Positions 1 to 64,000 of a stretch of 64,000 nucleotides of DNA are shown here, one piece after another. The notes under the pieces are model-generated. The model did not search any database and was not told the origin of the DNA. It was given only the letters and a program-made list of their open reading frames with translations. Source of the DNA: an uncultured Gemmatimonadales bacterium (lineage in GTDB: Bacteria > Gemmatimonadota > Gemmatimonadetes > Longimicrobiales > RSA9); NCBI GenBank assembly GCA_963798085.1, contig CAWCRS010000003.1:544001-608000 (forward strand), written 5' to 3'. Position 1 is the first letter of the stretch. The number at the start of each line of letters is the position of its first letter. The translations under genes were made by a program, and so were the position numbers.

Positions 1-917
1 TGCATGCGCCGCGTATTGCGCCAGAGCGCGTCCCGCCGCTCCGGCTCGTCCTCAATGATCTCGAGCGCGGCCAGTGCCGCCGCCACCGCTGCGGGCGGAT
101 TGCTGGCACTGAAGATGAGCGAGCGGGCGTGGTGCTTGAGATAATGGATCACATCCTCCGGACCGGCGACCGCGCCCCCGATGGATGCCAGCGACTTGGA
201 GAACGTGAGCATCATCAGCGAGACGCGATCTTCCATGTGGAAATGCTGCGCCGTGCCGCCGCCCCGCTCACCCAGCACGCCGAATGCGTGTGCATCATCC
301 ACCATGATCTCGGCGCCGTAGCGCTCGGCCAGGGCCATGACACCGGGCAGATCGACAATGCTGCCTTCCATCGAGAAGATGCCGTCGGTGACAATGAGCT
401 TGCCGGCTTCGGATGGCGTACGTGCGAGCTCGCGCTCGAGCGAGCGCAGGTCTCCATGCGGATAGCGGTGCACGGTGCCGAAAGCGAGTCGCGCACCATC
501 CACGATGCTGGCGTGGTTGAGCTTGTCCGAGAACAGGTGATCCTCACGCTGAACGAGCGCCGAGATCACACCCAGGTTGGTCTGGAAACCGGTGCTGAAT
601 ACGAGCGCGGCTTCCTGATTCAGGAAGCGCGCGAGTCTTTCCTCGAGCTTCTCGTGGAGATCCAGCGTGCCGTTGAGAAAGCGGCTGCCCGTGCAGCCGC
701 TGCCATACTTCTTGAGCGCCGCATGCGCGGCGGCAATGACTTTCGGATGATGTGTCAGCCCCAGGTAGTTGTTCGAGCCCACCATGATCTTCTTTTCACC
801 GCGGATCAGGACTTCGGTGTCGTAGGAAGCTTCGATGGGCACGAAATAGGGATAGTATCCGGCGGCCTGGACCTCCCTGGCCTTCGTGAACCGGTAGCAC
901 TTTTCGAAAAGGCTCAT
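1..917 (-). CDS. spt: Serine palmitoyltransferase-like PLP alpha-oxoamine synthase (3' end runs off the window)
   Basis: Not in the ORF track; translated by hand from ATG 917 with GGAG RBS: MSLFEKCYRF...YYPYF...GSNNYLGL...GSRFLNGT...NHASIVDG...DDAH...TFSKSLASIGG...ARSLIFSAS. The TFSKS PLP-lysine motif is typical of bacterial SPT rather than KBL/BioF. Confidence 0.7.
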   Translation of the reverse strand, partial: MSLFEKCYRFTKAREVQAAGYYPYFVPIEASYDTEVLIRGEKKIMVGSNNYLGLTHHPKVIAAAHAALKKYGSGCTGSRFLNGTLDLHEKLEERLARFLNQEAALVFSTGFQTNLGVISALVQREDHLFSDKLNHASIVDGARLAFGTVHRYPHGDLRSLERELARTPSEAGKLIVTDGIFSMEGSIVDLPGVMALAERYGAEIMVDDAHAFGVLGERGGGTAQHFHMEDRVSLMMLTFSKSLASIGGAVAGPEDVIHYLKHHARSLIFSASNPPAAVAAALAALEIIEDEPERRDALWRNTRRM

Positions 918-944
918 CCTGTCTCCAAAGGCTGAAGCGCGAGG

Positions 945-1931
945 CTACAACCAACCGTTTTCCCTGTACCAGCTGGCGGTCTGCTCGAGACCGCCGGCCA
1001 GCGACACTTGTGCGACAAACCCGAGTTCGCGTTGTGCGGTTTCCGTTTCGCACAGCCAGCCCGGGGCGAGGAGCTCGCGCACCTTATCCCGGTTGAACAG
1101 CGAACTAGTTCCAAACAGGCGGCCCGTTGACTCCGCAACCCCTGCCGCGGCAGAGATCACGGCGGCGGGGACACGCACGAGGCGAGCCCGCCGGCCAACT
1201 GCCTTGCCAATGAGCCTTGCCACCTCCTCCCAGGTGTAGACGGCAGGCTCTGCAATGTGAAACAGCCCGCCAGTCGCGGGCCCCTGCGCCGCGCGCACGA
1301 TGGCGTCGGCCAGGTCCGACACGTGCACCAGCTGCAACCTGCGCGGCGGCCCGGCCGGTATAGGCAGAATGCCGAACGAGGCCAACCGAAAAAACCTCAG
1401 GATTTCCCGGTCCCGCGGTCCATAGACGGCCGGGGCGCGCAGTATGAGCACTTCGACCTCGCCGTCCGCCTCACGGGCGGCAGCCTCTCCGGCGAGCTTG
1501 CTCCGGCCATATGCCGTCAACGGCCTGGGCTTGTGATTCGGCCCGACGGGCTGACCGTCCGTACTCGGGCCGGCAGCGGCCAGCGAACTTAGATAGACAA
1601 ACCGCCGGGGTCGGGGGTCGGCGGTACGAGCCGCATACGCCAGGTTGCGAGTACCGGCAGCGTTGACCTGATCGTATTCGTCCACCGAGCGGGCATGCGT
1701 CAAAGCAGCGAGATGCACAACGACATCGACGCCCGCTACCGCCCGCCGAAGCGTGTCCGGGTCACCCAGCGCACCCACGACAACATCGGCGCCGACCTGC
1801 TGGAGCAACCGGGTGTTACTCGTCCGGCGCACCAGTGCCCGGGGGCGGTTCCCGAGCCGGGCGAGGCGTTCGACGACGTGCGATCCGACGAACCCGGTCG
1901 CCCCGGTTAACAAAATCTTCAAACCGGCCAC
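945..1931 (-). CDS. NAD-dependent epimerase/dehydratase (extended SDR)
   Basis: TGATGFVG Rossmann motif, YLSS, YGRSK catalytic YxxxK, VYGP. Start reassigned to GTG 1931; 27 nt upstream of spt. Confidence 0.9.
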   Translation of the reverse strand: MAGLKILLTGATGFVGSHVVERLARLGNRPRALVRRTSNTRLLQQVGADVVVGALGDPDTLRRAVAGVDVVVHLAALTHARSVDEYDQVNAAGTRNLAYAARTADPRPRRFVYLSSLAAAGPSTDGQPVGPNHKPRPLTAYGRSKLAGEAAAREADGEVEVLILRAPAVYGPRDREILRFFRLASFGILPIPAGPPRRLQLVHVSDLADAIVRAAQGPATGGLFHIAEPAVYTWEEVARLIGKAVGRRARLVRVPAAVISAAAGVAESTGRLFGTSSLFNRDKVRELLAPGWLCETETAQRELGFVAQVSLAGGLEQTASWYRENGWL

Positions 1932-2089
1932 GCTTCGGCCTCTAAGCTGACGGCGAAGCCAGCAAAAGGCAATGATCCGGGGCCGCTTCCCGCTCCTTGC
2001 CTGACGCCAGTTCCGGCTCGCAGATTCGCGCCGAATCGCGGGTTGCAGCATCCGCCCTGAAGTGATGCATCCACCCCAGGAGGCGCGCC

Positions 2090-2371
2090 TTGCCCTTGCT
2101 CGACGAGAACGAAATCGCACAGGCACTCGCGACGGTCGACGGCTGGATTCGCGAGGGCGCGACCATCCGCCGTACGATCGAGTTCAGTTCCTTCAGGGAT
2201 GCCATGGCGTTCGTGAATCGTGTCGCCGAGCTGGCGGAGCAGGCGAACCACCACCCCGACATCGACATCCGGTACTCGCGCGTCAGCCTGGCACTTTCCA
2301 CGCACAGCGCAGGCGGCCTCACACGACGGGATTTCAGGCTGGCGCACACGATCGACGGCATAACCCGCTGA
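2090..2371 (+). CDS. phhB: Pterin-4-alpha-carbinolamine dehydratase
   Basis: AEQANHHPDI and LSTHSAGGLT..D motifs; AGGAGG RBS upstream of the TTG start. Confidence 0.93.
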   Translation: MPLLDENEIAQALATVDGWIREGATIRRTIEFSSFRDAMAFVNRVAELAEQANHHPDIDIRYSRVSLALSTHSAGGLTRRDFRLAHTIDGITR

Positions 2372-2417
2372 TCGGCGGTTCGCCCGTACGCTCCTTCGGC
2401 ATTTCCGGTTTCCGGTC

Positions 2418-3755
2418 TCACGACTCGGCCGCGATCGCTGAGTCCAGCACGTTCAGCGCAAAATCGAGCTGATCATCGGTGATTACGGCGGGCGGCGTGA
2501 TCGCCAGTACCTCGCCCCGCTCGCCCTCTGTCAGCACCAGCACGCCCGCTGCCTGTGCGCGAGCGGCGACGCGCGCCGCTGCGCCCTCCTGCATTTCGAC
2601 AGCCTGGAGCAGCCCGACGCCTCGGCATTGCTTCACCTGCTGGAAGCGCGAACGCCAGAGGGCTGCGCGTTGCGCGATGCGGTGGCCGAGTCGCGTTGCG
2701 GCCGCCAGCAATTGCCTGCGCTCGATCTCGTGCAGCTGCGCCAGCGCGGCCGCGCAGGCGGCAGGATTGCCCAGAAACGTGCTCGTATGGATGGCTTCGC
2801 CACGCGATCGCGGCCACGCTGACATTGTGCGTGGACTGCCAATGGCTGCACTCAGCGGCAGGCCGCCGGTCAGCGCTTTCCCGACGCACAGAATATCCGG
2901 CACGACGGACCAGTGTTCGCACGCGAACCAATGCCCCGTGCGGCCGAAGCCCGTGTAGATCTCGTCGAACACGAGTAGCCGGCGCTCGCCATCGCACAGG
3001 TCGCGCAGGCCGGCGAGGAATCCTGGCGTTGGTACGACAATGCCGCCTCGACCCTGGATCGGTTCGACCAGTACGCAGCCGATCGGGGTGTCACTTGAGT
3101 CGGCTTCCTCGAGCATCCCGCGCAGCCTGTCCAGCGCGGCGGCCTCGCGAGCCCGATCGTCGTCGCCTCTCGACTCAGGAAAAGGTGCGAAGCGCACTCC
3201 ATCGAAAAGCTGTCTCTGGAACGGAGCGCGGAAATCGCTCCTGGCGGTGGTGGCGAGTGCGCCGTATGTAAGTCCATGGTATCCACGCTCGAATGCCACG
3301 ATGCCGGGTCGGCCGGTGTACAGGAGCGCAGTCTTGAGCGCCGCCTCGACCGCTTCCGCTCCCGCGCTACCGAGGATGGCTACGCCGAGTTCGCCAGGAG
3401 CGAGCTGAGCAAGGTGCTCGAGCAGTTCCACTTTGACGGCGGCCGGATGCACATCGCCCAGCGCGTGCGGCAGCGCGACCATCTGCGCACCAACCGCATG
3501 CGCCACAGCGGGGTTTGCGTGACCGGCATGGGCTACGCCGAACCCGGCGGTGAGGTCGACGAAGATATTGCCATCCACATCGCGCACGAGGGCGCCGGCG
3601 GCATCGGACCAGAAGACCGGGCCATCGTCGGCGATACGCGTGATGTTGCGGCACTCGACGCGCGCCAGTCGTTCGGCGAGGGCTTTCAATGCAGGGCCGG
3701 GAATGGCGGTACGGATCCGGGCGACTGATTCGGCCGGCAGCTCCGTCGACATCAT
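2418..3755 (-). CDS. Class III PLP aminotransferase (GabT/ArgD-like)
   Basis: DVDGN.FVD, GAEAVEAALK, GYHGLT, EPIQGRGG, FDEIYTGFGRTG, GKALTGG, HTSTF.GNP. Confidence 0.92.
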   Translation of the reverse strand: MMSTELPAESVARIRTAIPGPALKALAERLARVECRNITRIADDGPVFWSDAAGALVRDVDGNIFVDLTAGFGVAHAGHANPAVAHAVGAQMVALPHALGDVHPAAVKVELLEHLAQLAPGELGVAILGSAGAEAVEAALKTALLYTGRPGIVAFERGYHGLTYGALATTARSDFRAPFQRQLFDGVRFAPFPESRGDDDRAREAAALDRLRGMLEEADSSDTPIGCVLVEPIQGRGGIVVPTPGFLAGLRDLCDGERRLLVFDEIYTGFGRTGHWFACEHWSVVPDILCVGKALTGGLPLSAAIGSPRTMSAWPRSRGEAIHTSTFLGNPAACAAALAQLHEIERRQLLAAATRLGHRIAQRAALWRSRFQQVKQCRGVGLLQAVEMQEGAAARVAARAQAAGVLVLTEGERGEVLAITPPAVITDDQLDFALNVLDSAIAAES

Positions 3756-3774
3756 TGCGGGGAAAACGGAGCGT

Positions 3775-4230
3775 TCAGTCGCGGCGACGGGCGAGCAGCG
3801 CCGCTACGGTGCCGATCGCCATGCCCGCGATGGCAGCGCCGCCCAGCAGCACAGCCCGCTGGCGCAATTCACCGTCGCGAGCCTCGGCATAGCGCACATT
3901 GTCAGTGGCGCTGGAGGTGCGCGAATCGCCGCGGCCAACGCCGCCGGTCACAGCGACTGGCGACGATGCATCCGATGCGTGTGCGTCAGAGGTCAGGGTG
4001 CGCTGCGCGCCGCAGTCGGCGCACACCGTCTGTCCGGTGCGCCGGGCCAAGCGGTTCTCGTAATTGAGGTCGCCGCCACAACGTTCGCAATGGCTTCCCG
4101 AGGCGAGTGGCTTCACCGATTCGTACAACGCACGACGCGACAGGTCGAAGCGCGCCGCGATTTCCGCCACGGACGCATCCGACTCCCAGTAAAGGTGATT
4201 CGCTTCCGTGGCTGCACGGCCAGCGGTCAT
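3775..4230 (-). CDS. Hypothetical protein: N-terminal HTH-like segment, zinc ribbon and C-terminal TM helix
   Basis: ATG 4230 with GGAGG RBS; SVAEIAARFDLSRRALY, CERC...CADC, hydrophobic tail ending ARRRD. Confidence 0.65.
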   Translation of the reverse strand: MTAGRAATEANHLYWESDASVAEIAARFDLSRRALYESVKPLASGSHCERCGGDLNYENRLARRTGQTVCADCGAQRTLTSDAHASDASSPVAVTGGVGRGDSRTSSATDNVRYAEARDGELRQRAVLLGGAAIAGMAIGTVAALLARRRD

Positions 4231-4422
4231 GGGCGCCTCCGGGATTGATGGGCAGTCATGATATAGCTGGGTGCGGGTCGCGGGCCAAGTCCGCAGGGAT
4301 CGGACCAGGGACGACGGATCGGCCCGGCTGCGCGGTTCGCGACTGCGTCCCGGCTGCTGGGCAGGCGTTGCCAGCGCGGAAGACGCGGTGCAGGATTCGC
4401 CCTCATTCGGCAACGCAACGAC

Positions 4423-5364
4423 ATGGAGGACGTACACGTGGAATCGGGCCGGCTGCGCCCGCGCGCGCTGCGCGCCGGGTCACGTGTCGCGCTGGTGGCG
4501 CCAGCGGGGCCGTGCACGGAGGAGCGCATCGAGGAAGCGACAGGACGTTGCGCCGCGCTTGGCCTGGAATCGGTGACGGGGAAATTCGTACGAGAGCGCC
4601 GCGGCTACCTCGCGGGCACCGACGAGCAGCGCCTTGCAGATCTTGACTGGGCCTTCCGCGACCCCGGCATTGACGGCGTGTGGGCGTTGCGCGGCGGATA
4701 CGGAACGATGCGTCTGCTGGACCGTCTCGATATGAGCGCGATCCGTTCCCGGCCGCGGGCTTTCATCGGCTTCAGTGATAACACCGCATTGCATCAGCTG
4801 CTGGCGCGCGCCGGTGTCGTGTCCTTTCTTGGCCCTCATGCAGGGGGACCGTTTCCGGTCTTCTCCCGCGCAGCGCTGCACAGTACGCTGTTCGATGCCT
4901 CGCCGGCCGGCGTGCTCCGCATTCCGGCGGGCGGTACGCCCTGTGCTCTCGTGCCCGGTCGAGCCGAAGGGCGGCTGATGGGTGGCAACCTGACAATGCT
5001 GGCGTCTCTCTGCGGGTCGCCGTTTGCTCTGCGCGCCGAGGGGGCCGTGGTGGTACTCGAGGATGTCAACGAGCCGGCCTACCGTATCGACCGCGCCCTC
5101 ACGCAGCTGCGACTGTCCGGCGCACTGACAGGCGCGAAGGCCATGGTGCTGGGCGGCTTTACTCAGGAAAATGGCGCTACGGCCGGGTCCGGGCAGGACA
5201 TCATCGAAGTGCTGACGGAATTGACGAGACCATTCGCGATTCCGGTTCTGGCCGGGATGCCGTTCGGGCATGTGCAGGAGCAGTGGTGCCTGCCGCTGGG
5301 AGCGCGGGCCATCGTCGACGCGGACGCGGGGACGGTCGAAATTCTGGAGCCGGCGGTCGCATGA
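4423..5364 (+). CDS. ldcA: LD-carboxypeptidase (peptidase S66)
   Basis: RGGYG, GFSDNT (catalytic Ser), GGNL, LEDVNE (Glu), FGH (His). Confidence 0.93.
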   Translation: MEDVHVESGRLRPRALRAGSRVALVAPAGPCTEERIEEATGRCAALGLESVTGKFVRERRGYLAGTDEQRLADLDWAFRDPGIDGVWALRGGYGTMRLLDRLDMSAIRSRPRAFIGFSDNTALHQLLARAGVVSFLGPHAGGPFPVFSRAALHSTLFDASPAGVLRIPAGGTPCALVPGRAEGRLMGGNLTMLASLCGSPFALRAEGAVVVLEDVNEPAYRIDRALTQLRLSGALTGAKAMVLGGFTQENGATAGSGQDIIEVLTELTRPFAIPVLAGMPFGHVQEQWCLPLGARAIVDADAGTVEILEPAVA

Positions 5365-5422
5365 CCTGCGAACCGGCGCATGGGCCGGTGCGCAAGCGTG
5401 ACTCGGCATCGTCGCCTGAACA

Positions 5423-6028
5423 GTGGATATGCTGATGAGCGACCACCGGATCTACACGCGTACCGGTGACGCCGGCGAAACCGGCCTCTTCGGCGGCGGC
5501 CGCGTTTCGAAGTCGCATCCGCGTGTCGAGGCCTACGGCGGTGTGGATGAGCTGAACGCATCACTGGGCTGGGCGCTCACGCAACTGCGCGACGACTGGA
5601 TCCGCGCGCGGCTGCGACAGATTCAGACAGTGCTGTTCACGGTCGGCGCGCATCTGGCCACGCCTGCGGAACGCGAGGGTCGGCCTCGCCCCGAGTTGCC
5701 GGAACTGCCCGAGTCGCTGCCCGCCGACATGGAGACATGGATCGATGAAGCCGAAGGTGAACTGTCGTCGCTGCGCTCGTTCATCCTGCCGGGCGGCGCA
5801 CCGGGCGCGGCCGCCCTGCATGTGGCTCGCACGGTCTGCCGGCGGGCCGAGCGCGGGGTGGTAGAGCTGAGCCAGTCGGAGCCCGTAGAGCCGCTGGTTG
5901 TCGTTCTGCTGAATCGATTGTCGGACTTTCTTTTCGTGGCTGCACGGCGGGAGAACCGAATCAGCGGGCGCGAGGATGTGCCCTGGGATCCTGCGGGTCG
6001 CGGAGAGAAGCTGGAGCGCGGCGGATAG
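5423..6028 (+). CDS. pduO: ATP:cob(I)alamin adenosyltransferase, PduO type
   Basis: IYTRTGDAGET, YGGVDELN, FILPGG, ARTVCRRAER, LNRLSDFLF. True start may be ATG 5435. Confidence 0.93.
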   Translation: MDMLMSDHRIYTRTGDAGETGLFGGGRVSKSHPRVEAYGGVDELNASLGWALTQLRDDWIRARLRQIQTVLFTVGAHLATPAEREGRPRPELPELPESLPADMETWIDEAEGELSSLRSFILPGGAPGAAALHVARTVCRRAERGVVELSQSEPVEPLVVVLLNRLSDFLFVAARRENRISGREDVPWDPAGRGEKLERGG

Positions 6029-6621
6029 TGGAGGAGGACCGCGCCCAGGCAATGGCGACCCGGCTGCGTCGGTCCGCGGAACGGGCCGGGATCGATGGTA
6101 CGGCAATCGGCGATCTGAGTGTTGCGTATGAGAAGATCGTGCGCCTGCGTTCAGCGGCCTTTCCGGACCCCGGCGAACAGGCACTGCTGCACCCTGCGCG
6201 AACCGCGTTGATCCTGCTCGAGGACCTGACGGTCATCGACGTCGCCATGCTGTGCGCCGGGCTGTGGTACGACTCGCTGCGTGCTGACCTCTGCCTGCCG
6301 GCGGTGGAGGCACGCAGTCTGTCACCGGAAGGCGCCGCGGCACTGCTGGCGTCGCTTCCTCCTGACGGACTCGAAGACGCCGAGCTGCTGGAGCAGCTTG
6401 TCGTCGCCGATTCGCGGGTACTGCTGATTGCGCTGGCGGAACGGCTGGACCACGCGCGGCACCTTCATCTCATGCCGCGCGAAGAGTGGACCGATTTCCA
6501 TCGCCAGGTGCGCGACATCCATTTGCCGCTGGCGCAACGGGCGCACCCCAGGCTGGCGCGTCGTTATGATTGGTGGACTGCAACCTTCGCGCGCCGCTTT
6601 CTCGAGAACCCGACAAGCTGA
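6028..6621 (+). CDS. Degenerate HD-domain protein (RelA/SpoT-hydrolase/Mesh1-like fold)
   Basis: LLHPARTALIL, AGLWYDSL (in place of AALLHDxxED), LIALAERLDHAR (cf. KLADRLHN.R); overlaps the pduO stop by 1 nt. Confidence 0.55.
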   Translation: MEEDRAQAMATRLRRSAERAGIDGTAIGDLSVAYEKIVRLRSAAFPDPGEQALLHPARTALILLEDLTVIDVAMLCAGLWYDSLRADLCLPAVEARSLSPEGAAALLASLPPDGLEDAELLEQLVVADSRVLLIALAERLDHARHLHLMPREEWTDFHRQVRDIHLPLAQRAHPRLARRYDWWTATFARRFLENPTS

Positions 6622-6701
6622 TGCGCACTTGCGGCCCGACCCGACCGCGTGCAGACTCTTCGCGGAATTGAACCAGCCGATGTCGGCGGAGGAGCCAGGC
6701 A

Positions 6702-6935
6702 ATGACGTATGTGATTGCGGAGCCCTGCATTGGGACCAAGGACGCGAGCTGCGTCGAGGTTTGCCCGGTGGATTGTATCTACGAAGGCGACGACCAGTAC
6801 TACATCCATCCCGACGAATGCATCGATTGCGGCGCGTGTGAACCGGAGTGTCCCGTGACGGCCATCTTCCCGGACACGGACGTGCCACCCGAGTGGACGG
6901 ATTACGTGGAGAAGAACCGCGTGCACTTCGGTTGA
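6702..6935 (+). CDS. fdxA: Dicluster (7Fe/8Fe-type) ferredoxin
   Basis: [27 protein letters not shown]...[21 protein letters not shown]. Confidence 0.95.
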
Positions 6936-6989
6936 GCCGCGCGCCGCTGTGGCCGCGCAGATCCGCTGACGCGCGAACCGGCAGTGCCC

Positions 6990-7030
6990 AAAAAAAATGC
7001 GCCGGCCCCTGCATGGGAGCCGGCGCATTT
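6990..7030. terminator. Intrinsic terminator between convergent genes
   Basis: AAATGCGCCGGC...GCCGGCGCATTT inverted repeat with an A8 run (a U-tract on the minus strand). Confidence 0.8.
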
Positions 7031-7053
7031 CGCCCTTACCGCGGCCGGCGGCG

Positions 7054-7206
7054 TCAGAGCCCGGCGGCGCGGATGGCGTCCAGTTGACGGGTGGCCGACT
7101 GAGAGTTGTCGGAACCCTGCATCTGAAGCGCCTCGCGGTTCCGCGTCAGGAGCAGACTCGCGGCAACCGCGGCAACGGCCAGCAGACTTACACTCAAGGT
7201 GCGAAT
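7054..7206 (-). CDS. Small (47-50 aa) single-pass membrane protein, not in ORF track
   Basis: (I)RTLSVSLLAVAAVAASLLLTRNREALQMQGSDNSQSATRQLDAIRAAGL*; perfect AGGAGG at 7212-7217; ends just before the terminator. Start is ATT 7206 or TTG 7197. Confidence 0.55.
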   Translation of the reverse strand: MRTLSVSLLAVAAVAASLLLTRNREALQMQGSDNSQSATRQLDAIRAAGL

Positions 7207-7644
7207 CTCAACCTCCTGTCTGTGTTCTCAGGAACGGGGATCGGGCGGTTCCAAGCCGCTTTCAGCGCATTTCGCGTGCCGTCCCCAGGCCCTGACGCAA
7301 TGCGCGTTCGGACGCGTAGTTGCGCCAGCATTACAACGCATGATTCCATGGTGAAGTGACAACTGCGTGCACTCACCTGCAACGTTGTGGTAACCAGTCG
7401 TCGCAACGTTGCGTTCTGCCGCATCGGTCGCGAGAATGCGAGGCACTGAGCAAGAACGCGCAATCGATACGCCTCGTGGGCCATCTCCTGTCTCAATGCG
7501 AGTGTGTCGTTTGCTGTTCCCGTACCATAAGGCGCCTTGCGCCGCTCCATCCCGACACGCCATTCGTCGCCGGCCACCGAACACAACCGGAGAAGCCGAC
7601 AGGAGTCGTTCGATGGCGTGGGCGCGAAAGGGAGGCAAAGCGAA

Positions 7645-8136
7645 ATGAGCGAGGCCACAACCGGCCGATCGCCGCGGGAGTCTGCCTCGGTCATCAGCGA
7701 GCTGATGATGCCGAACCAGGTGAACAACCTGGGCCATGTCTTCGGTGGCGTGGTGCTTTCCATGGTGGACCGGGCGGCGGCGGTTGCGGCCATGCGACAC
7801 GCCGGCCGCATCGCCGTCACGGCATCCATCGATCGTGTGGATTTCCGGCAGCCGATCTACGCCGGCGAGCTGGTGACGTGCAGTGCGCGCGTGAACTACG
7901 TGGGCCGCACTTCGATGGAGGTGGAGGTGACGGTAATGGCAGAGAATCTCCTGACGCGAACGAGCCGGCTGACCACGACCTGCTACCTGACCTTCGTCGC
8001 CATCGACAAGCACCATGAGCCGACGCCGGTGCCTCCGCTGCTGCTGGAAACGGATGAAGAGCGGCACCGGTGGAAGGAGGCGGAGCTACGGCGTGCCTCG
8101 CGGCTGGAGCTGGGCGTGAAGCTGGGGCGGGCGTGA
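7645..8136 (+). CDS. Acyl-CoA thioesterase (hotdog fold, YciA-like)
   Basis: N..GHVFGG...MVD, VTASIDRVDF, GRTSMEV, TFVAID; ATG 7645 with GGAGG RBS. Confidence 0.92.
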   Translation: MSEATTGRSPRESASVISELMMPNQVNNLGHVFGGVVLSMVDRAAAVAAMRHAGRIAVTASIDRVDFRQPIYAGELVTCSARVNYVGRTSMEVEVTVMAENLLTRTSRLTTTCYLTFVAIDKHHEPTPVPPLLLETDEERHRWKEAELRRASRLELGVKLGRA

Positions 8137-8204
8137 TGCTTCGCCGGCCGTACGGGGTACGTTGGCATTCCCTGTAAATCGCACCCGGAGTCGGAGAGAG
8201 GGGA

Positions 8205-8675
8205 ATGGCGCTGAAAGCAGGTGAGCTGGCTCCCGACTGTCGCGTGGCTTTGCGGCCGCGGCAATGGGTCAGCCTGAAGGACTTCGTGGGCGAGAAGCCC
8301 GTGGTGCTGCTCTTCTTTCCGCTGGCGTTTTCCTCGACGTGCACGAGCGAAATGTGCACGATCGCGGAAGACTGGAGCTCGTGGCAGGGTCTGGGCGCGC
8401 ACATCTTCGGCATCAGCGTGGACTCGCCCTACGCCAACGCGAAGTTTGCGGAGGAGACCGGAGCGCAGTTCCCGATTCTCTCGGACTTCAACCGCGAAGC
8501 CTCTCGCGCCTATGATGTGCTGCGCGCGGACCTGGGTGGACTGCTCGAGGTTTCGGAGCGCGCGGTCTTCGTCATCGACCGGAGCGGGCGGATCTCGTAC
8601 GCCTGGCTGGGCGAGAATCCGGGTGTGTTTCCTCCGCTCGAGGAGATCAAGGACGCGGTGCGGCGATTGAACTAA
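8205..8675 (+). CDS. Peroxiredoxin (AhpE/BCP-like redoxin)
   Basis: FFPLAFSSTCTSEMC, GISVDSP, LSDFN, ERAVFVID. Confidence 0.9.
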   Translation: MALKAGELAPDCRVALRPRQWVSLKDFVGEKPVVLLFFPLAFSSTCTSEMCTIAEDWSSWQGLGAHIFGISVDSPYANAKFAEETGAQFPILSDFNREASRAYDVLRADLGGLLEVSERAVFVIDRSGRISYAWLGENPGVFPPLEEIKDAVRRLN

Positions 8676-8682
8676 CCGCGTG

Positions 8683-9978
8683 TCAGCGCTCGAGCACCAT
8701 GGCGAAGCCGAGCGCACCGGCAGCACACACCGTGACAAGGCCCAGGCCGATCCCTCGCCGCTGCATCTCGCGGAGCAGTGTAATGGTGAGCCTGCCGCCG
8801 GTGGCGCCGAACGGATGACCGATGGCGATGCTGCCTCCCATTACGTTGATCCGATCTTCCGGCAGGATGCCGACCTTGTGGTCGCGGCCCAGCTCGCGGC
8901 GCGCGAACTCGTCTGAATCGAGCGCCTGCAGGTTGGACAGAACCTGGGCTGCGAACGCCTCGTGCATTTCCCACAACTCGATGTCGGCCATGGTGACACC
9001 CGCGCGGTCGAGCGCCAGCGGAGCCGCGTAGGCGGGACCCTGCAGCAACTGGCCCGAAGGCGCGAGCGCCGTGTACGCCCAGCTGCGCAGGTAGCCGAGC
9101 GGCTCGTAACCCAGGGCTTTCGCCTTCTCCTCGCTCATCAGCAGTACTGCGGATGCCCCATCGGTGAGGGGCGATGAATTGCCCGCGGTCACGGATCCGT
9201 AGCGGCGATCGAACACAGGAGGAAGCGCAGCCAGCTTCTCGAGTGATGTGTCGGCGCGGATGCCATTGTCTTCCGTGACCACCTGCGAGTAGTCCGGAGG
9301 TACGTAGGCGGGCACGATCTCCTGCCTGAGCCGGCCATCCGCCGTGCCCTGCTGCGCCAGCTGGTGCGAGCGCAGGGCCCAGCGATCCTGCGCCTCGCGC
9401 GTGATGCCGTTCTCCTTGGCCATACGCTCGGCGCTCTCGCCCATCGACTCGCCAGTCGACGGCTCGGCAATGGCGGGAGCGACAGGGGCGAGGTCGCGGG
9501 GACGGAGGGAGGCGAGGGCGCGGATGCGCGCGGTCATGGTCCTGGCTTTGGACGCGCTGAGCAGCGCGTTGCGCAAGCGCCGTGAGAGCAGCATTGGCAC
9601 ATTGGAAAGCACTTCAGTACCACCTGCGATGATCGCATCCGCGTAACCGATCTGGATGGTTTCCGCGGCCGATGTGATGGCCTGGTTGGCAGACGAGCAC
9701 GCGCGGCTGACCGTGTACGCCGTGACGGTCGGCGGCAGCCCGGCGGCGAGGCCCACTTCCCGTGCTACGTTGGGAGCCTGGATGGGCGGCACGACGATGC
9801 CGTAGACCAGCTCATCGACCTGATCCGGCGGCAATGCTGTGCGCCCGAGCAGCTCGCGGACTGCGAGCTTGCCGAGATCGATTGGCGACATGTCGCGGAA
9901 TGCGGTTCCGGCACGCGCGAAGGGAGTGCGGCAGCCGTCCACCACCGCCACTCTCCGGCCCACCCTGTTGCCAGCCAT
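8683..9978 (-). CDS. fadI: Acetyl-CoA C-acyltransferase (3-ketoacyl-CoA thiolase)
   Basis: RTPF, SRACSS, MHEAFAAQ, GGSIAIGHPFGATG, CAAGALG. Confidence 0.92.
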   Translation of the reverse strand: MAGNRVGRRVAVVDGCRTPFARAGTAFRDMSPIDLGKLAVRELLGRTALPPDQVDELVYGIVVPPIQAPNVAREVGLAAGLPPTVTAYTVSRACSSANQAITSAAETIQIGYADAIIAGGTEVLSNVPMLLSRRLRNALLSASKARTMTARIRALASLRPRDLAPVAPAIAEPSTGESMGESAERMAKENGITREAQDRWALRSHQLAQQGTADGRLRQEIVPAYVPPDYSQVVTEDNGIRADTSLEKLAALPPVFDRRYGSVTAGNSSPLTDGASAVLLMSEEKAKALGYEPLGYLRSWAYTALAPSGQLLQGPAYAAPLALDRAGVTMADIELWEMHEAFAAQVLSNLQALDSDEFARRELGRDHKVGILPEDRINVMGGSIAIGHPFGATGGRLTITLLREMQRRGIGLGLVTVCAAGALGFAMVLER

Positions 9979-10142
9979 CCGGTATCCTCACCTTCAGTCG
10001 ATGGGCATCCTTGCCTGCTTGCATGTTCGCACGCCCGTGAAGAGGCGCGCAACCGCTCTTCATTTCCCTTGCGTTGCGATTCCGGCGCGTCCCATCATCG
10101 GCCGTCCGAACGCACTGGGACCGCCCGTTTCAGCAGCCGGAA

Positions 10143-11369
10143 ATGGAATACCGTAAAGCCAGACGCTCCGAGGTTCGCGCGGTGGCCGAATTGTGGGTGC
10201 ACTCGTTTCCGGGTGACCGCTCGCTCGCGGAGCGCATGCAGGTGCTGGAAATGGCGGGCCAGCACGGGGGCATCGAAACCGTGCTGGTGGCGGAGGAGGG
10301 AGGCCGGCTGGCGGGTGCGCTCAAGGTCACGCCGTTCACGCAGTATCTGGGTGGCGCGGCGTTGCCGGCGATGGGGCTCGCGGCCGTCGGTATCGCGACC
10401 TGGGCGCGGCGAGAAGGCCTGGGTTCCGCGCTGTGTCGTTATGCGCTCGAGGTTTCGCATGACCGCGGCCAGGTGGTGAGCCTGCTGTTTCCGTTCCGGC
10501 CGGAGTTCTATCGCAGGCTGGGCTGGGGAATGGTGGGCGAGCTGCACGAGTATCGTTTTGCGCCGGAGCAGTTGCCTGCGGTTCTGGACGGCGGCGTGCG
10601 GCTGGCTTCGCCGGCCGACATGCCAGCGGTCTGGGAGTGCTACGACCGCGTGGCGCGTGCCTCTCAAGGCATGATCGCGCGCGACGAATTCCTGTGGAAG
10701 CGCCATATCGATCAGCCCGCGACGCACGTCTTCCTTGCCGAGCAGGATGTGGTGCGGGGCTACATGGTGGTTCGTTATGCGCGCGCACGCAGTGCGGACC
10801 GCCGGCCTCTTGTCGTGAAGGAGGTGGTAGCGGAGAACGACCTGGCGCGCGACCTGCTCTGGTCATGGGTTTCGCGGCAGCGCGATCTCTGGCGCCGCAT
10901 CCGGTACGATGCGCCACCGGACGAGCATTTCGGATTGCGACTCATTGATCCTCGCCCGGTGGGCTATCGGCCCGCCCGCTGGCTCTGGGCGCGCGTGGCG
11001 AGGGTGATTCGCGGGCCGATGCTGCGGATCGTCAATGTCGCCGAGGCATTCACGACTCGCCTGCAATGGGGACCAGCCCCACCCTTCACGTTCCTGCTCG
11101 ATGTGCGGGACGATGTTCTACCTCAGAATCGCCGCTGCTGGCGGGTCTCTTTCAATGGCCAGCGGGTGGGGATGGGAGAAGCAGACGCGGTGGCTGCGGC
11201 CGATGCGCAGCTTGCTGTGGATCCGGCGACGCTGGCCCAGTTGTATGCTGGCGAACTGGATGTCAGCGCCGCGCGGAGCCTGGGCCGGGCGCACGTCCAG
11301 GGCGACATTGCGTCCCTGAACGCCTTCTTCCGGCCTGCATTGGGTTTCCGTCTGCTGGACGAATTCTGA
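10143..11369 (+). CDS. Eis-like GNAT acetyltransferase with C-terminal SCP2-like domain
   Basis: VG...WARREGLGSAL, SLLFPF..EFYRRLGW, MLRIVNV, C-terminal DEF. Start reassigned to ATG 10143. Confidence 0.88.
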   Translation: MEYRKARRSEVRAVAELWVHSFPGDRSLAERMQVLEMAGQHGGIETVLVAEEGGRLAGALKVTPFTQYLGGAALPAMGLAAVGIATWARREGLGSALCRYALEVSHDRGQVVSLLFPFRPEFYRRLGWGMVGELHEYRFAPEQLPAVLDGGVRLASPADMPAVWECYDRVARASQGMIARDEFLWKRHIDQPATHVFLAEQDVVRGYMVVRYARARSADRRPLVVKEVVAENDLARDLLWSWVSRQRDLWRRIRYDAPPDEHFGLRLIDPRPVGYRPARWLWARVARVIRGPMLRIVNVAEAFTTRLQWGPAPPFTFLLDVRDDVLPQNRRCWRVSFNGQRVGMGEADAVAAADAQLAVDPATLAQLYAGELDVSAARSLGRAHVQGDIASLNAFFRPALGFRLLDEF

Positions 11370-11382
11370 CAAGGGGACGCGC

Positions 11383-11991
11383 GTGGCAATCGAAGCTCTC
11401 TTCTGGGATGTTGGCGGCGTCCTGCTGAGCAACGGCTGGGACCGGGTGGCGCGCGAGCGGGCAGCTGCCCGGTTCGGCCTGGACGCAGTCGAGCTGGCTG
11501 ACCGGCACGAGATGATGGTGCATGATCTGGAGACGGGCCAGATCTCGTTCGATGCCTATCTCAAGGCCATCGTCTTCTATCGCGAGCGCTCCTTCACGCA
11601 CGAGGCCTTCTTCGATTTCGTGCGGCACCAGTCGCAGGCGATTCCGGAGGTGCTGGCGCTGGCGAGGGCGGTTGGCGCAACCGGCCGCTGGCTCATGTGC
11701 ACGATCAACAATGAATCACGCGAGCTGAACGAGTATCGCATTCGCCAGTTCGATCTGCGCAGCCTGTTCCCGTTCTTCGTCAGCTCGTGCTACGTGGGTG
11801 TACGGAAGCCGGAAGAGCGCATTTACCGGCTGGCTCTCGAGCTGACGCAGCGCGAGGCGCCGAACTGCGTGATGATCGACGATCGGGCGTTGAACCTCGA
11901 GCATGCGAAACGGCTGGGGCTGCACACAGTACAGTGCGAGAATGCGGAGCAGGTGCGGCGGGCGCTGGAAGAACTGGGCGTCTCAGCCTGA
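11383..11991 (+). CDS. HAD-superfamily phosphatase
   Basis: FWDVGGVL motif I, KPE, MIDDR..N motif IV. Confidence 0.9.
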   Translation: MAIEALFWDVGGVLLSNGWDRVARERAAARFGLDAVELADRHEMMVHDLETGQISFDAYLKAIVFYRERSFTHEAFFDFVRHQSQAIPEVLALARAVGATGRWLMCTINNESRELNEYRIRQFDLRSLFPFFVSSCYVGVRKPEERIYRLALELTQREAPNCVMIDDRALNLEHAKRLGLHTVQCENAEQVRRALEELGVSA

Positions 11992-11993
11992 GG

Positions 11994-12440
11994 TCAGCCT
12001 TCCTTCAACGCTACGTCGAGCGCGTTCCAGCCGAGCAGCGCACATTTCACGCGCACCGGGAAGCGACTCACGCCGCTGAGTGCGCGCAGATCTCCGAGGG
12101 CCTTGTCGTGCGCCGCGTCGGCGTCACCGTGCATCAAAGCCGTGAACCGCTCGATCAGCTGTTTCGCTTCGGCGCGCGTCTTCCCGCGCAGCAGCTGAGT
12201 CATCATGGAAATCGACGCCTGCGAGATGGAGCACCCCTCGCCCACGAAGCGTGCTTCCTGAACGCGGTCGTTCTCGATCCGGAGCTGCAGCCAGACCTCA
12301 TCGCCACACGTGGGGTTGTTCATGTGCACGTGGCTGGTGGCGCCGGGCAGCTCACCCTTGTTGCGCGGGTGTTTGTAGTGCTCGAGGATGAGCTCCTGAT
12401 AGAGCGAACCGAGAGCGGGTGTGCTGCGGTCGATGGTCAT
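11994..12440 (-). CDS. sufU: SUF system NifU/IscU-like sulfur-transfer protein
   Basis: LYQELILEHYKHPRN, NPTCGD, GCSISQAS, FPVRVKCALL; ATG 12440. Confidence 0.93.
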   Translation of the reverse strand: MTIDRSTPALGSLYQELILEHYKHPRNKGELPGATSHVHMNNPTCGDEVWLQLRIENDRVQEARFVGEGCSISQASISMMTQLLRGKTRAEAKQLIERFTALMHGDADAAHDKALGDLRALSGVSRFPVRVKCALLGWNALDVALKEG

Positions 12441-12595
12441 GCGCACAATGTCGCGGCACAGTCGGGCACGGTCAAACCCTGCACCTGGCGGCGGCTTGCG
12501 GCGGGAAGCGCGCCGGAGAATCGATTGAACGGCGTCGCCTGCCGAAACAGTCCACTGCCCAAGAGTACCGGGGTCGCGCACGCGAGTGAGGATCG

Positions 12596-13303
12596 ATGAG
12601 TGAAGGTGAAGGCAACGGCCTGCCGGTGCGCTACAGCGATCTCGAGGTAACGCAGATCCTGCGGCGCGCGGTGGAGCTGCAGGAGAAGGAGGGCGCCGGC
12701 GGCGGCGGCGCCGGTCTGACGCTCGAGCAGTTGCAGGATATTGCGCGCGACGTGGGTGTGGATCCGCGGTTCGTGCAGGATGCGGCCCGCTCGCTGGTAC
12801 GGACGCGGCGCAATGGCAGGCTGCTGGGCGGTCCGACCGAGTTCCATTTCGTGCAGATCCTGCCGCAGGGCTACGATCCGGCCCGCACCCAGGCGATGAT
12901 CGACGAGATCCGGACCGTGATGGGCAGGCACGGCAGGGTGGCGGAGGTAGCTGACGCGCTCGAGTGGCAGGCGAGGGACGCGGGCGGCGGCACGTTCGTG
13001 TCGGTGAGCCGCGTGGGACATGAAACACGCGCGCGCGTGATCGGCATTCGCACGGAGGCGTGCGTTACCGTCTACATGGTGTTTGGCTGTGTGGCGCTGC
13101 TGGGCAGCATTGCCGCGGGCCGGCTGCTCATCGGGTTCGGTGCTGCCGGCTCGTTGCTGGGCGCAGTGTTGGTGACTGGGAGCGCGTGGCTGGGTGCGCG
13201 CGCGCTATGGACCCGCATCGCGCGCCGCTGGGATCGGCGGCTGCGACTGTTGCTGCGATCGGTGGTGGAGGTCCTCAAGCCGGATTCCGCCAGCGACAAC
13301 TGA
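12596..13303 (+). CDS. Hypothetical membrane protein (two C-terminal TM helices)
   Basis: RYSDLEVTQILRRAVELQ, GLTLEQLQDIARDVGVDP; GAGG RBS; fills the sufS-sufU gap on the opposite strand. Confidence 0.7.
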   Translation: MSEGEGNGLPVRYSDLEVTQILRRAVELQEKEGAGGGGAGLTLEQLQDIARDVGVDPRFVQDAARSLVRTRRNGRLLGGPTEFHFVQILPQGYDPARTQAMIDEIRTVMGRHGRVAEVADALEWQARDAGGGTFVSVSRVGHETRARVIGIRTEACVTVYMVFGCVALLGSIAAGRLLIGFGAAGSLLGAVLVTGSAWLGARALWTRIARRWDRRLRLLLRSVVEVLKPDSASDN

Positions 13304-13391
13304 TGCGCAAACGTGCGCTTCGAGCGCGCGGTCTTCTAACGACCAGCTAGTCCGCGTCAGCACGCGCACGACGGGGGGGGCGGCGGCCGGC

Positions 13392-14636
13392 TCAGCCTGC
13401 GAAGATGCGTCGGGCTTCGCGCAGCGCTTCCACCAGCCGGTCGATTTCATCCGTGGTGTTGTACAGGTAGAAGGATGCGCGTGTGGTGGCGGGTACACGC
13501 AGGCGACGCATGAGCAGCTGCGTGCAGTGGTGACCGGCACGCACGGCAATGTTGTGCGAGTCGAGCACAGTCGCGACATCGTGCGGATGCACGCCCTCGA
13601 GTGCGAAGGAGAACACCGCAGCCCTTGCCTCGGGATCAACCGGGCCGAAGAGGGTAAGCCCGGAAACGGCGGGCAGACGCTCGAGCGCGTAGCGCGACAG
13701 TTCCTGCTCGTGTGCCCAGAGCGCGTCGTGACCGATGCCCTCGAGGAAGCGGGCGGCTGTCGCCATGGCGACTGCGCCGGCGCCGTTCGGTGTTCCCGCC
13801 TCGAACTTGTGCGGTACTTCCGCCCAGGTAGCGGAATCCAGCTGCACCACATCGATCATCTCGCCGCCACCCTGCCAGGGCGGCATCTGCTGAAGCAGCT
13901 CCCGCCTGCCCCACAGCGCACCAATGCCCATGGGCCCGCACATCTTGTGGCTGGAGAAGGCGTAGAAGTCGCAGCCCAGCGCCTGCACATCGACCTTCAC
14001 GTGCGGCGCGCCCTGCGCGCCGTCTACCACAACCAGGGCGCCGTTCTCGTGCGCCAGGTCCGCAATCTCGCGCACGGGGTGGATCGTACCCAGCGAATTC
14101 GAGATGTGGCCGATGGCGACGACGCGCGTCCTGCGTGACAACAGCGAGCGGAACTGGTCGAGGCGCAGGCGACCCTGTTCATCGATGTCGATGTAGCGGA
14201 TGCTCGCGCCGGTACGCTGCGCAATGAGCTGCCAGGGAATGATGTTGGAATGGTGCTCGAGCACACTGAGCACGATTTCGTCGCCTTGCTTCAGTTCGGC
14301 ACCTCCCCACGCGGCCGCCACGAGGTTGATCCCCTCGGTGGTACCGCGAACGAAGATCAGCTCATGCGCATCGGGCGCATTGATGAAACGGGCGAGTGTG
14401 CGGCGTGCGCCTTCGTAGTGGTCGGTGGCTCGACGTGCAAGGTCGTACAGGCCGCGATGCACGTTGGCGTTGTCCTGCCGGTAGAAATCTGCCTCGGCAC
14501 TGATCACGACTTCGGGTTTCTGCGATGTTGCGGCACTGTCCAGGTAGACCAGCGGCTGGCCGCCGGAGGTCTGGGCGAGCAGCGGAAAGCTGGCGCGCAG
14601 GGCCTGCACATCGAATGGTGCGACGGTGGTGGGCAT
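13392..14636 (-). CDS. sufS: Cysteine desulfurase
   Basis: YLDSAATSQKP, NVHRG, EHHSN, SSHKM, RAGHHC. Confidence 0.96.
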   Translation of the reverse strand: MPTTVAPFDVQALRASFPLLAQTSGGQPLVYLDSAATSQKPEVVISAEADFYRQDNANVHRGLYDLARRATDHYEGARRTLARFINAPDAHELIFVRGTTEGINLVAAAWGGAELKQGDEIVLSVLEHHSNIIPWQLIAQRTGASIRYIDIDEQGRLRLDQFRSLLSRRTRVVAIGHISNSLGTIHPVREIADLAHENGALVVVDGAQGAPHVKVDVQALGCDFYAFSSHKMCGPMGIGALWGRRELLQQMPPWQGGGEMIDVVQLDSATWAEVPHKFEAGTPNGAGAVAMATAARFLEGIGHDALWAHEQELSRYALERLPAVSGLTLFGPVDPEARAAVFSFALEGVHPHDVATVLDSHNIAVRAGHHCTQLLMRRLRVPATTRASFYLYNTTDEIDRLVEALREARRIFAG

Positions 14637-14655
14637 AATGCCGATCCTCTCTACT

Positions 14656-14964
14656 TCAGAGGGCGACGAGTATGTCGTCGCCTTCGATTCTCACTTCATA
14701 CCTGCGCAGCGGTTTGATGGCCGGGAGCCGCACGGCGCGACCGGTTGTGAGGTCGAACTGGGCGCCGTGCCAGGCGCACTCGAGACGCGAACCTTCGAGT
14801 GTGCCGCTGTGCATGGGGAAATCCTTGTGCGTGCAGTTGTCCTGGAACGCGTAGACCGTGCCATCCGTGTTGGCCAGGCAGACTGCGACACCGTTCACCT
14901 CGACGCCACGCAGCGTCCCGGGCGGCAGCTCGACGAGCGAGGCGACGCGTACGAAGCCGGACAC
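14656..14964 (-). CDS. Rieske-type [2Fe-2S] ferredoxin in suf operon
   Basis: CTH...CAWH Rieske motif. Confidence 0.92.
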   Translation of the reverse strand: MSGFVRVASLVELPPGTLRGVEVNGVAVCLANTDGTVYAFQDNCTHKDFPMHSGTLEGSRLECAWHGAQFDLTTGRAVRLPAIKPLRRYEVRIEGDDILVAL

Positions 14965-14969
14965 CCGCG

Positions 14970-16313
14970 TCAGCCGATCTTCGCCTCGATGGCCGCGCGC
15001 AGTTCCCGCACGACAGCGGGAAGCGGCAGCCGGTCCAGCACATCATCATAGAAGCCGAATACCACGAGGCGCTCCGCTTCACGCCGCGGAATGCCGCGAC
15101 TCATGATGTAGAACAGCTCTTCCGCATCGAGATGCCCTACCGTGGCGGCGTGCGAGCAGCGCACGTCGTCGGCCTCGATCTCGAGGTTGGGCAGGGAAGT
15201 GGCTTCCGCCTGGCGCGACAGGATCAGGTTGCGATTGGTCTGGTACGCATCGGTACGCTGCGCACCCGGCCACACCTTGATCAGGCCACGGAAAATGGCG
15301 CGCGAGCGACCGTCCAGCGCGCCCTTGTAGAGCAGGTCGCTGGAGGCGTGCGGCACGCGGTGGTCCTGGCGCGTCTCGTGATCGAAATGCTGGTCATCGC
15401 GCGCGAAGTAGAGGCCAAGCAGGTCGCTGCGCGCGCCCGGTCCCTCGAGCGATGCACCCAGGTCCACGCGCGCCACGGTCGCACCGAGGTTGACGACGAG
15501 CGTGTCCAGGCTCGCGTCACGCTTCGCGACGGTGCGCTGCGTGCCCATGTGACGGACACCGCGACCCCACTGCTGCAGACCCACGTACTGCACTTCGGCC
15601 GCCGTGCCGGCATGAATCTCGACAACGCCGCAGGCGAACACCGGCTGCTCGAAATCGGGTGACGCGTATTCCTCGACCACACTCACATGGCTGCCCTCAC
15701 CGGCAACGATGAGCGTGCGCGGGAAATACGCCTGGCCCGCACCATCGACCCAGCGCAGGATGCGCACAGGCTGCTCGAGACGGACGCCGCGCGGCACGTA
15801 GAGAAAGACCCCGGCGCTCCAGAAGGCTGCATTCAGAGCGGCGAACTTGCCGGTCTCCGGCGGGGCGCAGACGCCGAGGTGCGCGCGGATCATTGAGGCG
15901 CGATCCAGCGCCGCCTCGGTGATCGACTGCAGGACCACGCCGTGCGCGCGCTGCTCGAGGTCGAGCTCGATTGAAACGAGTCCGCCATTCGCGGAAACCA
16001 CGCGACCGACGGCGGGCTTCTCTGCGAACCGCGCTGTCAGCGCAGCCGGTACTTCGCCCGGCTGATCACCGGCCAGCGCCACGGCATCCCAGCGCAGCAG
16101 CCGAGGATCGGTGTAGCGCCATTCTTCCAGGCGTGTCGTCGGCAGCGGCAGGTGCTCGTAGGCCTGCCACGCGGACAGTCGGGTGTCCGCCAGCCAGTCG
16201 GGCTGGGCACCCAGGCGGGCGCGCAGATTCGCTTCATTGAACGCGGCCGTGATGCCTTCCGCGGCAACGGCGCGCGGGGCATCGGTGGACGCGGCTGCCA
16301 CCTTATCCAACAC
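14970..16313 (-). CDS. sufD: Fe-S cluster assembly protein SufD
   Basis: [34 protein letters not shown]. Confidence 0.94.
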
Positions 16314-17719
16314 TGCCCTCCATTCTCGAGTTCTATCAGCCGGTTCAGCTCGACGGCGTACTCGAGCGGCAGCTGACGCGAGATGGGTTCGATGAAGCCG
16401 CGCACGATCATGGCCGACGCCTCTTCTTCCGAGAGACCACGGCTCATCAGATAGAACAGCTGCTCGGCACCGATCTTCGAGACTGTGGCCTCGTGTCCGA
16501 CACTGGCGCTCTGCTCTTCGATCTCAATGTAGGGGAAGGTGTCGGTCCGGGCCTTCTCGTCGAGCAGCAGCGCATCGCATTCGACTTTCGACTTCGCGTC
16601 GTTCGATCCCTCGTAGATCTTGCACAGACCGCGATACGTGGCGCGCCCGCTGCCGCGCGAAATCGACTTCGAGATGATCTGCGACGTGGTGTGCGGCGCG
16701 GCATGCACCACCTTGCCGCCCGTGTCCAGGTGCTGGCCCGGGCCGGCGTAGGCAATCGACAGGATCTCGCCGTGCGCGCCCTCGCCCACCAGATAGCACG
16801 AGGGATACTTCATGGTCAGCTTGGAGCCGAGATTGCCATCCACCCATTCCATGGTGGCGCCTTCCTGCACGAGCGCGCGCTGCGTCACCAGGTTGTACAT
16901 GTTATGCGACCAGTTCTGAATGGTCACGTAGCGGAAGCGCGCATTGGGCTTGACGATGATCTCGATCACGCCGCTGTGGAACGATTCCGTCGAGTAGGCG
17001 GGCGCGGTGCAACCCTCGATGTACTGCGCCTGCGAACCTTCGTCGCAGATGATCAGGGTGCGCTCGAACTGACCCATCCGCTCCGCATTGACGCGGAAGT
17101 ACGCCTGCAGCGGAATGTCCACCGACACACCCTTGGGGATGTACACGAAGGAGCCGCCGGACCACACCGCCGAGTTGAGCGCCGCGAACTTGTTGTCGGC
17201 GATGGGCACGACCGTCGAGAAATACTCGCGGAACAGGTCCGGATAGAGACGCAGGCCGTCCTCAATGGATTCGAAGATGATGCCCTTCTCGGTCCACTCC
17301 TTCTTGAGCGAGTGGTAGACCATTTCCGACTCGTACTGCGCACCCACGCCAGCCAGCACCTTCCGCTCAGCCTCGGGGATGCCGAGCTTTTCGAAGGTGT
17401 CCTTGATCTCCTGCGGCACATCATCCCAGGAGCGTTCCATGTGCTCCTGCGGCTTGATGTAGTAGTAGATCTCGTCCATCACCGAATCGAGCTGGGACAG
17501 ATCGCCGCCCCAGGAAGGCATGGGCTTGGAGCGATAGACCTCGAGCGCCTTCAGGCGGAACTCGAGCATCCACTCGGGCTCACCCTTGTGCGCGGAGATC
17601 TGACGGACGACCTCTTCGCTCAGGCCTTTCTGTGCCTTGAAGACCGACGTGCCTCCGGTGACGAAGCCGTACTTGTACTCTTCGAGGCCCAGCTCAGCGA
17701 CTGTTTCGTTCTGCGGCAT
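16303..17719 (-). CDS. sufB: Fe-S cluster assembly protein SufB (1-nt frameshift near C-terminus, probable sequencing error)
   Basis: [32 protein letters not shown]. Removing one A at ~16323 restores the conserved end LIELEMEGSVG*. Confidence 0.95.
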
Positions 17720-17797
17720 GTGCTCCTCCTGTTCCAGGCCTCGGCGCAAACCTGCGCAACAACGCCCGAACGGGAACGGGAAACGGCTTTTCTCTCT

Positions 17798-18565
17798 TCA
17801 GGCGGTTACGGTCTCACGGAACGCTTCGTAGCCGCCTGCCTCCAGCTCGTGCGCGAGCTCGGCGCCACCGGAACGCACAATGCGCCCGCTCACCATCACG
17901 TGCACGCGGTCCGGCGTGATGTAGTTCAGTATGCGCTGGTAATGCGTGATCAGCAGCACAGTCATGTCGGGGCGCTCATTCTTGATGCGATTAATGCCCG
18001 TGGCCACGATCTTCAGCGCATCGATGTCCAGGCCCGAGTCGGTCTCATCCATGATGGCGAGGCGCGGTTCGAGCATGGCCAGCTGCAGGATTTCGTTGCG
18101 CTTCTTCTCGCCGCCGCTGAAGCCGTCGTTCACGGAGCGCTCGGCAAACGAAGGGTCCATGTCGAGCATGCGCATGCGCGCGAGCAACGACTCCTGGAAC
18201 TCGAAAATGTCCAGCTCCTGGCCGGGGATGCGGGCCTGTACCGCGGCGCGCAGGAAATTGGCGATCGAAACGCCCGGGATGTCGACCGGATACTGAAAGG
18301 CGAGGAAGACGCCCTGACGCGCGCGCTCGTCGACTTCCAGCTCCAGCAGATTGCTGTCCCGATACCAGACCTCGCCATCGGTCACTTCGTACGCGGGATG
18401 CCCGGTGAGCACCTTGGCGAGCGTGCTCTTGCCCGAGCCATTCGGCCCCATGATCGCGTGGATCTGGCCGGCCTGGGCTTCAAGGTCGACGCCACGCAGG
18501 ATCTGGGTACCGTCCTCGGCTACAACAGCTTGCAAGTTGTTGATGCTCAGCAGGTTTTCGCTCAT
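17798..18565 (-). CDS. sufC: Fe-S cluster assembly ATPase SufC
   Basis: GPNGSGKST, FLAFQYP, FSGGEKKRNE, DETDSGLDIDAL, ITHYQR; ATG 18565. Confidence 0.96.
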   Translation of the reverse strand: MSENLLSINNLQAVVAEDGTQILRGVDLEAQAGQIHAIMGPNGSGKSTLAKVLTGHPAYEVTDGEVWYRDSNLLELEVDERARQGVFLAFQYPVDIPGVSIANFLRAAVQARIPGQELDIFEFQESLLARMRMLDMDPSFAERSVNDGFSGGEKKRNEILQLAMLEPRLAIMDETDSGLDIDALKIVATGINRIKNERPDMTVLLITHYQRILNYITPDRVHVMVSGRIVRSGGAELAHELEAGGYEAFRETVTA

Positions 18566-18601
18566 GCCCCGATCCTGTGGCTCGCCGGGGGGTTGGCGAG
18601 T

Positions 18602-18655
18602 CAAGAATGATTCTCCATTTCAACTAATGGTACCCGGCCGCCTGAGACGTGTCAA
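18602..18655 (-). promoter_or_regulatory. Sigma70 promoter of suf operon with downstream Fur-like box
   Basis: TTGACA (18655-18650), 17-nt spacer, TACCAT (18632-18627); GGAGAAT-C-ATTCTTG (18616-18602) resembles the 7-1-7 Fur/PerR repeat. Confidence 0.7.
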
Positions 18656-18856
18656 GCAAGCGTGAACGCGGCGGAACCATGGGGCTGGCGAGGCGGGGAG
18701 CGGACGGGACGAGCGTCGTCGCCTATACCATTCCGTGGCTTTCCGGCGACGGGTGCGAGACGGGCGGGGCGCATGATCCTGCGCTCGCAGGGGATGGGCG
18801 CAGCAAGGCGGGTGGCAGGGTCGGCGGTCACGGACACGCACGGAGAGGGAGGATCC

Positions 18857-20185
18857 ATGGATCGGGGAAACGCCATGCTGAGGATGGGGCGGCTGTGGAG
18901 GGCCGCGCTCCTGCTGGGTTTGGCCTGGGGTTGTGGCGACGAGCCGAAAGTGACGGCGCCGGTCGAGCCGCCGATGTTCAGCGCGGTGCCGGGTGTGGTC
19001 AGCATCTCCAAGTACAACGTACTGCCTCGCCCGGTGCTGAAGACGCTGGGTGGCGTGGACATCTTCAATGGTGGCTACGGCTCGGCGATCGTGTCGGATC
19101 CGAGGTCGCCGGGCACGTTCTATCTGATGACGGATCGCGGGCCGAACTACGACCTGGGGCCTAACAAGGCGTTTCCCATGCCGGACTTCGCGCCGCAGAT
19201 CGGGCAGTTCCAGCTGCGCGACAATCTGCAACTGGTGCGGCGCATCGATTTCCGCCGGCCCGACGGCCACCGCATGAGCGGTCTGCCGAACCCTCCGGGC
19301 GCGGGCGGCACGGGCGAGATACCGGTGGACATCAACGGCCATCCGCTGCCCTACGATGCGCTGGGCGTGGATCCGGAGGGTCTGGCACTGCTGGCGGACG
19401 GGACGTTCTGGGTTTCGGATGAGTACGGCCCGCATCTGATCCACCTGGATTCGAACGGGCAGCAGCTGGAGCGTATCAGCCCGTTCTCTGTGGGCCGCAA
19501 GCTGCCGTCCGTGCTGGCCCTGCGGCGCCCCAACCGGGGCATGGAAGGGCTAGCGGGTTTCCCCGGCGGCCGCATCCTGATGGGCGCGATGCAGTCGCCG
19601 CTGGACAATCCGTCGAGCGCGGGCCGACGCAGCCGGAACAACCGCCTGCTGCTCTTCAACACGGTGACCGGCGCATCGAAGCAGTTCGTCTATCAGACGG
19701 ATGCGGTGGGTCTGTACATCAGCGAGATCACGGCCGTGGACGACAACTCGTACCTGGTGCTGGAGCGCGATGCGAACTTCGTCGGTGCGGGCACGGCCGT
19801 GAAGCGCATCTACAGGATCGAGCTGAGTGGAGCCACGGACGTGAGTGACCCTGCCGATGGGCCGAACGGCAAGCGGTTTGGTGGCTTGACACTCGAGCAG
19901 CTGGATGACGCGGGAATGGCCGCCAACGGCATCGTGCCGGTGAAGAAGACTCTGCTTCTGGACCTGGTGCCGCTCAGCTACCCCCACGACAAGCTGGAAG
20001 GCATTACGGTTGTGGATGACCACACCATCGCGATTTCCGACGATGATGACTTCGGTGTCACGGATGTGGCGGGTGGATTCGTGCAGAAGGTATTGCCGCT
20101 GCCGGGTGTGACCGACTTCGCCGAGGTCTGGGTGATCCGTTTCGACCAGTCGCTGCGGAGCTCCCAGCCCGGTCCAACAGGTTGA
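18857..20185 (+). CDS. Esterase-like activity of phytase family lipoprotein
   Basis: Lipobox LAWGC; TDRGPN, DPEGL, WVSDEYGP, NRGMEGL, QSPL, DKLEG, DDDFG. Confidence 0.85.
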   Translation: MDRGNAMLRMGRLWRAALLLGLAWGCGDEPKVTAPVEPPMFSAVPGVVSISKYNVLPRPVLKTLGGVDIFNGGYGSAIVSDPRSPGTFYLMTDRGPNYDLGPNKAFPMPDFAPQIGQFQLRDNLQLVRRIDFRRPDGHRMSGLPNPPGAGGTGEIPVDINGHPLPYDALGVDPEGLALLADGTFWVSDEYGPHLIHLDSNGQQLERISPFSVGRKLPSVLALRRPNRGMEGLAGFPGGRILMGAMQSPLDNPSSAGRRSRNNRLLLFNTVTGASKQFVYQTDAVGLYISEITAVDDNSYLVLERDANFVGAGTAVKRIYRIELSGATDVSDPADGPNGKRFGGLTLEQLDDAGMAANGIVPVKKTLLLDLVPLSYPHDKLEGITVVDDHTIAISDDDDFGVTDVAGGFVQKVLPLPGVTDFAEVWVIRFDQSLRSSQPGPTG

Positions 20186-20324
20186 CGCGCAGGGGCGTGC
20201 ACGCGCACGCGTAGACGCCGGCAGCAGGAATCTGAAATCCGGGCGGTGCTCCGCCGGGGCGCCGCCCGAATTCATTGTCCAGTATCCGGTAGCAGGCGAC
20301 GCTGTTGCTGGTTAGAGTCTGACC

Positions 20325-21380
<1,056 letters not shown>

Positions 21381-21390
21381 AGGAGAGTTG

Positions 21391-21414
21391 CTGGGGCTGG
21401 GGCTGGGGCTGGGG
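21391..21414 (+). repeat. (CTGGGG)x4 tandem repeat, G-quadruplex-forming motif
   Basis: ctggggctggggctggggctgggg read directly, 10 nt after the ada stop. Confidence 0.85.
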
Positions 21415-21609
21415 ACACACGGCTTGCTCGGGTTCGCGGTGCAACGACTGGGTTCGTGCAGGGTCGTGGCGCTGCCCGGTTGACAGAGCGTGCCTGTGCC
21501 TTTCTAACCGACCGTTAGAGGAAGTACGTCGCGGACCGCTGCCTGAAGACTTCGTGCGTTTGTAGCCCCCGCCCGAGCCCGGTGTTTGGCAGAAATGTGC
21601 CGGACTCAG

Positions 21610-22194
21610 CTACTCACCGTAGTGGTGACGCACGCGGATTTCCTCGGCGTTCTGCCACCAGAGGAAGCGGATCAATTCGAGCAGCTTCATGGGCCAGCCG
21701 ACCCGGCCGCCGCGGCGGCGCCGGTGGTAAATGCGCAGCTCACCGCGCTCGGTGGCGAGGGTGTGTTGGCGGCGCAGATCAACCACGGCCCGGGCTTCGG
21801 GTGGACCGGAGGTGAAGGTGACATGGCCCGGGGGACGCGCCTCAATGACGCCGTCGACGTCGTCAATGGTGAGCGGCAGCGCGGTGGTGCTGCGTCGGCG
21901 ACCTTCCGCGGGAAAGCCGTACTCGAATTGATAGTTCAGCAGGTCGGCATCGTCTTCCAGCCGCTCCAGCAGTGCTTCGGCGGCGCTGAGCAGCGGCGTA
22001 CGCGAGCGAAGCGTCCACAGCTGCGTCGGTTGACCGCGTGATAGCGAGAAGTTCTCCCACACGCCAAGCGCTGCCGTGAAGCGCGCACCCTCGGGCACGA
22101 CGGGAGACTGGATGAAGCTCAGATCCCGCGGTGGATAACAGATCGTGAGCGAGCCTTCGTCGCCCTCCAGCGTGAAGCAGAAGTCCTTTTTCAT
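21610..22194 (-). CDS. Hypothetical protein (no family recognised)
   Basis: 194-aa ORF from ATG 22194 (MKKDFCFTLEG...) with protein-like composition; fills an otherwise empty interval. Confidence 0.6.
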   Translation of the reverse strand: MKKDFCFTLEGDEGSLTICYPPRDLSFIQSPVVPEGARFTAALGVWENFSLSRGQPTQLWTLRSRTPLLSAAEALLERLEDDADLLNYQFEYGFPAEGRRRSTTALPLTIDDVDGVIEARPPGHVTFTSGPPEARAVVDLRRQHTLATERGELRIYHRRRRGGRVGWPMKLLELIRFLWWQNAEEIRVRHHYGE

Positions 22195-22634
22195 TTGCGG
22201 AAATATCGAATCCAGCACCCGGTTGCCGGCGGGACGAGCCTGAGGCGGTCGGACCCTGCGCTGCGGGCGGGCTCAACCTATCCCGCAGGGCTGTCAGGCA
22301 ACAACCGTCCTTCAGGGAAGCAGTATCGCGCGCGCGAGGGTGAAACCTGACCAGCGCGCTCCCGGCGCCGGGCCGGTGCCGGGCGGGCGCTGCGCTTCAT
22401 GGGACACCGCGAACGGCCTCGAAGGTGGCGCCTGCCGTTGCTGCGAGGGGCGCATGGGCCTATCGTATCCGGTCCTGTGTGCAGAGTCCTGTCTCGCCCG
22501 CGCCCGCGTCGCTCGCGACGAACCCAGTGGCCCGTCATGGACCGCCACGACCCCCGCACGACGTCCTGCGCAACCTGCGCCTCGCCCTTCCTCGACGGGA
22601 GAGGCTACGAATGCATGATCGGAGGAGACCACCA

Positions 22635-25600
22635 ATGAACCGGAACCGGCGCTGCAGCCTGTTGATGCCTGTGCTCGCCCTGCTCTGCGCCAGCAGCGCA
22701 CAAGCACAGCGGGGTGGCTTCAATGCGAACCAGAATCGCCCACCCGACCCACTTCGCTTCCAGTTCCTGGGGCCCGCGGCCGGCGGTCGTGTCGCGTCCG
22801 TGGTCGGCATTCCCGGAGCACCCGGTACGTACTACGCGGGCGCTGCCTCGGGCGGTGTGTGGAAGTCGACGGATGCGGGCGCCAGCTGGGCGCCCGTCTT
22901 CGATGATCAGCCGGTGCAGGCGATCGGCGCGCTGGCCGTGGCGCAGTCGCAGCCGAGCACCGTCTGGGCAGGCACGGGTGAGGCGTGGGCCATCCGCGAT
23001 GCGGACATGACGGGTGACGGCATTTACAAGTCGACCGAGGACGGTGGAACGACGTGGACCAACATGGGCCTGCGCGAAACCGGCCGGATCGGCCGGATCA
23101 TCGTGCAGCCGACCAACCCGAACATCGTGTTCGTCTGCGCGCTGGGGCGGACAACCGGTCCGCAGCAGGAGCGTGGCGTCTACCGGACGACGGACGGCGG
23201 CCACAACTGGGAGCGCGTGCTGTTCGCGGATGTCAACACGGGCTGCTCGGGTCTGACGATGGACGCGAAGGATCCCAACGTCCTGGTCGCCGGCATGTGG
23301 CAGGTGGTGATGCACACGTGGGCGATGTACAGCGGCGGACCCGTGGAGCGGCATCTGGATGACGCGGGATGGCGGGACCAACTGGGCGAAGGTGCGTGAG
23401 CGCGGGTCTCCCCAAGTCGCCGGTGGGCAAGATCGACGTGGCGATCGCGCCCTCGAATTCGCGGCGCATCTACGCGCTGATCCAGACCGCGGACCAGGGG
23501 TCGCTCTGGCGATCGGACGACGGCGGCAGGCAGTGGAAGGTCGTGAGCTGGGACCGCGCGCTGATCGGCCGCGCCGGCTACTACATCAGGCTGGCGCGTA
23601 TCCAGCGCGAATGCGAACGAGGTGCTGGTGGCGAGCAGCAGCCTCCACAAGTCCACCGATGGCGGGAAGACGTTCACCAGCATGGCGGGTGCGGCGACAG
23701 CCACGACATCTGGATCGACCCGAAGGACCCCGACCACTCTCGGCCTCACGAATGATGGCGGGCTGAGCATGACCACCACGCACGGCCGCAGCTCCACCCG
23801 TGTGGAAATGCCCAACGGCGCAGAATTACCACGTCGCGATGGACAACCGCGTGCCGTACTGGGTCTACTGCAACCGGCAGGACAACGGTACGATGCGGGG
23901 GTCCCGAGCGGCGCCGGAGGTTGCCCGGCAGCGTGCGCGGCGGGGCCTGCCGCCGCGGCACGGCCGCTGTTGCGCGCGGCGGGGTGGGCGATCCGCTGCG
24001 CGGGGCGGCGGCGGTGGCGGCGGCTTCGGTGGCGGGCGGGGCGGCGGCCCGCCATGGGACCACGGACTCGGCGGCTGCGAGTCTGGCTTCACCGTCCCCG
24101 ACCCGGGCAAGCCGGACATCGTCTGGTCCACCTGCTACGGCAACAAGGTCACGCGCTACGACGCTCGCACGGCGGGCGCGGTCGAGTCAGCCCCTGGATC
24201 CACACGCTCGATTCCGCCGCCGAACGACGCGAAGTACCGCTGCCACTGGACCCCGCCGTTCGCCATCGACCCGTTCGACCACAACACGGTGTACTTCGGC
24301 TGCCAGGTCATTTTCAGCACCGCGAATGGCGGGCAGGCATGGACGCGTGATCAGCCCGGACCTCTCGACGCACGATTCCACGCGCATCGTGTCGTCGGGC
24401 GGCATCGTCGGCGACAACCTCGGCCAGTTCTACGGCGAGGTGGTGTTCGCGATCGCGCCGTCGGAACCGCAGCGCGGGCTGATCTGGGCGGGCACCAATG
24501 ACGGGCAGGTCTGGTACACGCGGACCGGCGGCGGGGAGTGGACCAACGTGACGCCGAACATCGGCGGGGATGCCGCCGTGGGGGACCGTCCGCAAGATCG
24601 AGCCGTCGCACTTCGATCCGGCGACCGCCTACGTCGCCGTGGACTTCCACATCATGGACGACCGCGAGCCCTACATCTATAAGACAACGGACTTCGGGCG
24701 GACCTGGACGCGCATCAGCGACGACGCTGCCGTCGACGCATCCGCTCGACTACGTGATGGCGGTGGCGGAGAACCCCAACCGCCGGGGCATGCTCTTCGC
24801 CGGCACCGGGCAACGCCTTCTACTACTCGATCGACGACGGCGCGCACTGGACGCAGTTCAGGGATGGCCTTCCGGCCGCGCCGGTCAGCTGGATCGATCG
24901 TCTCGAAGAACTACCACGACGTGGTCATCTCGACCTACGGCCGCGGGCTCTGGGCCTGCGCGACATCACGGCGCTCGAGCAGGCGGACGAGCGGCGCACG
25001 GCGGGTGCCGGTCTACGTCTTCGCGCCGCCGGACCGGGTTCCGCATGTCGCGGAGCGGCAGCGCCGAATTCCTGTTCGCGCTGAGGGCCTCGCCGGCGGA
25101 TTCGGTGCAGGTGGACATCCTCGACGCCGGCGGCACGGTGGTCCGCACGCATGAAAGCTCACGGCGCCAGGTCCGGCCTGAATCGCGCGACGCTGGGATC
25201 TGCGCTACGACGGCCCGACCCAGGTCGAGCTGCGCACGAATCCGCCGGACAACCCGCACATCTGGGACGAGCCGCGCTTCAGGGGCCAGACGACGCGGCC
25301 GGTGACGCACTGGGGCATCCAGGGCGCAGAGCGCGCCGGGCCGCTGGCCGCGCCGGGCAAGTACACGGTGCGCCTCACCGTCGACGGACGGCCCTACAGC
25401 AGTCCTTCAGATGTCATCAAGGATCCCGTCGATCCCGACGCCGGAGGCGGATCTGGTCGCATCGACACGGAGCCCAGGTCGAGATCCGCGACGACATGAA
25501 TCAGACCGCGGAGATGGTCAATCGCATCGAGATCATGCGTAAGCAGGTCCAGGACCAGCTCAAGGCGCCCAGGAACAAGGCGGACGTCGTGAAGGCGCTG

Positions 25601-25947
25601 CGCGACATCGATCAGAAGATGCTCGGGGTGGAGCTCCAACTCCTGTCACGGTCGGATCTGCACAGCGATGACAAGTGGTTCGTCGAGGCTACAAGGTCTA
25701 CCTCAACCTGGTCTGGCTGAACGGGCAGGTGGGGACCGGCGCAGGCGACGTGGCCGGCGGCGCCGATTACAAACCCACGGACACGCAGACGGGCGTGCTG
25801 CAGGGCATCGAAGTGGACCTGGGCAAGGCGGCCACGGATTTCCAGACGTTCATGACACGGGATCTGCCGGCTTTCAATCGCGCGATGAACGGCAAGATCC
25901 CGGCGATCACGGACAAGCTCACACCGCCGCGGACCACCACGAACTGA
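22635..25947 (+). CDS. Secreted VPS10/sortilin-like BNR (Asp-box) beta-propeller protein, multiply frameshifted
   Basis: GGAGG RBS, signal peptide ending SAQAQ; repeated Asp-boxes (KSTDAGASW, RTTDGGHNW, RSDDGGRQW, KTTDFGRTW) continue across several frames; ends ...PPRTTTN*. Confidence 0.8.
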
Positions 25948-25966
25948 CCGAGCGCTTTGCCGGAAA

Positions 25967-26002
25967 CGAAAACGGGGCGCCCGCGAGGACGTCCCGTTTT
26001 CG
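25967..26002. terminator. Bidirectional intrinsic terminator
   Basis: CGAAAACGGG...CCCGTTTTCG hairpin between convergent genes. Confidence 0.8.
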
Positions 26003-26044
26003 CATCCTGACCCTCGGTCCGCGCCGCGGCCGATCAGACGCGAC

Positions 26045-26587
26045 TCAGGCCGCAGCCTGTGCCGCGGTGGCCACCAGCTCCACCTCGATCGTGATCCTGA
26101 CTTCCTCGCTCACGGCCAGGCCACCTGCTTCCAGCAACTGGTTCCAGGTGAGTCCGAAATCGCGGCGGTCAATGCGTGCCGACGCGGAGAATGCCGAGCG
26201 ATCGTTGCCCCACGGATCGCGGCCCTCGCCCTCAGGCTGAACGTCGAGCACCACTTCCCGGGTGATGCCATGCAGCGTCAGATCACCGATCACGCGGAAG
26301 CCGTGCTTCGCCGGTTCCACGCGCCGGCTCAGGAACGTCATTTTCGGGTACTTCTCCACGTCGAAGAAGTCAGCCGAACGCAGGTGGTTGTCCCGTTGCT
26401 CGACGCCAGTGTCAATGCTGGCCAGGTCGACCGTCACGTCAATGCGGGCGGCGGCGGGGTCGTCGTTCTCGAAGACGACGGAGCCCTCCACGTTGGTGAA
26501 GCGGCCGCGCACGGTGGAGATCATGAGGTGTCGGATGCCGAAGCCGACCTGGCTGTGCGAGGGGTCGATGGACCAGGAGCGAGTCAT
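26045..26587 (-). CDS. yceI: YceI family polyisoprenoid-binding protein
   Basis: WSIDPSHS, VRGRF, RDNHLRSADFFD, GDLTLHG, DPWG, RRDFGL. Confidence 0.93.
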   Translation of the reverse strand: MTRSWSIDPSHSQVGFGIRHLMISTVRGRFTNVEGSVVFENDDPAAARIDVTVDLASIDTGVEQRDNHLRSADFFDVEKYPKMTFLSRRVEPAKHGFRVIGDLTLHGITREVVLDVQPEGEGRDPWGNDRSAFSASARIDRRDFGLTWNQLLEAGGLAVSEEVRITIEVELVATAAQAAA

Positions 26588-26643
26588 GGAGCCTCCGTTG
26601 GAGAGTTGATTATCATTTGCGAGTAGCTTATTTTTCGTGTGTT

Positions 26644-26672
26644 ACTTTAAACACGTAGAACGGCCTTGTCAA
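26644..26672 (-). promoter_or_regulatory. Sigma70 promoter for yceI in AT-rich divergent spacer
   Basis: TTGACA (26672-26667), 17-nt spacer, TAAAGT (26649-26644). Confidence 0.65.
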
Positions 26673-26700
26673 GAGGCACTCGAAATTGAGGATTGTCCGT

Positions 26701-27055
26701 ATGACCGAACGCGCCACCCTCTGCCCACGATTCCACCTGGCGATCGAGAATGATCGGGCGCCGCTGGACGGGCGCGATCCTGCACACCCTGCTGCAGGGG
26801 AAGACGCGCTACGCGGAGCTTCGGGCCGTGATTCCCGAGATCAGCGACCGCATGCTTTCGGAGCGGCTGCGGGAACTGGAGCATGAGGAAATCGTACTGC
26901 GGATCGTGACGCCCGAAACGCCGGTCCGCGTTGATTATGAGCTGACGGACAAGGGCCGCGCGCTGAACGCCGCGCTCAATGCGGTGGCGTCATGGGCGGA
27001 AGCCTGGCTGCCGGTGCCCGAGCCGGCGCCGGTTCGGAAGCGGCGCAGCGCCTGA
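26701..27055 (+). CDS. HxlR-family winged-helix regulator (1-nt frameshift at ~26750)
   Basis: MTERATLCPRFHLAIE joins MIGRRWTG...ISDRMLSERLRELE...VDYELT after removal of one A; N-terminal CP motif. Confidence 0.9.
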
Positions 27056-27143
27056 CCGCTTCCTGTCCGTGCCCGGGCGCCTTGCCGGCGGGTGCCTCTC
27101 CTTACCGACTAGCCGCTCTTCCTGCGCTGGTGCCTCTCCCTTC

Positions 27144-28664
27144 GTGAATACGGATCGCAGGCGACGTTTCCCTGTCCAGTTCCTCGCCTTATTCAGCCTT
27201 CTGGCCGCTGCATGTCCCCAGGGGGACAGGCCGGTACTGGCCACACAGGAGTCCAACCGGCGGGCCCGCGGAGTGGTCGCTGCGGCGCAGTGGGCGCACG
27301 GCGCGAGAATGGCGTGGCTGCGGGAGGGCGCGTGGGTGCTCGAAGCGGAAGGCGAGGCGTACTGGCGGCACCAGTCGCCGGAGGCGGCCGGGCCGTATCC
27401 GGCCATGCCATACCATTCGCGGTTGGTCTTCGACGGCAGCAGCGAGCGTGCCGTGCTGGAGGTGGAAGACGCGTATGCGGGTGGGTTTCGCGAGCACATC
27501 CTGCACGCGCGTTCGGGAACGGGCGGCTTCGATGCGGATCTGCTGCACGGCACGGTGGAAGCGGTTGGACCGGGCAGGCTGGATGATCTGCGGCCTGCCC
27601 TGGAGCGAGCGCCGCATCGTGTGCTGGAGGGCGTGCTGGAGCAGCCGGAAGCGCTGCGCTGGGCAGGGCAGCAGGAGTTCGAGGATCATCGACAGAGCGT
27701 GGTTTCCGGCCTGCTCGGCTCGAGGCGTGTGACCCTGTGGATCGACGCGCAATCCGCGCTGCTGAGCAAGGTGGAGCAGGTAACCGAAGACCCGTTCGAA
27801 GGTGATGTGCTGGAAGAGCGCATCTACTCCGATTATGCAGCGGTCGACAGTGTTTCTCTGCCGCAGCGCTGGCGGGAGCGTATCGCAGGTTCACTGGAAC
27901 TGGATCTGCGCCTGCGGCTGGCGGCTGTGCAGGCGAGCGCGACTGACAGCCTGTTTGTGAGACCGGCAGGTCTGAGACCGTCGGCGCACGACTGGCCCGA
28001 GCGGCTGACGCAGGCGGCACCCGGCGTCTGGTTCTACGAAGGCGCCGCTCCTTCCTGCAACATCCTGTTTGTAGAGCTGGGCGGCAATGTGCTGGTTGTG
28101 GATGCGCCGCCGGGCGCGGCCACGGCCGAGCGGGTGCTGGCGCGTGTGGCGCAAGCGTTACCCGGGCGGCACGTGCGCTGGGTGGCCGTGACCCACCACC
28201 ACGACGATCATGCGGGCGGTCTGCGGCCCTGGGTCGCGAGCGGCGTGACGGTGCTGACCACGCCCGGCAATGTCGCCTTGTTCGAGGGAATGGCGAGGGC
28301 GAGCTTCACACTGGAGCGTGACCGGCTTGCGCGTGAGCCACGACCCATTCGGATCGAGACGGTGGAGCAAAGGCGCACGCTGCAAGGCGGCGGACGCACG
28401 GTCGAGTTGATCGACATCGGGCCTGCACCGCACGCGCAGGAGATGCTGGTGGCATGGCTGCCGGACAGCGGCATCCTGTTTCAGGCGGACCAGATGAACG
28501 CCACCAGCGACGGCGGGTTGCAGGCGGCGAATGAGAGCACGCAGTTCTTCGCGACCTGGTTGAAGGCATCGGGTCTGCCGGTGCGCACGATTCTCGGCGC
28601 ACACTCGCCGGGGCGGACACCTGCGGACCTGGACCGGGCCCTGGCAATGGCTCCTGCGCGCTGA
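27144..28664 (+). CDS. MBL-fold metallo-hydrolase lipoprotein
   Basis: Lipobox-like LAAAC; THHHDDHAGG, PHA, FQAD, GAH motifs. Start uncertain (GTG 27144). Confidence 0.82.
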   Translation: MNTDRRRRFPVQFLALFSLLAAACPQGDRPVLATQESNRRARGVVAAAQWAHGARMAWLREGAWVLEAEGEAYWRHQSPEAAGPYPAMPYHSRLVFDGSSERAVLEVEDAYAGGFREHILHARSGTGGFDADLLHGTVEAVGPGRLDDLRPALERAPHRVLEGVLEQPEALRWAGQQEFEDHRQSVVSGLLGSRRVTLWIDAQSALLSKVEQVTEDPFEGDVLEERIYSDYAAVDSVSLPQRWRERIAGSLELDLRLRLAAVQASATDSLFVRPAGLRPSAHDWPERLTQAAPGVWFYEGAAPSCNILFVELGGNVLVVDAPPGAATAERVLARVAQALPGRHVRWVAVTHHHDDHAGGLRPWVASGVTVLTTPGNVALFEGMARASFTLERDRLAREPRPIRIETVEQRRTLQGGGRTVELIDIGPAPHAQEMLVAWLPDSGILFQADQMNATSDGGLQAANESTQFFATWLKASGLPVRTILGAHSPGRTPADLDRALAMAPAR

Positions 28665-28788
28665 GGTCCTGGTGGCGGGGACGGATCCCGGTGCGCGCGG
28701 GGCTCGTAAGGGTATCAGCATCGGGTCGCCGCCCCGCGCGGTTACTGTTGGGGGACCGGGCGGCAACAAGCAGGACGGCCCCGATGCC

Positions 28789-30153
28789 ATGGCCGTGAAG
28801 CGCGGGCAGGGGCCACAACCGTTGGAAGCGATGGCCACGAGTCTGGAGACGCGCAGCGAGGCGCTCGAGCCGCAGGCGGTGAAAGCGCCGCCCTCGGTAC
28901 CGGTGACGTCGGGGAAGATCGACGACGCCACGCGGCAGCGGCAGCTCTCGCGCATGAAGAGTCGCGCAACGGGCCTGCTGGCGTTCTGTGGCGTGCTTTT
29001 CGTGATCGCTCGCATCTTCGAGAGCCGCTACCCGTGGCTCGGCTACGTGCGTGCCACAGCTGAGGCCTCTCTCGTGGGTGGACTGGCGGACTGGTTCGCG
29101 GTGACCGCGCTGTTCCGCCACCCGCTGGGAATTCCGATTCCGCACACGGCGATCATTCCCGCACGCAAGGACCGCATTGGGCGCAGCCTGGGCGGTTTCG
29201 TGCAGAACAACTTCCTGTCGCGCGAGGTGATCGCCAGCCGCATTGCCGGTCTGCACCCGACGGAGCGCCTGGCGCGCTGGCTGAGTGTGCCCGAGAACAG
29301 TGCCAAGCTGGCGCGGCACGTGGCCGCCGGGTTGGCGGAGGGTGCGCAGGTACTGCGCGACGAGGACGTGCAGTCCATGATCGAGCGCGGGCTGGTGGAG
29401 CGGGTACGCCAGATTCCGGTGGCGCCGGTGGTAGGCAATGTGCTGGCGATGCTGACGGCGGATCAGCGGCACCAGCAGCTGCTGGATGAAGTGCTGCGGC
29501 TGGCCGCGCGCGCAGTCACTGACAACGAGGAAGTGATCCGGGACCGCATTCGCAAGGAAAGCCCGTGGTGGCTGCCCGAAGCAGTGGATGACAAGATCCA
29601 CGAGAAGATCGTGGGCGCGATCGAGCGCACGCTGATCGAAGTGAGCATGAATCCGGATCACGTCCTGCGCAGTCGCTTCGACGATGCGCTGCACAACTTC
29701 ATCGACAACCTCAAGAAGTCACCGGAGGCGAGGGCGCGGGCGGAGGCGATCAAGGAAGCGGTGCTGGCGCACCCTGCCCTGCAGGAATTTGCCGGCTCCA
29801 TCTGGAGCGATGTCAAGGACGCGCTGCTGCGGCGCGCCGAGCGTCCGGAGCGTGAGGGACCGGACGCGATCGAGCGCGGCCTCGTCCGCCTGGGCAACGC
29901 GGTGCTGGCGGATCCGGCACTGGTGGAGCGAATCGACTCCTGGATTCTCGACGGCGTCGTGTACGCGGTGGATCAGTACCGCAGCGAAGCAGGGCAGCTG
30001 ATCGCGGATACAGTGGGCCGCTGGGACCCGGACGCCACCTCGCGCAAGATCGAGCTGCAGGTCGGCAAGGACCTGCAGTTCATCCGCATCAACGGCACGC
30101 TGGTGGGCGGGCTGGTGGGCCTGCTGCTCTACATCATCATGCAACTCACCTGA
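28789..30153 (+). CDS. DUF445 family membrane protein
   Basis: EASLVGGLADWFAVTALFRHP..IPIPHTAIIP; VGKDLQFIRINGTLVGG. Start uncertain. Confidence 0.92.
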   Translation: MAVKRGQGPQPLEAMATSLETRSEALEPQAVKAPPSVPVTSGKIDDATRQRQLSRMKSRATGLLAFCGVLFVIARIFESRYPWLGYVRATAEASLVGGLADWFAVTALFRHPLGIPIPHTAIIPARKDRIGRSLGGFVQNNFLSREVIASRIAGLHPTERLARWLSVPENSAKLARHVAAGLAEGAQVLRDEDVQSMIERGLVERVRQIPVAPVVGNVLAMLTADQRHQQLLDEVLRLAARAVTDNEEVIRDRIRKESPWWLPEAVDDKIHEKIVGAIERTLIEVSMNPDHVLRSRFDDALHNFIDNLKKSPEARARAEAIKEAVLAHPALQEFAGSIWSDVKDALLRRAERPEREGPDAIERGLVRLGNAVLADPALVERIDSWILDGVVYAVDQYRSEAGQLIADTVGRWDPDATSRKIELQVGKDLQFIRINGTLVGGLVGLLLYIIMQLT

Positions 30154-30159
30154 CTCGCC

Positions 30160-32895
30160 TCACAGCGAGCGCAGCACGGCGGCCGGGCTGACCCGGGCCG
30201 CACGGTGGGCCGGGTACCACGTGGCCAGCAGAGCCAGCAGCGTGCTGGACACGGCGACCCCGGCGAGGACCGTGCTGTCCGTCGGGGGAATGCCAAACAG
30301 CATGTTTGCCACGGTGTGACCCGCCGCCAGTGAGCCTGCCAGTCCGATCACGAGACCCGTCAGGGTGAGCCGCAGCGACTGCTTGAGGACCTGTGCTGCG
30401 ACGTCGCGCTCGCGTGCCCCGAGGGCCATGCGCACACCGATCTCCGGTATGGACTGCGATACCGTGTATGCCATGACGCCGGTGAGGCCGATGGCCGCCA
30501 GCAGCGCGGCCAGCACGCCGAAGCACACGATGAGGAGCGTGCGCAGCCGCGGCGCGAGCAGGTCGATGTCCATCATCTCGCGCATGGTGCGCAGGAAGGC
30601 GATGGGCAGGTTCGCGTCGATGTCACGGATGGCGGCACGCACCTGGGCATTGAAGGCGCGTGCGTCACCGTTGCCACGGACGAGGAATGTACTGGTGGCG
30701 GGAATGGCCTGGGCCGGCGACTGTGCATAGGTGATGTAGACCACCTGTTCGCCACCCGTCGACAGCGAGAATTCGTTCACGTTCGGCGCCACGCCCACTA
30801 CGCGGTACGGCTGGCCGAGCACTGCGAGCGACTGTCCCAGCGGATTGGCACCCTCGAACAGCTTCTTCGCCAGCGCCTCGTTGATCACGACCACGGGTTC
30901 GCCGCCCACACCATCCGTGCGCTGCAGCTCACGGCCGGCGCTGAGGTGAATGCCCATGGTACGGAAGTAATCTGGTGTTATGGGATGGAACAGGGCCGTG
31001 GGCGACCTGGCAGACACCGGATCGCCCGGGTGGCCGACCGGCAGTGGCTGGGCGCCGCCACTCAGCGGGTGCAGGTTCACCGCGGCCGCAGCCGTGACGC
31101 CGGGCAGGCGGGCCAGCGCGTCCGTGATCTGCTCGTGCAGTTCCACGCGACGGGGCGCGGGATAGCGCGCCGGATTCATGGTCACGCGCAACGTGAGCAC
31201 GTTTTCGGCGTCGTAGCCGGGACGCACGTGCTGCAGCTTCCACAGGCTGCGCCCCAGCAGCCCGGCGCCGAAGGAGAGCATCACGGCCAGCGCAGTCTCC
31301 AGCACGACGAGCGTGTGACGCAGGCGGGAGCCCGTGCGCGAGCCGGTGCTGCCACGCGCATTCTCGCGCAACGTGGCGCTGAATGAGAGGCGCGACCACT
31401 GCACGGCCGGAGCGAGCCCGAAGAGCACGGCGGTCAGCAGCGCCATACCGAATGCGAATGCAATGACGCGCGGATCCAGATTCACTTCCTCGCCGCGCGG
31501 GATGGCGGTACCGCCCAGGGCAATGATGCCGCGCGAGCCGAGATAACCCAGCCAGACGCCCACGGCGCCGGCGGCAAGCGCCAGCAGGAGGCTCTCGGTG
31601 AGCAGCTGGGCGATGAGGCGGGGACGGGCCGCGCCCAGCGCCCCGCGCACGGTGAGTTCGCGGCGGCGAACCGTAGCACGGCTGAGCAGCAGGTTGGCCG
31701 CGTTGGCGCAGCCGATGAGCAGCAGCAGCGCGACCGCGCCCGACAGCAGGTACAGCGTCGGCTTCACGTTGCCCGTCCTGGCTTCCTGGGCGGGTGTGAC
31801 CTGCACGTTGGCCGGGATGTTCAGCTGCGCGTAGTACGGGCCGATGCGTCCTTCGATCTCCTTCTTCGCCGCATTCGGCGTGAAGCCCGGGCGCAGGCGC
31901 AGCGTGGCCATGTATGCGCGGAAATTGCGCTGCGTGCGCAGCGCAGGCGGGGGCGGCGGCAGGAGCCGATACATCGCGGTCTCGATGTCCTGCACGGGGA
32001 AGGCGAGCGGGTCGGCGAAATGGCTGGCGGCAACACCGATGATGGTGTAGGAACGACCGTCCATCACCATGGCTTGACCGACGATGTCCGTACGGCCGCC
32101 GAAGTCTGCCTGCCATGTGCCCCAGCTGAGCACCACGTCATCGCCCTGGGGATCGTCCTGCCCGCGGAACAGGCGCCCGAGAGCGGGCCGGACACCGAGC
32201 AGCTCGAAGAAGTCGGGCGTCACGGCCGCGGAAAGGCGCACGCCGACCGACCCATCGTTCTCGCGGAACGCGGCGCGCCAGCCCTGCCAGAAAGCGACGC
32301 CTTCGATGGAGCTCGCCTGGCGCAGATCGTCCAGATCCGCCCACGAATAGCCCGGCGATATCATGACGCGATCCGCGGCGGTGTAGGGCATGGGCCGCAG
32401 CAGCACGCCGTTGATGACCGAGAAGATGGCGATCACGGCGCCCATGCCCAGCGCCAGTGTTCCGATGGCAAACGCGGTAAAGCCGGGTGCCCGGCGCCAG
32501 AGCCGCAGCGAATGGCGGATGTCCTGGCGCAGGATGGCGGCGAGGGCGGCACCGCCACGCTGCCGCGGGCGGCCCGACGGCGCCGGGCCACCCGGGATGG
32601 ACGCTGTCGGCGGCAGCGACTGGCCTGCGGGTGTGTGCGCGGGTCGAGACCCGTCGTCGCCTGCGCCATCTGCATTCGAGCGGGCCACGACGTGGGCATC
32701 ACGCCACGCCCCGGGCAGCGCAGCGAAGGCATCGAGCAGCAGCCAGAGCGCCACGCGCAGGCGAGCAGGCAGACGGGCACTCGCGCGGGCCGCACGCAGC
32801 GCCTCGTCGGCAACGCCGCGCAACTCGTGTTCCCATTGGCGGCGGAAGTCGCGCGGATAGAAGCGCAGCACCAGTGCATACATGGTTCGTGTCAT
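30160..32895 (-). CDS. ADOP-type duplicated MacB/FtsX permease
   Basis: Two MacB-periplasmic/FtsX repeats: LLLIGCANAANLLL..RRRE..VRGALGA and EIGVRMALGA; ATGA overlap with PadR. Confidence 0.92.
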   Translation of the reverse strand: MTRTMYALVLRFYPRDFRRQWEHELRGVADEALRAARASARLPARLRVALWLLLDAFAALPGAWRDAHVVARSNADGAGDDGSRPAHTPAGQSLPPTASIPGGPAPSGRPRQRGGAALAAILRQDIRHSLRLWRRAPGFTAFAIGTLALGMGAVIAIFSVINGVLLRPMPYTAADRVMISPGYSWADLDDLRQASSIEGVAFWQGWRAAFRENDGSVGVRLSAAVTPDFFELLGVRPALGRLFRGQDDPQGDDVVLSWGTWQADFGGRTDIVGQAMVMDGRSYTIIGVAASHFADPLAFPVQDIETAMYRLLPPPPPALRTQRNFRAYMATLRLRPGFTPNAAKKEIEGRIGPYYAQLNIPANVQVTPAQEARTGNVKPTLYLLSGAVALLLLIGCANAANLLLSRATVRRRELTVRGALGAARPRLIAQLLTESLLLALAAGAVGVWLGYLGSRGIIALGGTAIPRGEEVNLDPRVIAFAFGMALLTAVLFGLAPAVQWSRLSFSATLRENARGSTGSRTGSRLRHTLVVLETALAVMLSFGAGLLGRSLWKLQHVRPGYDAENVLTLRVTMNPARYPAPRRVELHEQITDALARLPGVTAAAAVNLHPLSGGAQPLPVGHPGDPVSARSPTALFHPITPDYFRTMGIHLSAGRELQRTDGVGGEPVVVINEALAKKLFEGANPLGQSLAVLGQPYRVVGVAPNVNEFSLSTGGEQVVYITYAQSPAQAIPATSTFLVRGNGDARAFNAQVRAAIRDIDANLPIAFLRTMREMMDIDLLAPRLRTLLIVCFGVLAALLAAIGLTGVMAYTVSQSIPEIGVRMALGARERDVAAQVLKQSLRLTLTGLVIGLAGSLAAGHTVANMLFGIPPTDSTVLAGVAVSSTLLALLATWYPAHRAARVSPAAVLRSL

Positions 32896-33260
32896 GAAGA
32901 CCGTCCTTCGAAGCGGATGCCCCGGTCACGTGCAGCAGTCAGGATGCCGGCCAGGCGGCGCAATTCGGCGCGCAGCACCGCGCGGCCCAGGCCGGACGCG
33001 CGGAAGTAGCGACGGCGCGGATCATTCGAGTGGGGGTGCTCGTAGTCGTCCGCTTCCTCGAGCAGCCCATCCGTCTGGAGTGCGGCCAGCACGCGGTACA
33101 GACTTGCGGGGCCGGGCGCAATGAAGCCGTCCGACTGCTCGGCCACACGCGTCAGCAGCGCATAGCCGTGCAGTGGTTCCTCATCCAGCGCCAGCAGCAC
33201 GACCAGCTCCAGCTCCTTGAGCGGGAGTCTCGATTCCGGTGATCGCTGTGTGCGTGCCAT
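32892..33260 (-). CDS. PadR family regulator
   Basis: LLAL..EPLHGY, GPASLYRVL, RRRYF..SGLG. Confidence 0.9.
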   Translation of the reverse strand: MARTQRSPESRLPLKELELVVLLALDEEPLHGYALLTRVAEQSDGFIAPGPASLYRVLAALQTDGLLEEADDYEHPHSNDPRRRYFRASGLGRAVLRAELRRLAGILTAARDRGIRFEGRSS

Positions 33261-33374
33261 GTCTCCACCCGTTGCCATGCAGGCGGCCGCGAACGCCGCG
33301 CCACCGCAGCAACCCGATCCATTGGGGCATCTGCGTGCCGGTTCGGCGCCGGGGCGCGGCGCGGCGGCACCCGC

Positions 33375-34160
33375 CTAACCAGTTGTTTGACCGAGTTTCA
33401 CGAGCATTTCCAGCGCCGCGCGCGCCGCTTCCGGGCGCACCATGTGCGGGCCATCGAATTCCGTGTAGTCGACCTGATAGCCTCTGTTGCGCAGCGCGGG
33501 CACGAGCTGCCGGCTGGTCCGGTCCACGGGCAGGATCGTGTCCTGCGTGCCGTGCCAGATGGCAATGCGCGGCTTGCCGTTGCTGCCTGTCGGCGCGAAG
33601 AAGCCGGGCGAAAAAGCGAACACGAAGGGAAACAGATCACCGTTCGTGATACCGATCGACAACGCGTACGATGCGCCGTCGGAAAAGCCACCCACCGCCA
33701 TGCGCGCTGCATTGATGCTGCAGTGTGTAAAGGCGTGGTCGAGCGCGCGGTCGATGAACCCGATGTCCGGACCATAACCCGAGCTTACAACGTCCCATGT
33801 CATGGCCCGCGAATCGGGCGCCAGCAGGATCACACCGGCCTCTTCCGCAGCCGGCGCCATGGTGCGCAGCACCGTGGCACCGGCTTGCGTAGCACCGTGC
33901 AGTACCAGAGCCAGTGGTGCCGGCGCTGCGGGGTTGTACGCGGACGGGACCACGAGCCAGCCATCACGTTGCGACGCGAGACCCAGCGCGTGGCGCCCGG
34001 GCGCGATGCTCTTTTTCGGTGGATGCGGGCGCGCGTGCAGCCGGGCGGCTCCATCCTGCGTGAGGACGGAGGCCGCAGCCCGCGGCGCACACGCCGCGAC
34101 CAGCGCCCCCGCCATTGCCTGCAGCATCTCGCGCCGCCGCAACCCGATCGACCCGGTCAT
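33375..34160 (-). CDS. Tat-exported phospholipase/carboxylesterase (alpha/beta hydrolase)
   Basis: RRREMLQ twin-Arg signal, LHGA, GFSDGAS nucleophile, HGTQD, DGPH. Confidence 0.85.
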   Translation of the reverse strand: MTGSIGLRRREMLQAMAGALVAACAPRAAASVLTQDGAARLHARPHPPKKSIAPGRHALGLASQRDGWLVVPSAYNPAAPAPLALVLHGATQAGATVLRTMAPAAEEAGVILLAPDSRAMTWDVVSSGYGPDIGFIDRALDHAFTHCSINAARMAVGGFSDGASYALSIGITNGDLFPFVFAFSPGFFAPTGSNGKPRIAIWHGTQDTILPVDRTSRQLVPALRNRGYQVDYTEFDGPHMVRPEAARAALEMLVKLGQTTG

Positions 34161-34181
34161 GGACCTCCGAAAGCGGAGAAG

Positions 34182-34199
34182 ATGAGGTTCTATTCTCAT
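34182..34199. promoter_or_regulatory. Palindromic operator candidate ATGAG-N8-CTCAT
   Basis: Inverted repeat in an AT-rich patch just upstream of the esterase-PadR-permease genes. Confidence 0.4.
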
Positions 34200-34435
34200 T
34201 ATGGGAAGAGTCTTGTGCCAGTGGCGATGGCGCAGGGACGAACAATGCCGTGCGCGGGACGGAGCGGGCCGCCTTGCGCGGGCGCGGGTGGCAGGGGAGT
34301 TTGCGCCTGTGTGCGCGCGAATCGAACCCGGGGCGCGTTCGTAGGGGCGATGGAGCTGCAACCCTGAAACGCGACCGGCGTGACGCGACGCAGGCGTGAT
34401 GCGGAGCGCCGGATCACCAACCCGGGAATCGAATC

Positions 34436-34696
34436 ATGTTTCCGATACTGCTGCTTCCTCTGGTTTTCTGGCTCGTGGTATTGAGCGGCGGCTTCTACGT
34501 GGCGATCCGTTTCATTCGAGCGTTCGAGACGCGCGGGCGGGGCGGGGATGCGGATGCGATCGAAGCGCTGGGGCAGCGGCTGCTGCGGCTGGAAGAGACG
34601 ATGGAAGCCATGGGCACGCAGCTGGAGCGCGTGTCCGAGGCGCAGCAGTTCACGACGAAGTTGCTGACGGAGAAGACGGAGCCGCCGGTCAATTGA
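34436..34696 (+). CDS. Small membrane protein with C-terminal coiled coil
   Basis: N-terminal TM helix, then LLRLEETMEAMGTQLERVSEAQQFTTKLL; 16 nt before the next gene. Confidence 0.75.
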   Translation: MFPILLLPLVFWLVVLSGGFYVAIRFIRAFETRGRGGDADAIEALGQRLLRLEETMEAMGTQLERVSEAQQFTTKLLTEKTEPPVN

Positions 34697-34712
34697 CGCA
34701 TCGAGTGGTGCC

Positions 34713-37176
34713 ATGGAGCGAACCGTGACGCGGGTAAGAGCGGGAAGGTACGGACCCCGGATCTTCGGGGGCGGAAGCGCACTGCTGCTGCTCGCGCTGG
34801 CAGCGGGTTATGCGCTGGCCGGACCCAGCCGTTACGGTCACTCGGACCGCATTGAGCGGCACATGCTGCCCGCGGTGTCGACCGGGCCGCTGGATCCGGC
34901 GTGGAATCCTGATGGTCAGTGGATCGCGTACTCGATGCGCGGCGATGTGTGGAAAGTGCCGGCCGCGGGCGGCGAAGCGATCGCGTTGACCGCGGGCCCC
35001 GCGTACCACTTCGAGCCGGCGTGGAGTCCTGACGGCGCACGGGTCGCCCTCTCCATGGATGTGGATGGCAATCTCGACATTGGCATAGTCAGCGCGGCGG
35101 GCGGCGATGTGCAGCGCATCACGACGGATCCTGCGGTGGATGTGGAGCCGGCATGGAGCCGGGACGGGAAGAGCCTGTACTTCGTGAGTGCGCGTTCGGG
35201 CGGCTTCCGTATTTTCCGGCACGACCTGGACAGCGGCCGTGACACGGTGGTAACGAGCGGTTATCAGCCCGCGCCGTCGCCTGACGGGACGCGGCTGGCG
35301 TACGTGGCGCCGGTGCCGGGACGCAACGGCTCGGGCGGACTCTGGGTGAGGGACCTGCCCGCCGGCGAGCCTCGCCTGGTGCAGTACGAGGAAACCGAGT
35401 ATCGCATGAAGCCGGCGTGGACACCGGACGGTCAGGCGTTGCTCTACGTTTCCGACGAGCGTGGCTCGAACGATGTGGTGATCCTGCCGGTGGCGGGCGG
35501 GAGTCCGGTGGTGCTGACGGTGGATGCCCACGATGAGTTCTCGCCGTCGCCGAGTCCTGATGGCCAGCGTTTCGCGTTCGTCTCCAATCGCACGGGCCCC
35601 ACCACCCTCTACACGGCGAATATCAGCGGCGGACTGCTCAGTGCCTGGCAGGCTGTGGCGATGCGCGGACGCAGGTCTCGCCTGCCCACGGGACGGGTAC
35701 GGCTGCGCGTGGTGGATGCGAGCGGAATGCCCGTGGCCGCGCGCGTGACGGTGCAGGCGAGTGACGGTCGCAGCTACGCCCCCGACGGTGGTTTCCATCG
35801 CGTCATTGCGGTCACCGAGACGCATTACTTCCACACGGCCGGCGAGGCGGAAGTGGAAGTGCCCGCGGGACGCGTGACGATCGATGCAGCGAAGGGCTTC
35901 GAGTTCGAGCCGGCGCGCGCCAGTGTGAACGTGCCGCCGGGCGGCGTGCAGAATGCGGTGCTGCGTCTCACGCGGATGGTCGACATGCCCGGGCGCGGCT
36001 GGTACTCCGGCGACACGCACATTCACGACCTGCACCAGGGTCGCTTCGGACTGACGCACGAGACTTTCTTCAATGAGCTGCAGGCAGAGGATCTGCACGT
36101 GACCAACGCGCTGATCCACATGGATGGCACGCGACTGATGGGACGCTGGAGCGACCTCACCGGCAAACCCAGCCCGCTGTCCAGTGCGCAGTACATTCTG
36201 CAGTACGGCGAAGAATTCCGGGGCGCACTGGGCCACATCGCGATGCTGGGCATTCTCGCATTACATACTGCCCTTCACCACCGGCGAGAACGGCACTGCC
36301 TACGCGCAGCCCACACTCGATCTCATGTACCTGGACTCGGCGAAGGCGCAGGGCGGCATGGCGGGCTACGTGCATCCGTATGCCAGCATGATCGCCCGTC
36401 CGGAAATGGCCGCGAATTCGCTGATTCCCGTCGATGTCGCGCTGGGCCGCGGCGAATTCTACGACATTGGTGCGGTCTACTCGGATGAGCGGGCTTCGGC
36501 CGACATGTACTACCGCTTCCTCAACTGCGGATTCCGTCTGCCGGCGACGTCGGGCACCGACAACTTCTCGGACGTGTGGCGCGATCCGCCGCCGGGTGCG
36601 GATCGCACATTCGTGCACGTGCGCGGGCCGCTCTCGCTGAGCAGCTGGCTGGCGGGCATCCGCGCCGGTCACACGTTCGGCACCACCGGCCCGCTCGTGT
36701 TCCTCGATGTGCAGGGAAAGGAGCCAGGCGACGAGATCAGTCTGGCCGCCGGCGCGCGCGCGAGCCTGCACGTTCACGCCGAGGCCCTGTCCATCGCGCC
36801 CATCGACAGCCTGGAGATCGTGGCCAATGGCCGCATCGTGCAGAGTATCACAGGCGACTCCGCGCACCTCACGTTCGACGGCACCGTGGACCTGCCGCAC
36901 GGGGGCTGGATCGCGGCGCGCGTGACCGGGCCATCGTCGCGCTATATAACCGACAGTTATGCCTTCGCACAGAGTTCACCGGTGTACGTGGTGCGCGGCG
37001 GCCATCCCTTCGTTTCGGCGGATGATGCGCAGTTCCTGGCGGCCGCAGTGGACGCGTTGTGGGCGCGCATGGAGCGCACCCGCTGGCGCACCAGCGCGGA
37101 ACGCGACCGGTTCAAGACCGCGGTCGATGAAGCCCGTTCCGTCTACGAGCGCATCGCCCGCAGTGCCGCCAACTGA
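34713..37176 (+). CDS. Secreted TolB/PD40-propeller + CehA/McbA-type PHP metallohydrolase (1-nt frameshift at ~36253)
   Basis: Repeated PAWSPDG; GWYSGDTHIH, GEEFR..LGH, GYVHP, GTD. The frames join on removal of one T. Confidence 0.85.
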
Positions 37177-37265
37177 CGCGCGCCGCTCCCTTCGCTGATC
37201 CGCCCCTGCTCTTGTCCGGCTGTCGTTCCCTTTATATCTTCCTGCGAGAGTAAGAAAGGAACGAC

Positions 37266-37604
37266 ATGCCGGACACGGAGAATCTGCCGGTCGTGGAGCT
37301 GGCGGCGCTGGTGAGCGTGCTGCGACTGGGTGAAGCGGCGTATGGGGTTTCGATCCAGCAGGAGATCGAAGCGCGGACGGGTCGTTCGCGGTCGGTAGCG
37401 GCGGTGTACGCGGCGCTGGAGCGGCTGGAAGCGCGGGGCTATGTGGAGCCCTGGCTGTCGGATCCGCTGCCGGAGCGTGGCGGTCGGGCGCGCCGGAACT
37501 ACCGGATGACGCGTGCGGGGCAGGCGGCACTGCGCCGGGAGCAGGCGGCGTGGCAGCGCCTGTGGGAGGGGCTGGAGGCGGGCTCGGCCATGCGGGTGCG
37601 ATGA
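37266..37604 (+). CDS. PadR family regulator
   Basis: AYGVSI, AVYAALERLE, ERGGRARRNY; AAGGA RBS. Confidence 0.92.
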   Translation: MPDTENLPVVELAALVSVLRLGEAAYGVSIQQEIEARTGRSRSVAAVYAALERLEARGYVEPWLSDPLPERGGRARRNYRMTRAGQAALRREQAAWQRLWEGLEAGSAMRVR

Positions 37605-40284
37605 GTCCGCCGCCTGGAGGCGCCGGGCGCCTGCCGCGGCTGGCGACGTGGCTGCTGCTGCGTCTGCTGCCGTCCGCGGATGCGCAATACATTCTGTGAT
37701 GATGTAAGCGAGCGTTATGCGCACGCGATCCAGCCGGCGAGGAGCCGGCTGCGCGCGTGGCTCTGGGTGTGGGGCGAGGTGTTGCGTTCGGTGGTTCCGG
37801 CATTGCGGCTGCGCTGGCGGCGGCGGGTTCCCGCAGGGCCTCGCCGGCGTGCGCGGCGACGAGCGGCTTGGGCGGTCGAGCGGCTGGCCGGCGGTATGCG
37901 CATGGGCTGGCGGCAGCTCTGGCGGAATCCCGGTTTTGCGGTGGCGGCGCTGCTCACACTGGCCGCGGCAGTGGGCCTGAACACGGCGTTATTCAGCGTG
38001 GTGTATGCGGTGCTGCTGCGGCCGCTGCCGCTGGCTTCGCCGGAGCGCATTGTGGTGCTGCAGAGGCGACCGGCGGGAGAGCAGCCGTACATTGGGTTAT
38101 CCGAGCCTGCGTATGTGGAACTCACGCACTCGGCGCACGGACTGGAGGGGGTTGCGGCGCTGGACTTCCGCAGTCTCACGGTGCGCACCGGTGCCGGGCC
38201 GGAGCGGGTCATGGCGCTGCTGGGAACGCCGTCGGTGTTCGGAGTGGCGGGCGTGGCGGCGCGTCTGGGGCGCGGTTTCGATGTCGGCGCCGGGCAACCG
38301 GGTGGCGACGGCGTGGTCGTGTTGAGCGACAGCTACTGGCGCTCGCGGTTCGGTGGTGATGCGCACGTTGTGGGGCGCACCATGCAGGTGGACGAGCGCA
38401 CGTGTGTGATCGTCGGCGTCCTGCCGGCCGGCCTCACGTTCGTTGGCCCGGCAGCGGACCTCTGGCTGCCGCTGGTGGTGGACGCTGCGCGCTTCGGTCC
38501 GGGCTCGGCCGAGAACAACAATCGCATTGTGATTGCGCGACTCGCGCGCGGCACATTGCTGGCGAGCGCCCAGGCGGAGTCCGGTTCCTGGGTTCAGGCG
38601 GTGCGCGCCGTGTATCCGAACGCTTTCAGCGACGGCACGCAGCTCGGCGTGCTGCCGCTGCGCGAGGTGATCGCGGGCAGGTACCGTGCGCTGCTGCTGC
38701 TGCTGCTGGGCGCCGTCGGTCTGGTGTTGCTGATCGGCTGCGCGAATCTGGCTAACCTGATGCTTGTGCGTGGCGCCGCGCGCGTGCAGGAACTGGCTGT
38801 GCGCAGCGCGCTGGGCGCGAGTCTGAAGCGTCTGATCGGACAACTGCTGCTGGAGAGCCTGGTACTCGGCGTAGTGGGAGGCACGGCCGGCCTCGTACCG
38901 GCGTGGCTGGCGCTCGGCCTCGTGCGTCGTCTCACGCCTGTGAGTCTGCCCGGACTGGAGAGCGCGGGGCTGCAGGCGCCGGTTCTGGCGTTTGCCGGCG
39001 CGATCGCCGTGACAGCGGGATTGCTGTTCGGTCTTGCGCCGGTGCTGCAGGTTGCGCGGGCGCGACTGGCCGGATCGCTGCGCGCGGGCGGGCGAGGCGC
39101 GGTACGCGGCACGCGCGGTCACGAGCTGCTGGTTGCCGCCGAGGTGGCGCTCGCAGCCGTGCTGCTGGTGGGCGCGATGCTGCTCGTGCGCAGCATGGTA
39201 CGGCTCTTTGCGGTCGATGCCGGATTCGACTGGCAGGATCGCGTCACCGCGCAGGTCACGCTGCCCGGCGATCGTTATGCGACGGATGCGGCCGTCCATG
39301 CACTGCTGCAGCCGCTGCTGGCGAGTGTGCGCTCGCTGCCGGGCGTCCGCTCCGCCGCACTGGTGCAGACGCTGCCGCTGACGGGCGCTTCCAACTGGGG
39401 CTACGAGGTGGAAGGTCACGCGGGCGAGAAGATCCGTTTTGCGGACTACAACCTGGTCAGCCCCGGCTATTTCCAGACCTTGGGGATTCCGCTGCGGCGA
39501 GGGCGCGATTTCGAGATTGCGGACGAGACGGACGGCCGCAATGTGGTGATCATCAGCGAATCCATGGCGCGCCGCGTGTTCGGAAACGTCGATCCGGTGG
39601 GGCAGCGGATCAACATGAACATCCGCGGCCAGGTCTGGCGCGAGATCGTGGGCGTGGCGGGCGATGTGCGGAGTCGCAGCCTCAGTGTGTCTTCGCCGGA
39701 CGAAGTGTATCTGCCGCCTCGGCGGCTGCCTTTCACAGCGCCACTCGAGAATGGCGATCGTCATGCACGTCGTGCATGCCGGCGGTGATGTCGCGGGTTC
39801 ACTGCGCGATCTGCTGCAGCGCCTGGATCCGTCAGTGCCCATCTCCGGTGTAAGGACGCTGTACGGCGTGGTGGCCGCTTCGGAAGCGACGCGGCGTTCA
39901 CTGATGAGCCTGCTGCTGTTGTTCGCGGGGCTGGCCGCGGGCCTTGCCGCCATCGGCATCTATGGCGTGATCGCGTACACGGTGACGCTCCGGCGGCGCG
40001 AGCTTGGACTGCGTGGTGCTCTGGGCGCACGACCATCCGACCTGCTGCGCATGGTGCTGCTGCGCGGTGCGCGGTTGTCCACGCTCGGTCTGGCGATCGG
40101 ACTGCCGGCCGCGTTTCTGATCAGCCGGCTGATGTCCGGCTTCATGTTCGGCATCGAGCGCACGGATGGACTCAGCTATGCGGCCGTGGTGATGCTCACG
40201 ATTCCCGTGACGTTGCTGGCCAGCCTGGTGCCGGCGTGGCGCGCGGCGCGCATTGATCCCGTGGCCGCGCTGAACGTGGAGTAG
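37601..40284 (+). CDS. ADOP-type duplicated permease (two 1-nt frameshifts at ~37692 and ~39750)
   Basis: ATGA overlap with PadR; MSPPPGGAGRLPRLATWLL leader; LIGCANLANL, RRRELGLRGALGA, IDPVAAL. Span is 894 codons + 2 nt. Confidence 0.88.
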
Positions 40285-40445
40285 CAAACCCTCCTCGACC
40301 GGCCGGTGCTGGGCCGTCGCATCGCGGCAGTCCGTGCCCGGCAGCTTGCCGTCAGCCTGTGGCCGCGCGTAGATCAGCAATGAAGCGCGCGCGCCGCCCC
40401 GCCAAGAGCCGCGCGCTGCGGTGTCCTCCTGACAGGGAGTCAGAC

Positions 40446-41645
40446 ATGAGAATGCCGGCGCGTGGTTCCATCGGGACCCTGCTTGGGCTGGTGCTGGTTG
40501 CGGCCATCGCGATCGCGGCCGCACGGCCGAGGCTGGACAACGGATTGGTGCGTACACCGCCGATGGGCTGGAACAGCTGGAATCATTTCGGCTGTGATGT
40601 CAGCGCGCAGCTGATTCGCGAGACGGCAGACGCGATGGTGAGCAGCGGCATGCGCGATGCCGGTTACCGTTACGTCGTCATCGACGATTGCTGGCAGGTG
40701 GCGCGTGAGGCCGGTGGTCGCATCGTCGCCGATTCGGTGCGCTTCCCCGAGGGGATCAAGGCGCTGGCGGACTACGTGCACGGGAAGGGCCTCAAGTTCG
40801 GCATCTACACCGATGCGGGGCGGCGCACCTGTCAGGGTCGGCCCGGCTCGTACGGCTACGAGGAGATGGATGCGCGCACGTACGCCACGTGGGGCGTGGA
40901 CTACGTGAAGGTCGACTGGTGCAACGCGGAGGGGCTGGACGCGCGCACGCAGTACGCGAAAATGCGCGAGGCACTGGCGAAGGCAGGTCGACCGATCGTC
41001 TTCAGCATCTGCGAGTGGGGCAGCAACCGGCCGTGGGAATGGGGCGCAACCACCGGCAACCTGTGGCGCACGACGGGCGACATCTCGGATCACTGGAACA
41101 GTCTGTTATCGATCCTCGATCTGTCCTCGCAGTACTGGAGCGCGGCCCGGCCGGGCGCCTGGAACGATCCGGACATGCTCGAGGTGGGCAACGGCGGCAT
41201 GACCAATGACGAGTATCGCGCGCACTTCAGCCTGTGGGCGCTGATGGCGGCGCCGCTCATGGCGGGCAACGACCTGCGCACACTCGTCGGCGATGCGCGT
41301 CAGACGCGCAACATCCGTGAGATCCTGACGAACAGTGAAGTCATTGCCATCGACCAGGATTCACTGGGCGTGCAGGGCATGCTGGTGCAGAACTACCCGC
41401 CGGAGCTGCAGGTCTGGGCACGGCCCCTCGCCGACAGCTCGCGCGCAGTGGTGCTGTTCAACCGCGCGTCCGTGCCCACGAGCATGACGGTGAGCTGGAG
41501 CCGTATCGGCATCACGTCGGACTCGGCGCGCGTGCGCGATCTCTGGGCGCACACGGACGCCGGGACGGTATCACGGCGCTACAGCACGTTGGTGCCCTCG
41601 CACGGCGTTGTGATGCTGCGAGTCTGGCCTGTGCGCTCCCGCTGA
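40446..41645 (+). CDS. Secreted alpha-galactosidase (GH27)
   Basis: TPPMGWNSWN, IDDCW, DYVKVDWC, CEWG, WRTTGDI, WNDPDMLEVGN. Confidence 0.95.
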   Translation: MRMPARGSIGTLLGLVLVAAIAIAAARPRLDNGLVRTPPMGWNSWNHFGCDVSAQLIRETADAMVSSGMRDAGYRYVVIDDCWQVAREAGGRIVADSVRFPEGIKALADYVHGKGLKFGIYTDAGRRTCQGRPGSYGYEEMDARTYATWGVDYVKVDWCNAEGLDARTQYAKMREALAKAGRPIVFSICEWGSNRPWEWGATTGNLWRTTGDISDHWNSLLSILDLSSQYWSAARPGAWNDPDMLEVGNGGMTNDEYRAHFSLWALMAAPLMAGNDLRTLVGDARQTRNIREILTNSEVIAIDQDSLGVQGMLVQNYPPELQVWARPLADSSRAVVLFNRASVPTSMTVSWSRIGITSDSARVRDLWAHTDAGTVSRRYSTLVPSHGVVMLRVWPVRSR

Positions 41646-41654
41646 TCGCAGCGG

Positions 41655-42263
41655 TCAGGCCAGGTGCGCGACGGCGCCGCTCCAGGCAATGGGGTCCTGG
41701 TCCTGCCGGATCGGACTGGCAACATGAATGATCACGCTGCCGGACTCGATGCGCAGGGGATAGCGATCCATGCCGCGGGTTGCGCGGCCCGAGATGAACG
41801 TGCCGTCGGGCTGGTACTTCGACTTGTGCTTCGGGCACTGGAAGCGCTGGTCGGCATCGAGCCACTTGAGCATGGTGCGCTGATGCGGGCATGACAGCGC
41901 GAACGCGTAGAGCGCGCGCTGCCAGCGCACGAGGATCAGCTCGTTGCCGCGGTCGATCGTCACACCGTCGTTTGCAGGCACGGCGAAACGCACGTCCTGG
42001 TCTTCCCCGCTGGCCACGCCCCGCCACCAGCGTACGGGGATCGCGGCCGCCCTCGCCGGGCTTGCGCCCAGGCTGGCCAGCAGCACGGCGGCAAGGCCGG
42101 CGCCCTCGCGCAGGAAGTCGCGGCGGCTGCCCACGGCAAGGCAGGCATCGCACACGGCGGCCGGCGGTGCGGACGCATCGACGTGTTCGTTCTGCGAGCA
42201 AGCGCCCTCAGGGGCCGTCAGCGGTGCTGTATCCGATGCAGGCATGCGGTTTCCGAAGGTCAT
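41655..42263 (-). CDS. Tat-exported Rieske [2Fe-2S] protein
   Basis: SRRDFL signal; CPHQ...FQCPKHKSKY..DG. Start uncertain (ATGA overlap at 42263). Confidence 0.85.
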   Translation of the reverse strand: MTFGNRMPASDTAPLTAPEGACSQNEHVDASAPPAAVCDACLAVGSRRDFLREGAGLAAVLLASLGASPARAAAIPVRWWRGVASGEDQDVRFAVPANDGVTIDRGNELILVRWQRALYAFALSCPHQRTMLKWLDADQRFQCPKHKSKYQPDGTFISGRATRGMDRYPLRIESGSVIIHVASPIRQDQDPIAWSGAVAHLA

Positions 42264-42757
42264 GCAGTAGTGAGTAGAACGCCCAGGAACACCAGGCTGA
42301 TCCAGAGTACCACGCTGCGCAGCGAGCCACGGCGCAGCGCACGCCAGCGCCGGGGATCTCCGGCATCGAGGCTCAGCCGGCCGCCGGCGTGGCGGATGCT
42401 GATGCCATTGAGCAGCAGCAGCGCGAAGACGCCCATTTTCATCCAGAACACACGCGAAGGCAGGAGCGCATCCACATCGGCGAGCAGCAGTGCCACGCCG
42501 GTGATAACGACGACACCCAGTCCGAGGATCACGGGTCCGTGCACGGCGGACAACTCTTCCAGGAAGCTGGAGCGGTTGCCGGTTGTGGCCGCGCCCAGGC
42601 GCAACGTGGCGCGGTCGAACGCGAGCGCGAAACCGCCCGCCACGAGCAGTCCCGTGAGATGGAGGAACTGCACGCCGGTGGAAACCCACGGGGAGCGCCC
42701 GTACAGATCCGCCCATGGCTGAGCGACGCCGGAGAGCCATCCGCTGAAAGCAGCCAT
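42260..42757 (-). CDS. Four-TM membrane protein (DUF6644-like)
   Basis: FLHLTGLLVAGG, ITGVALL, FWMKM..LLLNG, SVVLW. Confidence 0.75.
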   Translation of the reverse strand: MAAFSGWLSGVAQPWADLYGRSPWVSTGVQFLHLTGLLVAGGFALAFDRATLRLGAATTGNRSSFLEELSAVHGPVILGLGVVVITGVALLLADVDALLPSRVFWMKMGVFALLLLNGISIRHAGGRLSLDAGDPRRWRALRRGSLRSVVLWISLVFLGVLLTTA

Positions 42758-43404
42758 CAGTCTCTCCGGAATGGTGGCAGCATGATCATATAACCGACTG
42801 TTGCGATGCCCATGGAGATCAGCGCATCACGGCGATGCGCGGTACGCAGCTGATTCGAATCGGGTTTGTAGGTGCCGGCGTGGGCCGCAGTGATTCCTGT
42901 GGCCACGAAGCCGGCGTCCGAGAGCAGCATCAGCAGGCCGTGCGCGGTCCGGCGCACGCGTTCATTCGGGTCGGGCCACGCCTCGATCATGTTGAGGCCG
43001 CCGGTCACCGTGTTGATGATGAAGAGACCACCCAGCACACCGGCGGCCGGGCCATGGATGCGGCGGGCCCAGCCGGGCGGCGCAGTCGTGCGACTAAGCA
43101 GCACCTGCCCCGCGACGAATTCGGTCACGAAGAGCGGCAACGTGACGTAACTCGCGATGCGGTGGAGGGCCAGTCGGGCGGCGTAGCCGTCGGAATACTC
43201 GATCAGGCGCTTCTGCGGCGTGTCGGCGCGGAGCGGCGCCCTGTCAGGCAGGCGCCAGGTGGAAGTGCCGGCGCGCGCGAGGGCGACTGCGGGCAAGGCG
43301 ATGGGGCAGGGCCGCCGGTCGCACGGCTGACCGGACCGGGCCGTGAGGGCCGGGTTGGTCGGATGGGTCGCGAACAGCTGAAGCGCGACGGCCAGCGCCA
43401 GCAT
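42757..43404 (-). CDS. Hypothetical membrane protein with four His-bearing helices
   Basis: LHRIASY, RIHGPAA, TAHGLLM, TAHRRDAL; stop overlaps the next start (TGATG). Confidence 0.7.
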   Translation of the reverse strand: MLALAVALQLFATHPTNPALTARSGQPCDRRPCPIALPAVALARAGTSTWRLPDRAPLRADTPQKRLIEYSDGYAARLALHRIASYVTLPLFVTEFVAGQVLLSRTTAPPGWARRIHGPAAGVLGGLFIINTVTGGLNMIEAWPDPNERVRRTAHGLLMLLSDAGFVATGITAAHAGTYKPDSNQLRTAHRRDALISMGIATVGYMIMLPPFRRD

Positions 43405-43703
43405 GCCATCTCCGATGGAAGGGAATCGATGTGCCAGGGCCCGCAGGGCGTTGCGCGATTCTCTGGCAATTCGCGGTCCGCCCGCCTGGGGATTCCGCAA
43501 TCGACTTTACTGCAAGGAGTTGTAGTGCATGCGCGAGGGCGGCATGAAAGCCGTTTCGCGCACGGGATTCATGGGGATGGGAACAAGCTGCGCAATGTCA
43601 CGGGCCGGCGCCTTTCCTGCGCGGCGCGTGTCCACGTATGTTGCGGACCGCGCGGGGCTACCAGGACCGGGCCCGCGACTTACCCTTCCCGCCGAGGCGC
43701 AAC

Positions 43704-46432
43704 ATGCGAATACGCAATCTGCTTCGCTTCTCATCGTACGGCGCCATGCTGCTGGCGCTGGCAACGATGCCGGCGCGCGCGCAGCAGCGTTCCCAGAACT
43801 CGCAGCAGGATGTCGCCGCGCAGGTCGCGGCGGATCGTGCGCTGCTGGCCAAGGAAAGCTACGTGCAGCCGCCCAAGGAGATCGTGGATCTGGTGACGGC
43901 GCCGCGCTACCTGAACGTGTCGCTCACGCAGCCGAGTCCCGATCGCAAGCATTTCCTCAAGGAGCAGAGTGAAGGCTTGCCGGGCATGGATGCCTTCGGC
44001 AAGCCGCACTACTACTTCGGCGGGTTGCAGGTGGACTTCAAGGCGAACCGCGCGCGCACGCTGACCACGCGCGGCGCCGTGGGTCTGCAGCTGATCGAGC
44101 CGACAACGGGCAAGTCGATGGCGATCGAGACGCCGAAGGGCGCGACGGTGAGCAGTGCGACGTGGTCGCCGGATGGCAAACAGCTCGCCTACATCGCGAA
44201 CTTCGATGCCGCCTCGCACATCTACGTTGCCGACATTGCGACGGGAAAGTCCGTGCAGGTCACGAAGACGCCTCTGCTGGCCACGCTGGTGACGGGCGTC
44301 GACTGGACGGCGGACGGTCGCAGTGTGATCGCAGTATTGCTGCCGGAGCCGCGCATGGCGGAGCCGAAGCGGCCCGAGATCGCGACCGGACCGCTGGTAC
44401 GTCTGTGGACGGACGGCGTCAAGGATGCAGAGCGCAATTTCGCGAGCCTGCTGCAGGATCCGTACGACATGGCGCTCATGGAGTACTACGTCACCGGGCC
44501 AGCTCGCGGTGATCGATGTGAAGACGAAGGCGGTGAAGAAGGTCGGCGCACCCGCCATGATCTCGAGCGTGCGATGCTTCGCCGGACGCGAAGTATTTCC
44601 GGGTGACGACCATGCAGAAGCCGTTCTCCTACGTCGTACAGTATGGCAGCTTCGGCACTAACGAGGAGTTATGGGACGCCAGCGGCAAGGTGCTGGCGAC
44701 ATCCAGAAGCGGCCGCTGCGTCTGGGCAACGACACGACAGGCGGGCGGCCGGGGCGGCGCGGGGTGGCGCCAACGATGCGAAGCGCGGCCTGACCTGGAT
44801 GCCGCAGGGCCCGGGCATGTTCTACATCGAGTCGGAGCCGGGACGGGCCGGCGACTCCACGGCGGCCGCGCCGGCGGGTGCGGGCCGGGGTCGCGGCGGC
44901 GGGCCGGTGGCGGCGGCGGGCGGCCGGATCGCCTGGTGCAGTGGCTGCCGCCGTTCGCGGCCAATGACACGAAGGTGCTCTATCAGAGCGGACGGCCCCA
45001 TGTCGCAGGTGGTGTTCACCGACGATGCCAAGACGGTGTTCGTGGGCACCACCGCGAACGGCAGCGGTGAGATCTATGCTGTCAGCCTCGACGATCCCGG
45101 CGAAGAAGATGGTGATCGTGCGGCAACGCGGTTATTCGCCAACGTTCGCCGGCGGTGGCCGCGGTGGCCGTGGTTTCGGCGGCGGCGGCGGCCGCGGTGG
45201 CGCGGCCGACGATTCGCTTTCGTTCTACAGCAATCCCGGCGGGCTGATGACGAAGCGCGGCACGCTGGGCGGCCAGGTCGCGATGGTGTCGTCGGATGGC
45301 GCGGTGTTCCTCACGGGCACGCAGTACTACCGCGATTTCCTCAAGCAGGCGCCGCGCGGGTTCGTCGACAAGGTCGACATCCAGTCGGGCAAGAAGACGC
45401 CGCATGTTCGAGGGTGCGGAGAACATGGTCGAGACGGTGGCTGCGCCGCTCGATGACGATTTCTCGAAGGCGATCGTGGATCGTGAGTCGCCAACGCAGG
45501 TGGCCGACTCCTACCTGCGCGACATGACGACGGGGCAGCTGACCAAGCTGACCGAGCAACAAGGACTACACGCCGGAGTTCACCAACGCTATCCGCAAGC
45601 GCATCGACGTCACGCGCGCCGACGGTTTCCATTTCATGGTGCAACCTGACGCTGCCGGATGACTACCAGGCGGGCACGCGGCTGCCGGCAATGTTCTGGT
45701 TCTATCCCGTACGAGTTCACCGAGCAGTCGGCGTACGACCGCACGCTGCGCACCGAGAACATCAATCGTTTCCCGCAGGCCGGACCGCGCACGATCGAGT
45801 ACCTGGTCACGCAGGGGTACGCGGTAGCGAACTTCGATCCGCCGATCATGGGTGAGGCCGGGCGCATGAACGACAATTATGTCTCCGACCTGCAGATGAA
45901 TCTGATCGCCGTGATCGATGAGCTGGACCGTCAGGGTTACATCGATCGCACCCGACTGGGCATCGGCGGGCACAGCTACGGCGCGTTCAGCACTGCGAAC
46001 GCGCTGGTACACACGCCGCTTCTTCAAGGCGGGCATTGCCGGCGACGGCATGTACAACCGCACCGCTGACGCCCAACGGGTTCCAGAGCGAGCGGCGCGA
46101 CTTCTGGGGCGGGCAGAAGACATACCTCGACATGTCGCCCATGCATGTTCGCCGACAAGATGCAGGGCGCGCTGCTCATGTATCACTCATGGAGGACCAG
46201 AACGTCGGGACGGATCCGATCAGCTCGATCCGCATGATGCAGGCGCTGCGCGCGAATGGTAAGACGGCGGCGTTGTACATGTACCCGTACGAGGATCATG
46301 GCCCGGCGACACGCGAGTCCGATCTCGATCAGTGGGCGCGCTGGGTCTGCGTGGCTGGACATCTACGTGAAGCACGCCGGAGAGGCGAACGCCAAGAACG
46401 GCGTGGCAGCCACTTCGGATGACCGGCACTGA
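43704..46432 (+). CDS. Secreted S9 prolyl-oligopeptidase family peptidase, multiply frameshifted
   Basis: Signal peptide; WSPDG propeller repeats; GGHSYGAF nucleophile, EDQNVG (Asp), YPYEDHG (His), distributed over several frames. Confidence 0.85.
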
Positions 46433-46490
46433 TCTGGACGGTCCGGCCGTGCGTCGGCGACGCCGCTGACGCGCGGACGGTCCTTGCAGG

Positions 46491-46528
46491 AACGGGAGGC
46501 AGAGCGACGAAGCTCAGCCTCCCGTTTT
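46491..46528 (+). terminator. Intrinsic terminator
   Basis: AACGGGAGGC...GCCTCCCGTTTT hairpin between convergent genes. Confidence 0.8.
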
Positions 46529-46556
46529 GCATTGCATTGCATCGTGGTGCGCGCAA

Positions 46557-49286
46557 TCAATCCTGGCGCAGCACGATCATGGGATCGAGTCCAGTCGCGG
46601 AGCGCAGCGGAGCGAGCGCCGCCAGCAGCGCGATGAATGCGAAGAACAAGACTGCGGCCAGCCACGTCGCCGGATCGACCGCGTTCACACCGAACAGCTG
46701 ACTGGCGACGAGTCTGCCAATGACCAGGGCGCCCAGCAGGCCCGCGGCAATGCCACCGATCAGGATCACGCCGACGGGGCGCAGCACCAATGCCGCCAGT
46801 GCAGCCGCACGCGCACCCAGCGCCACCCGGATGCCCATCTCACGCGTGCGCTCGGCGACGGAATACGCGATCACACCGTACAGGCCGATGCCGGCGAGGG
46901 TCGCGGTCAGGAGCGCGAGCAGATTGAGCAGGCGGGCGAGCAGCCTGCGCTGACCGAGCCTCGCGTCGAGCGCTTCCTGCAGAGGCGAGAGACGCGGCAC
47001 CGCCATTTCCGGCGCGAGACGGGCAGTGGTCTCGTGAATCGCGTTGTCCAGCGCAGCGCGCAGGGCGCGATCCTCACCGTGCGCACGCACGACGAGCATC
47101 AGCCGCGGCGAATCGAAGTGCGCCGGCGCGTAGAGGGTCTCACCGGCTTCCTCGGCGGGCGATTCCATGCGCAGCTCCCCGGTCACACCCACCACGCGAT
47201 ACTGCATCTGCCTGCCTGAAGCCGCGACGGGTGAGCGCAGGACACGGCCCACGGCATCCCCGTCGCCGAACAAGCGGCGTGCGAGGGCCGGCGTGATCAG
47301 TACCGGTGTCACCTCGCCGTCGGTCGCGTCGGCCTCCGTCAGGGTGCGTCCGCGCAGCAGCGGCGCACGCAGCGTTTCCATGTAACCATCTGTTACAGAA
47401 ACGCTGGTGATCGTGGCGGTATCGGCGCCGGAGGGGTGGAGCAGGCGAACGGCGCCGCTGCGGCCCCAGAACGGTATGGTGCTGCCGGCAGCGGCGGACT
47501 CGACACCGGGCAGGGCGCGCAGCGCGGTGAGCACACTGCCAGCGAGCGCGCGCTCGGCCGGGGCGGGCATGCCCTGCGAAAAGAAGTCCAGGAACGTGCT
47601 GTACACCCGGTCGATCTGGAAGCCGAGGCTCACCGCCTGCAGGTTGCGCACCGTGCGCGTGAGCAGCAGCGCGCCCACCAGCAGCGACAGCGAAAGTGCG
47701 AGCTGCGTGCCGGAGAGCGCTGCGCGCAACGCCCCCTGACGGCCGGTGCTGTGCCGCGTGCGCCCGCGCATGACCGTGGCCGGGGCGGGACGGCGCTGCA
47801 GCAGCGCGGGCAGGATGCCGGACAGCAGCAGCGCCAGCAGCGTTGTCAGCAAGGCGATGCCCAGCACACGAACGTTGGGCCGGAAGCCGCGATAGTCGCG
47901 GAACCCCACCAGCGTGCGCCCCTGCAACAAACGGCCGAGTACGGTCGCCGCGAGCACGCCCACGCCGCCACCCAGCAGTGCCAGCACGCCGTTCTCGATG
48001 GCCATCTGCCGGGCAATGCGGATGGCGCCCGCCCCGAGGGCGCGCCGCACGGCCACTTCGCCCTGACGCGTCGAACCGCGCAGCAACAGCAGGTTAGTGA
48101 CATTGACGCAGGCGATCAGCAGGAGAACGGCGACGGCAACCAGCAGCAGCCGTGCCGTGTCATTCATGCGCTTGCGGTACGCGGGATCGGTGCCGATGCC
48201 CGGGTACAGGCGAGGCCGGTAGCCGGTGAAGCGCGAACTCGCTTCCGGATGCGCCGACGCCAGGCGGGCGAAGGCCTGGCCCAGTGCAGCCTCGCTGGCG
48301 GCCGCTGTCGAGCCATCACGCAGACGCACCACCAGCTGGCCCAGATAATAACGCCGGGGGGCGGCGGCATTGTCGTGGTCCAGCCGGGCCAGTGCGGCGA
48401 GAGGAACCCAGGCGGCGACATCGAAGTCGCGTACCACACCACGGAAGCCGCCACCGGCCACACCGATGATCGTCAGCGACTGGCCGTTGACGCGCAGCGT
48501 GCGGCCGATAATGGCCGGATCGTGGCCGAACATCGTCGTCCAGAGCGATTCACTGATCACGGCCACATCAGGGTTCGCGTCCGCTGTCGTCTCCCGCGCA
48601 TCGAGAAGACGGCCCACGATCGCGTGCACACCGAGTAATGCGAACCAGTCGCCCACGATCGCCTGACCCATGAGTCCAGTGGGCGGACCAGCGACCGACT
48701 GCGCGTGCAGTCCGATCGCGAAGTAACCTGCCATGGAATCGGCAGCACCGGCTAGCGCGCGCAGTTCATCGAATTCGCGGTCCGAGATCACCGTGCCCTC
48801 GCCCGTCCGCGCATCCTTGAACTCGACGACCGCAACACGCTGCGGTTCGCGCACGCCGGGCATGGGCGCCAGCAGCGCCTGATCCACAGCGCTGTACACG
48901 ACCGTCACCGCCCCAATGCCCAGGCCGAGTGTGCTCGCCACAATGATGGTCAGGCGCGGACCGGATCGAAGGCGGCGCAAGGCCAGTCGCATATCACTGC
49001 GCCAACCGCCGGCACTGCGCAGAAAACCATGGCCCGGAGCCAGCCCCGCTCGTGCCGTGCCGCGATCCGCTTCCCAGAGCGCGCCGCGACGGCGCCAGGA
49101 ACGCATCACAACGGAAGCGAGCGCATCCCGCCAGTAGCGCGCACGCGCGCCGCTTTCATGTCGCGACAGCCGGCGCGCAAACACCTCCTCCAGATCGCCG
49201 ATGATGACCTCCCGCTCGGCACGCGGCAGCAATACATGCAGCAGCCAGCGTGCGAGGCGAGGCGACGAAGGCGCGCGCCGCGTCAC
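46557..49286 (-). CDS. ADOP-type duplicated permease
   Basis: PRLARWLL...IIGDLEE leader; LIACVNVTNLLL, ERTREMGIRVALGA, DPMIVLR; GTGA overlap with PadR. Confidence 0.92.
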   Translation of the reverse strand: MTRRAPSSPRLARWLLHVLLPRAEREVIIGDLEEVFARRLSRHESGARARYWRDALASVVMRSWRRRGALWEADRGTARAGLAPGHGFLRSAGGWRSDMRLALRRLRSGPRLTIIVASTLGLGIGAVTVVYSAVDQALLAPMPGVREPQRVAVVEFKDARTGEGTVISDREFDELRALAGAADSMAGYFAIGLHAQSVAGPPTGLMGQAIVGDWFALLGVHAIVGRLLDARETTADANPDVAVISESLWTTMFGHDPAIIGRTLRVNGQSLTIIGVAGGGFRGVVRDFDVAAWVPLAALARLDHDNAAAPRRYYLGQLVVRLRDGSTAAASEAALGQAFARLASAHPEASSRFTGYRPRLYPGIGTDPAYRKRMNDTARLLLVAVAVLLLIACVNVTNLLLLRGSTRQGEVAVRRALGAGAIRIARQMAIENGVLALLGGGVGVLAATVLGRLLQGRTLVGFRDYRGFRPNVRVLGIALLTTLLALLLSGILPALLQRRPAPATVMRGRTRHSTGRQGALRAALSGTQLALSLSLLVGALLLTRTVRNLQAVSLGFQIDRVYSTFLDFFSQGMPAPAERALAGSVLTALRALPGVESAAAGSTIPFWGRSGAVRLLHPSGADTATITSVSVTDGYMETLRAPLLRGRTLTEADATDGEVTPVLITPALARRLFGDGDAVGRVLRSPVAASGRQMQYRVVGVTGELRMESPAEEAGETLYAPAHFDSPRLMLVVRAHGEDRALRAALDNAIHETTARLAPEMAVPRLSPLQEALDARLGQRRLLARLLNLLALLTATLAGIGLYGVIAYSVAERTREMGIRVALGARAAALAALVLRPVGVILIGGIAAGLLGALVIGRLVASQLFGVNAVDPATWLAAVLFFAFIALLAALAPLRSATGLDPMIVLRQD

Positions 49287-49621
49287 GATCCCGTGCCTCC
49301 TGCCAGCTCGTCGAGGGTACGCGTCGTGCCCGCTGCGAGACGGCGCAGTGTGTCCCACGCATCGCGCAACGCACGCGCACCCGCAGGCCGCACGCGATAG
49401 CAGCGCCGCCGCCTGCCGCCGCGCTCGGGTGTGGTGTCACCGACCCACGACTCGACCAGCCCCTTCTGCTCCATGCGCTCGAGCGCCGTGTACAGTGCGC
49501 CGGGCGACACGCGCCGTCCGGTCTTCGCCTCGATCTCGTCCGCCAGGGCCACGCCATCCGCCTCGCCGTCGAGGCGTACGAGCGCGAAGAGCAGGTACTG
49601 TTCGAAGTCTCCCAGGTGCAT
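49283..49621 (-). CDS. PadR family regulator
   Basis: LGDFEQYLL, GALYTALERME.KG, ERGGRRRRCY; AAGGAG RBS. Confidence 0.92.
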   Translation of the reverse strand: MHLGDFEQYLLFALVRLDGEADGVALADEIEAKTGRRVSPGALYTALERMEQKGLVESWVGDTTPERGGRRRRCYRVRPAGARALRDAWDTLRRLAAGTTRTLDELAGGTGS

Positions 49622-49635
49622 GGCCACTCCTTTCG

Positions 49636-49648
49636 ACTACAACGTAGT
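49636..49648. promoter_or_regulatory. Palindromic operator candidate ACTAC-AAC-GTAGT
   Basis: Perfect inverted repeat next to the PadR RBS. Confidence 0.5.
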
Positions 49649-49853
49649 AATCGATCGGACTCGCTGGCAAGGGAATTCACCGCGGAGGACGGGGGATGGC
49701 GCGGGGAGCTGTTCGGCACAGGCGGAAGCATCCTCGGTCGGGAATGGAACGGAGGTTTCTGCTTTACGGATTTCACCGTGGAGGACGCGGGAAGGGGCTG
49801 GGAGCTGGCACTGCCTTGCGAGGCAGCGGGTCGGCTGTGAAGGCAGTCCTGGC

Positions 49854-50213
49854 GTGCGGTTGCGGTTTCAATACTTGAGAATCTGGTCGATCCGCTGGTT
49901 GTTTCCCTGGCTGAGTTTGGTGGCGTTGGCAGCGCTGTCTCGAGTTGGACACCACGATGGTCGATGGGAAATACGGTGGGACGGGGCCGGGGTCGACGCG
50001 GCCGAGCTCTCCTGGGGCGCCGGTGCGACGGAGCGGACGCTGCTGTGTGCCCAGTGGTTGTCACTGAGCGGAACTGATCGGGAGGGCACTGGCCGTGTGG
50101 CGGCAGGAATGCGGATCTGTGCTCCCCGCCAGGCAGTTCCCTTGCGCACGCCATCCTTCGAGCGCCGACGCTGTGCCGGGGGACCCGGCGTTGGTTGGCG
50201 TCTGACGTTGTGA
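49854..50213 (+). CDS. Possible small exported hypothetical protein
   Basis: GTG 49854; hydrophobic WLFPWLSLVALAALS segment; occupies an otherwise empty ~850-nt gap; no family recognised. Confidence 0.25.
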   Translation: MRLRFQYLRIWSIRWLFPWLSLVALAALSRVGHHDGRWEIRWDGAGVDAAELSWGAGATERTLLCAQWLSLSGTDREGTGRVAAGMRICAPRQAVPLRTPSFERRRCAGGPGVGWRLTL

Positions 50214-50488
50214 GGTCTGCCCGGGTGGCTCGGGACGCCCGTTCGCGGGCTGAAGGTAGCGCCGGCGCCGCTCGGCACGGGCGGAGCGGTGGAGCAACGG
50301 TCGCGTGTGCGGTTGGCTTTCTGGATCCGATGAGCCGATTCCGGTCCCGACTTCGCCACTGAAGATGCCGGCCGATTGTGGCTGGCTGTCCGACGGGAGA
50401 CCTTTGCTTGACTGTCGCCAATTCGACTGCCTAAGATGGCAAAGACATTCCTCTCCGACCTTCCCAGCTCCCTTCCAGGAGGTGCTGC

Positions 50489-51913
50489 ATGAGTGTGAGT
50501 ACGATCACATTGGACGGGCGCACCACGGTGCTCGCCACCGATACGCTCGGTCGCCTGGCTGCTGATCTGCGCGGGCGTGTGCTCACGCCCGATTCCACAG
50601 GTTACGACGAGGCGCGCTCGATCTGGAACGGCATGATCGATCGCAAGCCTGCCATCATCGTGCGCTGCAGCACGACCGACGACGTGATACACGCCGTGCG
50701 CTTCGCCAAGGATCATGCGCTGGTGACAGCCGTGCGCGGTGGCGGCCACAACATTGCGGGCAATGCGCTGAGTGATAACGGGCTTGTTATCGATCTCTCC
50801 CTGATGCGCGCGGTCACCGTCGATGCGGCGGCGCGCACTGCCACGGTCGAGCCGGGCGCCACACTGGCCGATTTCGATGCGGAGGCGCAGAAGCACGGGC
50901 TGGCCACGCCGCTCGGCATCAATTCAACGACGGGTGTTGCGGGCCTCACGCTGGGCGGCGGCTTCGGCTGGCTCAGCCGCAAGTACGGCCTCACCATCGA
51001 CAACCTGATCTCGGCCGATGTCGTCACCGCCAATGGTCAGCGCGTGCGCGCGAGCGAGACGGAGAACACCGATCTGTTCTGGGGCATTCGCGGCGGCGGC
51101 GGCAATTTCGGTGTGGTGACCTCATTCGAGTTCCGTCTGCACCCCGTGGGACCGGAAGTACTGTCCGGGCTCATCGTGCACCCGCTGGACAACGCGGCGA
51201 GTGTGCTGCGCTTCTGGCGTGATTTCCTCAAGACCACGCCCGACGAGTTCGTGTGCTGGTTCGTGCTGCGCAAGGCGCCGCCTCTTCCCTTCCTCGCCCC
51301 CGAGTGGCACGGCAAGGAAATTCTGGCCCTGGCAGCCTGTTATAGCGGGCCCGATCTCAAGGAAGGCGAGCGCGTGGCGCAGCCGCTGCGCAGCTTCGGC
51401 AGCCCCATCGCGGATGTGATCGCGCCGCACCCCTACGCCGGCTGGCAGCAGGTGCTCGACCCACTGCTCACGCCGGGTGCGCGCAATTACTGGAAGACGC
51501 ACGATTTCCGCGAGGTGAGCGACGGCCTGATCGACACGCTGATCGAGCACGCGCGGCACATCCCGGATCCACAGACGGAAATCGCGTTCGCTCAGCTGGG
51601 CGGGGCCGTGGGCCGCGTACCGCAGGAGGCTACCGCGTACACGCACCGCGACGCGGCATTCGTGCTCAACGTGCACGGCCGCTGGGCCGACCCCGCGCAG
51701 GACGAGAAGTGCATTGGCTGGGCGCGCGGCCTGTTCAACGCGTGCACGCCCTTCGCCACGGGTGGCGCCTACGTCAATTTCCTGACGCAGGAAGAAGGCG
51801 CTCGTGTGAAGGCCGCGTACGGCTCGAACTACGACCGGCTGGTGCGCGTGAAGACGCAGTACGATCCGAGGAACCTGTTCCGCGTCAACCAGAACATTGC
51901 GCCGACAGGCTGA
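50489..51913 (+). CDS. FAD-linked oxidoreductase (berberine bridge enzyme/VAO family)
   Basis: RGGGHN, GVAGLTLGGGFG, LFWGIRGGGGNFG, YVNF, KTQYDP.NLF; AGGAGG RBS. Confidence 0.94.
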   Translation: MSVSTITLDGRTTVLATDTLGRLAADLRGRVLTPDSTGYDEARSIWNGMIDRKPAIIVRCSTTDDVIHAVRFAKDHALVTAVRGGGHNIAGNALSDNGLVIDLSLMRAVTVDAAARTATVEPGATLADFDAEAQKHGLATPLGINSTTGVAGLTLGGGFGWLSRKYGLTIDNLISADVVTANGQRVRASETENTDLFWGIRGGGGNFGVVTSFEFRLHPVGPEVLSGLIVHPLDNAASVLRFWRDFLKTTPDEFVCWFVLRKAPPLPFLAPEWHGKEILALAACYSGPDLKEGERVAQPLRSFGSPIADVIAPHPYAGWQQVLDPLLTPGARNYWKTHDFREVSDGLIDTLIEHARHIPDPQTEIAFAQLGGAVGRVPQEATAYTHRDAAFVLNVHGRWADPAQDEKCIGWARGLFNACTPFATGGAYVNFLTQEEGARVKAAYGSNYDRLVRVKTQYDPRNLFRVNQNIAPTG

Positions 51914-51946
51914 TGTTCTGACGCACTGTTATATCGCTTCCGGCGG

Positions 51947-51989
51947 ACGCGTGCCGGTGGGTCAGCCCCGCCGGCACGCGTTTCGTTTT
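51947..51989 (+). terminator. Intrinsic terminator
   Basis: ACGCGTGCCGGTGGG-loop-CCCGCCGGCACGCGT followed by TTCGTTTT. Confidence 0.8.
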
Positions 51990-52176
51990 CAGGAGGCGGC
52001 TCACGCAGGAATTGCCGCGCCCTCGTTCCGGGTCGGGCCGGCGAACACGGCCGGGCCGGGACTCGTGGATGGGCGGCTCCGGCCGGAAGCAAAGAATGCC
52101 CGGACTGTCCGAGTCCTTCGCCCCAGCACGCTTGCCGGGGGCATGGTGCTTCCATTAACAATGCCAGCAGACTCAA

Positions 52177-52189
52177 CTAGCACTGCTAG
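52177..52189. promoter_or_regulatory. Palindromic operator candidate CTAGCA-C-TGCTAG
   Basis: Perfect inverted repeat with two CTAG, 8 nt before the PadR ATG. Confidence 0.55.
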
Positions 52190-52197
52190 ATCAAGGC

Positions 52198-52530
52198 ATG
52201 AACGAGAAAGAGCTGCTCGGCGAATTCGAGCACCAGGTGCTGCTGTCCGCGCTCCGGCTGGGCGATGTGGCGTTCACGTCCAGCATTGTGCTGGAGCTGG
52301 AGCGTCGCATTGAGCGGCAGGTGGCGGCGGCGGCAGTGTACATCGCGCTGCGCCGGCTGGAGGAGAACGGGCTGGTGCGGTCGGAGCTGCGCGAGGGCGA
52401 CAGTCGCGCGGGGCGGCGCGAGCGCCGGCATTTCGCGGTGACGCGCGAGGGGCTGCACCTGCTGCGCCAGTCGCGCAGCCGTTTCCTGCGCCTGTGGGAT
52501 GGCCTCGAGCTGGTGCTGGCGGAGGAATGA
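52198..52530 (+). CDS. PadR family regulator
   Basis: LGEFEHQVLL, AVYIALRRLEENG, GRRERRHF.VT.EG. Confidence 0.92.
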   Translation: MNEKELLGEFEHQVLLSALRLGDVAFTSSIVLELERRIERQVAAAAVYIALRRLEENGLVRSELREGDSRAGRRERRHFAVTREGLHLLRQSRSRFLRLWDGLELVLAEE

Positions 52531-55340
52531 TGCGCCGCGCGAGCCAGCCGAACGGCCGCAGCGCGCGGCCGCCGCGCGTGCTGCGTGTTCTGGTGCTCCT
52601 CGTCCTGCGCCTCTTCCTGCCCGCTTCGGAGCGTGCGGCCGTGGGGGTGGAGCTGGACGAGCTGCATGACGCCCGCCGGCGCGCGGCGGGACCGGTGCGC
52701 GCGGCGGTCTGGTACGCGCTGCAGCTGCCCAGTTTCGGGCTGCGGCTCTCGCTGGTCCTTGCGCGGCGCGCGTCCCGTCGCGTGCGCGGTGCCGGCTCAG
52801 CGGAATTCAGGCGACGACGTTCGTCCGGCTCTTCGTCGCGGGGCCGGCACGAGGGCTGGCTCCTGCAGCTGCCATCCGGGCTGGCGCAGGCGGGGCGTGC
52901 GCTGCGGCGCAGTCCGGCATACGCGCTGGCCACGGTGCTGACACTGGGGCTGGGTATTGCGGGTGTATCGGCGGTGTACGGTGTGGCAAACTGGGTGTTA
53001 TTGCGCCCTGTCCCCGGCGTGCGTGCGCCGGACCAGCTGCTGACCATCGTGCTGGAGAGCTTCAAGTACGCGAACAGTGCGTTCCCGATCGCGCACACGG
53101 AGCTGCAGGACCTGCGCAGCTTCTCTCCGGTGCTGTCAGGCATGGCTGCCGCCGGCGAGCAGGATGTGCACGTGGCGCCGGTCGCAGCCGGCTCCCCTGT
53201 GCGCCTTCCCGGACAGGTGGTAACAGCGAATTACTTCGACGTGCTGGGCATTGCCATGGCGGCGGGTCGTGGCTTCCTGCCCGGGGATGATGGCGAAGGT
53301 GCGCCCGCCGTCGCTGTGGTCGGTCAGAACCTGGCGCGGCGCTTCTGGGGCGACGTCGTGAGCGCAGTGGGCGCCGAGGTGCGCGTGAATGGCCTGCCGT
53401 ACACGGTGGTGGGCGTGGCGCCGCGCGGCTTTCACGGCGACGAACTGCCGGGCCGCGTGGACATCTGGTTCCCGGCAGGCGCATTGCCCGGCCTGCTCCA
53501 CGAGCCGGGGATCCTGCGCGGCGCCAGCCAGGTCTGGTCGCGGATGATTCTGCGGCCCGGGACGGGCGCACCGGTGGCAGGTATCGCCGCCCAGCTCAAC
53601 CGCGCGCTGAGCGCGAGCCGCGCGCAGCATGCCGGGGCGCCGGGATCCGTCGCCGACAGCCAGGCGCAGTTCCGTGCGCATCGTGGCATTGGTCTGTCGC
53701 CGCTGCTGCGCAGCTCCGTGCAGCGCACGCTGACGATCCTCACGGCCGCGGCCGTGCTGCTGCTGCTGCTGGCCTGCGCCAACGTGGCAAACCTCGGGTT
53801 AGCGCGGGCCGCCGTCCTGCGCGCCTCGGTCACGCTCCGCCTGGCGCTGGGCGCCGGCCACGCGCGACTCGTGCTCGAGCGACTCATGGAGAGCGCACTC
53901 GCCGGCATCGCCGGCAGCGGTCTGGGTGCGCTGCTCGCGCTGCTGGCGGTGACGGTGCTGCGGCACAGCAATCTCGGTCTGCTGGGCGTGCCGCTGGACG
54001 GCGTCGCGCTGGACCTGCGCGTCCTGGCGTTCACGATCGCGGCCGGTCTGATGGCCGGTGTACTCGCCGGCGTTCTGCCTTCGCTGGCGGTGCGTCACGA
54101 TCACGCCAGTAGAGTGCTGCGCTCTGCACGTCATGGCGACCGTCGCGGAGCCCGCGTGCGCTCCGCGCTGGTCATGGCGCAGGTTGCGCTGTCGGCAATT
54201 CTGCTCGTGGGCGCCGGTCTGCTGGCGACCACGCTGTGGCAGTTGCGACGGGTGGAAATTGGTGTGCCCGTCGACGGCGTTGTGACGTTCGCGTTCGATC
54301 CGGAACTGCAGGGTTATGACGCCGCGCGAACGGTGGACCTCGTCGCGAAGCTGCTGGACGCCGTGCGCGCGGATCCCGCGGTGTCGTCTGCCGGCATTTC
54401 CGGTTTTCCGCCTTTCGGCTCGCTGTACATTCCGCTCGGGCTCAAGCGACCGGAAGGCGACTGGCGCAAGAACCGCGTCGTCGCCCGGTCCTTCAGTGTT
54501 TCGCCCGGCTTCATGGATGCGCTCGGCGTCCGCCTCGTGGCGGGCAGGCCCATTCCAGAGGATCTCTGGCTGCAGCGGGACAGCACCGCACCGCGTGTGG
54601 CGATCCTCAATGAAACGGCTGCCCGCGCGCTGTTCCCGGAGCTGCAGCCGGTCGAAGTGGTGGGAAAGAGCGTCGACATGCGCGGCCCCGGCTATCCGCC
54701 GCTGCAGGTGATCGGTGTGGTGCGTGATGCCCGCCTCGCCAATGTCTCGGAGCCGCCGATACCGTACTGCTTCCAGCCATGGTCGCAGGGGTTCGTGAGC
54801 GGCACCGTGACGGTATACGCGCGCACGCGTGGAGATCCTCGTCCCTTCCTGCGCGCAGTGCGCGAGATCATGGCGAGAGTCGACGGCACGCTGCCGGTGT
54901 ACGAACTGCGCACCCTGCGCGAGCTGATCGACGATCAGCTTGCCGAGCCGCGCTTCGTATCATTGCTGGCAGTCGTGCTGGCCGCACTCGGCCTCGTGCT
55001 TGCCGCCGTGGGCCTGTACGGCCTGCTGGCGCACAGTGTCGCGGAGCGCACACGCGAGATCGGCATCCGCAGCGCACTGGGCGCCGTGCCTTCGCGCATC
55101 GTGAGACAGGTCGTGCGTGGCGGGCTCGGCACTACGCTTGCCGGTGCGGCGGCAGGCCTGCTCGGCGCTGCATTTCTCGGGCGCTACCTCGAGTCGCGAC
55201 TCTTCGGCGTCGAACCGCTCGACCCCTCGATCTACCTCGCCGGCATTGTGCTGCTGCTCGGTGTCGCGCTGCTCGCCAGCTGGCTGCCTGCCCGACGGGC
55301 CATGCGTGTAGACCCGATGGTAGCGCTCCGCTCGGAGTGA
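52527..55340 (+). CDS. ADOP-type duplicated permease
   Basis: ATGA overlap with PadR; LLACANVANL, ERTREIGIRSALGA, VDPMVALRSE. Confidence 0.92.
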   Translation: MMRRASQPNGRSARPPRVLRVLVLLVLRLFLPASERAAVGVELDELHDARRRAAGPVRAAVWYALQLPSFGLRLSLVLARRASRRVRGAGSAEFRRRRSSGSSSRGRHEGWLLQLPSGLAQAGRALRRSPAYALATVLTLGLGIAGVSAVYGVANWVLLRPVPGVRAPDQLLTIVLESFKYANSAFPIAHTELQDLRSFSPVLSGMAAAGEQDVHVAPVAAGSPVRLPGQVVTANYFDVLGIAMAAGRGFLPGDDGEGAPAVAVVGQNLARRFWGDVVSAVGAEVRVNGLPYTVVGVAPRGFHGDELPGRVDIWFPAGALPGLLHEPGILRGASQVWSRMILRPGTGAPVAGIAAQLNRALSASRAQHAGAPGSVADSQAQFRAHRGIGLSPLLRSSVQRTLTILTAAAVLLLLLACANVANLGLARAAVLRASVTLRLALGAGHARLVLERLMESALAGIAGSGLGALLALLAVTVLRHSNLGLLGVPLDGVALDLRVLAFTIAAGLMAGVLAGVLPSLAVRHDHASRVLRSARHGDRRGARVRSALVMAQVALSAILLVGAGLLATTLWQLRRVEIGVPVDGVVTFAFDPELQGYDAARTVDLVAKLLDAVRADPAVSSAGISGFPPFGSLYIPLGLKRPEGDWRKNRVVARSFSVSPGFMDALGVRLVAGRPIPEDLWLQRDSTAPRVAILNETAARALFPELQPVEVVGKSVDMRGPGYPPLQVIGVVRDARLANVSEPPIPYCFQPWSQGFVSGTVTVYARTRGDPRPFLRAVREIMARVDGTLPVYELRTLRELIDDQLAEPRFVSLLAVVLAALGLVLAAVGLYGLLAHSVAERTREIGIRSALGAVPSRIVRQVVRGGLGTTLAGAAAGLLGAAFLGRYLESRLFGVEPLDPSIYLAGIVLLLGVALLASWLPARRAMRVDPMVALRSE

Positions 55341-55408
55341 GCAGCCGCAGGCGACAATGGACTCTGCGTGATTCGACAGAACATTGCGCGCGGCGGAGCG
55401 CAGCTACC

Positions 55409-55978
55409 CTACCACACGCCGGGAATCAGCGCGGCGACTTCCGTCTCGTACGCTGCGTACTCGGGTCCGAACGTGGCGCGCATGAGCTGCTCCTCCTGCC
55501 GGAGCTTCAGCACGAAACCGACCACTAACAGCAGGAAGCCCAGTGGCGCGGCGCGCGTGTCCTGGATGAGCGTACTGGCAAGGAGTGCGAGCAACAGGCC
55601 CGTGTAGATGGGGTGACGTGTCAGGCGATAGGGGCCTGTGCGGATCAGCGCGTGGTTTTCCTTCAGCGTGACCGCGGCGCTCCACTGGCGTCCGATGTGG
55701 ATGCGCGCCCACCAGGTCCAGCCGAGGCCGACAAGGACGACGGCCAGTGCCATCCAGTCAGTTACAGGACTGGCCGGGTAGAGCGGGCGGAGCAGGATGC
55801 CGAAGGCGGTGGAATGAGCGAAGAGGAGGATCCCGCCGGCCCAGATGAAAACACTGTGTTTGAGCCTGGCCATGCCTGACTGACGCGATCGCGTGGGATT
55901 GGTCCACGCGGCCGCGGCGAGCCAGCTGAGCAGCCAGATCACCCACAGCGCGCCCAGCGTGGTTTCGATTCCTTTCAT
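55409..55978 (-). CDS. Isoprenylcysteine carboxyl methyltransferase (ICMT/PEMT) family membrane protein
   Basis: H.LIRTGPYRLTRHPIYTG, EE..M...FG.EY..Y...LIP; own ATG at 55978. Confidence 0.88.
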   Translation of the reverse strand: MKGIETTLGALWVIWLLSWLAAAAWTNPTRSRQSGMARLKHSVFIWAGGILLFAHSTAFGILLRPLYPASPVTDWMALAVVLVGLGWTWWARIHIGRQWSAAVTLKENHALIRTGPYRLTRHPIYTGLLLALLASTLIQDTRAAPLGFLLLVVGFVLKLRQEEQLMRATFGPEYAAYETEVAALIPGVW

Positions 55979-56070
55979 TCCGCCATCCCCCGCGTCCGCG
56001 CGTCGAACGATCAATCCGGTAGCATCTGCTTCTCGCCTTGCGGACTGGCGTTCTCCGCCGACGGGCAACG

Positions 56071-56491
56071 CTAACGCCCGGCTTGCTTCGCCGCCTCCAG
56101 CCGCAGGAACCCCTGAATGAAGAAGAGACCGAAGAAGATGTTGCTGGGGGTCGCCGCCAGCAGACTGATGGTACCGGCGGTGGTCATGCTGGAGGCGTGC
56201 AGCACGTACGTCACGTCGGCGAAGATTTCGCCCAGGCGCATGCCGCCGACGATCACCAGCCAGTACGGCCGGTGGCGCCAGCGTATCAGCGCAATGGAGA
56301 TGGAACAGTGAGAACGCGGCCCATGTCGCGCCGGTCCGGGCGAGCAGTCCCTGCGGGTCGTCGAGCGGCGCGTTGTGGAAGAAGTGGAACCAGAATGCGG
56401 GGAAGAAAAGGGCCCAGCAGGCGAGGATCGCGTCCCACACCGTGAAGAACAGCAGGAACGCGGTCGTGAGGAAGCGGCGGATCAGGGACAT
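56071..56491 (-). CDS. Hypothetical four-TM membrane protein (1-nt frameshift at ~56296)
   Basis: MSLIRRFLTT...AAFSLFHL joins IALIRWRHRPYWLVIVGGMRLGEIFAD...QAGR*; span is 140 codons + 1 nt. Confidence 0.7.
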
Positions 56492-56518
56492 GTCGATGCC
56501 TTTCTGGTCGCCAGAGGG

Positions 56519-57697
56519 TCAGGGCTGCGTGGCGTCGGGTGGTGTGGCAGGCGCTGCGCGCGTTTCCTGATAGCGGAGCAGCTCCGCTTCCAGCTCCGGC
56601 CCGATAACACCATTGTCATCAAAGAACGGCTGGTACGTCGCCGCCGGCAGCGCACTGCGTGTCTTCTGACTGAGTGCGTAGCCCAGCTGCCGTGCCGCGG
56701 TGAACGTGGTGCCGGGAAAGTCGCGGGCTGCCTGGCCGGCTCGTGTGGCCACCCAGTTGCCGGGATTCGCGCCCATGGCGCCTGCGAGCAGGGCGAGGAG
56801 GCGCGCGTCGCGTGAGGCGGGATCGGTCTGCTCGAAGGTCACGGCGCCCACGCTCACCGCGTGCGTTTCCGACCAGGCGTGCGTGTTCTTCTCGAGCGGC
56901 GTCGTGCGCTCGTCGATGTAGGGGATCCAGCGCAGATCGAACGCAATGTCGCCGGCGAGGCAGCGTTCACGCCAGTCATCAGTCAGATAGTGCGCGCCCG
57001 GTCGCAGCGCGCGGTGGTGGTTTACATTGGTTGCGGGCACGAACGTGAACTTGCCATGCGTGTCGCCGGCCTCGACCACGCCGGTCCAGTACTGCTGCAC
57101 TGCGCTGCTGGAAAGGACTGTGCGGCCCGTCTGCCGCGCGATGTGCAGGTACAGCTCCGTTGCGCGCAACAAACCGAGGCGCTGGCGAAGTGCGTGGAAC
57201 AGCTTCGCCTGTGATGCGGTCAGGTTGCCGACATCGAGCTGACCCACAGTGCCGAACGGGATATCGGCGCCGGCCGCGGCCGCGGTTGCGGCGAGCAGCG
57301 CGACGAATTCAGCGGCCGTATCCGTGGGTGCGCCCGGATCATTGATGGCGAGGAAGTCAACACGCTCGCGGTTGCGTGTCTGGAATGCGACCATGAGCCC
57401 GAGAAAATCCGGGTCCGTCTCCAGGTGCGGGCAACCGAGCCCTGTCGAGATGCGGCCGATGCCCGTGGCGCGCGCGCCCGGCTGGAACAGACCCAGGCCA
57501 TCCAGCGCAGGAGGCAGCGCGGCCGCGGCCGCGAATGAAACGCGACCGGCAGCGAGCTGCTGCTGGTGTGCGCCGCGATCCGTGCCGCCTAACCGTGCGT
57601 TCTCACGCAGCACGCGCTGGATCCCGGGCATTTCCGATACGATCGCGGCCAGCGCCTGCCGTTCGTCGTCGGTTCCATTGAAGCGCCAGCCGGCCAT
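56519..57697 (-). CDS. Catalase-fold (mini-catalase/allene oxide synthase-related) heme protein
   Basis: RGAH (distal His), LFQPG, GRISTG, PDFLG, VDFLAIN (Asn), NPGNW, ARQLGY (RxxxY proximal Tyr), in the order seen in catalase-related peroxidases. Confidence 0.7.
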   Translation of the reverse strand: MAGWRFNGTDDERQALAAIVSEMPGIQRVLRENARLGGTDRGAHQQQLAAGRVSFAAAAALPPALDGLGLFQPGARATGIGRISTGLGCPHLETDPDFLGLMVAFQTRNRERVDFLAINDPGAPTDTAAEFVALLAATAAAAGADIPFGTVGQLDVGNLTASQAKLFHALRQRLGLLRATELYLHIARQTGRTVLSSSAVQQYWTGVVEAGDTHGKFTFVPATNVNHHRALRPGAHYLTDDWRERCLAGDIAFDLRWIPYIDERTTPLEKNTHAWSETHAVSVGAVTFEQTDPASRDARLLALLAGAMGANPGNWVATRAGQAARDFPGTTFTAARQLGYALSQKTRSALPAATYQPFFDDNGVIGPELEAELLRYQETRAAPATPPDATQP

Positions 57698-57707
57698 GTC
57701 GTCCGCC

Positions 57708-59324
57708 TCAGAGGGTCTTCAGGTATTCGATCAGCGCGTTCTTCTGGTCACTGCCCAGCGTCGTACCGTACCTGTGGCCGTGATTGCTGTTGCCGCGGAG
57801 GCTGGTGTCGTAGCGCCAGCCTTCGTCCGACGGCATGCAGCCCCACACGGAAGTGCCGGCGACGGGTGCGGCGGGCAGACTGGCATTGTCGCCTGCACAA
57901 CGCGCCGCGATGAAGCCCATGTTGAAGCGGTCCAGCACATCATAGCCGCGGTAGAACGAAGCCGGTCGCCTGTCCTCGGGATCGAGCAGTGCGCGCACGG
58001 TGGGCACGGAGCCGTTGTGCAGATAGGGCCCGCGCAGCCAGAGCCCATCAAGCTGGAGCGCGATGTAGCCGGGCCTGTCGGGTTTGCCCATGGGTGTGCG
58101 GTCGATTCCGGCCAGGTGGCGCACCGCGCGGTTGGCGCTGTCTGCGGCTTCGCGTGTCCAGGCATTGGCGCGCTCCGCGTCGGTACCGATCTCCTCGAGC
58201 GGGATCACCGTTCCTAACCGGTTGTTGCGGCCGCTGGCGTGGCATTCCGCGCACGCCGTCTCGAACACCGCCTGGCCTCGCCTGGCCAGCGTGGAGTCGA
58301 TGGGCAGCGGGTACCGTGGCGGCGGCAGCTTCATGAGCCAGTCCTCGATGTCTTTCATGCGCTGGCGGAAGAAGGCGGAATTCTTCGCCTGCAGGCCCAG
58401 CGCAGAGTCGATGATCACCGACCGATAGGAGGTGGTGGCGCCGTCCAGGTTCATGAGCATCAGGTGCGTCGCATCGGTGCCGGCCTTCGACCAGTCCGCG
58501 GTCAGCGCGAAGTCCGTGGGCGGCCATACACGACCCTGCTGCACACGCGTTTCCAGGTGCCAGATGGATGGGAAATCCGTGTTATCTATGCTGCTGTCCA
58601 TTGGCAGCTGGAGGAAATTGAACTTGGTGAGGTTCATGGGCGCGTCCCGGCCCGGTCCCCAGGCCGGCCGCTGCGCCGCCCACTTGAAGCCCTCGCCCTG
58701 CTCCGCGAGTCGCTTCTTCGCCAGCGGTATGTAGAGGAACTTGTACAGCAGCCGATCGACGAAGCCGAGCGGGTACGCCATGTCGATCTGGGTGATGATC
58801 GTCTCGGCGCCGAAGCGGGAATCGGCCGCGGCCCGGCTGAAGAAGTTGAGCAGACCCTGCACATCCGCGGTGTTGCTGCCGCCGGCGGCGACAATGACAG
58901 GCGTCGAGTCCGGGTGCACGCGGTACTGTGTCGCGTGACAGAGCGCACAATTGAAGCCCACGCGATCGAACCCGACTGTCTTTTTCGAGAAGCCGACGGG
59001 CAGCTCCGTACCCGGTTGCCAGGGAATGCCCAGCGATGCGTAGCCGCCGGGACCGGGCAGCAGGTCATCGAAGATGCGTGGCAGCACGACCACGATCCAG
59101 TAGGGAATGCCCGCCTGTGCTTCGGCGCCGATCGAGCCGTGCAGGAAATTCGCTTCCTGATTGTCCGTGATCCACTTCGGCTGGGGCAGCTCGCGGAAGA
59201 ATTTGTACCAGCCGAATATGCCGCTGGGAACGGCGATGATGACAAGTATGACCAGGATCCGCACGAGCCACGTCTTCCAGCCGGCTTTCTTTTTCGCTGC
59301 TGCTGTCCCCGTGCTGTCGCTCAC
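57708..59324 (-). CDS. Membrane-anchored di-heme cytochrome c, RoxA/MauG-motif family (paralog 2)
   Basis: N-terminal TM helix; CALCH, CAECH; LDGLWLRGPYLHNGSVP; GNSNHGH.YG; LIEYLKTL. Confidence 0.85.
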   Translation of the reverse strand: MSDSTGTAAAKKKAGWKTWLVRILVILVIIAVPSGIFGWYKFFRELPQPKWITDNQEANFLHGSIGAEAQAGIPYWIVVVLPRIFDDLLPGPGGYASLGIPWQPGTELPVGFSKKTVGFDRVGFNCALCHATQYRVHPDSTPVIVAAGGSNTADVQGLLNFFSRAAADSRFGAETIITQIDMAYPLGFVDRLLYKFLYIPLAKKRLAEQGEGFKWAAQRPAWGPGRDAPMNLTKFNFLQLPMDSSIDNTDFPSIWHLETRVQQGRVWPPTDFALTADWSKAGTDATHLMLMNLDGATTSYRSVIIDSALGLQAKNSAFFRQRMKDIEDWLMKLPPPRYPLPIDSTLARRGQAVFETACAECHASGRNNRLGTVIPLEEIGTDAERANAWTREAADSANRAVRHLAGIDRTPMGKPDRPGYIALQLDGLWLRGPYLHNGSVPTVRALLDPEDRRPASFYRGYDVLDRFNMGFIAARCAGDNASLPAAPVAGTSVWGCMPSDEGWRYDTSLRGNSNHGHRYGTTLGSDQKNALIEYLKTL

Positions 59325-59344
59325 GTTTTGCCAGCCTCTCCGGC

Positions 59345-60979
59345 TCAGAATGTCTTGAGGTACTCGATGAGCGCTGCCTTCTGCGCGGCCGTCAGTGTGG
59401 TGCCGTACTCGTGTCCGCCATTGCCGTTGCCGCGCACCTTCGTGTCGTAGCGCCAGCCGTGCTTCTCCGCATCCGGTCCGCTGGTCACGAAGCCCACGCG
59501 ATCGTAGTCGTAGACGTCGTACCCGATCCAGAACAGCTGCGGCCGGTTACGCGCCGGCTCCAGCAGCGACTGCAGATCGGGCACCGAGCCGTTGTGCAGG
59601 TAGGGCGCGCGCAGCCACAGGCCGTCCAGAGGCATGTTGGCGTAGCCGTTGGTCTTCCGAAAGTGCGTGAAGCGGGCGGGATAACAGTTCTTTACATTGT
59701 CGGGATGTTCGCGGCAGTGCTCCTCGTCCGCCGGGAACCCGTCATAGAGCGAGTTCTGCGCTTCGGCCAGCACTTCGGTGTAGGAGTCGAGGCGGGAGCG
59801 GTCGGTGCCGATGTACTCGAGCGGGGTGACCGTGCCCACGCGGCTGCCATCGCCTTCCGTGCGGAACGGCGGTTTGCCGTTGCCGTGGCAGGACCAGCAG
59901 TACTGCCGGTAGATGGGCTCGCCCTGCGCCGCCAGTTCCGGGCGGAGATGCTCGGGCGGGAATGCGGGCGGCTTCGCCTGGTCCCACAGATACGCCGCGA
60001 TGCGCAGCACACCCGCCTTGTCGATGGTGGTGGGCGTCGCACCCGTGCCGAAGCCGGCGCTGAGGTTGCGCTCGTTGACGGATGTGTTGTTGCCGTCCCA
60101 GTGCAGCTGCATGCCCTCCTTGTACTTCTGATTCCACACCGCCGGGAAGTCCGCATTGCCCACCTTTTCCCGCTCCGGCGCCTTCTCCATGGGAAAGCCG
60201 AGCAGCGCCTTGGGCGGGTCGAACGTGTCCACGCGTCCCGGCCCCCAGCTCAGCGTGTTCACGAACGACATGCGTGACGTGAGCGTGAGCAGCTGCTCGC
60301 GCAGCAGTGTAATGCCGAGATAGCGGAACACGAAGCGGTCGACAGGATTCAGCGGATCGGGCCGGTACACGCCGGCTGGCAGATGCGCGGCGGTTCGCCG
60401 CGTCTCCAGCTCGTCGACCTTGGGCATGATGCGGGTCGAGCGGAACTTCCAGTCGGCCGCGGCGCGGTCCAGGAACTCGGCGAGCGCACCGAGGTCGAAG
60501 GTATTCGCCGGCATCCCGAGGATGATCTGTCGCTTGCCATCCGTTGACGGCCGTACCGATCCCGTGTGACAGACGGAGCACGTGAAGTACACGCGGTCGA
60601 TGCCCTGCACGCGGCGCATGGACATGCCCACGGGCAGATCGAACACCGGGTCCTTGCCATCCTCGTAGATCATGCCGAACGAGAGAAAGCCGCGGCCGGC
60701 CTGATGATCGGGCAGGTACTCCGGAAACATTTCGGGCAGCGCGATCCAGATCCAGTAGGGAAAACCGAAGCCGAATTGCGTGCCGAAACCGCGCTCGCCG
60801 CCGGTCGAGCCGTACTTGAAGTGCTCCTGGACGTCTTCGTACGTGACCGGCTTGTCATTGGTGAGCCGCACGGTCAGGTAGATGGCAAGGCCGATGAACG
60901 CGAGTACGCAGACGACGCCGATCCAGAATGTGATGTTCGCGAGTTTCTTCCGCGTCCGCTCCAGGAACGAGTCCGCCAT
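59345..60979 (-). CDS. Membrane-anchored di-heme cytochrome c, RoxA/MauG-motif family (paralog 1)
   Basis: N-terminal TM helix; CSVCH, CWSCH; LDGLWLRAPYLHNGSVP; GNGNGGHEYG; LIEYLKTF. Confidence 0.85.
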   Translation of the reverse strand: MADSFLERTRKKLANITFWIGVVCVLAFIGLAIYLTVRLTNDKPVTYEDVQEHFKYGSTGGERGFGTQFGFGFPYWIWIALPEMFPEYLPDHQAGRGFLSFGMIYEDGKDPVFDLPVGMSMRRVQGIDRVYFTCSVCHTGSVRPSTDGKRQIILGMPANTFDLGALAEFLDRAAADWKFRSTRIMPKVDELETRRTAAHLPAGVYRPDPLNPVDRFVFRYLGITLLREQLLTLTSRMSFVNTLSWGPGRVDTFDPPKALLGFPMEKAPEREKVGNADFPAVWNQKYKEGMQLHWDGNNTSVNERNLSAGFGTGATPTTIDKAGVLRIAAYLWDQAKPPAFPPEHLRPELAAQGEPIYRQYCWSCHGNGKPPFRTEGDGSRVGTVTPLEYIGTDRSRLDSYTEVLAEAQNSLYDGFPADEEHCREHPDNVKNCYPARFTHFRKTNGYANMPLDGLWLRAPYLHNGSVPDLQSLLEPARNRPQLFWIGYDVYDYDRVGFVTSGPDAEKHGWRYDTKVRGNGNGGHEYGTTLTAAQKAALIEYLKTF

Positions 60980-61006
60980 GTCAGCCTCTCGCCGGTGGCG
61001 TGTGTG

Positions 61007-61474
61007 TCATGCGGCGGCCGCGGTCGGGAACTCGAGCATGAACAGCGCAATGCGGCGTTTGCCCCAGAACACCTGGCCCAGGTACACACCGGGCGAGACC
61101 ATGCGGATCTCATTGCGGATGAAGCGCGCCACCACAGAGGTCTTCGAATAGTCGAGAATGATCGCCGGGCCGGTGCAGAACCAGCTCTGGTCTTCGTAGA
61201 CGCGGGCGCGGATCAGCGGAAAGCCCAGGATGCTGATGCGATTCTTCAGGTCGCCGCTCTCGGGCCGGAAGATCTTGCCCTTCCACATGAACACGCGGAT
61301 CAGTCCGTGGATGACCCGGTCCAGGAGCGAGCCCGGCAGCACCATTGCGGTGCCGCGTGCGGGACCCGCCGGAATCGGGCCCGGCTGACTCTCGCGGAAG
61401 ATGCGGTCCAGCTCGTTGCGCGGCGCAACCGCCATTTCCCGCGCACTCACCTGTGATGCGATGTTAGTGCTCAT
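61007..61474 (-). CDS. Hypothetical protein, beta-rich
   Basis: ATG overlaps the P450 stop (ATGA), GGAGG RBS; WKGKIF, ILDYS, IRNEIR.VSPGVYLG motifs. Confidence 0.8.
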   Translation of the reverse strand: MSTNIASQVSAREMAVAPRNELDRIFRESQPGPIPAGPARGTAMVLPGSLLDRVIHGLIRVFMWKGKIFRPESGDLKNRISILGFPLIRARVYEDQSWFCTGPAIILDYSKTSVVARFIRNEIRMVSPGVYLGQVFWGKRRIALFMLEFPTAAAA

Positions 61475-62751
61475 GATATCCCCTCCGTGACTGTGAAGCG
61501 CGCTTCCTTCGCCGGGAAGGACACGGGCAGCGGATCGCGTGCGAGTCGCTGACTGCGCGCGGCCACCCGCAGCTCCACGATGAGTCGCACGAGCGCCGCT
61601 CGACACACGAACAGGATCAGGTCACGGCCCGGGCAGGCGCGCGGGCCGCGCAGGAACAGGTTGGATGCGGCGGCCGCCGCATCGGGCTGCGTCTCGAGCC
61701 AGCGCTCGGGGCGGAAATGGTGCACGGTCGGGCCGAGCGCGTCGTCGCGCTGGAGCAGCGGGAACCAGTGCACGTACTCGGTCTCGCCCTTCGACGTCTG
61801 TGCATGGTGGAAGGTGCGCGTGACCGGCGGGAACAGTCGACCGGTCTCGAGGATGCACGCGTTCAGGTACGGCAGGCGCTCGATGGACGCGGCGCGATCC
61901 GCCGGCCCCGCGCCCGCAATCTCCTCGCGCACGCGCCGTCGCACTTCCGCGCGCGACGTCACGAGCGCCAGCGTGCGCGCCAGCAGGTCCGTGCCCGATC
62001 CGGTGAACGTGAACATCCAGTGCGGAATCTGTTCGAGCAGTGCGTCGAGGCTGGTGCCGGGCGCCAGGGCGCGGGCGTGTGCAATCAGTGCAGGCGACGA
62101 TGCAGCTTCCGCCTCCCAGCACGCTTCCAGTGTGTCGTAGAGCCGGCGCCGCCGCTCGCGGTAGCGGAACCCGAGCAGCTTGCGGCGCATTGGCGACTGC
62201 ACGGCATCGAACAGGACGCGTACGTCCTCGGCCGGATCCACGCCCGCGGGTACGCTGCGGCCCAGCACGATAGGCACCATGGCGCGGCCCATGGCGGCGC
62301 GCAGGCCGTGCACATTCGTCACCGGCAGGGCGAACGCGGCACGCACGGCGTCCAGGTAGTGCTGCGCGGCCGGGTGAGCCTCGCCGGTGTGCAGGACGTG
62401 CTCGTTGAAGGGCCGCAGCTCGTGCCACGCCTCGCCATTGGCAATGGTGAGTGCGTGCGGCGCCAGGAAGCTCATCGCGCCGGTCTTGAGGCGCCCGGCC
62501 GTTGCACCCGCGGGCGAGGGTGGTGTGGAGAGGAGCGCGTCGGAACGCCCGCGATCGGCGACGATCTCGAACTCCGTGTTACCCAGCCTGAAGCCGGGAT
62601 CGCCGCCACGGTCCCGGCGCACCACATTGCGCAGCCAGTGACACAGTATCTCTCCGGTGTCGCGGGGCCGGCGCAGCAGGCCCGAGCCCAGGCGCGCGCC
62701 CAGGCGGACGACGTCGCCAGCTCCGATCCGTGCGCCACCGCCCTTCGCCAT
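61471..62751 (-). CDS. Cytochrome P450 with non-canonical I-helix
   Basis: ETGR (ExxR), FRPERW, FLRGPRACPG heme-Cys motif; I-helix region HWMFTFTGSGTD; ATG 62751. Confidence 0.9.
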   Translation of the reverse strand: MAKGGGARIGAGDVVRLGARLGSGLLRRPRDTGEILCHWLRNVVRRDRGGDPGFRLGNTEFEIVADRGRSDALLSTPPSPAGATAGRLKTGAMSFLAPHALTIANGEAWHELRPFNEHVLHTGEAHPAAQHYLDAVRAAFALPVTNVHGLRAAMGRAMVPIVLGRSVPAGVDPAEDVRVLFDAVQSPMRRKLLGFRYRERRRRLYDTLEACWEAEAASSPALIAHARALAPGTSLDALLEQIPHWMFTFTGSGTDLLARTLALVTSRAEVRRRVREEIAGAGPADRAASIERLPYLNACILETGRLFPPVTRTFHHAQTSKGETEYVHWFPLLQRDDALGPTVHHFRPERWLETQPDAAAAASNLFLRGPRACPGRDLILFVCRAALVRLIVELRVAARSQRLARDPLPVSFPAKEARFTVTEGIS

Positions 62752-62752
62752 G

Positions 62753-64000
62753 TCAGCGGCCCTTGAAGGACGGATCCTGCTGTGCTTCCGCGCGAGCGCG
62801 CCAGCCAATGCCGTAGTAGCTGCCACGATCGCGCCCCCATGGATCGAAGGCGTTGATCACGCCTTTCAGCTCGGGCGCCAGCTCGGGCATGGTGCGCAGC
62901 AGGATGCGCTTCATGGGCGACACGACTTCCTCGTGTCCGTTGGGTTTGCCTGCCTCGTTCTCGACGTCCGGTCCGTTGTTGTTGACCCAGTCGACGCCCA
63001 GCTGCGAGTAGAACTCGGGCCGGAAGCTGGATGTGAAGAAGCGATCGCTGAAGAGGCGCCGCGACGCGTTGATGATGAAAACCGTGAACTGCGTCTCGGA
63101 GATGGCGAAGCCGTGCGGCCGCGTGGACTCGGCCAGCCAGCCCACCACGGTATCCAGGTCCTCGATGTTGTCCACCACGGTGCCATCGGGATGACCCAGG
63201 CAGTCGGTGACGAACTTGCCGTTCAGCTTCTGCGCGCCGGTGATCTGCTTCGAGTCGTCGCATCTGTGCGTGCCGTAGATCGCGCGCAGCTTCTGCACGT
63301 ACGCCTGTTCCCGCTGCTTCTCCGCCGATGTGTCGGGCAGGCTGACGTTGATGAAGTCATCGAAGCTGCTCAGGCTCTGCAGCCCGTACTGGCGGCGGAA
63401 CTCGTTGAAGCGGGGAATGCCGCGCTCGCGGTCGCGCAGGATGTCGAGTGCGGCCACATCCAGTTGATTCGTTCTGCTGTGCAGCCGCGGCATGGGCAGG
63501 TTCTGCAGGAACATGGGGTGATTGTCCAGCGTCAGCAGGCCCAGCCGCTGCCGGCCCATGGTAACAGCCCAGTTCGCGAGCCCGCCATCGTGCATGGCAT
63601 TGGTTGCCAGGCCGCGGAATGTGTTCACCACAGGCACCGGCTTCTCGACCTCGTTCGGTCTTCTGGTATTCGCGGAACTCGAGCAGGTCGGGCACCAGCG
63701 GGTGCAGGCGGTATACGGTGACGAACTCCTCCGGGAAATTGAAGGGCGAGCCGAAGTGGTTCACACCGCGATTCAGGTCCTTCGGCTGTCCGGCATTCCA
63801 GCGGCGTTCTGGCTGCCCAGGCCGAAGATGCCGGCGCCCGATGCGAACACGGAGTACCACAGGGTCTCGTCGCGTTCGTTGAAGGACTGTCCGAAGTGCT
63901 GCACGGCGGCCTTCTCGAGTGCGCGTGACACGCTGTTATCGCCGCGCACCAGGCCGTGCCAGTTCGCGTTCATGGCGCTGGTAGAGCGGCTCGTCGTAGA
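62753..64000 (-). CDS. Fatty-acid alpha-dioxygenase (PIOX)-like heme peroxidase, 5'-truncated, frameshifts at ~63660, ~63800 and ~63980
   Basis: EEFVTVYRLHPLVPD (catalytic Tyr, proximal His), DVAALDILRDRERGIPRFNEFRR and GFAISETQF..FIINASRRLFSDRFFT match alpha-DOX signature segments of the peroxidase-cyclooxygenase superfamily. Confidence 0.85.

Follow-up and report, generated by a model that had tools for sequence, protein, structure and literature searches.

Gene content of the locus

We analyzed a 64,000-nucleotide stretch of DNA from an uncultured Gemmatimonadales bacterium (hereafter the window), in which the ORF listing places eight minus-strand genes, all co-oriented, between positions 55409 and 64000. 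From DOX to the ICMT-type gene the intergenic gaps measure 1, -4, 27, 20, 10, 27 and 92 nt, as an earlier sequence-only reading of this DNA had described, and family and fold searches agree with its count of five encoded haem proteins from four folds. The features of the locus are:

62753..64000, minus strand: 3' part of DOX, an alpha-dioxygenase-like haem enzyme (PF03098; PDB relatives; motifs)
61471..62751, minus strand: divergent cytochrome P450, 426 aa (PF00067; motifs)
61007..61474, minus strand: hyp155, barrel protein, 155 aa (structure model; in-frame fusions)
59345..60979, minus strand: cytA, membrane-anchored RoxA-like di-haem protein, 544 aa (PF21419, NF040606, RoxA 4b2n)
57708..59324, minus strand: cytB, membrane-anchored RoxA-like di-haem protein, 538 aa (PF21419, NF040606, RoxA)
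56519..57697, minus strand: "cat", catalase-fold protein, 392 aa (model and Foldseek)
56071..56491, minus strand: small membrane protein of no known family, about 140 aa when read through (ORF listing)
55409..55978, minus strand: ICMT/PEMT-type membrane methyltransferase, 189 aa (PF04140, PF04191)
55385..55402, minus strand: terminator-like hairpin, directly 3' of the stop codon of the last gene

The DOX gene passes the end of the window, with its 5' limit at about 65609 in window coordinates, and the genes next upstream encode a metallo-beta-lactamase-fold protein and a 947-aa membrane protein. No ferredoxin or reductase gene was found upstream of DOX; the absence of such genes, claimed earlier for the visible part, also holds past the window end. 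Six terminator-like sites were found in the region against 5.6 expected by chance, and it is the position of the hairpin at 55385..55402 alone which suggests that it is meaningful.

Frame breaks in DOX and the membrane protein gene

When read through, DOX is a protein of about 950 aa with an N-terminal membrane anchor. Approximately 18 frame changes are scattered from 65308 to 63665, whereas the remainder of the gene down to 62753 is free of them; 14 of the 18 are of the inserted-base type, and a frameshift-aware alignment with an orthologue retains 662 identical residues out of 960 (69%). The membrane protein gene carries a single frame change at about 56296, which is absent from the short-read contig. 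Short-read contigs from run X1 have one base fewer than the assembly at nine places: seven of these differences agree in both position and sign with five of the 18 frame changes predicted for DOX, and the other two fall at 55987 and 56296. In the same assembly rpoB, an essential gene, is likewise split over several frames. Because the extra bases are missing from the X1 contigs and rpoB is broken up too, we conclude that the frame breaks in DOX and in the membrane protein gene are assembly errors. The number of frame changes and the in-frame stops across the first two thirds of DOX could otherwise be read as the marks of a true pseudogene in a cluster decaying in its source organism. This is extremely improbable, given that the X1 contigs drop exactly the extra bases at all five sites where a difference was reported, that the 69% identity comes without surplus substitutions, that inserted bases predominate, that rpoB suffers in the same way and that the DOX orthologues are intact.

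An alpha-dioxygenase-like enzyme and a divergent P450

The part of DOX inside the window matches An_peroxidase (PF03098) with 80.5 bits, and the intact orthologue L012:5284-8166 reaches 234.8 bits. Its assignment as alpha-DOX-like was borne out by a PDB sequence search, in which the best relatives were the rice and Arabidopsis alpha-dioxygenases 4kvj and 4hhr (E 1.3e-56 and 9.7e-55) as opposed to only about E 4e-5 for myeloperoxidase. The motifs FM(T)HDW and VYR(L)H are present in the window DOX, the alpha-dioxygenase Tyr-x-x-His motif is retained, and the catalytic motifs are kept in all seven homologues as well. FM.HDW, AK.HT..WT and VYR.H are common to this protein and the plant and cyanobacterial alpha-dioxygenases (4kvj, 4kvk, 4hhr), from which it differs in length (about 950 aa versus 620-650), in its N-terminal end, which bears an anchor or lipobox and is extended by 180 aa, in a large insert, and in being clustered with haem partners.

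The P450 matches PF00067 with 41.8 bits (cut-off 22.8) over its C-terminal half only, and its best PDB match reaches only E 3.7e-7; the motifs F-x-x-G-x-R-x-C-x-G, E-x-x-R and PERW are invariant in seven of seven homologues. A peroxidase-cyclooxygenase-type dioxygenase is likewise paired with a P450 in the fungal DOX-P450 fusions (linoleate diol synthases, DOX-AOS), whose P450 part works without a reductase according to a review (PMC13049297). As the fungal enzymes are described there, they are fused whereas DOX and P450 are separate genes here, and the PDB sequence search found no specific similarity of the window P450 to the fungal fusion CYPs. The two partners are moreover predicted on opposite sides in our case, DOX outside the membrane and P450 inside, unlike in the fungal fusions.

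A RoxA-like di-haem pair

Both cytA and cytB carry PF21419 and exceed the NF040606 cut-off of 150 bits (178.4 and 161.5 bits, respectively), and among solved structures a sequence match was obtained for the rubber oxygenase RoxA alone (4b2n; E 6.6e-12 for cytA and 3.6e-11 for cytB). They had been labelled di-heme cytochromes c, with peroxide removal among the proposed roles; the RoxA match makes them instead RoxA-like, oxygenase-type proteins rather than generic cytochromes or peroxide scavengers. Each has two CXXCH motifs, the sequence PYLHNGSVP and a C-terminal His; in cytA these are found as CSVCH (His138), CWSCH (His365), PYLHNGSVP and GNGNGGH. Trp294 and Phe310 of cytA align to RoxA W302 and F317, in a stretch that aligns weakly (5.1 bits), and cytB is devoid of the oxygenase-type Trp and Phe. 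Among 11 B proteins the Trp column holds Leu in eight, Thr in one and Trp in two, and the Phe column holds Leu in all 11. A tree of 11 pairs separates the A and B paralogues into two clades (support 100/100).

The PF21419 domain is shared with the rubber oxygenases RoxA, RoxB and RoxC (4b2n; NF050033, NF050034, NF051462), but cytA and cytB score only 58-88 bits against these models, whose equivalog cut-offs are 900-1000, and they are shorter, membrane-anchored and surrounded by lipid genes, whereas the rubber oxygenases are secreted and rubber-degrading. A parallel may be drawn from a study on Pseudomonas aeruginosa, in which PA2077 is a 10S-dioxygenase and PA2078 a 7,10-diol synthase, grouped in a "FadCcp" subfamily (PMC4496055). 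As far as that description goes, cytA and cytB are the same kind of RoxA-like proteins as the oleate-diol synthase, and both sets are tandem paralogous di-haem pairs outside the cytoplasm (PMC4496055). Two CXXCH motifs, PY(L/F)HNGSVP and a third, C-terminal His are common to the four proteins (PMC4496055, Table 1), the likeness being one of named features in the published description and not of aligned sequences. By the same description, the haem motifs are spaced by 227 and 232 aa in cytA and cytB versus 245 and 235 in the Pseudomonas pair, and the inter-haem Trp is kept in cytA and lost in cytB, as in W251 versus S243, although PA2078 keeps the Phe that cytB lacks. The present proteins have an N-terminal membrane helix that looks uncleaved and measure about 540 aa, against about 630 aa for PA2077 and PA2078, and the Pseudomonas operon, as it is presented there, is without the alpha-DOX-like enzyme, the P450 and the barrel protein that accompany cytA and cytB.

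The barrel protein and the catalase-fold protein

The gene previously listed as a small hypothetical turned out to encode a core and widely fused barrel domain. Although hyp155 has no Pfam or NCBIfam match, its relatives fill 790 representative clusters at E<=1e-3, and its model (pLDDT 85.2) is a predicted eight-strand barrel of the lipid-binding type. The closest fold is that of 4mve, a protein of unknown function (Z 13.1), followed by lipocalin and FABP barrels at Z 5.4-8, a range common by chance. The barrel is fused in frame to cytA in loci L010 and L017, and elsewhere to a P450 (P0257), RoxA-like di-haem proteins (P0260, P0270), An_peroxidase (P0368, P0372), a caleosin (P0356) and an SRPBCC domain (P0269). 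Lipid binding by hyp155 is predicted from its fold class and these fusion partners.

"Cat" has no match in Pfam, NCBIfam or the PDB sequences, but its model (pLDDT 83.7, pTM 0.86) retrieved with Foldseek the catalase-related protein 3e4y as best match (E 1.5e-11), followed by many catalases. It shares this fold with the allene oxide synthase of corals (1u5u, 3dy5) and with the 33-kDa protein from M. avium subsp. paratuberculosis (3e4w, 3e4y), and we count as a further likeness to these catalase-related hydroperoxide enzymes the R-x-x-H and R-x-x-x-Y motifs, whose residues R41, H44, R336 and Y340 do not vary across 27 sequences. "Cat" is set apart from them by belonging to a family without a Pfam model or a sequence-level PDB match, and by having DOX, not a lipoxygenase, as its partner. 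A closer relative of the hydroperoxide enzymes occupies the P450 slot in locus L032 (3e4w, E 3.7e-9; coral allene oxide synthase 1u5u, E 1.1e-7); hhalign aligns it to "cat" with a probability of only 50% (E 1.7e-4). At L041 a distant DOX is likewise followed by a catalase-related, allene-oxide-synthase-like protein. "Cat" itself was found in two of 301 phylum genomes, inside the cluster both times, and is also present in L032 and L039; its gene forms an accessory module that recurs with the cluster.

A conserved five-gene core

The conserved unit is made of five genes (DOX, P450, hyp155, cytA and cytB) and not of the eight first proposed, the membrane protein and the ICMT-type methyltransferase occurring in none of 25 other loci, seven other DOX-linked ones included. 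The core is conserved across phyla, with occurrences in Gemmatimonadales, in Longimicrobiales and in a gammaproteobacterium, Thioalkalicoccus limnaeus. All five genes are found together in L009, L010, L012 and L017, the P450 gene lying between DOX and the barrel gene in the first three and adjoining DOX in the last. L011, a 4.3-kb contig which ends before the expected DOX position, has the P450 gene preceding those for the barrel, cytA and cytB. Two DOX-linked loci are without P450: L039 has DOX, barrel, cytA, cytB and "cat", and L032 has DOX, the catalase-related protein, barrel and "cat" beside cytA-cytB.

Among 301 genomes of the phylum, DOX orthologues were detected in four and cytA orthologues in three. 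DOX adjoins the di-haem pair in all three cytA genomes, so the genes do co-occur, in three of the four DOX genomes. Genome G302 (L040) has a DOX orthologue without any partner gene, and the di-haem pair is found without DOX or P450 in eight of 13 genome loci, in Acidobacteriota and Gammaproteobacteria. Several neighbors are lipid genes. In L039 the strand of the cluster also carries an acyl-ACP desaturase gene (FA_desaturase_2, 319 bits) and genes for a thioesterase of the 4HBT_2 type (105 bits) and a phospholipase resembling Tle1 (250 bits); elsewhere there are a Tle1-like phospholipase (L014), an LCAT-like protein (L009), a patatin (L017) and another patatin immediately before a distant DOX in L042.

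Proposed pathway and alternative functions

The cluster is real and conserved, and we give a probability of roughly 0.6 to the reading that its five-gene core oxidizes free unsaturated fatty acids to hydroperoxides and converts these further, as a bacterial oxylipin pathway. With lipase and desaturase genes recurring beside it, the core likely makes or converts oxidized fatty acids. A lipid-hydroperoxide pathway is further supported by the enzymes to which the barrel domain is fused elsewhere and by the motifs common to the di-haem pair and the Pseudomonas oleate-diol synthase pair. A lipase or thioesterase would supply the free fatty acid, into which the outward-facing, membrane-anchored DOX, which retains the catalytic Tyr and His, would introduce O2 and so yield a hydroperoxide. 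CytA, with the RoxA-type Trp and Phe, could act as a second oxygenase, and cytB, having lost both, as a hydroperoxide isomerase in the manner of the Pseudomonas diol synthase. Hydroperoxides would be rearranged by the P450, the catalase-fold protein or both, with no redox partner involved, and the membrane-tethered barrel may hold or pass on the lipid.

The conversion of hydroperoxides by P450 and catalase-fold protein, already put forward from the sequence alone, gains support from the catalase-related proteins of L032 and L041; the direct succession from DOX to these enzymes fits less well with the predicted compartments. The predictions place DOX and the di-haem proteins on the periplasmic side (an anchor or lipobox at the N-terminus, and 10-14 Cys), whereas no export signal was predicted for the P450, hyp155 or "cat", so that the substrate would need to cross the membrane between steps and a simple hand-over from DOX to P450 is not straightforward. 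The 2-hydroperoxide formed by enzymes of the alpha-DOX type also decays spontaneously to an aldehyde, for which no converting enzyme would be required.

It is quite unlikely that all eight genes form one dedicated pathway ending in ICMT-type methylation of the product. In favor of it, all the genes are on a single strand, cytB is followed by gaps of 10, 27 and 92 nt, that strand has no terminator-like site other than the one just past the ICMT stop codon, and enzymes of the ICMT family methylate carboxylates linked to lipids. Terminator-like sites are however present at chance level, and the enzyme itself, which matches PF04140 (47.1 bits) and PF04191 (42.2 bits), stays below the NF040696 cut-off (83.8 versus 160 bits). 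With neither downstream gene recurring at the other loci, the idea that the methyltransferase modifies the product finds no comparative support, and the membrane protein and methyltransferase are probably either local additions transcribed together with the cluster or simply neighbors. A defence set, in which peroxidase, di-haem peroxidases and catalase-like protein would clear H2O2 or membrane lipid hydroperoxides without making products, could be suspected from the name of NF040606 ("di-heme-cytochrome C peroxidase"), from An_peroxidase and a catalase fold in one cluster and from the structure closest to "cat", a catalase-related protein which reacts with organic hydroperoxides. We consider this very unlikely: DOX keeps Tyr-x-x-His and is far nearer to alpha-DOX than to true peroxidases, the cluster is rare for housekeeping defence genes (three to four of the 301 genomes), a desaturase and a thioesterase lie within the L039 gene string, and no conserved electron-donor cytochrome gene stands beside the di-haem pair.

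The cluster might also act on another hydrophobic substrate, such as a polyisoprenoid, a carotenoid, a hopanoid or a quinone side chain, in which the RoxA-like pair would cleave C=C bonds as dioxygenases, with DOX and P450 tailoring the resulting fragments. RoxA as the only solved structure matched, the partial matches to the NCBIfam RoxA, RoxB and RoxC models, the alignment of the cytA Trp and Phe with W302 and F317, and, in L015 and L010, genes for a polyprenyl synthetase and a DXP synthase close to the pair are all consistent with such a substrate. We nevertheless regard it as unlikely and favor fatty acids, since the model scores remain far under the equivalog cut-offs, cytA and cytB are membrane-anchored proteins of about 540 aa compared to the 662-aa RoxA chain, their partner belongs to a fatty-acid enzyme family, and the desaturase, thioesterase and phospholipase neighbors point to acyl lipids.

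Layout and distribution of the gene cluster

An ORF listing of 50000-64000 returned a run of eight genes on the minus strand, the last of which continues past the window end (the window is G000:C3:544001-608000, and coordinates above 64000 extend its numbering).

Genes of the run in the ORF listing of 50000-64000
55409-55978, minus strand: ICMT-type gene
56071-56491, minus strand: small membrane protein
56519-57697, minus strand: 392-aa protein
57708-59324, minus strand: ~540-aa protein (cytB)
59345-60979, minus strand: ~540-aa protein (cytA)
61007-61474, minus strand: 155-aa protein (barrel)
61471-62751, minus strand: P450
from 62753 upward, to ~65609, minus strand: haem peroxidase-like protein (DOX)

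Read from the ICMT-type gene to DOX, the intergenic gaps measure 92, 27, 10, 20, 27, -4 and 1 nt, and both the gene run and the gap sizes are those given by an earlier sequence-only reading. On the 5' side of DOX, a spacer of ~375 nt is followed by a metallo-beta-lactamase-fold gene and a gene for a 947-aa membrane protein. The same reading had seen no ferredoxin or reductase in the visible part, and none was found in the retrieved DNA upstream of DOX either.

A scan of a genome collection with cytA yielded 13 real loci, the content of which was established by tblastn. DOX, P450, barrel, cytA and cytB, the five-gene core, are found together in L009 (Gemmatimonadales), L010 (Thioalkalicoccus limnaeus), L012 (Longimicrobiales) and L017 (Gemmatimonadales, rearranged). 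The 4.3-kb contig L011 carries P450, barrel, cytA and cytB and stops short of the expected place of DOX. Eight loci of Acidobacteriota and Gammaproteobacteria have, by tblastn, both cytA and cytB but neither DOX nor P450. One further candidate, L022 (Gorillibacterium), which showed 32% over 59 residues, was not recovered by tblastn and was discarded as spurious. Bacteria with the cluster come from soil and soda lakes and belong to several phyla.

Of 41 genomes, four gave any cytA match and the source genome (G000) alone an orthologue; since close relatives are without it, the cluster is patchy and not typical of the lineage. When 301 genomes of the phylum were sampled, four proved to have a DOX orthologue (G000, G237, G302 and G313) and three a cytA orthologue (G000, G237 and G313), which adjoins DOX in each. 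The gene for the 392-aa protein is present in two of the 301 (G000 and G313), inside the cluster both times, and again in the cluster of a metagenome contig, L032; because of these three occurrences we consider it a linked accessory module.

Thioalkalicoccus limnaeus Um2 (L010), a cultured purple sulfur gammaproteobacterium with the full five-gene core, has an autotransporter gene directly downstream of it. In the acidobacterial loci L013-L016, the cytA-cytB pair is followed on its 3' side by conserved ~810-aa and ~770-aa proteins with c-type haem motifs, as well as by a ~284-aa protein with a distant match to the 155-aa barrel; the arrangement resembles an enlarged form of the pair that has four cytochromes and neither DOX nor P450.

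The interrupted DOX frame results from assembly errors

The C-terminal piece of DOX lying in the window scores 80.5 bits against Pfam An_peroxidase (PF03098) and the intact orthologue of L012 scores 234.8 bits, for a cut-off of 25. The closest solved relatives are the rice and Arabidopsis alpha-dioxygenases (4kvj, E 1.3e-56; 4hhr, E 9.7e-55), far nearer than myeloperoxidase (~4e-5), and no cyclooxygenase chain was found among the PDB matches at E<=0.001. The alpha-dioxygenase-like identity proposed from the sequence is therefore well founded. The motifs FWIQFMTHDW, AKIHTIEWT and EEFVTVYRLH, which we take to hold the distal His, the proximal His and the catalytic Tyr, are present in the window and in 7/7 homologues, and align to rice alpha-dioxygenase. 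The N-termini of DOX orthologues carry a membrane helix or a lipobox and the proteins contain 10-14 cysteines, for which reasons DOX is predicted to face outward.

The reading frame of DOX is broken. Frameshift-aware alignment to the intact gene L012:5284-8166 required 18 frame changes, which all fall between 65308 and 63665 and leave the final third of the gene uninterrupted. Such a frame might be taken for that of a decaying pseudogene. Identity to the same intact gene nevertheless amounts to 662/960 residues, and DOX orthologues elsewhere have intact open frames of 934-1204 aa. We checked the frame changes in a soil-metagenome short-read run, X1, at a patchy depth of 2-6 (5 of the 18 predicted frame changes covered; the stretch is all but absent from runs X2 and X3). 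X1 contigs matching the stretch omit one base at nine places, seven of which (63660; 63801 and 63805; 64620; 64664 and 64671; 64829) match five predicted DOX frame changes in position and sign; the remaining two, 55987 and 56296, lie in and near the membrane protein gene. The NCBIfam model of the essential gene rpoB (G000:C5:436158-440305, outside the window) is likewise matched in pieces across different open frames, which indicates indel errors genome-wide in this assembly, the gene calls of which are to be taken accordingly. From the base omissions in X1, the split rpoB and the intact orthologues, we conclude that the DOX breaks are insertion errors of the assembly and not decay.

cytA and cytB are paralogous RoxA-like di-haem proteins

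Both cytochromes exceed the cut-off of NF040606 (150), with 178.4 bits for cytA and 161.5 bits for cytB, and both match PF21419 (RoxA-like_Cyt-c; 54.6 and 52.5 bits). Their sole PDB relative at the sequence level is the rubber oxygenase RoxA (4b2n). They were rejected as RoxA, RoxB or RoxC equivalogs, scoring 58-88 bits against cut-offs of 900-1000. Searches with NF040606 and PF21419 of 14 control genomes, a set without Pseudomonas aeruginosa, gave nothing useful, and a protein atlas search with cytA returned unnamed RoxA-like clusters only.

Each protein has an N-terminal membrane helix, two CXXCH motifs, a PYLHNGSVP motif and a C-terminal GN.N.GH histidine, and PY(L/F)HNGSVP together with the C-terminal axial His is conserved in 22/22 A and B proteins. 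These two features are listed in Table 1 of PMC4496055 for RoxA and for PA2077 and PA2078, the oleate-diol synthase pair (FadCcp) of Pseudomonas aeruginosa, which according to the literature falls within the RoxA-like extended di-haem family. PA2077 and PA2078 are there described as tandem periplasmic RoxA-like di-haem paralogues acting as 10S-dioxygenase and 7,10-diol synthase, respectively, with the inter-haem Trp kept in PA2077 (W251) and replaced by Ser in PA2078 (PMC4496055). As far as the published Table 1 features allow the comparison, our pair resembles PA2077/PA2078 in that the Trp is kept in cytA and mostly lost in cytB: in a stretch where the alignment to RoxA is weak, the Trp and Phe aligning to RoxA W302 and F317 are present in 11/11 cytA sequences, whereas in the 11 cytB sequences the Trp column holds Leu in eight, Thr in one and Trp in two, and the Phe column Leu in all (11/11).

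A tree built from 11 A/B pairs splits the A and B paralogues with 100/100 support and nests the Thioalkalicoccus copy among those of Gemmatimonadota. On this topology the cytA-cytB pair is old and the cluster appears to move between phyla, and the nested position of the L010 cytA suggests such a transfer.

P450 and the catalase-fold protein

The P450 matches Pfam p450 in its C-terminal half only (41.8 bits, cut-off 22.8), and its top PDB match is CYP24A1 (E 3.7e-7); no CYP74, CYP5A/8A or fungal DOX-partner P450 was found among its PDB matches at E<=0.01. Invariant in 7/7 homologues are the Cys-ligand loop FLRGPRxCPG, E302-x-x-R305 and P348-E-R (PERW motif). The invariant stretch HWMFTF.xSG(T/A)DLL, over which the Pfam alignment does not extend, shows by eye no acid where that of the I-helix acid-alcohol pair would be expected. 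An exported P450 was considered and rejected, the N-termini being without signal or membrane helix.

The 392-aa protein matched no family model, Pfam Catalase included. Its predicted structure (pLDDT 83.7, pTM 0.86) has as best Foldseek match 3e4y, a 33-kDa catalase-related protein (E 1.5e-11, probability 1.00), followed by many catalases; 184 PDB chains match at E<=0.001 and the best among the matches listed are catalase-fold entries, so that the catalase fold assigned to it earlier is correct. R41-x-x-H44 and R336-x-x-x-Y340, invariant in 27/27 members of the family, resemble what we take to be the catalase motifs with distal His and proximal Tyr. The orphan family to which it belongs counts 600-plus members.

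An orphan barrel domain fused to haem enzymes

No Pfam or NCBIfam family matched the 155-aa protein, which is predicted to form a small barrel (pLDDT 85.2). Its only clear fold match is 4mve (Z 13.1), of unassigned function; lipocalin and FABP barrels reach Z 5.4-8, a range attainable by chance, with Foldseek E 0.009-0.1. In both L010 and L017, the barrel and cytA are joined in one reading frame. Fusions were also sought in 24 proteins among the 150 best of 790 representative clusters, where its partners are a P450 (P0257), RoxA-like di-haem proteins (P0260 and P0270), An_peroxidase (P0368 and P0372), caleosin (P0356) and an SRPBCC lipid-binding domain (P0269).

A bolder and rather doubtful extension, which we put forward only tentatively, is that the 150-aa barrel may be an unnamed lipid hand-over domain recruited by haem oxygenases of four or more unrelated families (alpha-DOX-type peroxidases, P450s, RoxA-like di-haem enzymes and caleosins), in which case it would mark a large number of bacterial oxylipin pathways that have so far escaped notice. 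The cluster would then be a membrane-spanning assembly line in which an unsaturated fatty acid, either self-made or released by a lipase, becomes a bacterial oxylipin of a new class, with three different haem chemistries acting on one hydroperoxide.

A predicted fatty-acid oxidation cluster

We interpret the cluster as a fatty-acid oxidation (oxylipin) cluster, all catalytic steps of which we infer. The outward-facing DOX, cytA or both would dioxygenate an unsaturated fatty acid after its release; cytB, P450 and the catalase-fold protein would isomerise or rearrange the hydroperoxide, and the membrane-tethered barrel would hold the lipid. In L032, the P450 slot between DOX and the barrel gene is occupied instead by a 377-aa lipoprotein with sequence similarity to the catalase-related protein 3e4w (E 3.7e-9) and to 1u5u, the coral allene oxide synthase (E 1.1e-7). 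A relative of this lipoprotein comes after a distant DOX in L041. To our knowledge, reductase-independent enzymes converting hydroperoxides fall into two classes, P450s and catalase-related proteins, and their exchange at one position fits a reductase-independent conversion. L039, which has the 392-aa protein and no P450, reads acyl-ACP-type desaturase, thioesterase, DOX, barrel, cytA, cytB, Tle1-like phospholipase and catalase-fold protein, and in L009, L014, L017 and L042 the cluster or the pair likewise has a gene of phospholipase or lipase type next to it. Beside the distant DOX and catalase-related pair of L041 lie genes for an HbpS-like haem-degrading protein (L041:7236-7727, plus strand) and a flavin monooxygenase-like protein (L041:11251-12720, plus strand).

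Several points count against the proposed scheme. DOX and the cytochromes face outward, whereas no export signal is present in P450, barrel or the 392-aa protein; two loci do without P450; G302 carries DOX alone; the di-haem pair occurs without DOX in other phyla; and an alpha-type 2-hydroperoxide would decay spontaneously. The substrate might instead be a non-acyl lipid, a reading with which the rubber oxygenase relationship of the cytochromes could be reconciled, and which has to be set against the desaturase, thioesterase and phospholipase neighbours. Peroxide defence would likewise accommodate a catalase-fold protein, and less readily an enzyme so close to alpha-dioxygenases. As for a single pathway of all eight genes, methylation included, the close spacing speaks for it; the five core genes and the linked 392-aa gene do recur, as the eight-gene unit proposed earlier would have it, but the membrane protein and ICMT genes were found in 0/25 other loci, and the comparison lends that part of the proposal no support. 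The ICMT-type protein itself scores 47.1 bits against PF04140 (cut-off 24) and 42.2 bits against PF04191 (cut-off 25), and since it remains at 83.8 against the equivalog NF040696, below the cut-off of 160, we place it at family level with its substrate unassigned. We retain a fatty-acid oxidation cluster as the preferred reading.

Each enzyme family of the cluster is known, and fungi, corals, plants and Pseudomonas are known to combine a dioxygenase with a haem partner that converts hydroperoxides. New are the joint presence of these families in a single bacterial cluster, an orphan barrel domain that four families of haem enzymes have in common, and an orphan family of catalase-fold proteins; a literature search, most subscription journals excepted, found nothing on this gene combination, in line with the earlier statement that no characterised pathway is known to have it. 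We know of very few systems of bacterial oxylipin chemistry (the oleate-diol synthase of Pseudomonas, a small number of lipoxygenases, and dioxygenases from cyanobacteria), and the cluster unites the enzyme types by which plants, fungi, corals and Pseudomonas make and rearrange fatty-acid hydroperoxides. If the prediction is true, it would constitute a new bacterial pathway of lipid signalling or lipid modification, a counterpart to the fungal dioxygenase-P450 and coral lipoxygenase-catalase pairs, provide new haem biocatalysts, and give a function to the 790-cluster barrel domain and the 600-plus-member catalase-fold family. The cultured carrier Thioalkalicoccus limnaeus makes the prediction testable.

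Surroundings of the cluster

Counts of promoter-like and terminator-like sites in the region are at chance level. The sole sigma-70-like site, at 65734-65762 (minus strand, beyond the window end; TTGACA, 17 nt, AATGAT; 10/12), lies ~125-150 nt upstream of the DOX start, a count also expected by chance. A patatin-like phospholipase gene (122.8 bits) is located ~9 kb upstream of the DOX start at ~74937-75449 (plus strand; G000:C3:618937-619449), and its link to the cluster is weak because G000 has six patatin genes. The cluster lies between two genes in inverted orientation, at 52494-55340 (plus strand) and ~67187-70030 (minus strand, beyond the window end), for membrane proteins of 947-948 aa that have similar C-termini and look paralogous. 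GC content is ~0.63-0.67 within the cluster versus 0.71-0.72 at 52000-54500, and together with the inverted flanking genes this drop could indicate an inserted block.
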